Assembly: GCA_002269645.1 (NCBI GenBank)
Contig: NIVC01002082.1
Span: forward strand, 61,788-125,787
DNA from: Macrostomum lignano
Taxonomy: Eukaryota
DNA: 64,000 nucleotides
Direction: 5' to 3'
Positions 1 to 64,000 of the stretch are shown one piece after another. Position 1 is the first letter of the stretch. The number at the start of each line of letters is the position of its first letter. The position numbers were made by a program, and so were the translations under genes. The notes below the pieces were generated by a model. It saw nothing but the letters and a program-made list of their open reading frames with translations. It had not been told where the DNA came from and ran no database searches.

Positions 1-952
1 AGGCACATAGGCCAACTGGTAGAATATCTGTCTACTGCCTGGCGGAGCAAACGACATGCCAATCTCGCCTAAATCAGTATAAACCGGACGGCCGGGCTCT
101 TTTGGACAGGCCAGACAGCCGGCCGAGCCGCTCTGACCGTCCGAGGTGCCGGCCAGAAAGAATCGAAAAGTTGACAGCCACAGCAGGTTGGTGACCCCGG
201 TAGACAAGGCGTTGCCAACAGCCTGGGTGGCGTCAATTTTTCGTTTGCAAGCCAAGTTTAAATCGAACTGTTCCAAGTGCACAAATCGTTGCTGTTGGCC
301 TGGAGACGAACAGAAACAAGCTACCAGCTGTTTGCCTCTGGGACTCCAGCAAGCTGCAGAAATTGGCCGATTAGTCAATGAGCCAACAATGGTGACGCCT
401 TCTCCGCTAGCTAGCGAGTACAGGCTCAGACTGCCGTCTGACAGCAAGCAGAACAGACTGTCTGACAGCTCGGGATTCCAGCCAATTTGGCTCACATAAA
501 TATTGGCGCGTTGGGAAGCGCGGATCTCTAAGTAAGGAGCCGGAGCTGGAGCACTGGCTGAGAACCAGGCTAATTCGTAAAGGCTAACAAATGCACCGCA
601 GGGTCCTTCGGTGGCTACGGCCAACAGGCTGCTGTCAGAGTTCACAGCTAAACCTGTAGGCCTGCCCTTGGCTGTTGGAACCGTGCAGCGAAATGCGAAT
701 TTATCAATCAACTGAGTAGATGTCTTGTGAGTAGTAAGTGTGGCTGTTTCAATATCGGCTGTATTGGTAACAACAAAGTCTGCAGCTCTGGCTGCTATGA
801 CCAGTCCCTGACTTGTGCAGGCTACAAGGCTAGTAGCAGTCGGTCTAGCCACCACATCGTTGGGATAACTGCTGCCAGCTCCCAGGTCTAGATCGATACG
901 GCCCAGTGACAGGCATTGCAAATCGTCAATATCTTTGGTTTGCATGTGGCCA
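1..952 (-). CDS. NUP214: Nucleoporin Nup214 (CAN), N-terminal beta-propeller exon; ORF runs off the window start
   Basis: Manual minus-strand translation is open from ATG 945 to base 1 (315 codons): MQTKDIDDLQCLSLGRIDL...PTGLAVNSDSSLLAVA...QIGWNPELSDSLFCLLSDGSLSLY...ACWSPRGKQLVAC...NLLWLSTFRFF. These match the recalled Nup214 motifs WNP..., CWSPKGKQL and VLW. Acceptor tgttccag| at 953/952. Absent from the ORF track, presumably because there is no stop inside the window. Confidence 0.85.
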
Positions 953-1128
953 CTGGAACATGCAATATTGTAAGGTTTTTAGTTTTACGAGTTTCCATGG
1001 ATGCAATGAAAAAGTGCTCAAGAATGATGACTTTTAGAGAGCAAAATTACTAAAGCATTAAATAAATAAGAATTTGAGTTAGATGAAGAATCAGTGAAAG
1101 TGAATAAATAACTTAATACACAAGCCTA

Positions 1129-1425
1129 GGAAGTTGTAACCCAGTGCTTAGAGGGTCAGACTTACGACTTGAAGGAAGGAAATTCGATTCCCGATCCAAT
1201 TAAAACAGTTTGTATCCTTGAGCATGAGCAAGATACTAATTTTTCTCTATTGCTTCAGTTCACCCAGCTGTAAAATGGGTGCCAGCATTAGCTGGGGCAA
1301 TTGAGGGTGCGTGTGGCGACCCCCCCCCATTCCTTAGACTCAACAGCTACACACAGCCTTCAGATGTACCATGCAATGTGGCTGAGCTGTCAGTTGCACA
1401 TCTGCTCATTAGGGGCAGGTGTAAT
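1129..1425 (+). mobile_element. Degenerate tRNA-derived SINE (same family as 14648-14940)
   Basis: Collinear with the 14.7-kb copy; shares attgcttcagttcacccagctgtaaaatgggtgccagc and gtgtggcgacccccc; B-box decayed to aattcgattc. Confidence 0.8.
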
Positions 1426-1973
1426 CAATTTTTATAATGCTTATAAATCAAAGAAAAGTTAGAAAAACAGAGCAATGAACCAGCTACCTTGAATTTGATT
1501 TTAAATAGTGATTTATAGAAAGAAAGTGAAATGAAAAGCTTTGTAAATAAAATAGCATTCAATATGGCATAATCAGAGCACAAATACAATTGGCAAATTT
1601 GCATTGTCATTACTATTTTGCTTATAAAAAACAAACCAATATACCTAGAAGAAAATAGTCTACTAAATCAATAAGTTTGACTAACCACTTTTATTGATAA
1701 TTTTCCTACATAAAATGTAAATGCCAAGTATATTTAGGTGGCAGTTTAATAAGCAATAAGATTTGGCAAGGAGTTGTAATTAAGCCATATTGCCAAAACT
1801 TATTTAATACCTCTTATAAAAAATCTAATTTATAAAAATAATAACCTAAATTTGCTTCCCAACATGGCAATAAATAAAATATAGGTCTTTGATAGTTTTA
1901 AAATGATTTTTTACTTTATTAGCCCAAGACAATCTTTTAAACAAAACCTTCAAAATATGTGTTATATGGGATT

Positions 1974-2734
1974 CAGTGGTGTGATTGGCAAAGGGCCATT
2001 TTTTTCGCGCCTTACAAAAAAATTTGCGCCATTGTTTACTAGTTTAAATAACATGCTAACTACATATATGTACATGTAGAAAACCAATATTTTTATGGTT
2101 TTGCTTCTTTTTTCCAGCACTAAGGATCAATCCTTGCTGTGGCAGTACTTTACCACTCATAAAAGTTTGGCCTGCACAACTAAAAAGCTAGCAGCAAATG
2201 TCCTTGGACAAAAATGGGTGTCAAAACTTCATGGTATTTGATTTCTAAACTTTTTTGAAGGACACTCTGGGGCAGGCAATGGCTATTCCTAACTTCCTAC
2301 TCAATAGCCTTCCATTTCAGCACTTGCTCAGCAATTCTTTCAGCTTCCTTCAATTTCTTCTGCTGGAGCTTGCATTTCTCCTGTCGAAGCTGTTCCAACT
2401 CTTGATCCTTCTCCTTGTTACGAATCAGCTCCAGCAGCAATCGTTGGAGCTCTCTTCAGTCTGCTTCCGTTTTGACTGGATCTCGTCTTCTTTCATTTTC
2501 AGCTGCTGCTCCAGATCCAGATTTGCATGTATTGTACACCATAACATAAAGTTTAAATTTGAATAAAGCGTGCGTGAATAGACTGAACGTGATCAGTTCA
2601 TCAGTAAAAAAATGAAAATTTGAAAATTGAAAAATCGCGCCTCTGCTTGACGAAAATCCGCGCCTGCCCTCAGAAATCGCGTATTCGCGCCTTTTTCGCG
2701 CCTGGCGCGAATTCGCGCCTCAATCACACCACTG
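1974..2734. mobile_element. Non-autonomous hAT-type DNA transposon (761 bp)
   Basis: 13-bp TIR CAGTGGTGTGATT/AATCACACCACTG; perfect 8-bp TSD ATGGGATT (1966-1973, 2735-2742); subterminal CGCGCC motifs. Confidence 0.9.
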
Positions 2735-3694
2735 ATGGGATTTCAATTTTACAAATTACATAATAGTAGCCTCATAGTCTTATATGTATTAGCTATATAA
2801 AACTAAGCCATGCACTATCTATCCATGGCAAAAAAATCTACTAGTAAAAATTAAAAATGAATAATAATCTTTACAACACTAACACATTAAGGAGAAAGAT
2901 GAACAAATTATGCTTTAGGTATCAAACCTTGACATGGTCACTTTTTAAGCTATCTCCTATAGTCCTAAAAGAGTTAATATCAACGGGATTTAGAAATTGA
3001 GTCAAATATCATAGGGAGGATTGGAGGAAGACTAAAAAGATTCCAAAGGATAACTAGTGATTATAGATAAACATTATAGAGCTTTACTATTAGCTGATAA
3101 ACAGCTTCAAGAGCTATTACAAGTGCTTGCTATTTACTCACCTATTTATTTGTCTCCCCTTTTTGCTATCTGCTCACTTATTTTGCCTGTTGTATTGCCA
3201 TTTTGCTTGCTTGCCCTTGTGCCTAATCAACCAATGTTGTGCATTGGTGTAAGGCAAGATTTAGCCACACCAATGCTCAACACAAGAGGCCTCACTATTA
3301 AGAGCACCATGGCTCTGCCCTGGCAAGACAGCACCCACAAAAGCCTATATGAGTATGACTGTTGGCTCAGGTTTGGCCTTTGCCTAAACCTGCCTGAGTG
3401 AGAGTCCCTAGACAAAGCCTACCACTAAGTAGTATAGAAACTACAACTGTTCTGCACTATCTGCTTGAAGGTAGGCAAGAAGTTTAACATATGCAAAACT
3501 ATTTGTATAGGTTTTTTTCACAAAATGAGACATAAATTAATAGGTTGATGTCTGCCCCTTTTATATAATTTTTCATAACTAGTCTTCATGCCTTTATAAT
3601 CAATTCAGTATATAGCAGCAACTTAAATTGAATTTATAATTGCTTTTTGTGCTTTCCTGCTATATTACTATATAGCTTCAGTGCTACTGGTATA

Positions 3695-4341
3695 TAGGGA
3701 TTGCAATCCCAGGATCCCAGACACTTTTTGGCCTGACAGAATCCCAGGATTAGGGGCTCGGGATCCTAGGATTGGAAACTTTTTTTGATAAAGTGGGTGA
3801 TATCTAGGAAATAACAAAATGATTGTATTTTAAATACATTATACAAGTAACATTTGCGCGTCATGATCGTGACGTGACTCCCAATTCTTGAATCGTGATT
3901 TGTGATACAATACAAGTTATACAATACATACAATACATGTGAGTCTCAAACTTATGTTTGTGTATTTGATTACTTGTGTTACTTATGTAACTTGTGTTAT
4001 ATACACAAAAGCATTGAAAAATGACTAGGAGATAATTTTGTATGCATGTATTCATATTTTATTTATATAGTAGTATAGTAGTAGTATAGTATATATCATA
4101 TATATTGTATATCATATATCTTATATAGTATAATAGTAATATATATGTATAGAATGCATTCTTAATTTCTTACATGTATGTGGGCATTAGTTGATAAAGA
4201 ATTTGAAGCGGGTTTTCTAGCATTCTATTGGCAAAAATATTTAAAATGTCAATCCCAGGATTGGGTCTGGGATCCCAGGATTGAGTCATTGCTTTGTCTA
4301 GGATCCCGGGATCATAGAACAGCCGGGATTTGCAATCCCTA
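3695..4341. mobile_element. hAT-type MITE (647 bp)
   Basis: TIR TAGGGATTGC/GCAATCCCTA; subterminal ATCCCAGGAT motifs at both ends; 8-bp flanks CTGGTATA/GTGCTATA (6/8, aged TSD). Confidence 0.8.
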
Positions 4342-4464
4342 GTGCTATACCACTTTGTTTTAGAGTAATATCAAGTAAATAGTATAGTTATAATCTTTAA
4401 ATGGTTTTAAAATTCTTTAAAGCTATAGAGAACAATATTTTATTGTTATTGTTATTGTTTAACC

Positions 4465-6052
4465 TGTCACATGTATCCCACTTGCTGTTGACATGCTGAA
4501 CACTCTACACTTCATTGGTGTCGAGTACATCGACTGTCAGGGCATTAATTGCAGACTGTTCATCCACATTCTGTTCACCATATTTGACACACCTGCCAGA
4601 GCTGATGCTCTGGGCATGAAGCAGTTCTCAGCGTGTTATGGCTGCAAGATATCTACAGTCACACTGGTCAGCATCCATCAGGTTTTGGGCATGTTTACGA
4701 CATCCAGACAACCGAGGCCATGCTCAATGAGGCCCAAAGACAGGGATACGTGCAGACCACAGTCCGGTCTATGAACGACACTTACTTACTAGCTGAGTGT
4801 CATGCCGAGCAAGGTGGCGACTTCTGTACTGATTTGCTGGACATCCAAGCATTATCGCCACTTTCTTGCCTTGCAAGTTTCGACTTCATCCGTGGAACCC
4901 CGCCATGCTACTTGCACTAATTGTGCATGGGTCTCATATGGTACATGTTATTTCAAATTTTTCTGGTCTGCCGAGAGAAGCCCAATCGTAGCGACACGAA
5001 CTGCCCCAATTTTCACGCACATACATCCAATGTGTGTCTCATCCTGCAATCTATTCGCTTGCCACGATGTGTGCAGCGGCACACTGTTTGGCGATGCAAA
5101 GACCTGCAACACCTGCGCGGTCACGAACTTGAGTTGTGGCTGCTTGTTTTTGGGCCATTTGTACTTTATCAATTTTTGCCAGAAGAGCACTACTGGCACT
5201 TTTTGTTGTTGTCCAGTTGCCATCTTCTGGATATCAACAGAGAGAGCCCCAAAATCTGAGCTGCATCATGTTGAGGGTGTCTCTTTGACATTTTCACGCG
5301 AATCTACAGCGGTTGTACAGCAGGCGTGCTCTGACTTACAATGCTCATCAAGTGTGCTGTCACATGTTGACGTATGTGACACTAGCCGGACCACTGCAAT
5401 GATAGTCTGTAGGCTTATTTGAGACTATACATAACAGAATGCGCAGAGAAATCCATGGAACTCGCCACACAGGTGTGGGTTTGGTTGGTCTTGTTGAGGG
5501 AGCCATCGCAAACTCACAGGTCAAAGTCCTGATATGCGACAACGAATTAGGTGAGCATTGCCCAAGAGTCGTGCATAATGTGCAGCTTCAGATAGTAAAC
5601 CTTCATGGCGCGCCTCGTGTAATACTTTGACAGCCTAAAAGCATGACACAGGGCTGGCGTTCTGCCACATTGCCATCAGGTCTGCACGTGGAGGTGTACC
5701 ATGCGCCAGCCAATGGGGCACGCATGAACACTGCATCTTCATTTGTAGCTATTGGTGACAACAAGCCGAAGGCATGGAGTATGATGGCAATGAAATCTTT
5801 GTTAATCTGCGCATCCTGCCAGTGCAGGATACTGATTTTGACCTGCTCGCGAGCCTGTGTGCCAACCCTGTCAATTTGCTGGACCGAGGGTGCCGATTCG
5901 CGCATGTACGTCGGCTATTAGCCGATACCTTTGGCGATTTCGGCCCTCTACTAGCTCCAGTGCGGGTGCCCATACTGGAAGTAGTTGGGTCGTGCATTGT
6001 ATCCAAAACTAAAATTGCCATGTTACCATATCCACAGACTGGTTTGTGCTAA
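4465..6052 (+). pseudogene. Decayed CMC/EnSpm (CACTA-like) transposase
   Basis: Fragments in shifting frames: DTPARADALGMKQFSACYGC; SPLSCLASFDFIRGTPPCYLH; LRGHELELWLLVFGPFVLYQFLPEEHYWHFLLL; REIHGT. These follow the order of the animal EnSpm motifs D.PARA....QF.G..GC, SPL.....D....D.MH, WKA.E...W, HGT. Many stops. Possible right end ...CCCCGCGTG at 6342 with TTCTAGAA subterminal repeats. Confidence 0.75.
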
Positions 6053-6342
6053 ATAATAACTAATTTAATACTTATGCTAATAATCATGAACTGATGACTG
6101 ATGGAGCTCAAGACTCTCCGGTAGTATATATATATAATATATAAATTATATAATGTATATACCGTATGTAGCGTGAGAACCTGGCAAAAATATATACATA
6201 GTGTTGTGTATTGCAAAAGGCAAGCAATGCGTAGGGATAGTTCGAGGACAGGGTTTCTAGAAACTTCCACAGCAAGACTTGTTTACACATTGTTCTAGAA
6301 GTTTCCTCTCTTGGTCTTTCTAGAACTTTCCTTCCCCGCGTG

Positions 6343-8580
6343 CATAAATATACGAGCCACCCTCCTATTGGCCAAGCCCTCTTTTGGTGCCACTGAGCGC
6401 CTGGATAATTATCTATCTTGTTTCTATGTTCATTAATTCAACAACAGAACATTGGCGACGAGGATGGCGGCTAGCATCCTTGCACCCACACCCTTCCTGG
6501 CAAACTGCAGATCACCGACAGTACCATGGAGCCGATGGATTGAGGCCTTTGAATTTTATTACAAGGTGGCCCAATTCTAGGAGCCCGAAGGGAAGAGGCG
6601 AAACCGCTAAAGAAGAGCCTTCTGCTCCATCTGCTTGGATTCGAAGGTCAGCAGGTTGGTCGAGCACTCTAAGCAATCAAGGAGAACGACACGTTTGCAG
6701 CAACTAAGGAAGAGCTTCGGCGAGAAGCCCAACATGATGGTGCCCAGATATCACTTCCGCCAGCAGCAGCAACTACCCGGCGAGGACGTCAAGACCTTTG
6801 TGGCAGCCCTGAGGGAGCTGACAGCTGTGATACAGCTACGGTGTGATACAGGACAATCTCATCAGAGACCAGCTAGCTGAGAAGACCAGTAACCCCAGAA
6901 TCCAAGAGAGGCTGCTGATGGAGAAGGTGGAGGACCTCAACCTGACAAAAGCACTTAGCATCGCAGTCTCCATAGAAGAAGCCTCCAAAGAAGCCAAGGT
7001 GATGGCGCCATCAACCTCAAGCACGGCGGCTGCTATACAATCGATCCGACAGCCGAGGGGCTAGAAGGTTGCTGCAAAAGGGAGGCACGCACCGCTTAGC
7101 ACCAGCTGGCAGGACAGCCAAACCAGGCGGCACCTGCACATGCTATGGGCGAGACCACAGACCGACGACCCCCTGTCTGGCCAAGGGCAAGACATGCGAC
7201 ACCTGTGGCAAGAAGAACCACTTTTGGAGTTGCTGTTAAAGCCAGCAGGCTGCTGTCAATGCCGCAAATGAGGTGATCACAGTCTACACAGTGCTAGGTG
7301 GTGACAGAGAAGTCTGGGCAACGCTGGAACTTGGACTGGACAGGACCGCTGTCAGCTTGATGGTGGACTCTGGCGCAAGGGTGTTGCTGCTGTCCCGACA
7401 GACTGTTGACTGGATCTCAGGTGCAGTCACCTCTCCTACTACGACGAAGCTGCGTGCCTACGGTGGACTGCCGATCTAGCTAAGCGGCGTCACCGAGCTG
7501 GAGGTGCACTACGGCGACAAGGCGATGCAGCACTGGTTCTCTGTTGCGCCAGGCGGCAATAACATTGTCGGTAGAGACATCCATAGAGAGCTGGGCTTCA
7601 TAGAGAGCTGGGCTTGGAGCTGGGCTTCCAAGTCAACCTTAGCAAGCAGCTGCCCGGAATCGCAAAAGTCAGCGACTTGATGACGGACTTGCAGGCACAG
7701 TACCCAACGACCTTCAGTGGTGTGATAAGATGCAGCGCCGGCGCTGTACATTAGCCCAAGGTCAACCCAGCAGTGCGACCCGTCTAGCAGCCACTCCGTT
7801 GCCTGCCCCTCATGCGACAGGAGGAGGTCGGTGCTGAACTTGACAAGATGAAGAAGGACGGCATCATTGAGCGAGTTCTCGGACTTCCTGGCTAAGCAGG
7901 GCATCTGGCACGTCAAGACCAGCCTCTACCATCCGCAGACCAACGGCTAGATGGAGCGTCTCAATCGGTTGCTGCTTGCAAGCATCAGAGTGGCCTTGGT
8001 GGAGAACAGGCCGTTTCAAGACACCGTGACCAACTTCTTGTCTGCCTACCGGAGCTCCAAGCACAGCCTGACAGGCAAGTCACCGGCCGAGCTCATGCTG
8101 GGTTGGAAGTGGCGCAACGCGATCACCATGCTGTTTCCCAGAGGGGGAATGACAACAACCAAGGTGACACCTCAGGCATTGTGGCAACAAATCGAGGCGT
8201 GGCAGCAGCAGATCAAGGCCTATACCGATGCCATACAAAGGGCCTGCCCCGAGACGTTCCACCTGAGCAAGTAGGTGAGAATCCGACAGCCCACCAAGAA
8301 GGGCAAACTGGGTACCCGGCTCTCACAGCCACTCCAAGCGCTCCACCAGGTGGGACACCACGCATACGAGCTCAGCAACGGCACCAGGTGGAACCAGCAG
8401 TGGCTGACCTGAACGCCGCACCTGGCGCAGCCGAGAGAGTGGTTCAACCCACTGGTGGACTCGGCGCCAATGACTGGAGCCGGCACTGGCGGCACAGCGG
8501 CACTGGCGGTGGAGCCTCCAAAAGAACAGCAGCACCCTGCCAATCTGAGCGAGCAAGAGAAGAGAAGAGGTGAAAAGAAA
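6343..8580 (+). mobile_element. Degenerate Ty3/Gypsy LTR retrotransposon: partial 5' LTR, gag, protease, RT/RNaseH deleted, integrase C-half; no 3' LTR found
   Basis: ...AACA-T-TGGCGACGAGG-ATG (6464) gag MAASILAPTPFL...PWSRWIEAFEFY; RYHFRQQQQLPGEDVKTFVAALREL; CCHC-like remnant; protease MVDSGA; integrase YHPQTNG*MERLNR...YRSSKHSLTGKSPAELMLG. Confidence 0.88.
6453..6463 (+). promoter_or_regulatory. Primer-binding site of the Gypsy element
   Basis: TGGCGACGAGG one base after an LTR-like ...CA end and immediately before the gag ATG. Confidence 0.7.
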
Positions 8581-11022
8581 AAGAGAAATAATCATTTGAC
8601 GGGTATCGAACAGGTTGAATCTGCAGATCATGATTCGACAGAGGCAGATCTGGAAGCCACCTGTGAAAGAGCTTTCATACAAGTGGAGGAGGCCTTACAG
8701 GAAGCCACAACGGCAATACAAAGGCTTCTTGCTTTCCAGTGGAAAGCAGCTGCGAGTGCCCCCACTATGGAAGAGCGCTCAACCATGTTGCTAGTTTTCA
8801 AAAAGCAGTGCCTACATTGTGCGGCCCTTGTCCCCCAAGTCGTCGGCGTCGCTAGAGCTGGCCAAGTCAATCCACTTAGACTTAGGCATTGGTGCCCATA
8901 TCTTATTGCATTTTAGTTTACAAGTCATATTTACACACTTGGAATATTTTACTATTCAATTTTTACAGAGCTATTTCCAATGCTAAATTATATATAAATG
9001 TAGCTGTTTATATTTGTGCTAATAAAGGCTTTTTGTTGTTCTATTCTACATATTTATTATTAAGTTTCAATGCAGAACAAAAGCTTGGCTATTCTTGAAT
9101 ATCTTTAGTCATTAAGACAAAGTATATATTTATTGCTTTAATAGTATAACTATTGCAAAAAAAGTTCATGCATTCAAAACGTTTGAGTAATATTCTTTCA
9201 AACTAAATCTAAATAGTTGACTCTGTGAGAATATATCCATAAATTATAATTGTCTTTTCAAATTTGTCTTTTTTCTTTATGGTTTAACAATAAAATGACA
9301 ATAAAAATTTGGGGTCTGATAAGGGCAACAGGGGGGGGGGGGCTAGCCCTTAATGACCCCTAGAGAACTCATGGAATTTTAAAGAATTAGTGACAACCCT
9401 TTAGCTAGCCTCTACCACCTAAATTTAATCTCTAGACACCTCCTAGATTATTTTTAAGTAGGAAACAACTATAATAATGATTGTTCAACTATGATTTTAT
9501 CTATCTTTTTTTAGAATTGAGGACTTAGCAAATAGAATAATTATGATAAAAATTTTGCTTCTTTTGTTTATATATCCCATTACTAATATTAGCTAACAGG
9601 CCTTCAGGCTCCCCTATTGGAATAAGTAGACAAAAGGCATCCAACTATCTGTTGCAATTTTAAAATTTTCTAGTGTTGTGTTGCAGCTAGACTAAAAGCC
9701 AGAAATATTGCAGTGTAGTGCAGTTTTGGGTAAATAGCAAAGGTAACTAGGCCTAAGGCTTTAAGACTTTATATGAATTTAAAAATAGCATTTCTTAAGA
9801 ATTATAATTGCTTCTATATAATAAATCAAATATTCAATAAATATACTATTGAATTTTTTAAATTTAAAATACATAAATGCAAATGCAAGTGGCAGTTCAA
9901 ATTCTTTTTAAATTATCCTACCTCCTATCCTATACTCCTAAAGATGCTGTTACATAAGGAAAATTCTCCCTACATTGTGGGGAAAAAAGTATGCAACAAG
10001 GTCCCAAGCAGTCTAGTATGGCATGCATAGTATCTAGCAGAGTTGGAAAAGTTTTTGGCAGGTTTTGCGCAACAGTATCACATTAAGTTTTTTTTTGGAA
10101 TTCTACCACTGTTAGAGCTATGACTTGCCACTAAAGCTATATATCTCTTAGGAATTATTTAGGCTTCTAAAAACATTTGATATTTTTTTAAAATAATTAT
10201 TCTACATTAACAATAATATATAGAATGCTATTAGTACTAGAAGGTAATATATTATAAGGTCACTACAATATATAAGTATTTTGTCACTCTTGTTTATCTA
10301 CTGTCTCTTATTAATATACCTGGTGAATTTGATATAATCTTCCTATGCAGTATGCAAAGCAAAATTTTTATCTAAATGGTTTTTATCTAAATATGAATTT
10401 TTGCAAGAATTCATAAAGAATCTAAACATACAGGCTAATCTTAGCAAGAGTTATACCAACCATTGTATATCTATAGGCTTTATAATAAGTTTATTTTCAA
10501 AAAAGTACACAAACAAAAAACAAAAAAGTATTCTTCATTTTTATAAATTTTCAGTTTATAAAATTATATCTAGACTATATTTATTTTTGCCTACTTTTGC
10601 AATTACTTGAGTATATAACTAAGATAGCTATATGGCTATTTATTACAAAAGATAATACTAATTAATTAGGATATAAATGCAAGAGTGTATACCTAAATGC
10701 AAGACTGTGAAAGGCTATATAAAATTTTGGCAAAGTAATGCTTTGATGAATCATAAAAATAATGTTTTGGTGAATAACAAAAACAATGTTTTGGTAAAGT
10801 GCTATAATGTTCAGGCAAATAAAAAATGTTTATACTATATATTAAAGATTAAGACCATTGCCCTAGAATTAAAGACCAATAGCAGATAGAATAAACAATG
10901 TGGATTCAAAAGAAAATATTGCACTAATTTTTTTGGCTTGAAGTACACAATTTGAAAGCAGATAAACTGCCAACCTGGACACAGTAATGGCGCATAGCCA
11001 TGGCGCATAGCCATCTCACAAA

Positions 11023-11614
11023 CCCTATAGGAAAAAGTTGTAAAACCGCGGACGGTGTCCGGCGCACTTTTGAAATTTTTCTAAAGCGCAGCGCGCGCAC
11101 AGGCGCAGCGCCTGCGCGCGCTGCCCTTTCTTACTGGCTGCTGCTCTAGCAAATACATATACATGGAAATGGGTATAATACCTCTGTTGAAGGGGCTTAT
11201 ACACTCGTAATTTATTAAGCTTAGAGATGTTCCAAAAATTCAATTTCAATTTTCCAAAATTTGAAATTTTTTAGAGCGAATTTCAATTTCGAAATATAAT
11301 TTAGAAGTGAAAATTTTGGTAGTGTCTAAAAAGTCGCTAAAAATAAACTACTTTCTACTACATATACATGTATTACTTTTTGCTTAAGCAGTAAATTGAA
11401 AGTAAAAAAGTGAGTGTTGATCATACTAAACTTTGTTTTTCTGAATTATGATTTCGGGAAATTTCAATTTTGACTTTGGAAAGTTAGCGAATTTTGATTT
11501 CGACGAAACTGCAGATCTTTCGGAACATCTCTAATAATCCTAAAGCGCGGTAAAATAGTTTGACTCTTTTCTAAAGCGCGCGTCCGCGGGTTTTTAACAT
11601 TTATTCCAATAGGG
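11023..11614. mobile_element. MITE (592 bp) with imperfect ~35-bp TIRs and 8-bp TSD; superfamily unclear
   Basis: Left CCCTATAGGAAAAAGTTGTAAAACCGCGGACG versus reverse complement of right end CCCTATTGGAATAAATGTTAAAAACCCGCGGACG; TSD CTCACAAA at 11015-11022 and 11615-11622. Confidence 0.8.
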
Positions 11615-12130
11615 CTCACAAATAAAGTGTTAATGTAACAAATTGGAAACAACTTTACATTAGAAACAAAAAAGTAATATTAGGCCTAACAGTTACAATA
11701 AAGCAGTAAAATTAATAGACATGTAAAAAGCCTTAAAGTAAAGACTACTCAAAAAAATGTCAGTAGGACTATTGAAACATAAGCTATAAAACAATATAAA
11801 CATTGGCTTACAACAAAAATTGTACACTCTGTCCTTGACAGTCATAATTTTTTATGGGGTGCTATGCTAATCTAAATATACTAAATCTCTAAGGTTTGTA
11901 TGTTTGAATGAATGTCCATAACGCTCTAGAGATTGCAATTCTTGACCAATTTAAATATACTAAATCTCTACGTCATATTACTAAAAATGAAAATATGAAA
12001 TATGAAAAATGAAAATGAAAATTTCCAAAGTTTTTTTACATTTCATAGGGGCCTACATCAAACACTTAATCAGTCTTAAAATTTTAATGAAAAAGAAGTC
12101 TTAAAATTACATAAAGGATTAGAAAGAACT

Positions 12131-12248
12131 TTCGGCTATCCTGTAGTTTCGCACATTTAATTATAACCCCCACCCCCCACCACCCTTGAATAGAGGGCGA
12201 AATAATTCTGTAAAATAATTTAACGTGCGAAACTACAGGATAGCCGAA
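12131..12248. repeat. Perfect 24-bp inverted repeat around a 70-bp spacer (mini-MITE)
   Basis: TTCGGCTATCCTGTAGTTTCGCAC (12131-12154) and its exact reverse complement (12225-12248). Confidence 0.8.
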
Positions 12249-13120
12249 TTTTCAATATATCACTAATATTAGGCCTAATAAAAATTAAGCCTAATTAATT
12301 GATTTGCATTATTTAGTCTCTCTCAGTCTGACTAAGTAGGCCTAAGATCAGACTGATGGACTAAGGGTCATTCACTGGCCATCTCAAAGATTAACAAGTA
12401 TTACTTTTATTGTAACCAGTCGATCAGAAGATTTCTGGCTAGGACTGCCATGACTTGCTCCTGTCGCTGTCGCGAGCTGTCAACAGATGTACCGCCACCG
12501 CGCGCGCCTAATTAATTATTGTTGGAACACTCGACTGGCGGAGAGCAGTTAAAAAACTGCCTATTATGTTGAACGATAAAACAAATTTATACGTACTTTT
12601 TCTATACTAACAAGCATAATTTTTACCATATCTTTATCTACAAAAAACTAAAACACTGCAATATTTTCGATAAAAAATTAGTACTTTCTAATTAGGCTGG
12701 AAATTTCTTTATTAGATTGTACGTTACAAGCGCCCAAGCACGCATTTTCAGTTTAATCGCATTTAGACCTGTACAGTATTTGCTTACTTTTACAGTACTT
12801 ATAGTACTGTACGCTGTACTTATATTTGTTATCATGCGCAATGGGATTATAGAATATAGGATAGTTACATGCACAGTAGAATAAACCGCAGTATTAAATT
12901 CGTATAACAATTGAAAGATCAGAACCAAGTCCAAACGCCTACTGTTAAAAAACACTGTGAGTTGTCTATTTCGCTGAATCCTCAAAACATATATACACAT
13001 GCATGTCAGATGTTTTGCGCAAATTGCGCTGCAGATACACTGTACATGTACTACTGTACGAAGGCTCAGATCGCGCAGGCGCGTTTACATGTACATCATG
13101 CATATTACGGATACGTACTA

Positions 13121-13345
13121 CACCTTTTCACGTTCAATTTTGAACAAAGTCCAGTTCTAAAAAAACTAGCGGAAATTCAATTCAGACAATTCCGACTGGG
13201 GACAATTTTGTCTATGGCTAAACCTCGCTTCCGTAGCAGAATGTTTTGAACTGGGGTTTGTTGCCCCAGTCTGAATTGTCTGAATTGAATTTCCGCTAGT
13301 TTTTTTTAGAACTGGACTTTGTTCAAAATTGAACGTGAAAAGGTG
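13121..13345. mobile_element. Foldback MITE (225 bp) with ~85-bp TIRs and TA target duplication (Tc1/mariner-like)
   Basis: TA|CACCTTTTCACGTTCAATTTTGAACAAAGTCCAG... mirrored by ...CTGGACTTTGTTCAAAATTGAACGTGAAAAGGTG|TA. Confidence 0.85.
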
Positions 13346-14257
13346 TACTGTATCGCGCGCCGAGCTACAAATGTAGTCAATCCCAGCGACCTATATGTAG
13401 TAAGGTCCCAGCGACCTGTTGCGTCGTCATATCAGCAGCAACAAGGCCACATGAATCTGCATATGGCAGCAGGCAATAATATCGTATGCTCTCGTACGTA
13501 TGCACCACATGCATAAGGTGACATATGCAACTAGCTAGTCGATAGCAATGAGTCAGATTCAGCATGCAGTCAATACCAATTCCGCTAGCTGACCCTAAGC
13601 CCGCACAAGGAGACGTACATGCCATGCAGACACTGCACATGCCATGGCACACACGGCAAAAAGGCTTGGGTGCAAAGCGGCCCTGATGACTTTCTCTTCA
13701 CCAAGGTAGATTTAACTTACATGTACTACTCGTTACATGTAATTCGTGTCTTGAGAGGGTTTGACATACATACATTACCTGTACAAAGTCGAACAAAGAT
13801 CGAACTTGAGTCGAGATGCCGATACATTATACAATAATTATAACTGACCGCTGATCCGCCTGCATGGCTATGTGCCTAATGCACTCCAACTTCTAACGTA
13901 GAATAGAAGTAAAATAAATCAAATCTCTGCTCAGTCTGCAGATGTCTATTCTTCATTCTCAATATGAATCATTAACCGACTGGAGCGTGAGTATGAACTT
14001 ATTATTCGCACATGAGTGAAAGTTAATTCGTATAATGACGAAAAATAATCTCAAAAAAACTATACATAACCGCGCCGGGTATCCATGGAGACGACGCAAA
14101 ATACGATCGTAATATGATGCCAACCGTTTTTTTTAATAAACCTGTATATGCATTATGTCGCCCCTATCGATCAGTTAGTTATTCGCGTCCTTTTTTCGGA
14201 ACATTTTTCTCAAACGAAATGTAATTAAAGAGACATGCAGGATCGAGCCGCGTCTAA

Positions 14258-14289
<32 letters not shown>

Positions 14290-14647
14290 CGGAATAAATG
14301 AGACGCTCAGAACTAATTGGAATGCTGCGCAGAACTGAGCTCCCTGGGGATCATGTTGCGATTCTCTTCTCAGTGCCTGTAGTGTAATGCCCTAAAGAAG
14401 ATCTTGCCATAAATATTCAATTCTTCTACTTACAAAATATGCGCATTGCATTGGCCATTATATTGAAGTTGAACGAACAATACCGGCATGCATGAAAGCA
14501 ATAAATAGGCGGGAGTCCACCGTACGGAGAATGAACCTTTCTGGGCCGCATGTTCTTTTAGTTAAAAGCAATTCAACAGTTTTTTTTTTCAACTTCGCGT
14601 TGATGCACTGCATGGGGAGCTACTGCCTGCATGCAAAAATGATTTTA

Positions 14648-14940
14648 GGGGGTTGTAGCCTTAAGTGTTTAGAGCACCCCACTCACGACTGAAAGGTCCA
14701 GGGGTTCGATTCTCGACCCAGCACTGCACTGGGAACAATTTTTGTCCTTGAGCAAGACACTACTAATACTCAGCATTGCTTCAGTTCACCCAGCTGTAAA
14801 ATGGGTGCCAGCGTTAGCTGGGGTAACTGACGGTGTGTGTGGCGACCCCCCCAGTCCTTGGACTGAACAGCCGAACAATAGCTGCGGCGGAGCTTTCGGT
14901 TGCATATTTGGCCATTTGGGCGGATGTAATAAGTTACTAT
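14648..14940 (+). mobile_element. tRNA-derived SINE with a Nin/Deu-like central domain
   Basis: A-box-like TAGCCTTAAGTG, B-box GGTTCGATTC (14703-14712), then GTCCTTGAGCAAGACAC...TGCTTCAGTTCACCCAGCTGTAAAATGGGT; second copy at 1129. Confidence 0.85.
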
Positions 14941-15442
14941 TGAATATTACTAAATGCATTTCCAAGAAAGTCGATCGTTCAACGTCTTTCTACTGTAGTT
15001 GTCCACGCGGTTCAAAGGAGAATAGATAGTGAACAAAAGTGCAAACGATGAACTCTTACCGATATAGCGCGATGCTATCAGTGGCTATGCAACTCCATTT
15101 AGTGCTATTTGTATAGTGTCTATATAGCTTCATCATTAGGCTAGAGAATCGCCATTTAATCGGGACAATGCGCGGATCGAGTTTCTCCCTATAGTAGCGA
15201 TCGGTCGGAGGGAGGGGCGAGATAAAGGTTCAAACAAATTATAGGAACTGACGGAGTCGTCCTGTGTGTTTTGTAACCGAGTAAAAAAAGTCACGCACTT
15301 AGAGGTTGGGAATTATATGAAGCTTTTTCTTCGATTTTACGTAATAGTGCGCTTGTATTGATAAAATTTGCAAATAACCAGAAATGCATGACTACTTTAA
15401 TGCACTTTCGTCACTGGATCAGGTTTATCCGTTCACATCCGT

Positions 15443-15890
15443 TCCGTGTCACAGTCTGCCATCTGTTCACTACAGTATCTGACACAGTCCGTCATCTGTT
15501 CACTACACTATCTGTCACAGTCTGTCATCTGTTCACTACACTATCTGTCACAGTCTGTCATCTGTTCACTACAGTATCTGACACAGTCTGTCATCTGTTC
15601 ACTACAGTATCTGACACAGTCTGTCACCTGTTCACTACAGTATCTGACACAGTCTGTCATCTGTTCACTACAGTATTTGACACAGTCTGTCATCTGTTCA
15701 CTGACATCTGTCACAGTCTCTGTCATCTGTTCACTACAGTATCTGACACAGTCTGCCATCTGTTCACTACAGCATCTGACACAGTCTCCGTCATCTGTTC
15801 ACTACAGTATCTGTCACAGTCTCTGTCATCTGTTCACTACAGTATCTGTCACAGTCTCTGTCATCTGTTCACTAACATCTGTCACAGTCA
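15443..15890. repeat. ~31-bp minisatellite (acagtctgtcatctgttcactacagtatctg)
   Basis: About 14 visible tandem copies; ORFs here are repeat translations. Confidence 0.95.
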
Positions 15891-16641
15891 GGCATCAACT
15901 CAAAAGTGCAAAACCAACGCTGGTCTTTAAAAGACTTAATTTAGTCGAACACATTGGTCGCACTCATATACATGATTTATTGTAATATATTAGCTTTTTT
16001 ATTATAATCAATAAGTTATTAGGAGACGCATACATGTATATGAGCTAACAGTACAAACTTATACACTCTGACTGTGCACTTTATAATAAAAAGTCGTTTG
16101 CTCCTAACACACGCTTAGCTAATTAATAAACAAGTTTTTTGTCAGCACAAAACCACAATCTGATTGTGAAAATGTAGAGGTACTAATTATTCCTTGTGAA
16201 AAGAATATAACGCAAATTATGTTCAAGGTAGATATTTAGGATTTAAAACAACAACACACGCGATGGACAAGACTAAATATAAACAACTCTGCATTAGTAC
16301 AAAGCTCTACTTTCTTAGAGTCTGGCCATAGACAAATTCGCGGTAATAAAAAATCCGACTTCCGAAAATCGAACGTAGCGTACTGATCAACGCGGTTTAA
16401 CAAATTGACGCGAAAGCGTACAGACACTGAAGGATTAACATATTTGTGCAATGTATGAGCATGGATGAACTATAGTCAGTCCGTTACAGTTATATTGTAC
16501 TTGACTAAAGTACAAAAGTTAAACAGTTATAAAAGGGCTTCTTGAGTACAGTTATTTTCATTGGAGCTATTTAACATGCTAAAAAGGAATGTTTCAATTT
16601 AATATTTTACTATCTAAATGGTTCACAATTTATACCTAAAC

Positions 16642-17366
16642 CAGGGGTCAGCAAACTTTCTTACTTCAAGGACCAGATAGAGAATTCAGCTCATGTCTGC
16701 GGGCCAGATGAGCCTGGAAAGGAGAGGGAATTAAAGATGAGAGATGAAAGAAGAGAGTAGAGGCGATCGATGGGATGAGAAAAAAAGAGAAGGGAAGAAG
16801 AGAGAGAAGAGAGAGAAGAGAGAGAAAGAGGAGAGGGAGGAGAGGGGAGAGAAGAGAGAGAAGAGAGGAGAGAGAAGAATAGAGGGGAGAGAATTGAGAG
16901 AGAAGAGAGGGGAAGAGGAGAGGAGAGGGGGAGAGAAGAGAGAAGAAGAGAGGGGAGAGAAGAGAGAGGAGAGAGGGGAGAGAAGAGAGAGAAGAGAGAG
17001 AAGAGAGGAGAGAGAAGAATAGAAGGGAGAGAAGAGAGAAGAAGAGAGGAGAGAGAAGAAGAGAGGGGAGAGAAGAGAGAGAAGAGAGAGAAGAGAGGAG
17101 AGAGAAGAATAGAGGGGAGAGAATTGAGAGAGAAGAGAGAAGAGAGAAGAAGAGAGGAGAGAGAAGAGAGAGAAGAGAGAAGAAAGAAGAAGAGAGGGGA
17201 AGAGGAGAGGGGGAGAGGGGAGAGAAGAGAGAAGAAGAGAGAAGAGAGAGAAGAGAAAGCGCTGAGAAGAGACAAAAGCCTTGAGCGGGCCGTATTGCTA
17301 TGGTGAAGTTTCAAAGGTCCCGAAGGCCCGGATGGAGAGAGGCTTCAAGGACGCATGTGGCCCGCT
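16642..17366 (+). mobile_element. hAT/Charlie-like MITE remnant interrupted by a GA-rich microsatellite
   Basis: Starts CAGGGGTCAGCAAACT after ACCTAAAC; GCGGGCC/GGCCCG subterminal motifs on both sides of the GA tract; right TIR not found. Confidence 0.55.
16735..17270. repeat. GA-rich degenerate microsatellite
   Basis: Almost pure A/G tract (gagaagagagaa...). Confidence 0.95.
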
Positions 17367-17597
17367 TAAACGATTAAAATTCGTTTTACCGAAGCGGGTT
17401 TCCTAAACATTCGCCATAGACAAAATCGGTCAAAAAAAATCGGTTGATTTCGGTTAGTCTCTGGCAGCATTTAATAAAAATGCTTGATACACTCGCCAGT
17501 TTCACCAGTTTCACAAAACGCCTGAGCTTGCTATAGCTTCATTCTCAGAAGCTCAGAAATTACCTTATAGGCTTAGAATTGCCCGCACTTTCTTAGA

Positions 17598-18316
17598 TCA
17601 GAGCACCGGCGGGATGCTGGCAGCGAGTGAGCTGTGACGCCGGTGCTGTCGGTTCAGCAGGCACCGGGGCACCGTCTCCTGAATCATGTCCGTGATGGAG
17701 TTGCGGCCCAGGCCCGGTTGGGGCAGCAGTATCCTGGCTGGGTCGTGAAGCTGACACGGCTGCAGCTGTTGCTGCTGTTGCTGCTGTTGCCTCAGTTGTC
17801 TCATGGGACTGACAGGCGAGTAGTAACAGCTCGAGCATCCGTTGCCATGGAAACTGCCGCCGGCGTGTCCGTGCTGAAAGAACTGGTGCGCATCCATGTT
17901 GTTATTATTGTTGCTAACGCTGCTATTGTTGTTGTTATTGTTGTTGATGCCAGAGTACACCCTAGCGTAGTGCGATGTGGTGCAGCATGAGTAGAAGAAC
18001 AGGCCGACTCCGCTGAGCAGCAGGATGGTGCCGGCTGCCAGGGTGGCCCGGTGACCGGTCACCAATGCCGCCCAACCGGTAAGAGCGGCGCCGATGACCA
18101 GACAGCTCAGGATGAGGCAGATGAGGCTGGCGAACAGTGCGCGACGACAACGGGACGGAGTGCACTCGCACCGGCCGATGTAGGACTGAATGCCGCTTCT
18201 GTGCAGTTTGGCTCGCCGATGCCTCTGCTGCTGCTGCTGCTGGTGATGCCGCAGCAGGGAGGGAAAGTGCGCCTCAAAGCTGCTGGCCTGCTGCGATGGA
18301 GGCGGAGGTGGCGGAG

Positions 18317-18361
<45 letters not shown>

Positions 18362-18758
18362 TTTGGGATCCATTGTTACCGTCACATTCGATGATGACAT
18401 CCTGCAGCAGCTGGTGCTGCTGATGATGATAGCCCGGATGCAGCTGATGATGAGACTGCGCCGCAGCTGGCGAGAGCTGCTGATGATGGAACTGCGGCAG
18501 ATCCGGCGGTGGAAACGGAAATTTAGTTCCACTGGCAGGGACCGCGGAGTCCTTGGCTGGCGCAGGATGAAGACGGATCATTGTGCTTTGGTTGTAGAGC
18601 GATTGGAGCGATGGGTGCCCGGCTGTCACAACCGCTCTGACTGCCGAGTGTGGGGGGGGGTTTATCTGCCTTCCCTGCATTTTCCCCTCAATCCCCCGCG
18701 GGACCCTCTTTAGAGCTTGTCGATCTGCAAATGCTGTAGCAAGAAAAAAGTCTGCCAT
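17598..18758 (-). CDS. Uncharacterised 386-aa protein with polyQ/polyN tracts and two predicted TM helices
   Basis: ATG-started GC-rich ORF; hydrophobic hairpin ALFASLICLILSCLVIGAALTGWAALV / LAAGTILLLSGVGLFFYSCC; homopolymeric tracts keep frame. No recognised family. Confidence 0.6.
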
Positions 18759-20279
18759 TCACACACAGCAGATGCGCGATTGGCCCGCCATGGCGGTGAG
18801 CGATGGCCGGGGAGTGGGCAGACAGGGGACTCGCAAATTCCAACCCCCCTCCATCCCTAGCTGTTTGCTGTAGTATTTCCAGCGACCTCATCCGCCACAA
18901 TGGGATGCGGTGGCCTTGAGTAGCTGCGTGAATGTCGCCATTATTGAAGACTCAGGTGTAAGGCAATGGCAAGGAGGCCCAGAAGCAGTACTTGGCGTTG
19001 CAACTCTTCCATTTTCAGATAACCCAACCAAACAATCTTTTTGGTTCAGTTTGCGACAGCAATGATTTTAAGCTTGTTCTCATTCATCAGTTACATCCAG
19101 TGTTGACAAGAAGTCTGTTGTGCATGAAGCTGAAAAGAAACAACTACAGTCAGTCCTGTAAGAGTTTCCGATCCAGGTTCTGGCTCAGGGACTCCTTGGC
19201 AACGGTTTTGCTGGGCTGGAAAATGACACATTAGGCCCGCTACCGCTGACTGTGACCATAAAGATTTGGGACTTTTAAATCCTCAGGCAAACGCGACTTA
19301 TATAGAGGAAGAGAATATAGTTGAATTGTCGTCAGCTGAGGAAAGGGGAAGAGAAGGGAGCAGAAGAGGATTGGGGATAATAGAATGTCTGAAAATTTCC
19401 AACGTAATAAGATTTGCTTGGAGAGATTCAAGAGGCCGCCCAGGAGAAGATGCAGCGATAAGTTTTCTAGACTGGGAAAAAATCTTCAACACTCTGACGG
19501 GTGTGCATGCACTTACAAAAGCACTTGGCTCTCAAAGCTTTTTGCAAGGATGCTCTTCGGATCGGATCAATGGGCCGCGTTCGGTCCACTTACCCACCGA
19601 TCGGTCGGTCGCTCTTGAAAACGGCGGCAACTTCTACTTAGGCAGCTATGGCTCAATTCTCTCAAAAGAATGCCGCTTTTTAGTTTTGCTCCTATTGCTA
19701 ATTTTCTTCTTAACGCTTCAGCAATAGTCTGAGACAGCAACGGGTGAAGGCTTAAGTAATTAACTAATAAGTCTGATTGTGGATTTTTCCTCAGACTTCC
19801 GCATAGGGTTCATTCAGATTGTCTTGTGTTGGCTTATTATTTCAAGCTTCCCCTTAGCACCATAGACAGATCCGTTTCTTAGAATCCACCCAACCATTGG
19901 AATGAATTTCCCTATTTCCCGGAAATCCGGGAATTACCGTCTGCTCAACGGCACCAACTCCACCAAGCAGCCTCCCTCAGCTCGGGCAATAAAGGAAAAC
20001 GTGTCTTTCGGTCGCAACTTCGCCATCAGGTTTAAGAAGAACTCGTTTCACACTTGGCTGAGCAAACTTGAAAGTAAGCTCTTTCATCGCTTGGAGTGGC
20101 TCGTTTGTTGTGCGTACAAATTTGCATCTATTTTTGCCTTTGTACTCAGCTGCAGTCTCTGCTCTTCAGTGTAGATGCGACACTCACGGCGTCATTAACT
20201 TGGTGAAACCAGAGTAGAACTTCTGCACTGAGGGAATCTGCTTAAAGACATTTTCAGATTAATGCACAAGGAACAAAGT

Positions 20280-20905
20280 AGTTAGGAATAAATAGACAAA
20301 GTAGAAGAGAAAAAAATAGACAAAGTAGAGAGAGAGAAGTAGACAAAGTAGAGAGAAAAGTAAACAAAGTAAAAAGAGAAGTAGACCAAGTAGAGAGAGA
20401 AGTAGACAGAAGAGAGAGTAGACAAAGTAGAGAGAGAGAAGTAGACAAAGTAGAGAGAGAGAAGTAGACAAAGTAGAGAGAAAAGTAAACAAAGTAAAAA
20501 GAGAAGTAGACCAAGTAGAGAGAGAGAAGTAGACAGAAGAGAGAGTAGACAAAGTAGAGAGAGAAAAGTAGACAATGAAGAGTGAGAGAGAGAGAGAGAA
20601 GTAGACAAAGTAGAGAGAGAAGTAGACAATGAAGAGTGAGAGAGAGAAGTAGACAAAGTAGAGAGAGAAGTAGACAGAAGAGAGAGTAGACAAAGTAGAG
20701 AGAGAAAAGTAGACTATGAAGAGTGAGAGAGAGAGAGAGAGAGAGAAGTAGACAAAGTAGAGAGAGAAGTAGACAATGAAGAGTGAGAGAGAGAGAGAAG
20801 TAGACAAAGTAGAGAGAGAATTAGACAATGAAGAGTGAGAGAGGAGTAGACAAAGGAGAGCGAGAAGTAGACAAAGTTGAGAGACTAGCAGCAGTAGGGA
20901 TAAGA
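20280..20905. repeat. AG-rich minisatellite (aagtagacaaagtagagagag variants)
   Basis: Directly visible tandem units. Confidence 0.93.
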
Positions 20906-21477
20906 AGCAGGAGTATACAAACACACACACAGAGAAGCAGAGCAGGCCAGTCGCAGCCTTAGCAAACCCGAGCAGTTAATGAGCTCAATTACGTTTGCCG
21001 ACTCCCGTTCGGAAAGCCGAGAGCCCATAATCTCCTTTACCATCCTCAAACGCCAAAAGGCTACTTTTTTTGCGGCAAACTCGCCAAGTCGTCTCCTCAG
21101 CCTCCCGCCTCCTCAGCAGCTTCATCAGCGCGGCATTGACTGCTTGAAGCGGTTACATTGCATCTATTTTAGGAATTTTTGGCATCGAATGGGTCAACTG
21201 TAGGCTTTGCCAGCTCGGCTTTCCCAGAATCTTCCCCCCTGGCAAGCTTTGAGCACAAGCTATTCTTCATCATCATTTCGTCTCCCTTTCAATGAGTGCT
21301 ATGCCAGGCGTGGGTAGGATAAATCAGAGCCCGGAGACTTAATCCCAGCTCAGACGGGACCTCCATCTAGGAAGTAGCAGGCAGCTGGAATCCTCAGCTT
21401 TTCTGCTCTGCGGTCTCCATTCGATTTTCCCACTTCTCGAATAATCTGCATTATTTCAGAAGTTTTCTTTCGATTAC

Positions 21478-22215
21478 TCGCGCTTATGATTAATACTGCG
21501 CGCTTATGAATGATACTGCGCGCTTATGATTAATACTGCGCGCTTAGGATTAGCACTGCGCGCTTATCATTAATACTGCGTGCCTATGATTAGCACTGCG
21601 CGCTTATGAATGATACTGCACGCTTATGATTAATACTGCGCGCCTATGATTAGCACTGCGCGCTTATGAATGATACTGCGCGCTTATGATTAACACTGCG
21701 CGCTTATAATTAACACTGCGCGCTTATGATTAACACTGCGCGCTTTTGATTAATATTGCGCCCTTACAATTAACACTGCGCGCTTATGATTAACACTGCG
21801 CGCTTTTGATTAACACTGCGCGCTTATGATTAACACTGCGCGCTTACTATTAACACTGCGCGCTTATGATTAACACTGCGCGCTTTTGATTAATACTGCG
21901 CCCTTACAATTAACACTGCGCGCTTATGATTAACACTGCGCGCTTTTGATTAACACTGCGCGCTTATGATTAACACTGCGCGCTTATTATTAACACTGCG
22001 CGCTTATTATTAACACTGCGCGCTTTTGATTAATACTGCGTCCTTACAATTAACACTGTGCGCTTATGATTAACGCTGCGCTCTTTTGATTATCACTGCG
22101 CGCTTAGAATTAATACTGCGCACTTATGAAACTGCGCGCTTATGGTTAACACTGCGCGCTTATGGTTATAACAGTGCGCTTTTGATTAACACTGCGCGCT
22201 TATGAAACTGCGCGC
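21478..22215. repeat. 20-bp minisatellite (cgcttatgattaacactgcg), ~35 copies
   Basis: Units align in a 20-base register. Confidence 0.95.
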
Positions 22216-22780
22216 ATATGACACAATACAAAAAACTCCCCCAAGAATGCATGCATTTCATTGCTTGATGCTTGAAAACACTTGCCATATGTCTAACAAA
22301 ATTTTGCGCATTTCGAATAATAATTAGGGGAATCGGTTGCACTTTTGTGTTTCACTGTTTACACAGATAAAGCAGGGCGAGTAAAAAAGCCTCGCTCGCT
22401 CCTGCCTCAGAACAGCAAGCAAGGGATCAATCAACTCCGCCTAAAGGCACACAGGATGAGGGAAAGAGGGGAGAGAGAGTGGGCGAGCGAGCATTGGGGG
22501 GTGGTCTCAATCCCCTGTCATGTCATAATTATTGATAGCCATAAGCATGGCCACATATTGGTTCTCTGTTTCCACTCCCCACTCTCTCCCCTCCCCTCAT
22601 ATTCCATCTTTATGAGCGTGCAAACGATACGCTATTTGGGCTGGGCTACAAAGTGAGCAGTGCTCAGGCTGTGCCTCTCGGACTTTGTTGACTCTGTCTA
22701 GATTTACTATCAGCCTGATGTTTCTTTCTGCATTGCTTTAAATTAGTTGTACGCTCGTATTAGGCACTGTTCGTGTGAGG

Positions 22781-23182
22781 AGCGCCGTTTTTAGGGGCGC
22801 CGTTTTTAGGGGGCGCCGTTTTTAGGGGCGCCGTTTTTAGGGGCGCCGTTTTTAGGGGCGCCGTTTTTAGGGGCGCCGTTTTTAGGGGCGCCGTTTTTAG
22901 GGGCGCCGTTTTTAGGGGCGCCGTTTTTAGGGGCGCCGTTTTTAGGGGCGCCGTTTTTAGGGGCGCCGTTTTTAGGGGCGCCGTTTTTAGGGGCGCCGTT
23001 TTTAGGGGCGCCGTTTTTAGGGGCGCCGTTTTTAGGGGCGCCGTTTTTAGGGGCGCCGTTTTTAGGGGCGCCGTTTTTAGGGGCGCCGTTTTTAGGGGCG
23101 CCGTTTTTAGGGGCGCCGTTTTTAGGGGCGCCGTTTTTAGGGGCGCCGTTTTTAGGGGCGCCGTTTTAAGAGGCGCTGTTTT
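22781..23182. repeat. Near-perfect 15-bp tandem repeat (CCGTTTTTAGGGGCG), ~26 copies
   Basis: Essentially invariant 15-base period. Confidence 0.97.
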
Positions 23183-23529
23183 TTATCCGTTCTAACCTGA
23201 CCTCCGGGACGTCAGACCCGGCTGAGATTCCCCTCACTCTCATGCAAGTAAAAATCGATTAAAAAAGTACAAGAAAACGCAGGCATCAGGAAGCAGGAGT
23301 TGGAGCGTGTCGGAGCCGATGGTTGGCGCTTTCCTGAGTGCCTACCACGGAATGAGACTGAGAATGCTTGAGAAGCTTCGCTCCATGAAGAAAAAATGAC
23401 GATAATGGCGTACAATCTGGGGGTCTGAGTCCGCATCGATTCACAATCGAGTCCACGATTGAGGATTCACTTTTCTCATCCCGTCTCATCTCATGCACTC
23501 CTATTCCCTCATATCATACCCTATAATCT

Positions 23530-24660
23530 CATCCCGTCTCATCTTATCCCGTCTCATCTTATCCCGTCTCATCTCATCTCGTCTCATCTCATCTCGTCTC
23601 ATCTCACCCGTCTCATCTCATCTCGTCTCATCTCATCTCGTCTCATCTCATCTCGTCTCATCTCACCCGTCTCATCTCATCTCTTCTCATCTCATCCCGT
23701 CTCATCTCATCCGTCTCATCTCACCCGTCTCACCTCACCGGTCTCATCTCATCCCGTCTCATCTCATCCGTCTCATCTCATCCGTCTCATCTCACCCGTC
23801 TCACCTCACCGGTCTCATCTCATCCCGTCTCATCTCATCCGTCTCATCTCATCCCGTCTCATCTCATCTCGTCTCATCTCACCCGTCTCATCTCATCTCG
23901 TCTCATCTCATCCCGTCTCATCTCATCCGTCTCATCTCACCCGTCTCATCTCATCTCGTCTCATCTCGTCTCGTCTCATCTCATCTCGTCTCATCTCATC
24001 CGTCTCATCTCACCCGTCTCATCTCATCTCGTCTCATCTCATCTCGTCTCATCTCATCTCGTCTCATCTCACCCGTCTCATCTCATCTCGTCTCATCTCA
24101 TCCCGTCTCATCTCATCCGTCTCATCTCACCCGTCTCACCTCACCGGTCTCATCTCATCCCGTCTCATCTCATCCGTCTCATCTCACCCGTCTCATCTCA
24201 TCTCGTCTCATCTCATCCCGTCTCATCTCATCCGTCTCATCTCACCCGTCTCACCTCACCCGTCTCATCTCATCCCGTCTCATCTCATCCGTCTCATCTC
24301 ACCCATCTCATCTCACCCGTCTCATCTCATCTCGTCTCATCTCATCCGTCTCATCTCATCTCGTCTCATCTCATCTCGTCTCATCTCATCCGTCTCATCT
24401 CATCTCGTCTCATCTCGTCTCGTCTCATCTCATCTCGTCTCATCTCATCTCGTCTCATCTCATCCCGTCTCATCTCATCTCGTCTCATCTCATCTCGTCT
24501 CATCTCATCTCGTCTCATCTCATCTCGTCTCATCTCATCTCGTCTCATCTCATCTCGTCTCATCTCATCTCGTCTCATCTCATCTCGTCTCATTTCATAC
24601 TCTCATCTCATCTCATCCCGTCTCATCTCATTCCCTCTCCATCCCATCCTCTCTCATCTC
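23530..24660. repeat. Pentamer-based satellite (TCTCA/TCTCG/TCCCG)
   Basis: Directly visible; ORFs here are repeat translations. Confidence 0.95.
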
Positions 24661-25086
24661 TATTTAACTCCATCAATCTTCGCCCCTCCATCTCTCCCCA
24701 TCTCTCTCTTTCCCTCAATATCCAATCTCATCAAAGGATTAATTTATCAGGGACAAACCAGCGCAGCCCCTGCATCAACCAGCCAAGCCATTCAATCGCA
24801 ATCAAAAAAGGTTTTCTTTTTCTTCTGTGACTTTTTCGATCCAGCCAGAAACGGAATTTCAAATATTTCTTGAGAGCCTCAGATATTCAAAGAGCCTCGC
24901 TTCAGTCATCCGGCTGAGTGCTTGGGAGGCAGGCATCTCCGGTCACTCCGGTGCACGCGCACTTTTGCACTCGGTGTCGGCTATAATCCCACAACTCCTG
25001 CCCAGAACTTCCTAGATACATCAATTTTATTCCACTGAGGCTGGGAGTCTCCCGCAATTCTTCCACTGCCTTTGGTTCGGTATGGG

Positions 25087-28000
25087 CAGCCCGAGTCTCT
25101 TTCTGCCCCTCTCTCACTCTCCCCTCTTCTTCTCTCTCCCTCTCTCCCTCTCTCCATCTCCCTCTCTCCATCTCCCTCTCTCCCTCTCTCCCTCTTTCCC
25201 TCTCTCCCTCTCTCCCTCTCTCCTCTCTCCCTTTCGCCCTCTCTCACTCTCACCCTCTTCTCCTCTATCCCTCTCTCCCTCTCTCCCTCTCCCCTCTTCT
25301 CCTCTCTCCCTCTCTCCCTCTCCTCTCTCCCTCTCCCCTCTTCTCCTCTCTCCCTCTCCCCTCTTCTCCTCTCTCCCTCTCCCCCTCTTCTCCTCTCTCC
25401 CTCTCTCCCTCTTTTCCTCTCTCCCTCTCTCCCTCTCTCCCTCTCCCCCTCTTCTCCGCTCTCCCTCTCTCCCTCTCTCCCTCTTCTCCTCTCTCCCTCT
25501 CTCCCTCTCTCCCTCTCCTCTCTCCCTCTCCCCTCTTCTCCTCTCTCCCTCTCTCCCTCTCTCCCTCTCTCCCTCTCTCCCTCTTCTCCTCTCTCCCTCT
25601 CTCCCTCTCCCCCTCTTCTCCGCTCTCCCTCTCTCCCTCTCTCCCTCTTCTCCTCTCTCCCTCTCTCCCTCTCTCCTCTCCTCTCTCCCTCACCCCCTCT
25701 TCTCCTCTCTCCCTCTCTCCCTCTCTCCCTCTCTCCCTCTTCTCCTCTCTCCCTCTCTCCCTGTCTCCCTCTCCCTCTCCCCCTCTTCTCCTCTCTCCCT
25801 CTCTCCCTCTCTCCCTCTTCTCCTCTCTCCCTCTCCCCCTCTTCTCCGCTCTCCCTCTCTCCCTCTCTCCCTCTTCTCCTCTCTCCCTCTCTCCCTCTCC
25901 CCTCTTCTCCTCTCTCCCTCTCCCTCTTCTCCTCTCTCCTCTCCCCCTCTTCTCCTCTCTCCCTCTCTCCCTCTCTCCCTCTCTCCCTCTTCTCCTCTCT
26001 CCCTCTCTCCCTGTCTCCCTCTCCCTCTCCCCTCTTCTCCTCTCTCCCTCTCTCCCTCTCTCCCTCTTCTCCTCTCTCCTCTCCCCCTCTTCTCCGCTCT
26101 CCCTCTCTCCCTCTCTCCCTCTTCTCCTCTCTCCCTCTCTCCCTCTCCCCTCTTCTCATCTCTCCCTCTCCCCTCTTCTCCTCTCTCCCTCTCCCCCTCT
26201 TCTCCTCTCTCCCTCTCTCCCTCTTTCCCTCTCTCCCTCTCTCCCTCTTTCCCTCTCTCCCTTTCTCCCTCTCTCCCTCTCCCCCTCTTCTTCGCTCTCC
26301 TTCTCTCCCTCTCTCCCTCTTCTCCTCTCTCCCTCTCTCCCTCTCTCCCTCTCCTCTCTCCCTCTCCCCCTCTTCTCCTCTCTCCCTCTCTCCCTCTCTC
26401 CCTCTCTCCCTCTTCTCCTCTCTCCCTCTCTTCCTCTCTCCCTCTCTCCCTCTTCTCCTCTCTCCCTCTCCCCCTCTTCTCCGCTCTCCCTCTCTCCCTC
26501 TCTCCCTCTTCTCCTCTCTCCCTCTCTCCCTCTCCCCTCTTCTCCTCTCTCCCTCTCTCCCTCTCTCCCTCTTCTCCTCTCTCCCTCTCCCCCTCTTCTC
26601 CGCTCTCCCTCTCTCCCTCTCCCCTCTTCTCCTCTCTCCCTCTCCCCCTCTTCTCCTCTCTCCCTCTCTCCCTCTTTCTTTCTCTCCCTCTTTCCCTCTC
26701 TCCCTCTCTCTCTCTCTCCCTCTCCCCCTCTTCTTCGCTCTCCCTCTCTCCCTCTCTCCCTCTTCTCCTCTCTCCCTCTCTCCCTCTCTCCCTCTCCTCT
26801 CTCCCTCTCCCCCTCTTCTCCTCTCTCCCTCTCTCCCTCTCTCCCTCTCTCCCTCTTCTCCTCTCTCCCTCTCTCCCTCTCTCTCTCTCCTCTTCTCCTC
26901 TCTCCCTCTCCCCTCTTCTCCGCTCTCCCTCTCTCCCTCTCTCTCCTCTCTCCCTCTCTCCCTCTCCCCTCTTCTCCTCTCTCCCTCTCCCCTCTTCTCC
27001 TCTCTCCCTCTCCCCCTCTTCTCCTCTCTCCCTCTCTCCCTCTCTCCCTCTCTCCCTCTTCTCCTCTCTCCCTCTCTCCCTGTCTCCCTCTCCCTCTCCC
27101 CCTCTTCTCCTCTCTCCCTCTCTCCCTCTCCCCTCTTCTCCTCTCTCCCTCTCCCCTCTTCTCCTCTCTCCCTCTCCCCTCTTCTCCTCTCCCTTTCTCC
27201 CTCTCTCCCTCTCTCCCTCTCCTCTCTCCCTCTCCCCCTCTTCTCCTCTCTCCCTCTCTCCCTCTCTCCCTCTCTCCCTCTCTCCCTCTTCTCCTCTCTC
27301 CCTCTCCCCCTCTTCTCCTCTCTCCCTCTCTCCCTCTTTCCCTCTCTCCCTCTTTCCCTCTCTCCCTCTCTCTCTCTCTCCCTCTCCCCCTCTTCTTCGC
27401 TCTCCCTCTCTCCCTCTCTCCCTCTTCTCCTCTCTCCCTCTCTCCCTCTCTCCCTCTCCTCTCTCCCTCTCCCCCTCTTCTCCTCTCTCCCTCTCTCCCT
27501 CTCTCCCTCTCTCCCTCTTCTCCTCTCTCCCTCTCTCCCTCTCTCCCTCTCTCCCTCTTCTCCTCTCTCCCTCTCCCCCTCTTCTCCGCTCTCCCTCTCT
27601 CCCTCTCTCCCTCTTCTCCTCTCTCCCTCTCTCCTCTCCCTCTTCTCCTCTCTCCCTCTCCCCTCTTCTCCTCTCTCCCTCTCCCCCTCTTCTCCTCTCT
27701 CCCTCTCTCCCTCTCTCCCTCTCTCCCTCTTCTCCTCTCTCCCTCTCTCCCTGTCTCCCTCTCCCTCTCCCCCTCTTCTCCTCTCTCCCTCTCTCCCTCT
27801 CCCCTCTTCTCCTCTCTCCCTCTCCCCTCTTCTCCTCTCTCCCTCTCCCCCTCTTCTCCTCTCCCTTTCTCCCTCTCTCCCTCTCTCCCTCTCCTCTCTC
27901 CCTCTCCCCCTCTTCTCCTCTCTCCCTCTCTCCCTCTCTCCCTCTCTCCCTCTCTCCCTCTTCTCCTCTCCCATCTGTCCCTCTTCTCGGCCCTACCCTC

Positions 28001-29020
28001 TCCCATTGCCCCTCTCCCCCTCTTCTCCTCTCTCCCTCTCTCCCTCTCTCCCTCTCTCCCTCTCCCCTCTTCTCCTCTCTCCCTCTCCCCCTCTTCTCCT
28101 CTCTCCCTCTCTCCCTCTTTCCCTCTCTCCCTCTTTCCCTCTCTCCCTCTCTCTCTCTCTCCCTCTCCCCCTCTTCTTCGCTCTCCCTCTCTCCTCTCTC
28201 CCTCTTCTCCTCTCTCCCTCTCTCCCTCTCTCCCTCTCCTCTCTCCCTCTCCCCTCTTCTCCTCTCTCCCTCTCTCCCTCTCTCCCTCTCTCCCTCTTCT
28301 CCTCTCTCCCTCTCTCCCTCTCTCCCTCTCTCCCTCTTCTCCTCTCTCCCTCTCCCCCTCTTCTCCGCTCTCCCTCTCTCCCTCTCTCCCTCTTCTCCTC
28401 TCTCCCTCTCTCCCTCTCCCCTCTTCTCCTCTCTCCCTCTCCCCTCTTCTCCTCTCTCCCTCTCCCCCTCTTCTCCTCTCTCCCTCTCTCCCTCTCTCCC
28501 TCTCTCCCTCTTCTCCTCTCTCCCTCTCTCCCTGTCTCCCTCTCCCTCTCCCCCTCTTCTCCTCTCTCCCTCTCTCCCTCTCCCCTCTTCTCCTCTCTCC
28601 CTCTCCCCTCTTCTCCTCTCTCCCTCTCCCCCTCTTCTCCTCTCCCTTTCTCCCTCTCTCCCTCTCTCCCTCTCCTCTCTCCCTCTCCCCCTCTTCTCCT
28701 CTCTCCCTCTCTCCCTCTCTCCCTCTCTCCCTCTCTCCCTCTTCTCCTCTCCCATCTGTCCCTCTTCTCGGCCCTACCCTCTCCCATTGCCCCTCTCCCC
28801 TCTCTCCCTCTCTCCCTCTCCTCTCTCCCTCTCTCCCTCTTCTCCTCTCTCCCTCTCTCCCTCTCTCCCTCTTCTCCTCTCCCCTCTGTCCCTCTCTCCT
28901 CTCTCCCTTTCGCCCTCTCTCACTCTCACCCTCTTCTCCTCTCTCCCTCTCTCCCTCTCTCCCTCTCTCCCTCTTCTCCTCTCCCCTCTGTCCCTCTTTC
29001 CCTCTCCCCCTCTTCTCCTC
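25087..29020. repeat. ~3.9-kb polypyrimidine (CT-rich) tract; resumes at 33185-33330 after the LINE
   Basis: Nearly pure C/T strand. Marker tgtccctcttctcggccctaccctctcccattgccc occurs at ~27976, ~28756 and ~33222. Confidence 0.97.
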
Positions 29021-29541
29021 TGCACGCGAAGGCGTATTCAGCATGCCAGTGAAGTATGAGACAGACTAGGCCCATGGGCTAAGGTCTGCGATGCTTCACG
29101 CCTGCCCCTATCTTCAGCAGGTCAAGGCTGGTGGGAGGTCTGCACCCTCTATTTGCCTCTGGCAGCCGCAGACCCCCCCCCCCACGCTGTCTCGCAAGTC
29201 GACCCAGGGTACTCGTCCCCGCGTGTGTTCAAGGCAGTCCCTAGGGCTGCTGGACAGACTGGGCTCCGGCGCTGGCGACCCTATCCAGTGGCTTCGGCCG
29301 AATTTGGGTATGCGGGTCTGGCTCGCCAACCTGCAGGCCGTGGTACTGCTCAACGTACTCTCTAATGCCTAAGGTGTTGACCGTGCCGATGGGCTGGAAG
29401 GCCGGGGAGTAGTCCGGTCGCAAGCGGTCCCCCTCCTGGTGTCGGGCCAGCCTTGAGGGTGCTATTGGCCTACTGCCCGGTCAGGTGGAGCGGCCGGGTG
29501 GGTACCGCGCCCCTTTGAGGGTAGCCCACCAACCTTTTATC

Positions 29542-31060
29542 ATGGCCTTCGAGCCGTCTATGGATAATCAAGCTAACTCTAGGGACGGGGACCCTTCTAA
29601 ACCCCAACCTCAGTCCGAAGGACCGGCCGGCCCTGCTGGCAGATCCCAACCGACTGATTCAACTGTGGCAAAGGAAGGACCGGCTGGCTCTGCTGGCAGA
29701 TCCGACCAGAGCTACCAAACTCAAAATACCCAAAGACCTGCCAGCTCCGCTGGTGGATCTAAGGGAACCGCGAGCTCTGAGCCTAAAGGACCGGCCAAAT
29801 CTGGCAGATCCGATGAAGCTCAGCGGGCTCGGCTTGAGCGCAAACGCGCTAAACAACGCGCCAAAAGGCAGGCCAAGAAGGGAGCTGCGGGGGCCAAAGC
29901 GGCGGCGTCCACCATGGATGCTGAAGCGACTGGAGTCCCAAGGCAACCAGGCGGGCCGGCCGGTGGAAGCTCCAGTAGTTCAGCGGCGGCGCTCCCTGGA
30001 GCTGCTGCCGCGGCTGCTGAGGCCGAAACCACGGCGCAACAAATGGCCACTGCCAACAAGGAGGTTCCTTCGGGAGCTACCTTTGCGGCGAAGGCCAAGG
30101 CCAAAATCCCGGGAGTGATCATCCAAGGTCGCGACCAGGACTGGACCACTGATCAGCTTCAAAAAGTGTGGAGTGCTGTTGACTCCTATCTGATTGAGCT
30201 GACTGTCGAGGAGGGAATCTCCATCGGCATTGAGCGGATGGTGCTGCGAAGCACATTCGTTCTTATTGCTCCTAGCAGCGAGGAGGACGCTCGGCGGCTG
30301 CTCCAGCGGCTACCGACGGTCTCCTTGGATGCTGACCTTGGCGGAGCTCTTTTTCTTCGCGAGGGCCAGCGTCCAAAGACGATACCCTATGTGGTTTTCG
30401 TCCCTGCTAACAGCACCGCAGCTGGACCAGACGTTATTCGCCGGGTCCTACTGCGTCTGAACCCCGACCTCCCTGCTAGTGGACTGGTGTATCACCGCAA
30501 AGTCCGCAGGGGGGAGACGGGCAACTCAATTGTCCTCGGCCTTTCCAGCACCGGCGAGTCGGTACCCTAATGGATCCTCTTTCCAGCTGGGTGCCCTCAA
30601 GCTCAAGATGCGCCGAGGAAAGTCTGCCAAAGGGAAGGCTACTGCCAACCCCGGCATCTCCGGCAAGAGCGGGGCGCAGTCTAAGGCCCAAGGAAAGGCG
30701 CAAGCCGATCCCAAAGCCAAAGCTGCATCTCGCCCCTCTGCTAGCAGCAGTTCGGCGACCGCGGTAACGGCTCCGGCCAAGCCCCGGGAACCAAACCTGC
30801 CAGTCGGAGAAGGAGTTGAGGACGAGGCCGGGTCTTCGGAATCCGAGCTCTCCTCGGCCACCTTGGTGGGGTCTGAAGGTAAAGATGCAGGTGAGGAAGC
30901 TTCCTCCATCCTGTCATCGGAGCCTGAGGACTCTGCTGGGGGGCCGGTGGGGGTGAGGAGGCCATGGACGTCGACCAACTCCCATCTCCCAGTCAAGCCC
31001 CAGCGGCCTGGGACGAGGACGATCTGTTGTCCAAGTCTCCTTGATGGCCCTGGGCTCTAG
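29542..31060 (+). CDS. LINE ORF1 (Ala/Ser-rich; central domain resembling DUF4780-type LOA ORF1), split by a frameshift near 30560
   Basis: ATG 29542; LLRLNPDLPASGLVYHRKV...SIVLGL, continuing in the next frame with FQLGALKLK (ORF 30479-31060). Confidence 0.65.
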
Positions 31061-31083
31061 CCAGAAATTGCATTTAATACAGT

Positions 31084-33092
31084 ATGACTAAGCTCCACGC
31101 TGCCAAAGGAGCGACATTCTGTCTGCAAATTAATTTACAGCATTGCGTATCTGCGTCAGTAAATCTGATGAAGATTGCTGAGCTGTACAGGCCAGGCCTC
31201 ATCCTGATCCAGGAACCCTGGATGCGCAACGGTAAGTTGCCCAACATTCCCTCTGGCTACTCTGATTTTTATGTGTGTGGCCCGGGGAACAGCCGCCCTA
31301 GAGCGGCTATCCTCGCTGCTAGCCATCTCCAAGCTTGGCTGAGGACTGATCTCTCTGATGGAGACCTTTGTGTCATCCAATCTAATCATTTCTCTCCGCG
31401 TACGTGTCTTGTTGCCTCGGTTTATATCCCAGGCGACAGAGACCCTGCTCCTGAGAGTTTACTGCGCCTCGCGCAGTACTGCGAGTCCCAGAACGCTGAG
31501 CTGTGCTTAGGGGGCGACCTCAACGCGCACCACAAGCACTGGGGCAGCAAAGATACCAACACTAGAGGAGAGGAGCTTCTGGCCCTCATCTCTAACACAA
31601 ACCTCATGCTCTGCAACCGCGGCAGCACTCCTACCTTTAATAATGGCAGATGGACCGAGGTCCTCGACGCCACACTCGTTACCCCAAGACTCTTTGACAG
31701 AGTTGAGGAGTGGAGAGTCTGGTCTGAGGAGCCCTCCCTGTCTGACCACTGCTTTATCGCCTTTAACATCGCGGACACTAAAACCCAGTCTCCGATCACT
31801 TGGAGACGCAATATCCGCAACACTGATTGGGCGGCCTACAAGGCTGCCCTTGATCTGCACCTGCAGGAACTCACGGACTTACGTCCGATTGAGACCTGCG
31901 AGGATGTGGATCATATGGCTGAGACGCTGACAGGTTGCATTATTGAAGCCTACGAAGCGGCTTGTCCTGCTCGCGCCTACAAAGGCAAGACCTCGGCGCT
32001 GTGGTGGAACCCGGAGCTGGGGAAACTCAGGCGGAAGGCCAAAAGCCTTCATCGCCGTGCCATGAAGACCGGAAACCCGGAGGACATGGAGCTTTTCCGG
32101 CAAGCCTCCCGCAATTTCAAATCTGAAGTGCGCAAGGCCAAGGAATGTAAGTGGCGCCAATTCTGCAATGAATTGGATCAAGACAGACCTACTTCTAGGC
32201 TTGTCAAGGCCCTTACAATGGACAAAATGTCCAAATTAGCCATGATCAAAAAAGATGATGGCTCTCTTACTAAAGACCCTGAAGAAGTGCTTCAGCATAT
32301 GCTTAGCACATTCTTCCCGAGGGTACCTACTGCTAGACCGGAGCCCAACCATTCGATGGATGGAGCCACCCTAGCGGCGGGCATTGTCACTGAAGACCTA
32401 ATCGCTCGTGCGGTCAGAACCTTCAAACCCTTCAAATCTCCTGGACCTGATGGTATCTACCCTGTTCTCCTTCGTGAAGCAGCCAAGATACCCTCGTTCC
32501 TGAGACTCACCCGCAATCTCATGCGGGCCTCTATCCAGCTGGGATACGTTCCCAAATGCTGGACTGAAGCTCGGGTAGTCTTTATTCCCAAACCTGGGAA
32601 GGGTGACTACCAAAGCGTCAAGGCCTTCCGGCCTATTAGCTTAACGTCAGCAATGCTTAAGCTCACTGAGAGGCTTATTCTCTGGCGGCTGCTGTCCTGC
32701 GAGCTGACAGCGATGCCCCTCAGCAATAATCAGCACGCCTTCCGCACCGGGAGGTCGACTGACAGCGCCCTGCATGCGATTGTCGAGAAGATTGAAAGGG
32801 CGGTACTGGGTGACGGTTACGCTCTGGCTCTCTTTCTTGACATTGTTGGCGCCTTCGACAACGTTATCTTTGAAGCGTTTCAGAGGGCCCTTCAAAATCG
32901 CAAAGCTCATGCTACCTCACTTACCTCGGGCCACACACATCTATTACTGAAGCGTGCAAACCCGAAAACTTTAATCAGCTCATGCGCTACCTTCGGGCCA
33001 CCCGCAGGGCTGAACTCTCCTTTCCAGAGAGCACCATAGCTGCTGGCGACACTGGGGGACCTCCCTGGGCGGCGCCAACCCTCCGTCCATAG
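31084..33092 (+). pseudogene. LINE ORF2: APE endonuclease plus N-terminal RT, deletion at ~32905, C-terminal tail retained in another frame
   Basis: QINLQH, LIQEPW, GGDLNAHH..WGS, SDHC (APE); WWNPEL, KSPGPDGIYP, FRPISLTS, QHAFRTGRST, LFLDIVGAFDNV (RT). No YADD. From 32907: CYLTYLGP...NFNQLMRYLRAT...RP* (stop 33092). Confidence 0.88.
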
Positions 33093-33744
33093 CGACGCGT
33101 CGGCCGTTCAGGGACTAGCGGAATGGGCGCCCGCGCCTTCCCGCTGTGTCCCCTCCGGGACAGCCCTGCAGCTAAGTCAAAGTCTCCCTCTCTCCCTCTC
33201 TCCCTCTTCTCCTCTCCCCTCTGTCCCTCTTCTCGGCCCTACCCTCTCCCATTGCCCCTCTCCCCTCTCTCCCTCTTCCCCATTCTGTCCCTCATCGCTC
33301 AGCCGCTCTCTCCCACTCTCACCCATCTCCTATTTCTTTCTTCCAATTTCTGCACCTTCCTCTATTCTCCAACGCCTCTCTCCTTTCCCAGTTCAATCCG
33401 ATTAAAAAACTGTCAGTCTGGTTTTCCCCTTCGTTTAGTCGAGCGCCTCATCGATTGAAGGCCCAAAGGTCCGGATAGCGAGCCGGAAAGCAAACAGAGC
33501 TAATATAGGCAATCATCTTTTTAGCCTGACCGTGAGATTAAAATTGTATCTAGGCTTCGATTGTGCTTGAGTCCATAGCTAGTCCATAGACACACAAGAA
33601 TTGAAGACTGCGCGAGGAGAAAGAAGAGTAGGGGAAGGAAGAGTCGGAATAGAGGGGAGGAATTCAACAAAAAATTTATGCTCACGAAAATACCTTTCTT
33701 CTCTTCATAATGATTGTAGTTTATCAATAAGATTGTAAAGATTC

Positions 33745-34880
33745 TCTAATCAAATTGGTAAGTAGACTATACCGACATGTATCGATCTCATTATAAACTA
33801 GACTATACCGACATGTATCGATCTGATTATAAGATCGACTACACCGATATGCATCAATCCGATTATAAGCTAGACTACACCGATATGTATCGACCTGATT
33901 ATAAGCTAGACTACACCGATATGCATCGATCCGATTGTAAATACAGACAAAACCGACATGTATCGATCCAAATATATGATAGACTGCACCGATATGCATC
34001 GATCCGATTATAAACTAGACTACACTGATATGTATCGATCAGATTGTAAATACAGACTACACTGATATGTATCGATCAGATTGTAAATACAGACTACAAC
34101 GATATGTATCGATCCAAATATATGATAGACTGCACCGATATGTATCGATCCGATTAGAAACTAGACTACACTGATATGTATCGATCCAAATATATGATAG
34201 ACTGCACCGATATGTATCGATCCGATTATAAACTAGACTACACCGATATGTATCGATCAGATTGTAAATACAGACTACACCGATAGGTATCGATCCGATT
34301 ATAAATACAGACTACACCGATATGTATCAATCAGATTGTGAATACAGACTACACCGATATGTATCGATCCGATTGTAAATACAGACTACACCGATATGTA
34401 TCGATCAGATTGTAAATACAGACTACACCGATGTGTATCGATCAGATTGTAAATACAGACTACACCAATGTGTATCGATCAGATTGTAAATACAGACTAC
34501 ATCGATATGCATCGATCAGATTGTAAATACAGACTACACCGATATGTATCGATCCAATTATATAATAGACTGCACCGATATGTATCGATCCGATTATAAA
34601 CTAGACTACACCGATATGTATCGATCAGATTGTAAATACAAACTACACCGATATGTATCGATCAGATTGTAAATACAAACTACACCGATATGTATCGATC
34701 AGATTGTAAATACAGACTACACCGATATGCATCGATCCGATTGTAAATACAGACTACACCGACATGTATCGATCAGATTGTAAATACAGACTACACCGAT
34801 ATGTATCGATCAGATTGTAAATACAGACTACACCGATATGTATCGATCAGATTGTAAATACAGACTAAACCGATATGTAT
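33745..34880. repeat. 37-bp minisatellite (gactacaccgatatgtatcgatcagattgtaaataca)
   Basis: About 30 copies with variant units. Confidence 0.95.
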
Positions 34881-35384
34881 CGAACAGCTACTAACCAAAC
34901 TGCACAATTTCTTCTCTTGAGAAGGATGAAATATTTATGAAAATTCTATCAAAAAATGATGAGATTAAAACTGAGATGCCCTGCTGTCCAGCTCAAAGAC
35001 AGCCAGATTAAAGGTGTAAATTGATAAATTGCATTTCAAAATAATTTGCGCGCTAATCTCGTCGCAAAGTAACCCATTGGGCTTTTTCGATTTTCACCAA
35101 GCAGATTAACGTCAGACAAGAAGCTGATTTTGAGCCGGGCATGCAGGTAGAGAAAAGACGACTCAAATTCATTTGGGATGTCAAAGAAAATTTCTCTCGA
35201 GTTTCAACATAATCCCCTTTGCGTGACTGCATCTGCTCTGGGCCTGCAGCCTGTTTAGGAGATGGCTTACATGTACGAGTGTACTTTTCATTCACCTACG
35301 CGTAACTTTCATATCAGAGATTTTGATATACGTACGTTTCAGCCCCAGCCCCCATTTATAATGTTCAGCAGCACCCACCCCATT

Positions 35385-35417
35385 TATTTAAAATTATTGC
35401 AATATATAGTTATCAGT
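35385..35417 (+). promoter_or_regulatory. Candidate LTR core promoter: TATA-like TATTTAAAA plus Inr TCAGT
   Basis: TATTTAAAA at 35385 lies 30 nt upstream of the A of TCAGT (35415), which is canonical spacing. Confidence 0.4.
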
Positions 35418-35466
35418 CTCTCCAGAGAGAGTGCGCTTGCTGGTTGTTTTGTTCGGTTGGCTAGTA

Positions 35467-35510
35467 GCCGAAAAATAGTCGCTTACTGCGAAGACTCAAT
35501 TTATTGAATG
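35467..35510 (+). other. Spliced-leader (SL) exon-like sequence embedded in the 5' LTR
   Basis: 35476-35510 TAGTCGCTTACTGCGAAGACTCAATTTATTGAATG versus the recalled M. lignano SL CGGTCTCTTACTGCGAAGACTCAATTTATTGCATG: 31/35 identical, 25 contiguous, terminal ATG kept. Confidence 0.85.
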
Positions 35511-35525
35511 AACCATCAAAACATC

Positions 35526-35543
35526 TGGTAGCAGAGCGTGGTT
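35526..35543 (+). promoter_or_regulatory. Primer-binding site complementary to initiator tRNA-Met
   Basis: TGGTAGCAGAGCGTGGTT, 2 nt after the LTR end; fits the animal tRNAi-Met 3' end (...CTCTGCTACCA). Confidence 0.85.
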
Positions 35544-35585
35544 CTACTTGTGGTTCTACTTGTGGTTCTACTTCATTGGTAAAAA

Positions 35586-37594
35586 ATGTCTGATGAAGAA
35601 GCAGAGATGCAAGAACAAGTGCCGGAGGGAGACAGCCGTCTCATTTCGCTGAAGGCCAGAAAAGCGGTCGACAAGTGCGCGTTCACGAAGCAACGGAATC
35701 GTCTACTGAAGGTATTGGGCTCGGACGGAGCTACTTTAGCGGACGTGGAACCGCTGGCCGGCACTCTGGATGACCACTACGAGCGAGTTAGTGCGGTGCT
35801 ACAAGCGATTCTGCCCGAGGTCGTCGGGAATCTACCAGTGCAAGTCCAGACAGTAAAGGAGTTGGAAAAGCTGGAGACTGAGTACGGTGAGATTGTAAAT
35901 TTGCTGAGAGAATTGCGCAAGAGGGAACGAGAGGTACGACTAGAGTCGAGGGAGATCGAGCAGAAAGAGATGCGACAGAAGGAGTTGGAGGCAGTCAGGC
36001 GGCAGCGGATAGAGATGGAGGAGGAGGAGCGCAGAATGCAGCAGGAGTTTGCAGAGAGGCAGCGCGAGTTAGATGTCAGATTGGATGCGCTAAGACTGGC
36101 AGAGACGTCAGCGAGTGCAAATGATCAATTGTACTCCTCTCAACTACGGGTAGAAGCGGCCGTCCAATCGCAAGCTGCGTACTCAGTACCAGTCGCCAAC
36201 CCCATGGTTCAAGCCGACCCTTCAGTCAACCCCTTAATTGGGGGAGTGTCAGATCAACTAAGGAGCGCTGAGCAAGGGGGTGAGAGAGTAAAGGCCGGAG
36301 AAAAATCAATACCACCCACCCCAACTGGCGGCAAGTGTGACCACGCTGATTCTAACCAACCCGCGGACAGCTAGGTATCCAAGCTATGTACGGTGGAGCT
36401 AATTCGCCAATTGGGGCTTCACCGGCCGCCGCAGCAGAATGTACAGCGAAAGCTTGGGCTGAGGAAAGAATCGGTCAGGATATGTGGAGGCAGTTGCAGA
36501 GAGTTGCGATACCGGTGTTTAGTGGAGACAAACGGGAGTTTGAAGGATGGCGGGCGGCTTTCTATGCCTGCGTGCATGCCTCGCCATCTTCAGAAGCCTA
36601 TAAGTTGTTGCAATTGCGCCAGTCGCTGCGAGGAGAGGCATTAAAACTTGTTGCGAATCTTGGCTACTCGGAGTTCGCCTACAAAGCGGCTCTGGAAAGG
36701 CTTGAGCGGGAGTATGGTGGAGAGAGACGAAGACTGATGCTGGCACTGGAGGACTTGGATAGTTTCCAACCTATTCAGATAGAGAATGCAAGTCAATTAA
36801 AAAAGCTGGCCGACTTGCTGGATGTTACGGTAGTTAATCTACAGGCTGCAGGGCGAGAGAGTGAGCTAAGCAACAATGGACTTATGTACTTGAGAGTGCA
36901 AAAGAAGCTGCCAACCGAAACCCTAGCTCGTTTTCATCGGTGGATCGGAGAAGCTAGGAAAGAAGATTCGCTCAGAACGTTGCATCGATGGCTTCTGACG
37001 GAGGCAGAGTACATGACAGTAGCGTGTGAGGCGGTAAGAGGCGTGGCTTCTTCCGGTGAGACCGGACGGCACGACAGTGTAAAAGCCAAGAAAACTGTTT
37101 CTCGAGGGGCAGCCACAGCACGCTCGTTTTTTGTGAAGACGAATGATTCGAATAGCCAAAACAAAGAACAGGCGGAAGGGCGAAAAGGTTGTGGTCTCTG
37201 CGGAGAACAGCACGGAGTTTGGAGCTGCCCAAGGTTTCAACGAATGGAACCTGGAGCCAGATGGGCGATGGTTCGTGACAAGCGCCTGTGCTTCTGCTGC
37301 TTGGGAGCAAACCATCTAGCCGGTGCGTGCAAGCGAACGAGAGTGTGCGGTGTTGATGGCTGCAAAGCAAACCATAATCGGCTGCTGCATCAACGAGGGC
37401 CGGCGGCGACAACGGCGAATCCGCATGAAGGGGGGTCGCCCAAAACGATCGAAAGACCAAAGTCCTTCCAGGTGAAGAAGAGCACAGTTCAAGAGCCGCA
37501 AGAGGCATGCACTTTACTGGCCAGAACATCGCCGTCAATAGCGCTGAGGACTGTGCCCGTGATTTTATCCAACGGCGGTCGGAAGTCCGAGTGA
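35586..37594 (+). CDS. BEL/Pao gag (coiled coil, DUF1759-type core, three zinc knuckles), frameshifted near 36375
   Basis: IPVFSGDKREFEGWRAAF; YKLLQLRQSLRGEALKLV; CGLCGEQHGVWSC, CFCCLGANHLAGAC, CGVDGCKANHNRLLH. Confidence 0.9.
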
Positions 37595-39392
37595 ATGTCT
37601 TGCTGGACGACGCTAGCACCCGGTCGTACCTGAACTCTGACGTTGCAGCGGAACTCGGCTTGGAAGGCAACCTCGAACCGATGACGGTAAAGGTTCTGAA
37701 CGGCCAGGTGAGCACCTTTCAGACGGTTCCGGTTGAGGTCGACATCCGCAGTCTGGACGGCGCCTTTCGTGCCACAGTTACGGCCCACACAACTGAGAAA
37801 GTGACCGGTGGGATGGAAGCCGTAGATTGGAGCCAGCTTGCAAAGCGTTGGGCTCATCTGAGGGGCGTGCCGTTCGACAAAATTAAAGGGAAGCAGACTG
37901 TGGATATGCTCATTGGTGTGGACAATGCAGACTTGCACTTTGCCTGTCGCGAAGTAGGTGGGGAACCTGGAGAGCCGATTGCCAGACTGACGCCAATTGG
38001 GTGGACCTGCGTTGGACCAGTGAATCAAGTAGGAACTGCAGAAGAGCAGCAGCAGCAGACATTCTTTACGGTGACGGCGGAGAACGAGGCATCTGATCTT
38101 CTGCGGAAGATGTGGGAGATCGATGAAGTGCCAGATGGAGGACAGCAGGCCAGAATGTCCGCTGAAGATCAAAAGATCGTAGAAGCGACACGAGCATCCT
38201 TGAAGATGGAGAACGGCAGGTTTCAAGTGGCGATTCCTTGGAAAAAGAATCCGGAAGAACTACCTATGAACAACGAAGCTGCCCTACAGCGTCTCGTCAG
38301 CACAGAAAAGCGCTTGCTGAAGAACCCGGAGCTAGCGAAGGCGTACCAGGCTGTGATAGACAAGCATCTGGCAAAAGGCTATGTGCGGGAGGTCGGCATC
38401 AGCGAGCCAAGTCAGGCTGGCCAGTGGTTCTTGCCGCATTTCGCGATAGTGCGGGCCGATAAGGAGACGACCAAAGTTCGAATTGTGTTTGATGCAGCGG
38501 CTCGGAGCAATGGGGTCTGCCTAAATGACACCATTCATACGGGACCGAAGTTGCAGCAGGATTTGCTAAAGGTGCTCCTACGGTTCCGGAAGCATCCCGT
38601 GGCGCTAGCAGCCGACATCGAGGAGATGTATCTGAGAGTTCGAATTGCGCCGGAGGACAGAAGATTTTTCCGATTTCTGTGGCGAGACTTAGACTTGAAG
38701 CAAACGCCGAAGAGCTATGAGTTCTGCAGTGTGGTATTTGGCGTAAACTGCTCTCCGTTTCTGGCTCAGTTTGTGGCACAGGAGAATGCGCGACACTATC
38801 AGCAACAGCTGCCGCTGGCGGCCAACACCGTGCTGCATTCCACTTATATGGACGACAGTCTAGACTCCGTAGAAACCGTTGGCCAAGCGGTGAAACTCTT
38901 CCAACAACTCGTAGAATTATGGAGCAAGGCAGGGATGCGAGCTTGCAAATGGATGTCGAATTCGTTAGAAGTGCTGCAACACGTTCCAGTCGAGGACCGC
39001 GCAGAACGCGCCGAGTTGCTATTGAAAGGTGAGGCCCGAACCGCTAAGGCGCTTGGAGTGAATTGGAATGCGAAAGAGGACGTCCTAGGAATTTCCATCA
39101 GCGAGTCGAATGCTAGCGGCAAGATGATGACAAAGAGACTGCTTTTGCGCTGTGTGGCCGAGGTGTTTGACCCCTGTGGCTTCCTAGCTCCGGTAGTTAT
39201 CATAGGAAAGATAATGCTGCAGTTGGCATGGCAACAAGGTGTTGGGTGGGATGAAGCGTTGGATCCTGAGTTGGCTGATCAAGCGTTTCAGTGGACCAGT
39301 GAGCTCTCCAAAGCTACGAGACTAGCCGTGCCTCGGTGTCTGCGTCCAGACAACGGATCCATCGAACTTCACTCATTTGTAGACGCATCAGA
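37585..39392 (+). pseudogene. BEL/Pao pol: protease, RT and first RNase H motif only; integrase absent
   Basis: VNVLLDDAST; FLPHFAIVRADKETTKVRIVFDAA; LLRFRKHPVALAADIEEMYLRV; YMDD; LHSFVDAS, then unrelated T-rich DNA. Frameshift relative to gag near 37585. Confidence 0.92.
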
Positions 39393-39759
39393 TTTTTTTT
39401 TGGAGCGCAGTTGGCGCATTTGTTTTTCCTTTGAGTTTGAGCTGTTTGAAGTTACTGTTAAGTTACGGTGATGGGTTTTTTCTGTCAACCATTCTCGACT
39501 TTATTAAAATTGCGAGTTTAAGCTGAGTTGCAAATTTTTATATTTTTTGATGTTTAGTGGTAACTTATTTCAGTTTGCGGTCTTGCGCATTTTCATTATT
39601 TTCATTTGCGAGTCTTGGTGGCGGGTGCCGAAACATCTTTTCAGTTTGGCTTTTGAGCTCTTTTGATGTTTTTTTTTGCTATGGTCATAGTTTGTCCGTT
39701 CGGTTACTAGGTACTCAAGTTCAGTGTTTCCGGTCTTTGTTGCTGACATTGCTCTGTCA

Positions 39760-39771
39760 GGAAGGGGGGAA
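39760..39771 (+). promoter_or_regulatory. Polypurine tract
   Basis: GGAAGGGGGGAA immediately before the 3' LTR TG. Confidence 0.9.
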
Positions 39772-40043
39772 TGTTTAGGAGATGGCTTACATGTACGAGT
39801 GTACTTTTCATTCACCTACGCGTAACTTTCATATCAGAGATTTTGATATACGTACGTTTCAGCCCCAGCCCCCATTTATAATGTTCAGCAGCACCCACCC
39901 CATTTATTTAAAATTATTGCAATATATAGTTATCAGTCTCTCCAGAGAGAGTGCGCTTGCTGGTTGTTTTGTTCGGTTGGCTAGTAGCCGAAAAATAGTC
40001 GCTTACTGCGAAGACTCAATTTATTGAATGAACCATCAAAACA
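39772..40043 (+). repeat. 3' LTR of the BEL/Pao element (SL-like sequence at 39987-40030)
   Basis: No differences from the 5' LTR seen by eye. Confidence 0.97.
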
Positions 40044-40159
40044 CAGCCCACCTGCTGCAATAGTAAATTGAATGGGATTCAATTGCTGACTGATCTGAGC
40101 AAAACTGAAGCTCTGATAATTCGATTTTCGTTTCATATTTCTTTCCTTATTGTGCGACT

Positions 40160-40162
40160 GGC

Positions 40163-40241
<79 letters not shown>

Positions 40242-40242
40242 G

Positions 40243-40277
<35 letters not shown>

Positions 40278-40278
40278 G

Positions 40279-40343
<65 letters not shown>

Positions 40344-40810
40344 CAGTGTCTGTCTCAGTGCCTGTCTCAGTGTCTGTCTCAGTGTCTGTCTCAGTGTCTG
40401 TCTCAGTGTCTGTCTCAGTGTCTCTGTCTCAGTGTCTGTCTCAGTGCCTGTCCCAGTGTCTCTGTCTCAGTGTCTGTCTCAGTGCCTGTCTCAGTGTCTG
40501 TCTCAGTGTCTGTCTCAGTGTCTGTCTCAGTGTCTGTCTCAGTGTCTCAGTGTCTGTCTCAGTGTCTCAGTGTCTGTCTCAGTGTCTGTCTCAGTGTCTG
40601 TCTCAGTGTCTGTCTCAGTGTCTGTCTCAGTGTCTGTCTCAGTGTCTCAGTGTCTCTGTCTCAGTGTCTGTCTCAGTGTCTCAGTGTCTGTCTCAGTGTC
40701 TGTCTCAGTGTCTCAGTGTCTCTGTCTCAGTGTCTGTCTCAGTGTCTCAGTGTCTCTGTCTCAGTGTCTGTCTCAGTGTCTCAGTGTCTGTCTCAGTGTC
40801 TGTCTCAGAG
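40160..40810. repeat. (TGTC)n microsatellite grading into a TGTCTCAGTG 10-mer
   Basis: Directly visible. Confidence 0.95.
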
Positions 40811-41372
40811 GATAGACAGGCAGACAGACAGAGACACTAAGACAGACACTGTCTGTTACAGCGCCACATTTTAAACATCCATTCTGTTATTCTACTAAAG
40901 CAACGATTCTTTCATCTCAGGCAGCAAGAATTCTTTACCTCTGAAAATTCTGTCTTTACCCTGCCGTCTCTGGTGCAGGGTGTCACATTTCAGAGAGTGA
41001 GCAGTCATCCCTGATAATCTCTTTAAAGCCAGCGGATTTAAGAAATCAGAAACTCAGTTTGGACTATGTTGCCATCAAAAGAAGCTCGCAGATGACCAGT
41101 TAAAGTTAGAGTGAAAGGGCCTGCGGGCGCAGTGCAGGCTCGTTAAAAACCACATATTGTGTTTTCTCCGTTTCCCGATAATTTTGGGAAGCTTCAACTA
41201 AAACGAACGAATTTTATATTTGGAATCGTAGAATTCATTTTTTGCATAGATGTCCTCAGAATAGTACTAGTAGTAGAAATAGTGAAATAACAACGGCTAA
41301 TAATTGTAGCTTTTGGATACTCGAATCTATCCTTATAAGTGTGGTCATTGAATCCGCTTCATCCAGCAGCCG

Positions 41373-41606
41373 TCACACAGGCTCAGGCTCGTTGACCTTC
41401 GACCTTCGCCGAATTGAAAAGCGCCTGTCAGTGGGCACCAGAGCGATGCTCAGATCCAGCCGTTGAAATGCCGCCCAGATCTCGTAGCAGCAGAACCAGA
41501 CGGCCAGCAGGGACCCGACGAGCACCAGGCCAACCGTGACCAGGTTCGGGCCGCTGCCGCCGATGAGGGACCACAGGCCGAAGGTGAGGAACAGGCCGGA
41601 AACCAC
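41373..41606 (-). CDS. RING-CH/MARCH-like E3 ligase, last exon (TM helices)
   Basis: Acceptor cactccttcccag|GTG; VVSGLFLTFGLWSLIG...LVTVGLVLVGSLLAVWFCCYEIW; 234 nt, phase 0. Confidence 0.75.
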   Translation of the reverse strand: MVSGLFLTFGLWSLIGGSGPNLVTVGLVLVGSLLAVWFCCYEIWAAFQRLDLSIALVPTDRRFSIRRRSKVNEPEPV

Positions 41607-41852
41607 CTGGGAAGGAGTGGGAAAGTCCAGATCAGTGCGGGGGACACCCAATGAGGGCCAACCCTCAAGGCACTGAGACTGTACACGCCTAACGATTACG
41701 AGCTAGAAAGTCAGGGGCACTGTACACCCCGTGTGAGCGTAAGTATGAGTGCGTGTCTGTTTACAGTATTGGCGCGCTTGTGCGCTCTGATCTTCGGGAC
41801 GGTCAAGGACTTCAGGGTCCCCCGTGACCCCTCGGCTGCCCCCAGAACGCAC

Positions 41853-42341
41853 CAGAAGACACAAGAAATGCCTCAGCACTGATAGCTGGGCCTTCTTATC
41901 GCAGGTGTGCCGTCCGTAGCGACGCGTCACCCGCATGCGCGACATGCAGTGGGGACACTGGAAGGTCATCTGCCAGCGGCCCCAGCTGTACACCCGACGC
42001 TGCAGATAGCGGGACAACAGGCAGGTGGCGTGGATGTACTTCTCCTGACGGCAGCGGCACGGCAGGCGTCTCCAGCTGTCCATCCTGGCGGTGAGGTCGG
42101 CCAAGCTGGCGCAGCTGTCGTTCACGACGTCAGCGTCGGCGGTGTAGCAGGCGCAGACCAGGCAGGTCTCCGAGTGCACCCAGCAGCTGTTCCTGCGCTG
42201 CTGTCGCCTCTGCTGCTGCTGGCGCGTGCGACTGCGGCTGGAGGCGGCCGCTGCGGCGCGGGCCGAGGCCGCTGCAGCAGCGAGGTGGTTCAGCGAGGAT
42301 GACGCGGACGGCGCGAGGCTTATGTCACCGCGCTTAGGCAG
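41853..42341 (-). CDS. RING-CH/MARCH-like E3 ligase, RING exon
   Basis: Acceptor catcttcag|CTG, donor CTG|gtgcgt; 489 nt, in frame; C4HC3 pattern CLVC...PCRC...YIHATC...CPHC. Confidence 0.8.
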
Positions 42342-42384
42342 CTGAAGATGTTACAGCGTGGGTTTTATTGGTCTAACTAGTGAC

Positions 42385-43980
42385 AGATGTTGCTTGACAT
42401 CCTGACACTGCAATCTGACACCTGACACTGCAATCAGACACCTCTGACACTGCAATCAGACACCCTGACACTGCAATCTGACACACCTGACACTGCAATC
42501 TGACACACCTGACACTGCAATCTGACACACCTGACACTGCAATCTGACACCCCTGACACTGCAATCTGACACCCCTGACACTGCAATCAGACACCCCTGA
42601 CACTGCAATCTGACACACCTGACACTGCAATCTGACACACCTGACACTGCAATCTGACACCCCTGACACTGCAATCTGACACCCCTGACACTGCAATCTG
42701 ACACCTGACACTGCAATCAGACACCTCTGACACTGCAATCAGACACCTGAAACTGCAATCAGACACCTGAAACTGCAATCAGACACCTCTGACACTGCAA
42801 TCAGACACCTGAAACTGCAATCAGACACCCCTGACACTGTAATCAGACAGCTGACACTGCAATCAGACACCCCTGACACTGCAATCAGACACCCCTGACA
42901 CTGCAATCAGACACCTCTGACACTGCAATCAGACACCCCTGACACTGCAATCAGACACCACTGACACTGCAATCACACACCTGACACTGCAATCACACAC
43001 CTGACACTGCAATCAGACACTCCTGACACTGAAATCACACACCTGACACTGCAATCAGACACCCCTGACACTGCAATCAGACACCCCTGACACTGCAATC
43101 AGACACCCCTGACACTGCAATCTGACACACCTGACACTGCAATCAGACACCTCTGACACTGCAATCAGACACCCCTGATACTGCAATCACACACCTGACA
43201 CTGCAATGAGACACCCCTGACACTGCAATCAGACACCCCTGACACTGCAATCAGACACCTCTGACAATGCAATCAGACACCCCTGACACTGCAATCAGAC
43301 ACCCCTGACACTGCAATCAGACACCCCTGACACTGCAATCAGACACCCCTGACACTGCAATCAGACACCTCTGACAATGCAATCAGACACCCCTGACACT
43401 GCAATCAGACACCTCTGACACTGCAATCAGACACCCCTGACACTGCAATCAGACACCCCTGACACTGCAATCAGACACCTGACACTGCAATCAGACACCC
43501 CTGACACTGCAATCAGACACCTCTGACACTGCAATCAGACACCTGAAACTGCAATCAGACACCCCTGACACTGTAATCAGACAGCTGACACTGCAATCAG
43601 ACACCCCTGACACTGCAATCAGACACTCCTGACACTGCAATCAGACACCCCTGACACTGCAATCAGACACCCCTGACACTGCAATCAGACATTCCTGACA
43701 CTGCAATCAGACACCCCTGACACTGCAATCAGACATTCCTGACACTGCAATCAGACACCTGACACTGCAATCAGACACTCCTGACACTGCAATCAGACAC
43801 CTGACACTGCAATCAGACACCCCTGACACTGCAATCAGACACCCCTGACACTGCAATCAGACACCCCTGACACTGCAATCAGACACCTGACACTGCAATC
43901 AGACACCTGACACTGCAATCAGACACCCCTGACACTGCAATCAGACACCTCTGACACTGCAATCAGACACCCCTGACACT
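42385..43980. repeat. ~22-bp intronic minisatellite (ctgacactgcaatcagacaccc)
   Basis: About 70 copies filling the intron. Confidence 0.96.
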
Positions 43981-43987
43981 CGCTCAC

Positions 43988-44457
43988 CAGCAGTTGAGGC
44001 TGCGACTGCGGCTTCGGCAAAGTGGGGGCAGGCGGTCGCAGCAGCGAGGGTCCTGAGCCGCCCAGCTGCTCCGAGGCCTCGACAGGTCCCCCGCCGGGGG
44101 ATCCGCGGGAAATCCGGCGCTGATGCAGCTGTTGGAGCCACAGCTGCTGGTGCGACAGCTGCTGCTGCGGACTGGTGAGGCTGCCTCCTGACGCCTCAGT
44201 GAAGGTGAAAGAGGGCCGCTGCTGCAGCAGAAACATCTGACGGTGGCTGCCGCCTCCGCCGGACGCCGTGGTGGCCACCTCCAGGTTGGACAGAAAGTGC
44301 GGCACCTCGGCCGCGAGGGCGGCCATCTCGGCCGCGTTGGGAACGTCCAGGCGGTCGGCGCTCTTCGATTTCGACGCTGATGGAGCTGCAGGGTCGCTGG
44401 ACGGCACCGAGACGTGGTAGCAGGTGATGTTGAGCTGGGCGGGGATCGAAGTCTTGC
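43988..44457 (-). CDS. RING-CH/MARCH-like E3 ligase, upstream low-complexity exon
   Basis: Acceptor cccacag|GC, donor CTG|gtgagc; 470 nt, joins the RING exon in phase 0. Confidence 0.65.
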
Positions 44458-44479
44458 CTGTGGGTGCGGTATAGCTACC

Positions 44480-51085
<6,606 letters not shown>

Positions 51086-52149
51086 ACCAGTGAAAAAATA
51101 CTTACGGCTAAAGACAGCCATTTTGTCGTTAGCTTTTTGTACTCAGGCTGAGCAGAAACTTCGCAGCAACTTATTTTAAGTCGATAATCAGTCGCAAAAG
51201 GTCTAAAAGGTTTTTAGAAGTCAGAAGAATTTTCGATGCAGACAGAGCAACTTCGGCAGTCTCGAGCCTTTTTTCTCCCTCAAAGCCGGCCGCTGGGTCT
51301 CGCAGTTGGCCACTTAGCAAATCAGGTCGAGCCGAGTATTGCGAGACTGGCAGCGGGCAGGGTGAGATAACAAGGCCAGGCGCGTTTGTACACCGAGAAA
51401 ATCCCCTGGCCAAAGCCTGGATGGGGATTTACAATTGGGAACGGCTTGTTTTGTGGATGGGGAATGGGGATTGCCACGGGAACCAATAAGATGCATAGAA
51501 GCAAGTACGAGAGATTAGGGGACGAGCTGGATAACTCAGAACTCAGACCTTGCTGTCCAAAGTTTTCCTGGCAAAAGCAGAAAGAATTCGTCTTGAGCAG
51601 ATTCATTTCGCGCAGTCCCAACAGAGATGACTCACTCCCAGAGTTGCAATCTGACTTGGGAGACTGGGGTTTCCGATCCAGGAACTTTATCAGCCATTCG
51701 ATGTCCATAAATTCGCAGCCATAAATTATGTAGTCACAGATGTAATTAATTAACGCTGGAATATTTATCCAGACTGCAGATTGTCAATCATCACAATGCA
51801 GATTGGCAATTATTGCACTAAATCAATAGCAATAATAGGGCACAATAGAAAATGATCATCCAGTCAAGCATCTGGCCATAAAATTCCGGAAACTGTGCAG
51901 ATTGGAGAAATATTTTCCTGACCCAGTCGGCATTGAATGCGACCTTTTATTGCATTCATTTTGTCAAGTTGGTGGCAATGCCCAAGTGGACCAGGTTGCA
52001 TTATGGCTGTACAGTGAAGTGCAGTGCAGATTATTTCGGTGCTTTGTTGACGTGCACTAATAACATCTGCTAATCTGGAAAACCAAGGTAGATATACCTC
52101 TCAGAGGGAGACAATTAGTAGATCACTCTGAAGATCAAAGTGGATTCCT

Positions 52150-52935
52150 CAGAGACTGCCAAAGTAAATCCCTCAGAGGATGACAAAGTAGATGCTTCAG
52201 AGTTTGCCAAAGTAGATCGCCCAGAGTTTTCCAAAGTAGATCCCTCAGAGTTTGCCAAAGTAGATCCCCCAGAGGGTGACAAAGTAGATCCCTCAGAGGG
52301 TGACAAAGTAGATCCCTCAGTGGGTGACAAAGTAGATCCCTCAGAGGGTGACAAAGTAGATCCCTCAGTGGGTGACAAAGTAGATCCCTCAGAGTTTGCC
52401 AAAGTAGATCCCTCAGAGTTTGCCAAAGTAGATCCCTCAGAGTTTGCCAAAGTAGATCCCTCAGAGTTTGCCAAAGTAGATCCCTCAGAGTTTTCCAAAG
52501 TAGATCCCCCAGAGGGTGACAAAGTAGATCCCTCAGAGTTTGCCAAAGTAGATCCCTCAGAGTTTGCCAAAGTAGATCCCTCAGAGTTTGCCAAAGTAGA
52601 TCCCTCAGAGTTTGCCAAAGTAGATCCCTCAGAGTTTTCCAAAGTAGATCCCCCAGAGGGTGACAAAGTAGATCCCTCAGAGTTTGACAAAGTAGATTCC
52701 TCAGATTTTGCCAAAGTAGATCCCTCAGAGTTTGCCAAAGTAGATCCCTCAGAGTTTGCCAAAGTAGATCCCTCAGAGTTTGCCAAAGTAGATCCCTCAG
52801 AGTTTTCCAAAGTAGATCCCCCAGAGGGTGACAAAGTAGATCCCTCAGAGTTTGACAAAGTAGATTCCTCAGATTTTGCCAAAGTAGATCCCTCAGAGTT
52901 TGCCAAAGTAGATCCCTCAGAGGGTGACAAAGTAG
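52150..52935. repeat. 24-bp minisatellite (aaagtagatccctcagagtttgcc / ...gagggtgac)
   Basis: About 32 copies; open in three frames. Confidence 0.95.
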
Positions 52936-53574
52936 GAGCGACAAAAATATAAATAAATAATAAACAAGAAAGAAACTCCTGCATGTATTTTTGAATGTGC
53001 TGCATTCACAAAAATAAGATAATAGTTTTCACAATGAGCCTATGCAAACTAGAAAAATAGGCCTTTATTTATGAATATAGATACGGGAGTTATATTTAAT
53101 TCACCCAAACTGATGCTACTGCACTCAGTATCAGATTACACTGTAAATGATTCCATTTCAAAAATTGAAGGGACTGGGCTCTTAAATTTGGACAATTAGT
53201 TTAAAAAACTTTTTTCACATCTAATTTGCAACACGAGCACTCGAGGATAAAAGTTGATTAACAATTTTTCAGCTTTACTTTGCGCAAGTACAAAGGTTTG
53301 AAAAAGAAACAAATAAATATATTAGCAACAAGACAGGCGATCAAGCAATTCGCAGTAATTGGGTTTGAGGAACACGCGAACTCACACAGAAGCAATTAAT
53401 TTTGTGTTAAATAAATCACAGAGCCGACAGCCGGTAAACAAACCATTGATTAATTGATTGAACTACTCTAAGTGACTATAGGCCGATCAAAGTACATTAT
53501 TCCTTTTGATTGCTTATTTATTGTGTTTTGACCAGATTCTGATAGCGGGAAAGCAGATGTAAAGGGATAGAGGA

Positions 53575-54620
53575 AGAGATAAGTGTGAATGAGGCAGAGA
53601 TAAGTGGGATAGAGGCAGAGATAAGGGGGATAGAGACAGAGATAAGTAGGACAGAGACAGAGATAAGGGGGGTAGAGACAGAGATAAGGGGGATAGAGAC
53701 AGAGATAAGTGGGATAGAGGCAGAGATTAGTGGGATAGAGACAGAGATTAGTGGGATAGAGGCAGAGATAAGTGGGATAGAGACAGAGATAAGTGGGACA
53801 GAGACAGAGATTAGTGGGATAGAGACAGATATAAGTGGGATAGAGGCAGAGATACATGTAAGTGGGATAGAGGCAGAGATAAGGGGGATAGAGACAGAGA
53901 TAAGGGGAGTAGATGTAGAGATAAGTGGGATAGAGACAGAGATAAGGGGAAAGAGACAGAGATAAGTGGGATAGAGACAGAGATTAGTGGGATAGAGACA
54001 GGGATTAGTGGGATAGAGGCAGAGATAAGTGGGATAGAGACAGAGATAAGTGGGACAGAGACAGAGATTAGTGGGATAGAGGCAGAGATAAGTGGGATAG
54101 AGGCAGAGATAAGTGGGATAGAGGCAGGGATAAGTGGGATAGAGACAGACATAAGTGGGGTAGAGACAGAGATAAGTGGGATAGAGACAGAGATAAGTGG
54201 GATAGAGGCAGAGATAAGTGGGATAGAGACAGAGATAAGTGGGATAGAGACAGAGATAAGTGGGATAGAGACAGAGATAAGGGGGATAGAGACAGAAATA
54301 AGTGGGATAGAGACAGAGATAAGTGGGATAGAGACAGAGAGAAGTGGGATAGAGACAGAGATAAGTGGGATAGAGACAGAGAGAAGTGGGATAGAGACAG
54401 AAATAAGTGGGATAGAGACAGAGATAAGTGGGATAGAGACAGAGATAAGTGGGATAGAGACAGAAATAAGTGGGATAGAGACAGAGATAAGTGGGATAGA
54501 GACAGAGATAAGTGGGATAGAGACAGAGATAAGTGGGATAGAGACAGAGAGAAGTGGGATAGAGACAGAGATAAGTGGGATAGAGACAGAGAGAAGTGGG
54601 ATAGAGACAGAGATAAGTAC
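53575..54620. repeat. 21-bp minisatellite (gagacagagataagtgggata)
   Basis: About 50 copies. Confidence 0.95.
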
Positions 54621-55249
54621 TTACTTAAAGAACAGTTAGTTAACTTGTAAAATTAGGTAAAATTCAAGCATATAACCTTCTATACATTAAAGTGCAAACC
54701 AAAAAAAACAACATAGAAAAAGTCAAATTTCTACAGATTTATTTTTATACACAAACAATAAACATAACACAATAAATAAACAGGTTAATTTTGAGTAGTA
54801 TAAACCCTGTCGCACAACGAGCAACGATCAGACATCTTAAATGGGGAAAATGCTATACTCGAGAAAATTATTACAACACAAAATATACCAGTAACACCTA
54901 AGCTAACTCCTGTTTTCACGATAAATTCATTGCAGATTTTAAATAAAAATAATATTAGCTTTTAAAAACTGCATGCACGAACCATACTACTGACTAGGAG
55001 AGATTGCAGAAAAGTTCAGGCATATTTTTATTTATGCAAGCAAGCTGTTAAAAAAGTCTGAGATTTCGAAATAACAAGGTTAAACACTAACTAATTAAAG
55101 TGCAATATGCAGATATTTTCATAAATATTTTCACCGACAGGTTTAACGAGTCAAAACAAAGGAGATTTCGAAAATTCATCAATTAAGTACTGTTCGTTAC
55201 TTTTTTACCCAGAAGACTAGAATGATACTCTTGACAATATCGCAGTTTG

Positions 55250-55975
55250 ATGGGGTGGGTGGGGCAGGTGTGTACATTGGGGGTGGGGCGGGTGTGTACA
55301 TTGGGGGGTGGGCGGGTGTGTACATTGGGGGTGGGTGGGTGTGTACATTGGGGGTGGGGCGGGTGTGTACATTGGGGGGTGGGCGGGTGTGTACATTGGG
55401 GGGTGGGTGGGTGGGGCGGGTGTGTACATTGGGGGTGGGCGGGTGTGTACATTGGGGGGTGGGCGGGTGTGTACATTGGGGGTGGAGCGGGTGTGTACAT
55501 TAGGGGTGGGACGGGTGTGTACTTTAGGGGTGGGTGGGGCAGGTGTGTACATTGGGGGGTGGGCGGGTGTGTACATTGGGGGGTGGTGGGTGTGTACATT
55601 GGGGGTGGGCGGGTGTGTACATTGGGGGTGGAGCGGGTGTGTACATTAGGGGTGGGACGGGTGTGTACTTTAGGGGTGGGTGGGGCAGGTGTGTACATTG
55701 GGGGTGGGCGGGTGTGTACATTGGGGGTGGGTGGGTGTGTACATTGGGGGGTGGGCGGGTGTGTACATTGGGGGTGGAGCGGGTGTGTACATTAGGGGTG
55801 GGACGGGTGTGTACTTTAGGGGTGGGTGGGGCAGGTGTGTACATTGGGGGTGGGCGGGTGTGTACATTGGGGGTGGAGCGGGTGTGTACTTTAGGGGTGG
55901 GTGGGGCGGGTGTGTACATTGGGGTCGGTGGCAGGTGTACATTGGGGTGGGTGGCAGGTGTGTACATTGGATATG
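55250..55975. repeat. G-rich ~22-bp minisatellite (gggcgggtgtgtacattgggggt)
   Basis: Directly visible; multiple G3-G6 runs per unit. Confidence 0.95.
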
Positions 55976-56609
55976 ACAGTAATAAGTACGCAAAATAGGG
56001 AGCTAAAAGCTAACGGATAAAATAATTCACTTATCATTAAAAATCGAATCGAATTCAAATAATTACACCAGCCAAAAACAGTGCAATGTTCCAGAAAAAA
56101 AGCCTAAAAAACTTCAGTTCAAATGAAATCGCAACAGACCAATGCAACCGCAAGGGCCAAAGTTCATTTAAGACTTCATGTACCCTCATTTAAAACTCGA
56201 GTGTCAAAAGAACCGAGCCGTGCCTGAGACACTAAAAATGTACTGTTAAAGCACAACACTTGGTATAATAGTAATTATTATTAACCAGGTAACAAAACTA
56301 CACATAAACTACAGCGCTAAGCAAAATCACAATTTTTATATGCTGTCAACATGTTAATAAACTTATGAATACACGCGAAGACCTACTTACAACACATGAG
56401 AGTAGTAGTAATAATAGCATTTGTCGACCTTTTCTTTGCATTATTCTTGAATAAAAATCCATACTTAAACAACGGGGTGAAGGGGGAAGACGACTCTAGT
56501 CTAAAGCACTGCTCAGCGGGGTTCGCGACATCTTCATTCATAAAGCAATATTGCCCCACAAACTTTTGAATTCTGACAATTAACCTGACGCCTTCTGACC
56601 TTTTTAAAC

Positions 56610-56825
56610 TTGGCTCTATCTGACAAATCTAAATTGGCGCCATCTGACAAATCTGACTTGGCGCCATCTGACAAATCTGACTTGGCGCCATCTGACAAAT
56701 CCAACTTGTCGCCATCTGACAAATCGACTTGGCGCCATCTGACAAATCCAACTTGACGCCATTTCAAAAATAATTTAGCGCCATTAGACAAATCTGACAA
56801 ATCTGATTTGGCGCCATCTGACAAC
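56610..56825. repeat. ~22-bp repeat (tggcgccatctgacaaatctgact) just 3' of the MKK7 stop
   Basis: About 8 copies. Confidence 0.85.
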
Positions 56826-56889
56826 CAGTTGAACTCTCAAACGCGAACCCCGCTGAGACAGCGGTAAACAAGCAGCTGATGAGAACAGG

Positions 56890-57402
56890 TTAAAATGGCG
56901 GCAGAGGCGACTCAGGCGTAGAGTACTGAGCCTGCTGAGAGTGATGAAGCCTAGGCGGAGGCTGCGGCAGCTGCTGGTGCTGCTGACAGCCAGCCGGTTT
57001 CGGAGCGCTAGGCGACCGGCTCTGCAGGGAGGACGGCGAGCTGTTGTCCACCGAGCCGTAGCCCGAGCTCGAGCCCTGCGACCCGGCAGACAGCTGACGA
57101 TGGCGACGGAAAGCCGCGCTGCTGGAGGCCGAACTCCCGGCCGCTGTAGCCGCCGCCGCCGCCGCCGGGCAGCCGCAGCCGCACCTCCAGCCGCCGCTAC
57201 TCCGGCGGCACTTCCGGCTCCGCTACTTCCGGAACTGCTTCCACCGCCGGTGCTTCCGCTTGGCGAGGCCAGGCCCGGACAGCGGATTCGAACCTCGGCC
57301 AGCCAGTCGGCCAGATCCGTCTGAGTCTGCTCGTGATATTTGATGAAGTCGTGGCCGAGCAGCCGCTGGTACTTCGGCCGCAGACTCACGTCCTTGGTTA
57401 GG
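56890..57402 (-). CDS. MAP2K7: MAP2K7 last exon (kinase C-terminus plus low-complexity tail; apparent 1-nt frameshift near 57167)
   Basis: Acceptor tttcacag|C; CLTKDVSLRPKYQRLLGHDFIK. The natural-looking tail continues in a shifted frame ...SSGYGSVDNSS...PLPPF* (TAA 56892-56890). Confidence 0.8.
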
Positions 57403-57559
57403 CTGTGAAAGGATTATTTTTTGCGAATGGGAAAATATACCGATATGTATCGAAAAAATTATAACCTAGCATAAAAAAATGAACGAAATACTTGTACAAA
57501 ATAAATGAAAGAATTAAAATCGCTTGGGTAACAAAAGCCCCATTGATGGAAAAATCTTA

Positions 57560-57880
57560 GCGATGCGGATGATAATTTGGCGCCAATTTAGCGCCGAGGA
57601 TGAGACTTTGGCGCCAATTTCAGACTTTAGGGCCAATTTAGCACAGCAGATGATATTTTGGCGACAATTTATGGCTTTAGCGCCGCAGATTTTTTGGCGC
57701 TAATTTAGCGCCAAGGATGAGATTTTAGCGCCAATTTCAGACTTTATGGCCAATTTAGGGCCGCAAATAATATTTTGGCGCCAATTTTGCGCTGCGGAGG
57801 AGACTTTGGCGCCAATTTAGCGCCGAAGATGATATTCTGGCGTCAATTTAGCGCCACTGATTATACTTTCGCGCCAATTT
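57560..57880. repeat. Degenerate repeat built on ttggcgccaatttagcgcc
   Basis: Recurrent motif, irregular period. Confidence 0.8.
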
Positions 57881-58799
57881 AACAGGAGTCGCTAAAAAGT
57901 CGTTGCAAACAACTTGCTACTGACTCTACGCAACGGAGAGGCGACCGTTAAGTCGCAAAAAAGTCGTCCCAAGAGACGTTGTGTTATCTGTCAACTTTCT
58001 ACCAACTCCAGTAGACTAAATAGAGGTGTTATAGATGCAAAATATGCGATTCAAATTCAGTGATTCTTCAGTGTCTCTACGATCCCAGAGTCGTTTCCGA
58101 GTCGCAGACAATCGAAACGCCTCAAATTGATTCTTAGGCAACTCTTTGACGATTTTAGAGCCGTCTAGAAGAAAATAAAGTCAGGGCCGTCCTCGACAAG
58201 CACTTGAGGACTAATAAGAGCAATTACTGTTCACACAGGAAGCAAAAAAAAGAGAGCCAAAAAGAGAAGCTGGTCGACTTTGTGCTTAAAAAAACGGCAG
58301 TGCAAGTCAAAGGGCTGAAAATTGAGGTTTGAGATTCGCGAACGGACAGGAAAGTCAGGAATGTTCCTCATGGTTTGCTCCGGGGAAATTCCAAATCAAA
58401 ACTGCAGTGCAGCAGAACAGGCAGAAGGTTTAGACAGGCTAAAAATAGACTGACTCGAGTATCCTGCGATTTTGATAGAGACAAAAAATGCTTCTGTTTT
58501 TTCTATTCGAGCCTAAGAAGCTTAAGAATTAGCGGGGCGGGAGCTCTGGATTAGCTGTGCGAGTATCCGCAATATTAATGGGAAACAAGACCCGACCGAG
58601 GAGAAAAATTACAATCGTTTAGAAAGTACACGCGTACTCAATAGAGTGCTAAGAAGTACTTGATTAAAATAAGCCTTGTATATTTTTTAGAGGTACACGC
58701 GTACTGCAAATTCGCAATCCTACTTAGGTAAATGGCTTATGTACTAAACGTAATTGGTACTCAGGTACCTGTGTACTAAGAAGTACAGGCGCATTTGAA

Positions 58800-59115
58800 G
58801 AGACAATGCGTACTTAGGCAGTGATTACTAAGGTACATACTTAGGTGCATGCGTACCTAGGTACATGCGTACTTAGGTACATGCTTACTTAGGTCCACGC
58901 GTACTTGAATTGATGCATACTTAGGTACATGCGTACTTAGGTACATGCGTACTTAGGTACATGCGTACTTAGGTACATGCGTACTTAGGTACATGCGTAC
59001 TTAGGTATATGAGTACTTAGGTTCATGCGTACTTAGGTTCATGCGTACTTAGGTACATGCGTACTTAGGTACATGCGTACTTAGGTACATGAGTACTTAG
59101 GTTCCTGCGTACTTG
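58800..59115. repeat. 16-bp minisatellite (ttaggtacatgcgtac)
   Basis: Directly visible, intronic. Confidence 0.93.
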
Positions 59116-59154
59116 TCGCGTATTCAAGATGTAAGCAGGGAAACGCGCACTCAC

Positions 59155-59534
59155 CAGCGAGCTACAAACTCTCGAAAATGATCGGTAAATCCGGTCAGAG
59201 GCAGCTGCGGCGGCGGCTCGTCAACAATCCTTGTGAGCATCTCCATCTCGGTGGCGCAGTCGGCCAGCGGGTGCCGGCCGGTGGCCAGCTCCACCAGGCT
59301 GATGCCCAGGGACCAAACGTCCGACCGGATATCGTAGGGCGCGGCCAGAGTGATCCGCTCGGGCGACAGGTAGGCCGTGCAGCCGGCGGTTCGAGTCTTG
59401 GCCCGCGAGTCCTCCAGCAGGCCGGAGATGCCAAAGTCGCAGAGTTTCACTCGGCCAGATTCGCTTAGCAGCATGTTGGACGGCTTCACGTCGCGGTGGA
59501 TGATATTGTGCCGCTCCTTCAGGTAGTGCAGAGC
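59155..59534 (-). CDS. MAP2K7: MAP2K7 exon (catalytic and activation loops)
   Basis: [23 protein letters not shown]...[29 protein letters not shown]...[20 protein letters not shown]; ctgcag| acceptor and |gtgagt donor; phases consistent. The S.AKTR.AGC motif is MKK7-type. Confidence 0.95.
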
Positions 59535-59829
59535 CTGCAGGCGGTGAGAAAATAGCTTAATCATGTGAGAGGATTTCTACAGCTTCTAGGGATATCTGGA
59601 GATCTGGGAAATGCATTAGCTAGTAGATAAAAACACATGAAGGCTTCCCTAAAAGCTCATTGAGTTGCTTGTGTGAGCTGAAGGAGCAACGGGTTAAAAT
59701 TAGTAGGTCTAAATAGTACAGTACTGGCTACCATATCGCTGAAAGTATTAAGTCAGTTATCCTAAATCCCAAATAACAGTCCCTGAAAAAATCCCATCTC
59801 ATCTCATCTCATTATCCAAAGCCCACCTC

Positions 59830-60310
59830 AGTTGCCACAAATCCCAAACGACAGTCACAGAAAAATCTCATATCAGTTATCCTCAAATCCCATCTCAATT
59901 ATCGCCAAATCCCAAATAACAGCCACTGAAAAATCCCATCTCAGTTATCCCAAATCCCAAACGACAGTCACTGAAAAATCCCATCTCAGTTATCCCAAAT
60001 CCCAAATGATAGTCACAGAAAAATCCCATCTCAGTTATCCCAAATCCAAAAGACAGTTACAGAAAAATCCCATCTCAGTTACCCAAATCCCAAATGGCAG
60101 TCACAGAAAAATCCCATCTCAGTTATCTCAAATCCCAAACGACAGTCACAGAAAAATCCCATCTCAGTTATCCCAAATCCCAAACGACAGCCACAGAAAA
60201 ATCCCATCTCAGTTACCCAAATCCCAAACGACAGCCACAGAAAAATCCCATCTCAGTTATCCCAAATCCCAAACGGCAGTCACAGAAAAATCCTATCTCA
60301 ATTATCCCAC
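59830..60310. repeat. 45-bp intronic minisatellite
   Basis: gaaaaatcccatctcagttatcccaaatcccaaacgacagtcaca, about 10 copies. Confidence 0.9.
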
Positions 60311-60325
60311 AGAACCGCAGCTCAC

Positions 60326-60752
60326 CTTGAGAATTGGCACCACAATTTTGCCCAGAATCCTCTCAGGCAGCGCTCCGGCATGCCGCATCAGCCGGTCTAA
60401 GCAGGTGGCCATCAGCTCCATGCAGACCCACACCTCCGACGGGAATATGAACACGCCGAAGCAGCGAACAATGTGCCGGCAATCGTGACACTTGGTCACC
60501 ACCTCCAGGTCCATGATCACTCGCTTGTTCTCCTCTGCATTATTGCCCGTCCGCCGCATCACCTTCACGGCCATCTGGCGGCCGCACTGCTTCAGCCTGG
60601 CCCGCGACACCACGCCGCAGATGCCCTGGCCAAGCTCGCATTCCAGCTGGATGTCCTCACGCTGGCAGCTGATGGTGGGCCCGCCGGGGTCAAGGGTCAG
60701 CTGGCCGCTCTTCTTCAGCATCTCCTCGTAGCGCCGGTGCACCTGGTCCTCT
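60326..60752 (-). CDS. MAP2K7: MAP2K7 exon (kinase N-lobe)
   Basis: LGQGICGVV...MAVKVMRRTGNNAEENKRVIMDLEVVTKCHDC.HIVRCFG...CMELMATC; 427 nt; donor AAG|gtgagc. Confidence 0.95.
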
Positions 60753-60869
60753 CTGCAGGTTGAGCGTGGGTTGGCGGCGATAGATGCGAAATTAATAACA
60801 AAGACATGGAGAGAGAGTTAGTAGCTTAATAAAGACTGTTTGTTGAACGACGACCCAGTGAAGCTGAGC

Positions 60870-61825
60870 AGAACAAAGACCCAATGGTGATAGCAATGGT
60901 AGCTGAATAAAGACTCGATGATAGCAATGGTACCTGAACAAAGACCCAGTGGTGATAGCAATAGTAGCTGAACAAAGACCCGGTGGTGATAGCAATGGTA
61001 GCTGAACAAAGACCCAGTGGTGATAGCAATAGTAGCTGAACAAAGACCCGGTGGTGATAGCAATAGTAGCTGAACAAAGACCCGGTGGTGATAGCAATGG
61101 TACCTGAACAAAGACCCGGTGGTGATAGCAATGGTAGCTGAACAAGACCCAGTGGTGATAGCAATGGTAGCTGAACAAAGACCCGGTGGTGATAGCAATG
61201 GTAGCTGAACAAGACCCAGTGGTCAAAGCAATGGTAGCTGAACAAAGACCCGAAGATTAGCAGTGGTAGCTGAACAAAGACCCGGTGGTGATAGCAATGG
61301 TAGCTGAACAAAGACCCGGTGGTGATAGCAATGGTAGCTGAACAAGACCCAGTGGTGATAGCAATGGTAGCTGAACAAAGACCCGGTGGTGATAGCAATG
61401 GTAGCTGAACAAGACCCAGTGGTCAAAGCAATGGTAGCTGAACAAAGACCCGAAGATTAGCAGTGGTAGCTGAACAAAGACCCGGTGGTGATAGCAATGG
61501 TAGCTGAACAAAGACCCGGTGGTGATAGCAATGGTAGCTGAACAAGACCCAGTGGTGATAGCAATGGTAGCTGAACAAAGACCCGGTGGTGATAGCAATG
61601 GTAGCTGAACAAGACCCAGTGGTCAAAGCAATGGTAGCTGAACAAAGACCCGAAGATTAGCAATGGTAGCTGAACAAAGACCCGGTGGTGATAGGAATGG
61701 TAGCTGAACAAAGACCCGGTGGTAATAGCAATGGTAGCTGAACAAAGACCCGAAGATTAGCAATGGTAGCTGAACAAAGACCCGGTGGTAATAGCAATGG
61801 TAGCTGAACAAAGACCTGAACACAA
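60870..61825. repeat. 33-34-bp intronic minisatellite with a 200-bp higher-order period
   Basis: gtggtgatagcaatggtagctgaacaaagacccg; identical ORFs recur 200 bp apart (61223 and 61423). Confidence 0.93.
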
Positions 61826-62394
61826 AAATCAGAATTGAAGATTTTAAACCAATACAAAGCCAGTTAGAATGCACTATACAATACGCGAGGCATGAGACAC
61901 GGAGAGAGGCGAGGCGTCATTCAGAGAAAGTGCATCTCAACAGGAGCCGTGGCAGCATCGATACTGACTCGAAGGCAAGAGACCCTGAGGCACCGTAATC
62001 AGTCGCGCACTAAGAGCCTGGCTCTCGTCACGCGCTATGCAACTCGGAGGATAAACGCACTAGCAGGGTATTAATTTCTCCCCCCACGTACCCCTCCTGC
62101 AGCTGCCTAATTGCAAACCTAGCTGAGAGGGGGGGCGTGACCGAGGCTTCAGCCTTGAGGCCTAATCGCAAAGTCTCACCCCCTTTTCCATCTCTCACGG
62201 CAACCCCTACCGAGCAGGGATGCCTTACTGTTTTATCATCATCATCGTGGAATCTAATTATTGCGAGGCCGTACTAAGACTTTCCTGATTGAGACTATTT
62301 TTATATTCTCAAGTTAAGTACTAGCGACGCTTGAATAAGTCAGCTTCTCAACTGTTGCCTGAGACTTCATGCAAGCCAGATGAGTTCAGTACAC

Positions 62395-63080
62395 TCGATT
62401 ATCTCTCTTCATCGCTCTTATCTCACTCTCAGCGTCACTTTTATCTCACTCTCTGCATCGATCTTATCTCACTCTCTGCATCGATCTTATCTCACTCTCA
62501 GCGTCGTTCTTATCTCACCCTCTGCATCGCTCTTATCTCACTCTCAGCGTCACTCTTATCTCACTCTCTGCATCGCTCTTATCTCACTCTCTGCATCGTT
62601 CTTATCTCACTCTCTGCATCGCTCTTATCTCTCTCTCTGCATCGCTCTTATCTCACTCTCTGCATCGCTCTTATCTCTCTCTCTGCATCGCTCTTATCTC
62701 ACTCTCTGCATCGCTCTTATCTCTCTCTCTGCATCGCTCTTATCTCACTCTCTGCATCGATCTTATCTCACTCTCTGCATCGCTCTTATCTCACTCTCTG
62801 CATCGCTCTTATCTCACTCTCTGCATCGCTCTTATCTCACTCTCAGCGTCAATCTTATCTCACTCTCTGCATCGCTCTTATCTCACTCTCTGCATCGCTC
62901 TTATCTCACTCTCTGCATCGCTCTTATCTCACTCTCTGCATCGCTCTTATCTCACTCTCTGCGTCAATCTTATCTCACTCTCTGCATCGATCTTATCTCA
63001 CTCTCAGCGTCACTCTTATCTCACTCTCTGCATCGCTCTTATCTCACTCTCTGCATCGCTCTTATCTCACTCTCTCATTC
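62395..63080. repeat. 23-bp intronic minisatellite (tctgcatcgctcttatctcactc)
   Basis: About 29 copies. Confidence 0.94.
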
Positions 63081-63133
63081 ACTCCTTTAATCTAATTTAT
63101 CACTTAGAAAAGGAAATAGTGAAAGTAACTCAC

Positions 63134-63267
63134 GGACTAAATTGTACAGAATGAGCAGATGAGGGCGACGGCGTGTACTGCTGCTGCGGCAGGTCGATGG
63201 ACACTGGCACGGGAAGCATGCGGCGTCGACGCAAGTGGTGGTTCAGATCCAGTGCGCAGTGGCAGAG
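63134..63267 (-). CDS. MAP2K7: Probable MAP2K7 N-terminal exon with a docking-motif-like RRRRMLPVPVSIDL
   Basis: Acceptor tttttaaacag|CTC, donor CC|gtgagt; 134 nt; CC+A joins the 60752 exon in frame. Confidence 0.7.
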
Positions 63268-64000
63268 CTGTTTAAAAATTAATTATAGCCATTTTTTAGA
63301 AATTTTGTAGCAAAATAGAAATTTGATGACATATAGGAAAGTAAGTATTTTGATACCTGACATTCATTTCTTAATTGTCAAAAAGAACAAGAAATCATAT
63401 TTTGTTTCTTTTTTCTTGTTTAAAACAATTTTATTTAAAGCAATCACTTTAATCAGTTATCTGTAATGTTTTGTCATTGTAAAAGAAGCCAACAAATATT
63501 TACCCAAATGAAAAATACCCAAAACTACCTAACATTGCTACTACTCTTGTCTTAAAAGCTGTTAAATGACCTTATAATTGATATACATGCCCTAAGAAAA
63601 TGACAAGAAGTTTTCATACTCATTTGAATTCTAAAAAGAGCAAAAAAATTAAGAATAACAAACTTTTCTCTATAAAATTGAAAATTGTGTGAAACAATCA
63701 TATTGAACTACTTAGAATGCCAACACCACTCACTATCAGTTTTAGATTATAATCTTATTGAATTTAAAGACAATATAAAAATTATTATGAAAAATAAATA
63801 CTTCTTGCATAGTTTAATAAGAGGAATGCAATGCTTAGTTATCTATTAGAATAAGTTTTAGGAAATGCACTAGCAAAAAATAACAAAGAAAAAATAGGAA
63901 TTAAAAAATTTTACAAGGAAAAAACTTTAGCTTTATTTAACAAACTTCATAGTACTTAGAATATATAAATTTGGGTTTTAAGAATTATCATACTTATTCA

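What the first reader, a model, noticed from the sequence alone, without database searches (positions are those of the whole stretch)
35467..35510. A trans-splicing spliced-leader exon is hard-wired into a BEL/Pao retrotransposon LTR
Seen: the last ~57 nt of the LTR read GCCGAAAAATAGTCGCTTACTGCGAAGACTCAATTTATTGAATG-AACCATCAAAACA. Recalled knowledge: the M. lignano SL is CGGTCTCTTACTGCGAAGACTCAATTTATTGCATG, with a longer form starting GCCGTAAAGA; I am less sure of that 5' part. The match is 31/35 with 25 contiguous identities, and the flatworm-typical terminal AUG is kept. There is no GT donor, SL intron or Sm site after the ATG, so this is not an SL RNA gene. Inference: the element captured the leader, e.g. 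by reverse-transcribing a trans-spliced RNA, and now encodes it in cis. That could let its RNA mimic a trans-spliced mRNA (translation, export, evasion of surveillance) or act as a decoy for SL-binding factors. I do not know of a description of this in flatworms.
Basis: partly seen in the sequence, partly recalled or inferred. Interest (0 to 1): 0.93.

Follow-up and report, generated by a model that had tools for sequence, protein, structure and literature searches.

The report
Spliced-leader relic inside a retrotransposon LTR
A young BEL/Pao retrotransposon of the flatworm Macrostomum carries a slightly decayed copy of the worm's complete trans-splicing leader in both of its terminal repeats, most likely a fossil left when a trans-spliced copy of the element's RNA was reverse-transcribed. 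This kind of relic has already been noted in other flatworms and in dinoflagellates.

Summary
The 44-nt block at 35467-35510, and its identical twin at 39987-40030, aligns with the complete 45-nt Macrostomum spliced leader (SL): 39/45 identities, 25 of them contiguous. The match starts at the leader's first known base and stops at its terminal ATG. A real SL RNA gene shows no significant similarity to the LTR upstream or downstream of the exon.

The block lies in both 272-bp, 100 % identical LTRs of a 4.8-kb BEL/Pao element that has a target-site duplication and a truncated pol. The host is almost certainly M. lignano. The block ends 13 nt before the LTR end and 15 nt before an initiator-tRNA-type primer-binding site.

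Best explanation: it is a fossil of reverse transcription of a trans-spliced element RNA, in which strong-stop DNA copied the leader. It has been inherited by the family since, because the block is 13 % diverged from the SL while the LTRs are identical.

The "mimic of trans-spliced mRNA" reading is untested and faces counter-evidence:
- Consensus TATA and Inr motifs place the transcription start about 52 nt upstream of the block.
- The 5' third of the block is degenerate.
- The ATG opens a 7-codon upstream ORF.

It is not new in kind. A 2025 survey of parasitic flatworms reported 597 SL-bearing loci in LTR/LINE elements and gave the same interpretation. I rate it a new member of a known kind, of moderate-to-low interest.

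The parts
35247..35251 (.). left target-site duplication, CAGCC
   Evidence: Read directly. The same 5 nt follow the 3' LTR.
35252..35523 (+). 5' LTR, 272 bp, TG...CA
   Evidence: 272/272 identical to 39772-40043. No other copy in the window.
35385..35393 (+). TATA-like box TATTTAAAA (inferred)
   Evidence: Sequence reading. It lies 30 nt upstream of the A of the Inr-like TCAGTCT. A consensus match only, not measured.
35413..35419 (+). Inr-like TCAGTCT; predicted transcription start at A 35415 (inferred)
   Evidence: Sequence reading. This would put the SL block at +53 to +96 of the RNA.
35467..35510 (+). spliced-leader relic in the 5' LTR (full-length SL exon, 39/45)
   Evidence: Published SL sequences.
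35508..35531 (+). 7-codon upstream ORF (MNHQNIW*) opened by the leader's terminal ATG
   Evidence: Translation. It ends inside the primer-binding site, 55 nt before the ORF1 ATG.
35511..35523 (+). last 13 nt of the LTR (AACCATCAAAACA), taken to be the U5 remnant downstream of the former trans-splice acceptor
   Evidence: No similarity to the SL RNA intron.
35526..35543 (+). primer-binding site; TGGTAGCAGAG is complementary to the 3' end of initiator tRNA-Met
   Evidence: Sequence. The tRNA assignment comes from my own knowledge of the eukaryotic tRNAi-Met 3' end (...CTCTGCTACCA). No tRNA gene in the window to check against.
35586..36374 (+). ORF1, 262 aa, charged and coiled-coil-like, no known family
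   Evidence: No homologue found.
36386..37594 (+). ORF2, gag (DUF1759 plus two zinc knuckles)
   Evidence: Pfam PF03564, E = 3.3e-13. Translation.
37507..39471 (+). ORF3, pol: aspartic protease, RT and the first half of the Pao Peptidase_A17 domain. Truncated; no RNase H or integrase.
   Evidence: A17 matched at profile positions 1-89 of 162. The relative P0012 has the full A17 domain followed by an integrase domain.
39760..39771 (+). polypurine tract GGAAGGGGGGAA
   Evidence: Read; it abuts the 3' LTR.
39772..40043 (+). 3' LTR
39987..40030 (+). spliced-leader relic in the 3' LTR, identical to the 5' copy
40044..40048 (.). right target-site duplication, CAGCC

Best explanation
The block is a retro-copied spliced leader. 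At some point in the history of this BEL/Pao family, an element RNA was SL trans-spliced at an acceptor that lay 13 nt upstream of the end of U5.

Reverse transcription primed at the tRNA primer-binding site then copied those 13 nt and the whole 45-nt leader to the RNA's 5' end. The strong-stop DNA next switched template by a non-homologous or microhomology jump, either to the RNA's 3' end or to a co-packaged unspliced RNA. Normal completion of the cDNA placed the leader in both LTRs.

The outron and its AG acceptor were lost in the process, so the event cannot repeat at that site. From then on the leader has been ordinary cis-encoded LTR sequence, probably in U5, copied at every cycle and slowly decaying. 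The copy in this window is a recent insertion of a pol-truncated, trans-mobilised member of the family.

Most likely the block has no leader-specific function today. It is part of the 5' untranslated leader between R and the primer-binding site.

What is shown:
- the exon-precise match;
- its position in the LTR;
- the element's anatomy;
- the contrast between block divergence and LTR identity.

What is inferred:
- the trans-splicing event;
- the template switch;
- the U3/R/U5 borders;
- the lack of function.
For: 1. **Exon-precise match.** The local alignment to the 45-nt leader begins at its base 1 and ends at its terminal ATG.
   - The exon's 3' end is fixed independently by five trans-spliced mRNA contigs (L001-L004, L006).
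   - It is also fixed by a real SL RNA gene, L005:615-725, which has a GTAAGA donor and three hairpins and folds with z = -3.57.
2. **No gene flanks.** The LTR shows no similarity to the flanks of the SL RNA gene. Upstream, 729 of 2000 shuffles reached the observed score; downstream, 485 of 2000 did. The source was therefore mature, spliced leader rather than gene DNA.
3. **Position.** The block ends 13 nt before the LTR end and 15 nt before the primer-binding site. This is the only place where a 5'-terminal leader can enter an LTR through strong-stop DNA.
4. **Real, recently mobile element.** The LTRs are 272/272 identical. The element has a 5-bp target-site duplication and a polypurine tract, and gag and pol domains.
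5. **Older than this insertion.** The block differs from the leader at 6 of 45 positions while the LTRs have no differences. The leader is identical in M. lignano, M. cliftonense and M. hystrix. The window is M. lignano or a very close relative: 95/95 aa identity of the neighbouring LINE to an M. lignano protein.
6. **No re-acquisition.** If the leader were re-acquired by trans-splicing at each cycle, it would be canonical. It is not, and no YTNCAG acceptor (motif from PMC8629364) borders the block.
7. **Precedents.**
   - Cer1 RNA of C. elegans is SL1 trans-spliced (PMC3315495).
   - 597 leader-bearing loci lie in LTR/LINE elements of parasitic flatworms (PMC12582326).
   - Dinoflagellates carry relic leaders (PMC3229502).
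Against: - **One element only.** Only one element could be examined. No relative closer than about 50-61 % pol identity exists in the searchable collections, so neither spread nor conservation of the block within the family could be measured.
- **No acceptor to see.** The ancestral acceptor is gone by construction and cannot be seen.
- **Extra step needed.** The model needs a non-homologous template switch.
- **Uneven differences.** Five differences fall in the first 16 bases and one in the last 29 (Fisher p = 0.017). This could mean selective constraint on the 3' two-thirds, which would argue against 'no function'. It could equally reflect a variant donor leader or chance.
- **Signals not measured.** The transcription start and poly(A) site are read from consensus motifs only.
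Confidence: 0.65

Rival explanations
1. Functional mimicry. The LTR-encoded leader is kept by selection because it makes the element's RNA resemble a trans-spliced host mRNA. That could aid translation or export. It could also titrate leader-binding factors. A further possibility is that it makes small-RNA silencing of the element costly, since 25 nt are identical to a sequence carried by about 30 % of host mRNAs.
For: - The 3' 29 nt of the block carry one change against five in the first 16 nt (p = 0.017).
- The terminal ATG is kept.
- The family is recently active: identical LTRs and a target-site duplication.
- About 30 % of M. lignano genes are trans-spliced to this leader (PMC8629364).
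Against: - The consensus TATA (35385) and Inr (35415) predict a start about 52 nt upstream of the block, so the block would not be 5'-terminal. A Pol II LTR transcript would carry an m7G cap, not a TMG cap. Both points are inference.
- The 5' third of the block, next to where the cap would be, is the degenerate part.
- The ATG creates a 7-codon upstream ORF that stops before gag, which is more likely to hinder than to help gag translation.
- With a single copy there is no evidence of constraint.
Confidence: 0.12
2. The leader serves as the R repeat for trans-spliced genomic RNAs. Element RNAs would be trans-spliced at each cycle, and the cis-encoded leader in the 3' LTR would provide the homology for first-strand transfer. 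That would free the element from needing its own promoter-defined R.
For: - The leader is present in both LTRs.
- It lies close to the primer-binding site.
- LTR-element RNAs can be trans-spliced (Cer1).
Against: - Strong-stop DNA copied from a freshly trans-spliced RNA would reset the block to the canonical leader at each cycle, yet the block differs at 6 of 45 positions.
- No AG, and no YTNCAG acceptor, precedes the 13-nt U5 remnant; the block ends in TG.
- A plausible poly(A) signal and GT-rich element lie upstream of the block, which would leave the block out of the RNA's 3' end (a reading of the sequence).
Confidence: 0.04
3. Capture at the DNA level. A piece of an SL RNA gene or pseudogene was inserted into the LTR, or converted into it, perhaps bringing promoter activity with it.
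For: In some organisms the SL exon of SL RNA genes carries internal promoter elements (my own knowledge, from nematodes). The block contains the whole exon.
Against: - The similarity stops exactly at both exon ends.
- The donor GTAAG, the intron, the Sm site and the upstream region are all absent, and the flanks score at chance.
- The SL RNA gene query finds nothing beyond the exon anywhere in the window.
- A DNA-level event has no reason to respect the exon borders.
Confidence: 0.04
4. Two template switches onto a foreign leader-bearing RNA. During strong-stop synthesis, reverse transcriptase jumped from the element's U5 onto a co-packaged host trans-spliced mRNA or a free leader, and then back. 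In this case the element's own RNA was never trans-spliced.
For: It predicts the same exon-precise block upstream of the primer-binding site. Trans-spliced mRNAs are abundant.
Against: - It needs two non-homologous switches instead of one.
- The first switch would have to land exactly at the last base of the leader.
- The present data cannot separate it from the main model.
Confidence: 0.1

Closest known systems
Leader-bearing loci inside LTR and LINE elements of parasitic flatworms (PMC12582326, Mol Biol Evol 2025)
   Same: Genomic copies of the leader with no other SL RNA feature, embedded in retrotransposons of Platyhelminthes. [quoted passage not shown]
   Different: - Those 597 loci were discarded as contaminants of an SL RNA gene search. 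They are described only as 'partial leader sequences', with no anatomy given.
- Here the leader is full-length. It sits in both LTRs of an intact-ended, recently inserted BEL/Pao element, 15 nt from the primer-binding site.
- The host here is a free-living macrostomid.
Relic spliced leaders of dinoflagellate retrogenes (Slamovits and Keeling 2008, as described in PMC3229502)
   Same: A DNA-encoded leader left by reverse transcription of trans-spliced RNA, which decays with age.
   Different: - Dinoflagellate relics lie at the 5' ends of host retrogenes.
- They are truncated at an AG inside the leader by the next round of trans-splicing, and they occur in tandem.
- Here there is one untruncated copy inside a retrotransposon LTR, and no sign of renewed trans-splicing.
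SL1 trans-splicing of Cer1 RNA in C. elegans (PMC3315495)
   Same: Shows that RNA of an LTR retrotransposon can receive a spliced leader.
   Different: In Cer1 only the spliced 2.4-kb mRNA is trans-spliced, not the 8-kb gag-pol RNA, and no leader is encoded in the Cer1 LTR.
Genuine Macrostomum SL RNA gene (109 bp, PMC8629364; example L005:615-725)
   Same: Shares the 45-nt exon at 39/45 identity.
   Different: The LTR block lacks the GTAAG donor, the intron hairpins, the Sm-like site and any flank similarity.
Retrotransposons that target SL RNA genes (SLACS, CZAR and CRE in trypanosomatids; NeSL-1 in C. elegans; my own knowledge)
   Same: An association between retroelements and leader sequence.
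   Different: Those are non-LTR elements that insert into SL RNA genes. They do not carry the leader within their own repeats.

Membership tests
BEL/Pao LTR retrotransposon | Direct long terminal repeats ending in TG...CA, flanked by a short target-site duplication | tested here: met
   272-bp LTRs, 100 % identical. They start TGTT and end AACA. 5-bp duplication CAGCC.
BEL/Pao LTR retrotransposon | Primer-binding site after the 5' LTR and polypurine tract before the 3' LTR | tested here: met
   TGGTAGCAGAG lies 2 nt after the LTR. GGAAGGGGGGAA abuts the 3' LTR. The tRNAi-Met assignment is from my own knowledge.
BEL/Pao LTR retrotransposon | gag with DUF1759, and pol with the Pao-type Peptidase_A17 domain after RT | tested here: met
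   PF03564 at 3.3e-13, PF00078 at 1.4e-09, PF05380 at 3.9e-20. The best database relatives are BEL/Pao pols.
BEL/Pao LTR retrotransposon | Complete pol (PR-RT-RNase H-integrase), i.e. autonomy | tested here: not met
   pol stops at profile position 89 of 162 of Peptidase_A17, and no integrase domain follows. The relative P0012 has both. This copy is a deleted, non-autonomous member of the family.
SL RNA gene | Leader exon | tested here: met
   39/45 identity to the 45-nt leader.
SL RNA gene | GT splice donor immediately after the exon | tested here: not met
   ATG is followed by AACCAT. The real gene has ATG then GTAAGA.
SL RNA gene | Intron with hairpins and an Sm-like site | tested here: not met
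   Downstream similarity is at chance level. The SL RNA gene query finds only the exon in the window. The fold of the LTR leader is not unusual (z = -1.74) compared with z = -3.57 for the real gene.
Retro-copied (relic) spliced leader | Leader encoded in genomic DNA, with borders at the ends of the mature exon | tested here: met
   The alignment starts at leader base 1 and ends at the ATG. The exon end is fixed by five mRNA contigs and one SL RNA gene.
Retro-copied (relic) spliced leader | Lies in sequence that has passed through reverse transcription | tested here: met
   It lies inside both LTRs of a retrotransposon, just upstream of the primer-binding site.
Retro-copied (relic) spliced leader | The parent transcript was trans-spliced at that junction | not testable with these tools
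   This needs sister elements that retain the acceptor, or RNA data. No family member is available in the searchable collections.

The most novel reading that the evidence does not exclude
The leader copy is kept by selection. Its 3' 29 nt are nearly perfect, including a 25-nt run identical to the sequence on about 30 % of host mRNAs. On this reading the element's RNA uses the block in one of two ways:
- to engage leader-dependent steps of translation or export;
- to make small-RNA silencing of the element self-harmful to the host.

The second case would be a transposon hiding behind an essential host sequence.
Probability: 0.1. Interest if true: 0.8.

Novelty: new member of a known kind. Interest (0 to 1): 0.35.

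Why it matters
- **Evidence of an event.** The block is an anatomically clean record that the RNA of an LTR retrotransposon was trans-spliced and still completed reverse transcription and integration. It shows where in the LTR such a leader ends up: U5, next to the primer-binding site.
- **A dated natural experiment.** It provides a leader sequence expressed in cis without the SL RNA context. That could be used to ask what the leader sequence does apart from its cap.
- **A practical trap.** Leader-trimming pipelines used to call trans-splice sites and gene boundaries in Macrostomum would probably treat reads from this LTR as trans-spliced at 35511. Leader-seeded searches for SL RNA genes below 100 % identity will pick up such copies.

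Tried and rejected
- **Chance match:** rejected. No match in 100 shuffles, and an expectation of about 1e-10.
- **SL RNA gene or pseudogene:** rejected. No donor, intron or Sm site, and flank similarity at chance level.
- **Upstream similarity seen by eye:** the LTR stretch CTGGTTGTTTTG... resembles the upstream region of the SL RNA gene. Tested, and not significant: 729 of 2000 shuffles scored as well.
- **Splice acceptor before the block:** I considered whether the T/G-rich tract plus TAGTAG just upstream of the block is a trans-splice acceptor. It does not fit the M. lignano acceptor motif YTNCAG, so I dropped it.
- **Search for family members** (every search below found no family member):
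  - ORF1 gave no homologue.
  - pol gave nothing closer than about 50 % identity, with one hit at 61 % (P0026 on contig L007, which has no LTR).
  - Exact-protein look-ups of ORF1 and ORF3 found nothing.
  - The 25-mer found no viral contig.
  - In metagenomes the 25-mer found only canonical leaders: five mRNAs and one SL RNA gene.
  - The window holds no other copy of the LTR or the internal region.
- **Rfam:** no match in the window or in L005.
- **tRNA genes:** none in the window to confirm the primer.
- **Consensus sequences:** the supplements of the M. lignano LTR-retrotransposon survey are not held as text.
- **RNA structure:** the fold of the LTR leader is not unusual (z = -1.74).

Full report
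**1. The observation**

Window 35467-35510 reads GCCGAAAAATAGTCGCTTACTGCGAAGACTCAATTTATTGAATG. It is followed by AACCATCAAAACA and then TC TGGTAGCAGAG.... The 25-mer CTTACTGCGAAGACTCAATTTATTG occurs twice in the window, at 35482 and 40002 on the + strand, and never in 100 shuffles. The chance expectation is about 1e-10.

The published leader of M. lignano is CCGTAAAGACGGTCTCTTACTGCGAAGACTCAATTTATTGCATG (PMC5173321). The 35-nt form appears in PMC8629364. [quoted passage not shown]

Against the 45-nt leader the block scores 39/45 with one 1-nt gap. The best local alignment begins at leader base 1 and ends at the terminal ATG.

**2. The element**

A self-comparison shows that 35252-35523 and 39772-40043 are 272/272 identical. 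The repeats start TG and end CA.
- They are flanked by a 5-bp duplication, CAGCC, at 35247-51 and 40044-48.
- The 5' repeat is followed after 2 nt by TGGTAGCAGAG. This is complementary to the 3' end of initiator tRNA-Met (my own knowledge).
- The 3' repeat is preceded by the polypurine tract GGAAGGGGGGAA.

Three ORFs lie between the repeats.
- ORF1 has 262 aa, matches no family and has no homologue.
- ORF2 is a DUF1759 gag with two zinc knuckles.
- ORF3 is a pol with aspartic protease, RT and only the first 89 of 162 profile positions of the Pao Peptidase_A17 domain. The relative P0012 has the whole domain followed by an integrase domain.

The element is therefore a BEL/Pao retrotransposon of 4,792 bp that has lost RNase H and integrase. 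Its identical LTRs and intact duplication show that it inserted very recently, presumably mobilised in trans. No other copy or solo LTR lies in the window.

**3. The host**

The LINE-like ORF at 31084-33039 has APE and RT domains. It shares a 95/95-aa stretch with a UniRef protein of Macrostomum lignano. The window is therefore M. lignano or a very close relative. Its true leader is the published one, which is identical in the three sequenced Macrostomum species.

**4. Comparison with real leader sequences**

A scan of public metagenome contigs with the 25-mer returned six contigs.
- Five carry the match at their 5' end (L001-L004, L006). They are trans-spliced mRNAs that read ...TTGCATG followed by five different exons. 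This fixes the 3' end of the leader exon.
- The sixth, L005, carries a genuine SL RNA gene. It has the 45-nt exon at 615-659, a GTAAGA donor, two further hairpins and a U-rich Sm-like site. It folds far better than shuffled sequence (z = -3.57).

The 120 nt upstream and the 120 nt downstream of the LTR block were aligned to the same flanks of this gene. The scores were at chance level: 729 and 485 of 2000 shuffles did as well. A search with the whole gene finds only the exon in the window.

The LTR therefore holds the mature leader, from first to last base, and nothing else of the gene. This points to an RNA-level source, namely a spliced product. It speaks against insertion of gene DNA.

**5. 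How it got there (inference)**

In an LTR retrotransposon, only sequence between the RNA's 5' end and the primer-binding site is copied into minus-strand strong-stop DNA, and from there into both LTRs. Suppose a leader was trans-spliced to an acceptor 13 nt upstream of the end of U5. It would be copied in full, and the outron with its AG would be lost.

After a template switch without R homology, the cDNA would be completed. The switch could go to the RNA's 3' end or to a co-packaged unspliced RNA. The GCC shared between the leader's start and the palindrome GGCTAGTAGCC at 35459-35469 could have served as microhomology. Both LTRs would then read U3-R-(part of U5)-leader-13 nt. That is the arrangement seen.

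Trans-splicing of LTR-element RNA has a precedent in Cer1 of C. elegans (PMC3315495).

**6. Age, and what the block is not**

The block differs from the leader at positions 5 (deleted), 9, 11, 12, 16 and 42, while the two LTRs have no difference in 272 bp. There are two ways to account for this:
- the leader was captured long before this insertion and has been inherited through the family's master copies;
- the donor was an undescribed variant leader.

The divergence also argues against a model in which the leader is renewed by trans-splicing at each cycle and serves as R. Strong-stop DNA would then restore the canonical sequence each time. In addition, the block is not bordered by the M. lignano acceptor motif YTNCAG (PMC8629364).

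**7. Present role**

This section reads the LTR against general consensus motifs. It is inference, not measurement.
- TATTTAAAA (35385-93) lies 30 nt upstream of the A of TCAGTCT (35413-19). This is a textbook TATA-Inr pair, and it would start the RNA at about 35415, placing the block at +53 to +96.
- AATATA (35401-06) followed by a GT-rich stretch (35440-59) looks like a poly(A) signal with its downstream element. That would end R near 35430 and place the block in U5.

If this reading is right, the block is internal to the 5' leader of an m7G-capped Pol II transcript. It would not be a 5'-terminal, TMG-capped leader.

The leader's ATG (35508) opens a 7-codon upstream ORF, MNHQNIW*, which ends inside the primer-binding site, 55 nt before the ORF1 ATG. 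The leader region does not fold unusually (z = -1.74).

These points weigh against mimicry of trans-spliced mRNA. One observation keeps a functional reading alive: the differences are unevenly spread, with 5 in the first 16 bases and 1 in the last 29 (Fisher p = 0.017). From a single sequence this is weak.

**8. What is known**

Ustyantsev and Berezikov (PMC8629364) searched the M. lignano genome with the leader at 100 % identity only. They would have missed this block. They also noted that the 'SL RNA' of the first genome paper was in fact a leader encoded at the 5' end of a protein-coding gene.

The 2025 survey of M. lignano LTR retrotransposons lists five Bel/Pao families and does not mention the leader (PMC12801592).

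The 2025 study of SL RNA genes in parasitic flatworms (PMC12582326) discarded 597 leader-bearing loci that lay in LTR and LINE elements. [quoted passage not shown] Dinoflagellate relic leaders are the classic case of the same process acting on host genes (PMC3229502).

The kind of feature and its proposed origin are therefore already in the literature. What this locus adds is a clean anatomy. The leader is full-length, has exon-precise borders and lies in U5 next to the primer-binding site of a recently mobile BEL/Pao element. The host is a free-living flatworm that serves as a transgenic model.

**9. Limits**

No family member could be retrieved. They are listed as next steps.

**10. Verdict**

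- The functional claims are unsupported and somewhat disfavoured.
- This is a new member of a known kind.
- Interest is 0.35.

Noticed in passing
window 29485-33458: A non-LTR (LINE-like) retrotransposon lies just upstream. Its ORF at 31084-33039 has endonuclease and RT domains and shares a 95/95-aa stretch with an M. lignano UniRef protein, which identifies the host species. It carries no leader-like sequence.
   Followed up: partly
window 35537-35572: Directly after the primer-binding site, the 12-mer GTGGTTCTACTT is repeated three times in tandem, in the untranslated leader before ORF1. Its function is unknown. It might give extra contacts with the primer tRNA, as the boxes next to the Ty1 primer-binding site do (my own knowledge); I did not test this.
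   Followed up: no
window 35459-35469: The perfect palindrome GGCTAGTAGCC spans the 5' junction of the leader block. Its last three bases are the first three of the leader. It is a possible microhomology for the template switch, or a small hairpin.
   Followed up: no
window 33764-34887, 25107-29018, 44481-48756, 48741-50581 and many others: The window is dominated by tandem arrays. Among them are a 37-bp satellite that ends 365 bp before the element, a 3.9-kb (CCCTCTCT)n array, a 4.3-kb (TATC)n array and a 273-bp repeat. TRF listed 35 rows in all. No obvious host gene was found.
   Followed up: no
L005 (Ga0302322_100095745) 601-725 and 1783-2922: This environmental metagenome contig holds a complete Macrostomum-type SL RNA gene. 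A partial duplicate of the leader's start (GCCGTAAAC) lies 14 nt upstream of it. About 1.1 kb downstream is a gene for a Na/K-ATPase beta chain (Pfam E = 9.6e-50). Rfam has no family that matches this SL RNA.
   Followed up: partly
L001-L004, L006 (Ga0316592): Five contigs of one JGI sample start with the Macrostomum leader followed by different coding exons. The sample therefore contains transcripts of a Macrostomum-like flatworm.
   Followed up: no
window 36356-36386 and 37429-37594: The three ORFs of the element lie in three different frames, each shifted by -1 from the one before, and the open frames overlap at both ORF junctions. This suggests two programmed frameshifts or one disabling mutation. 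With identical LTRs, this is probably the structure of the copy that was mobilised.
   Followed up: no
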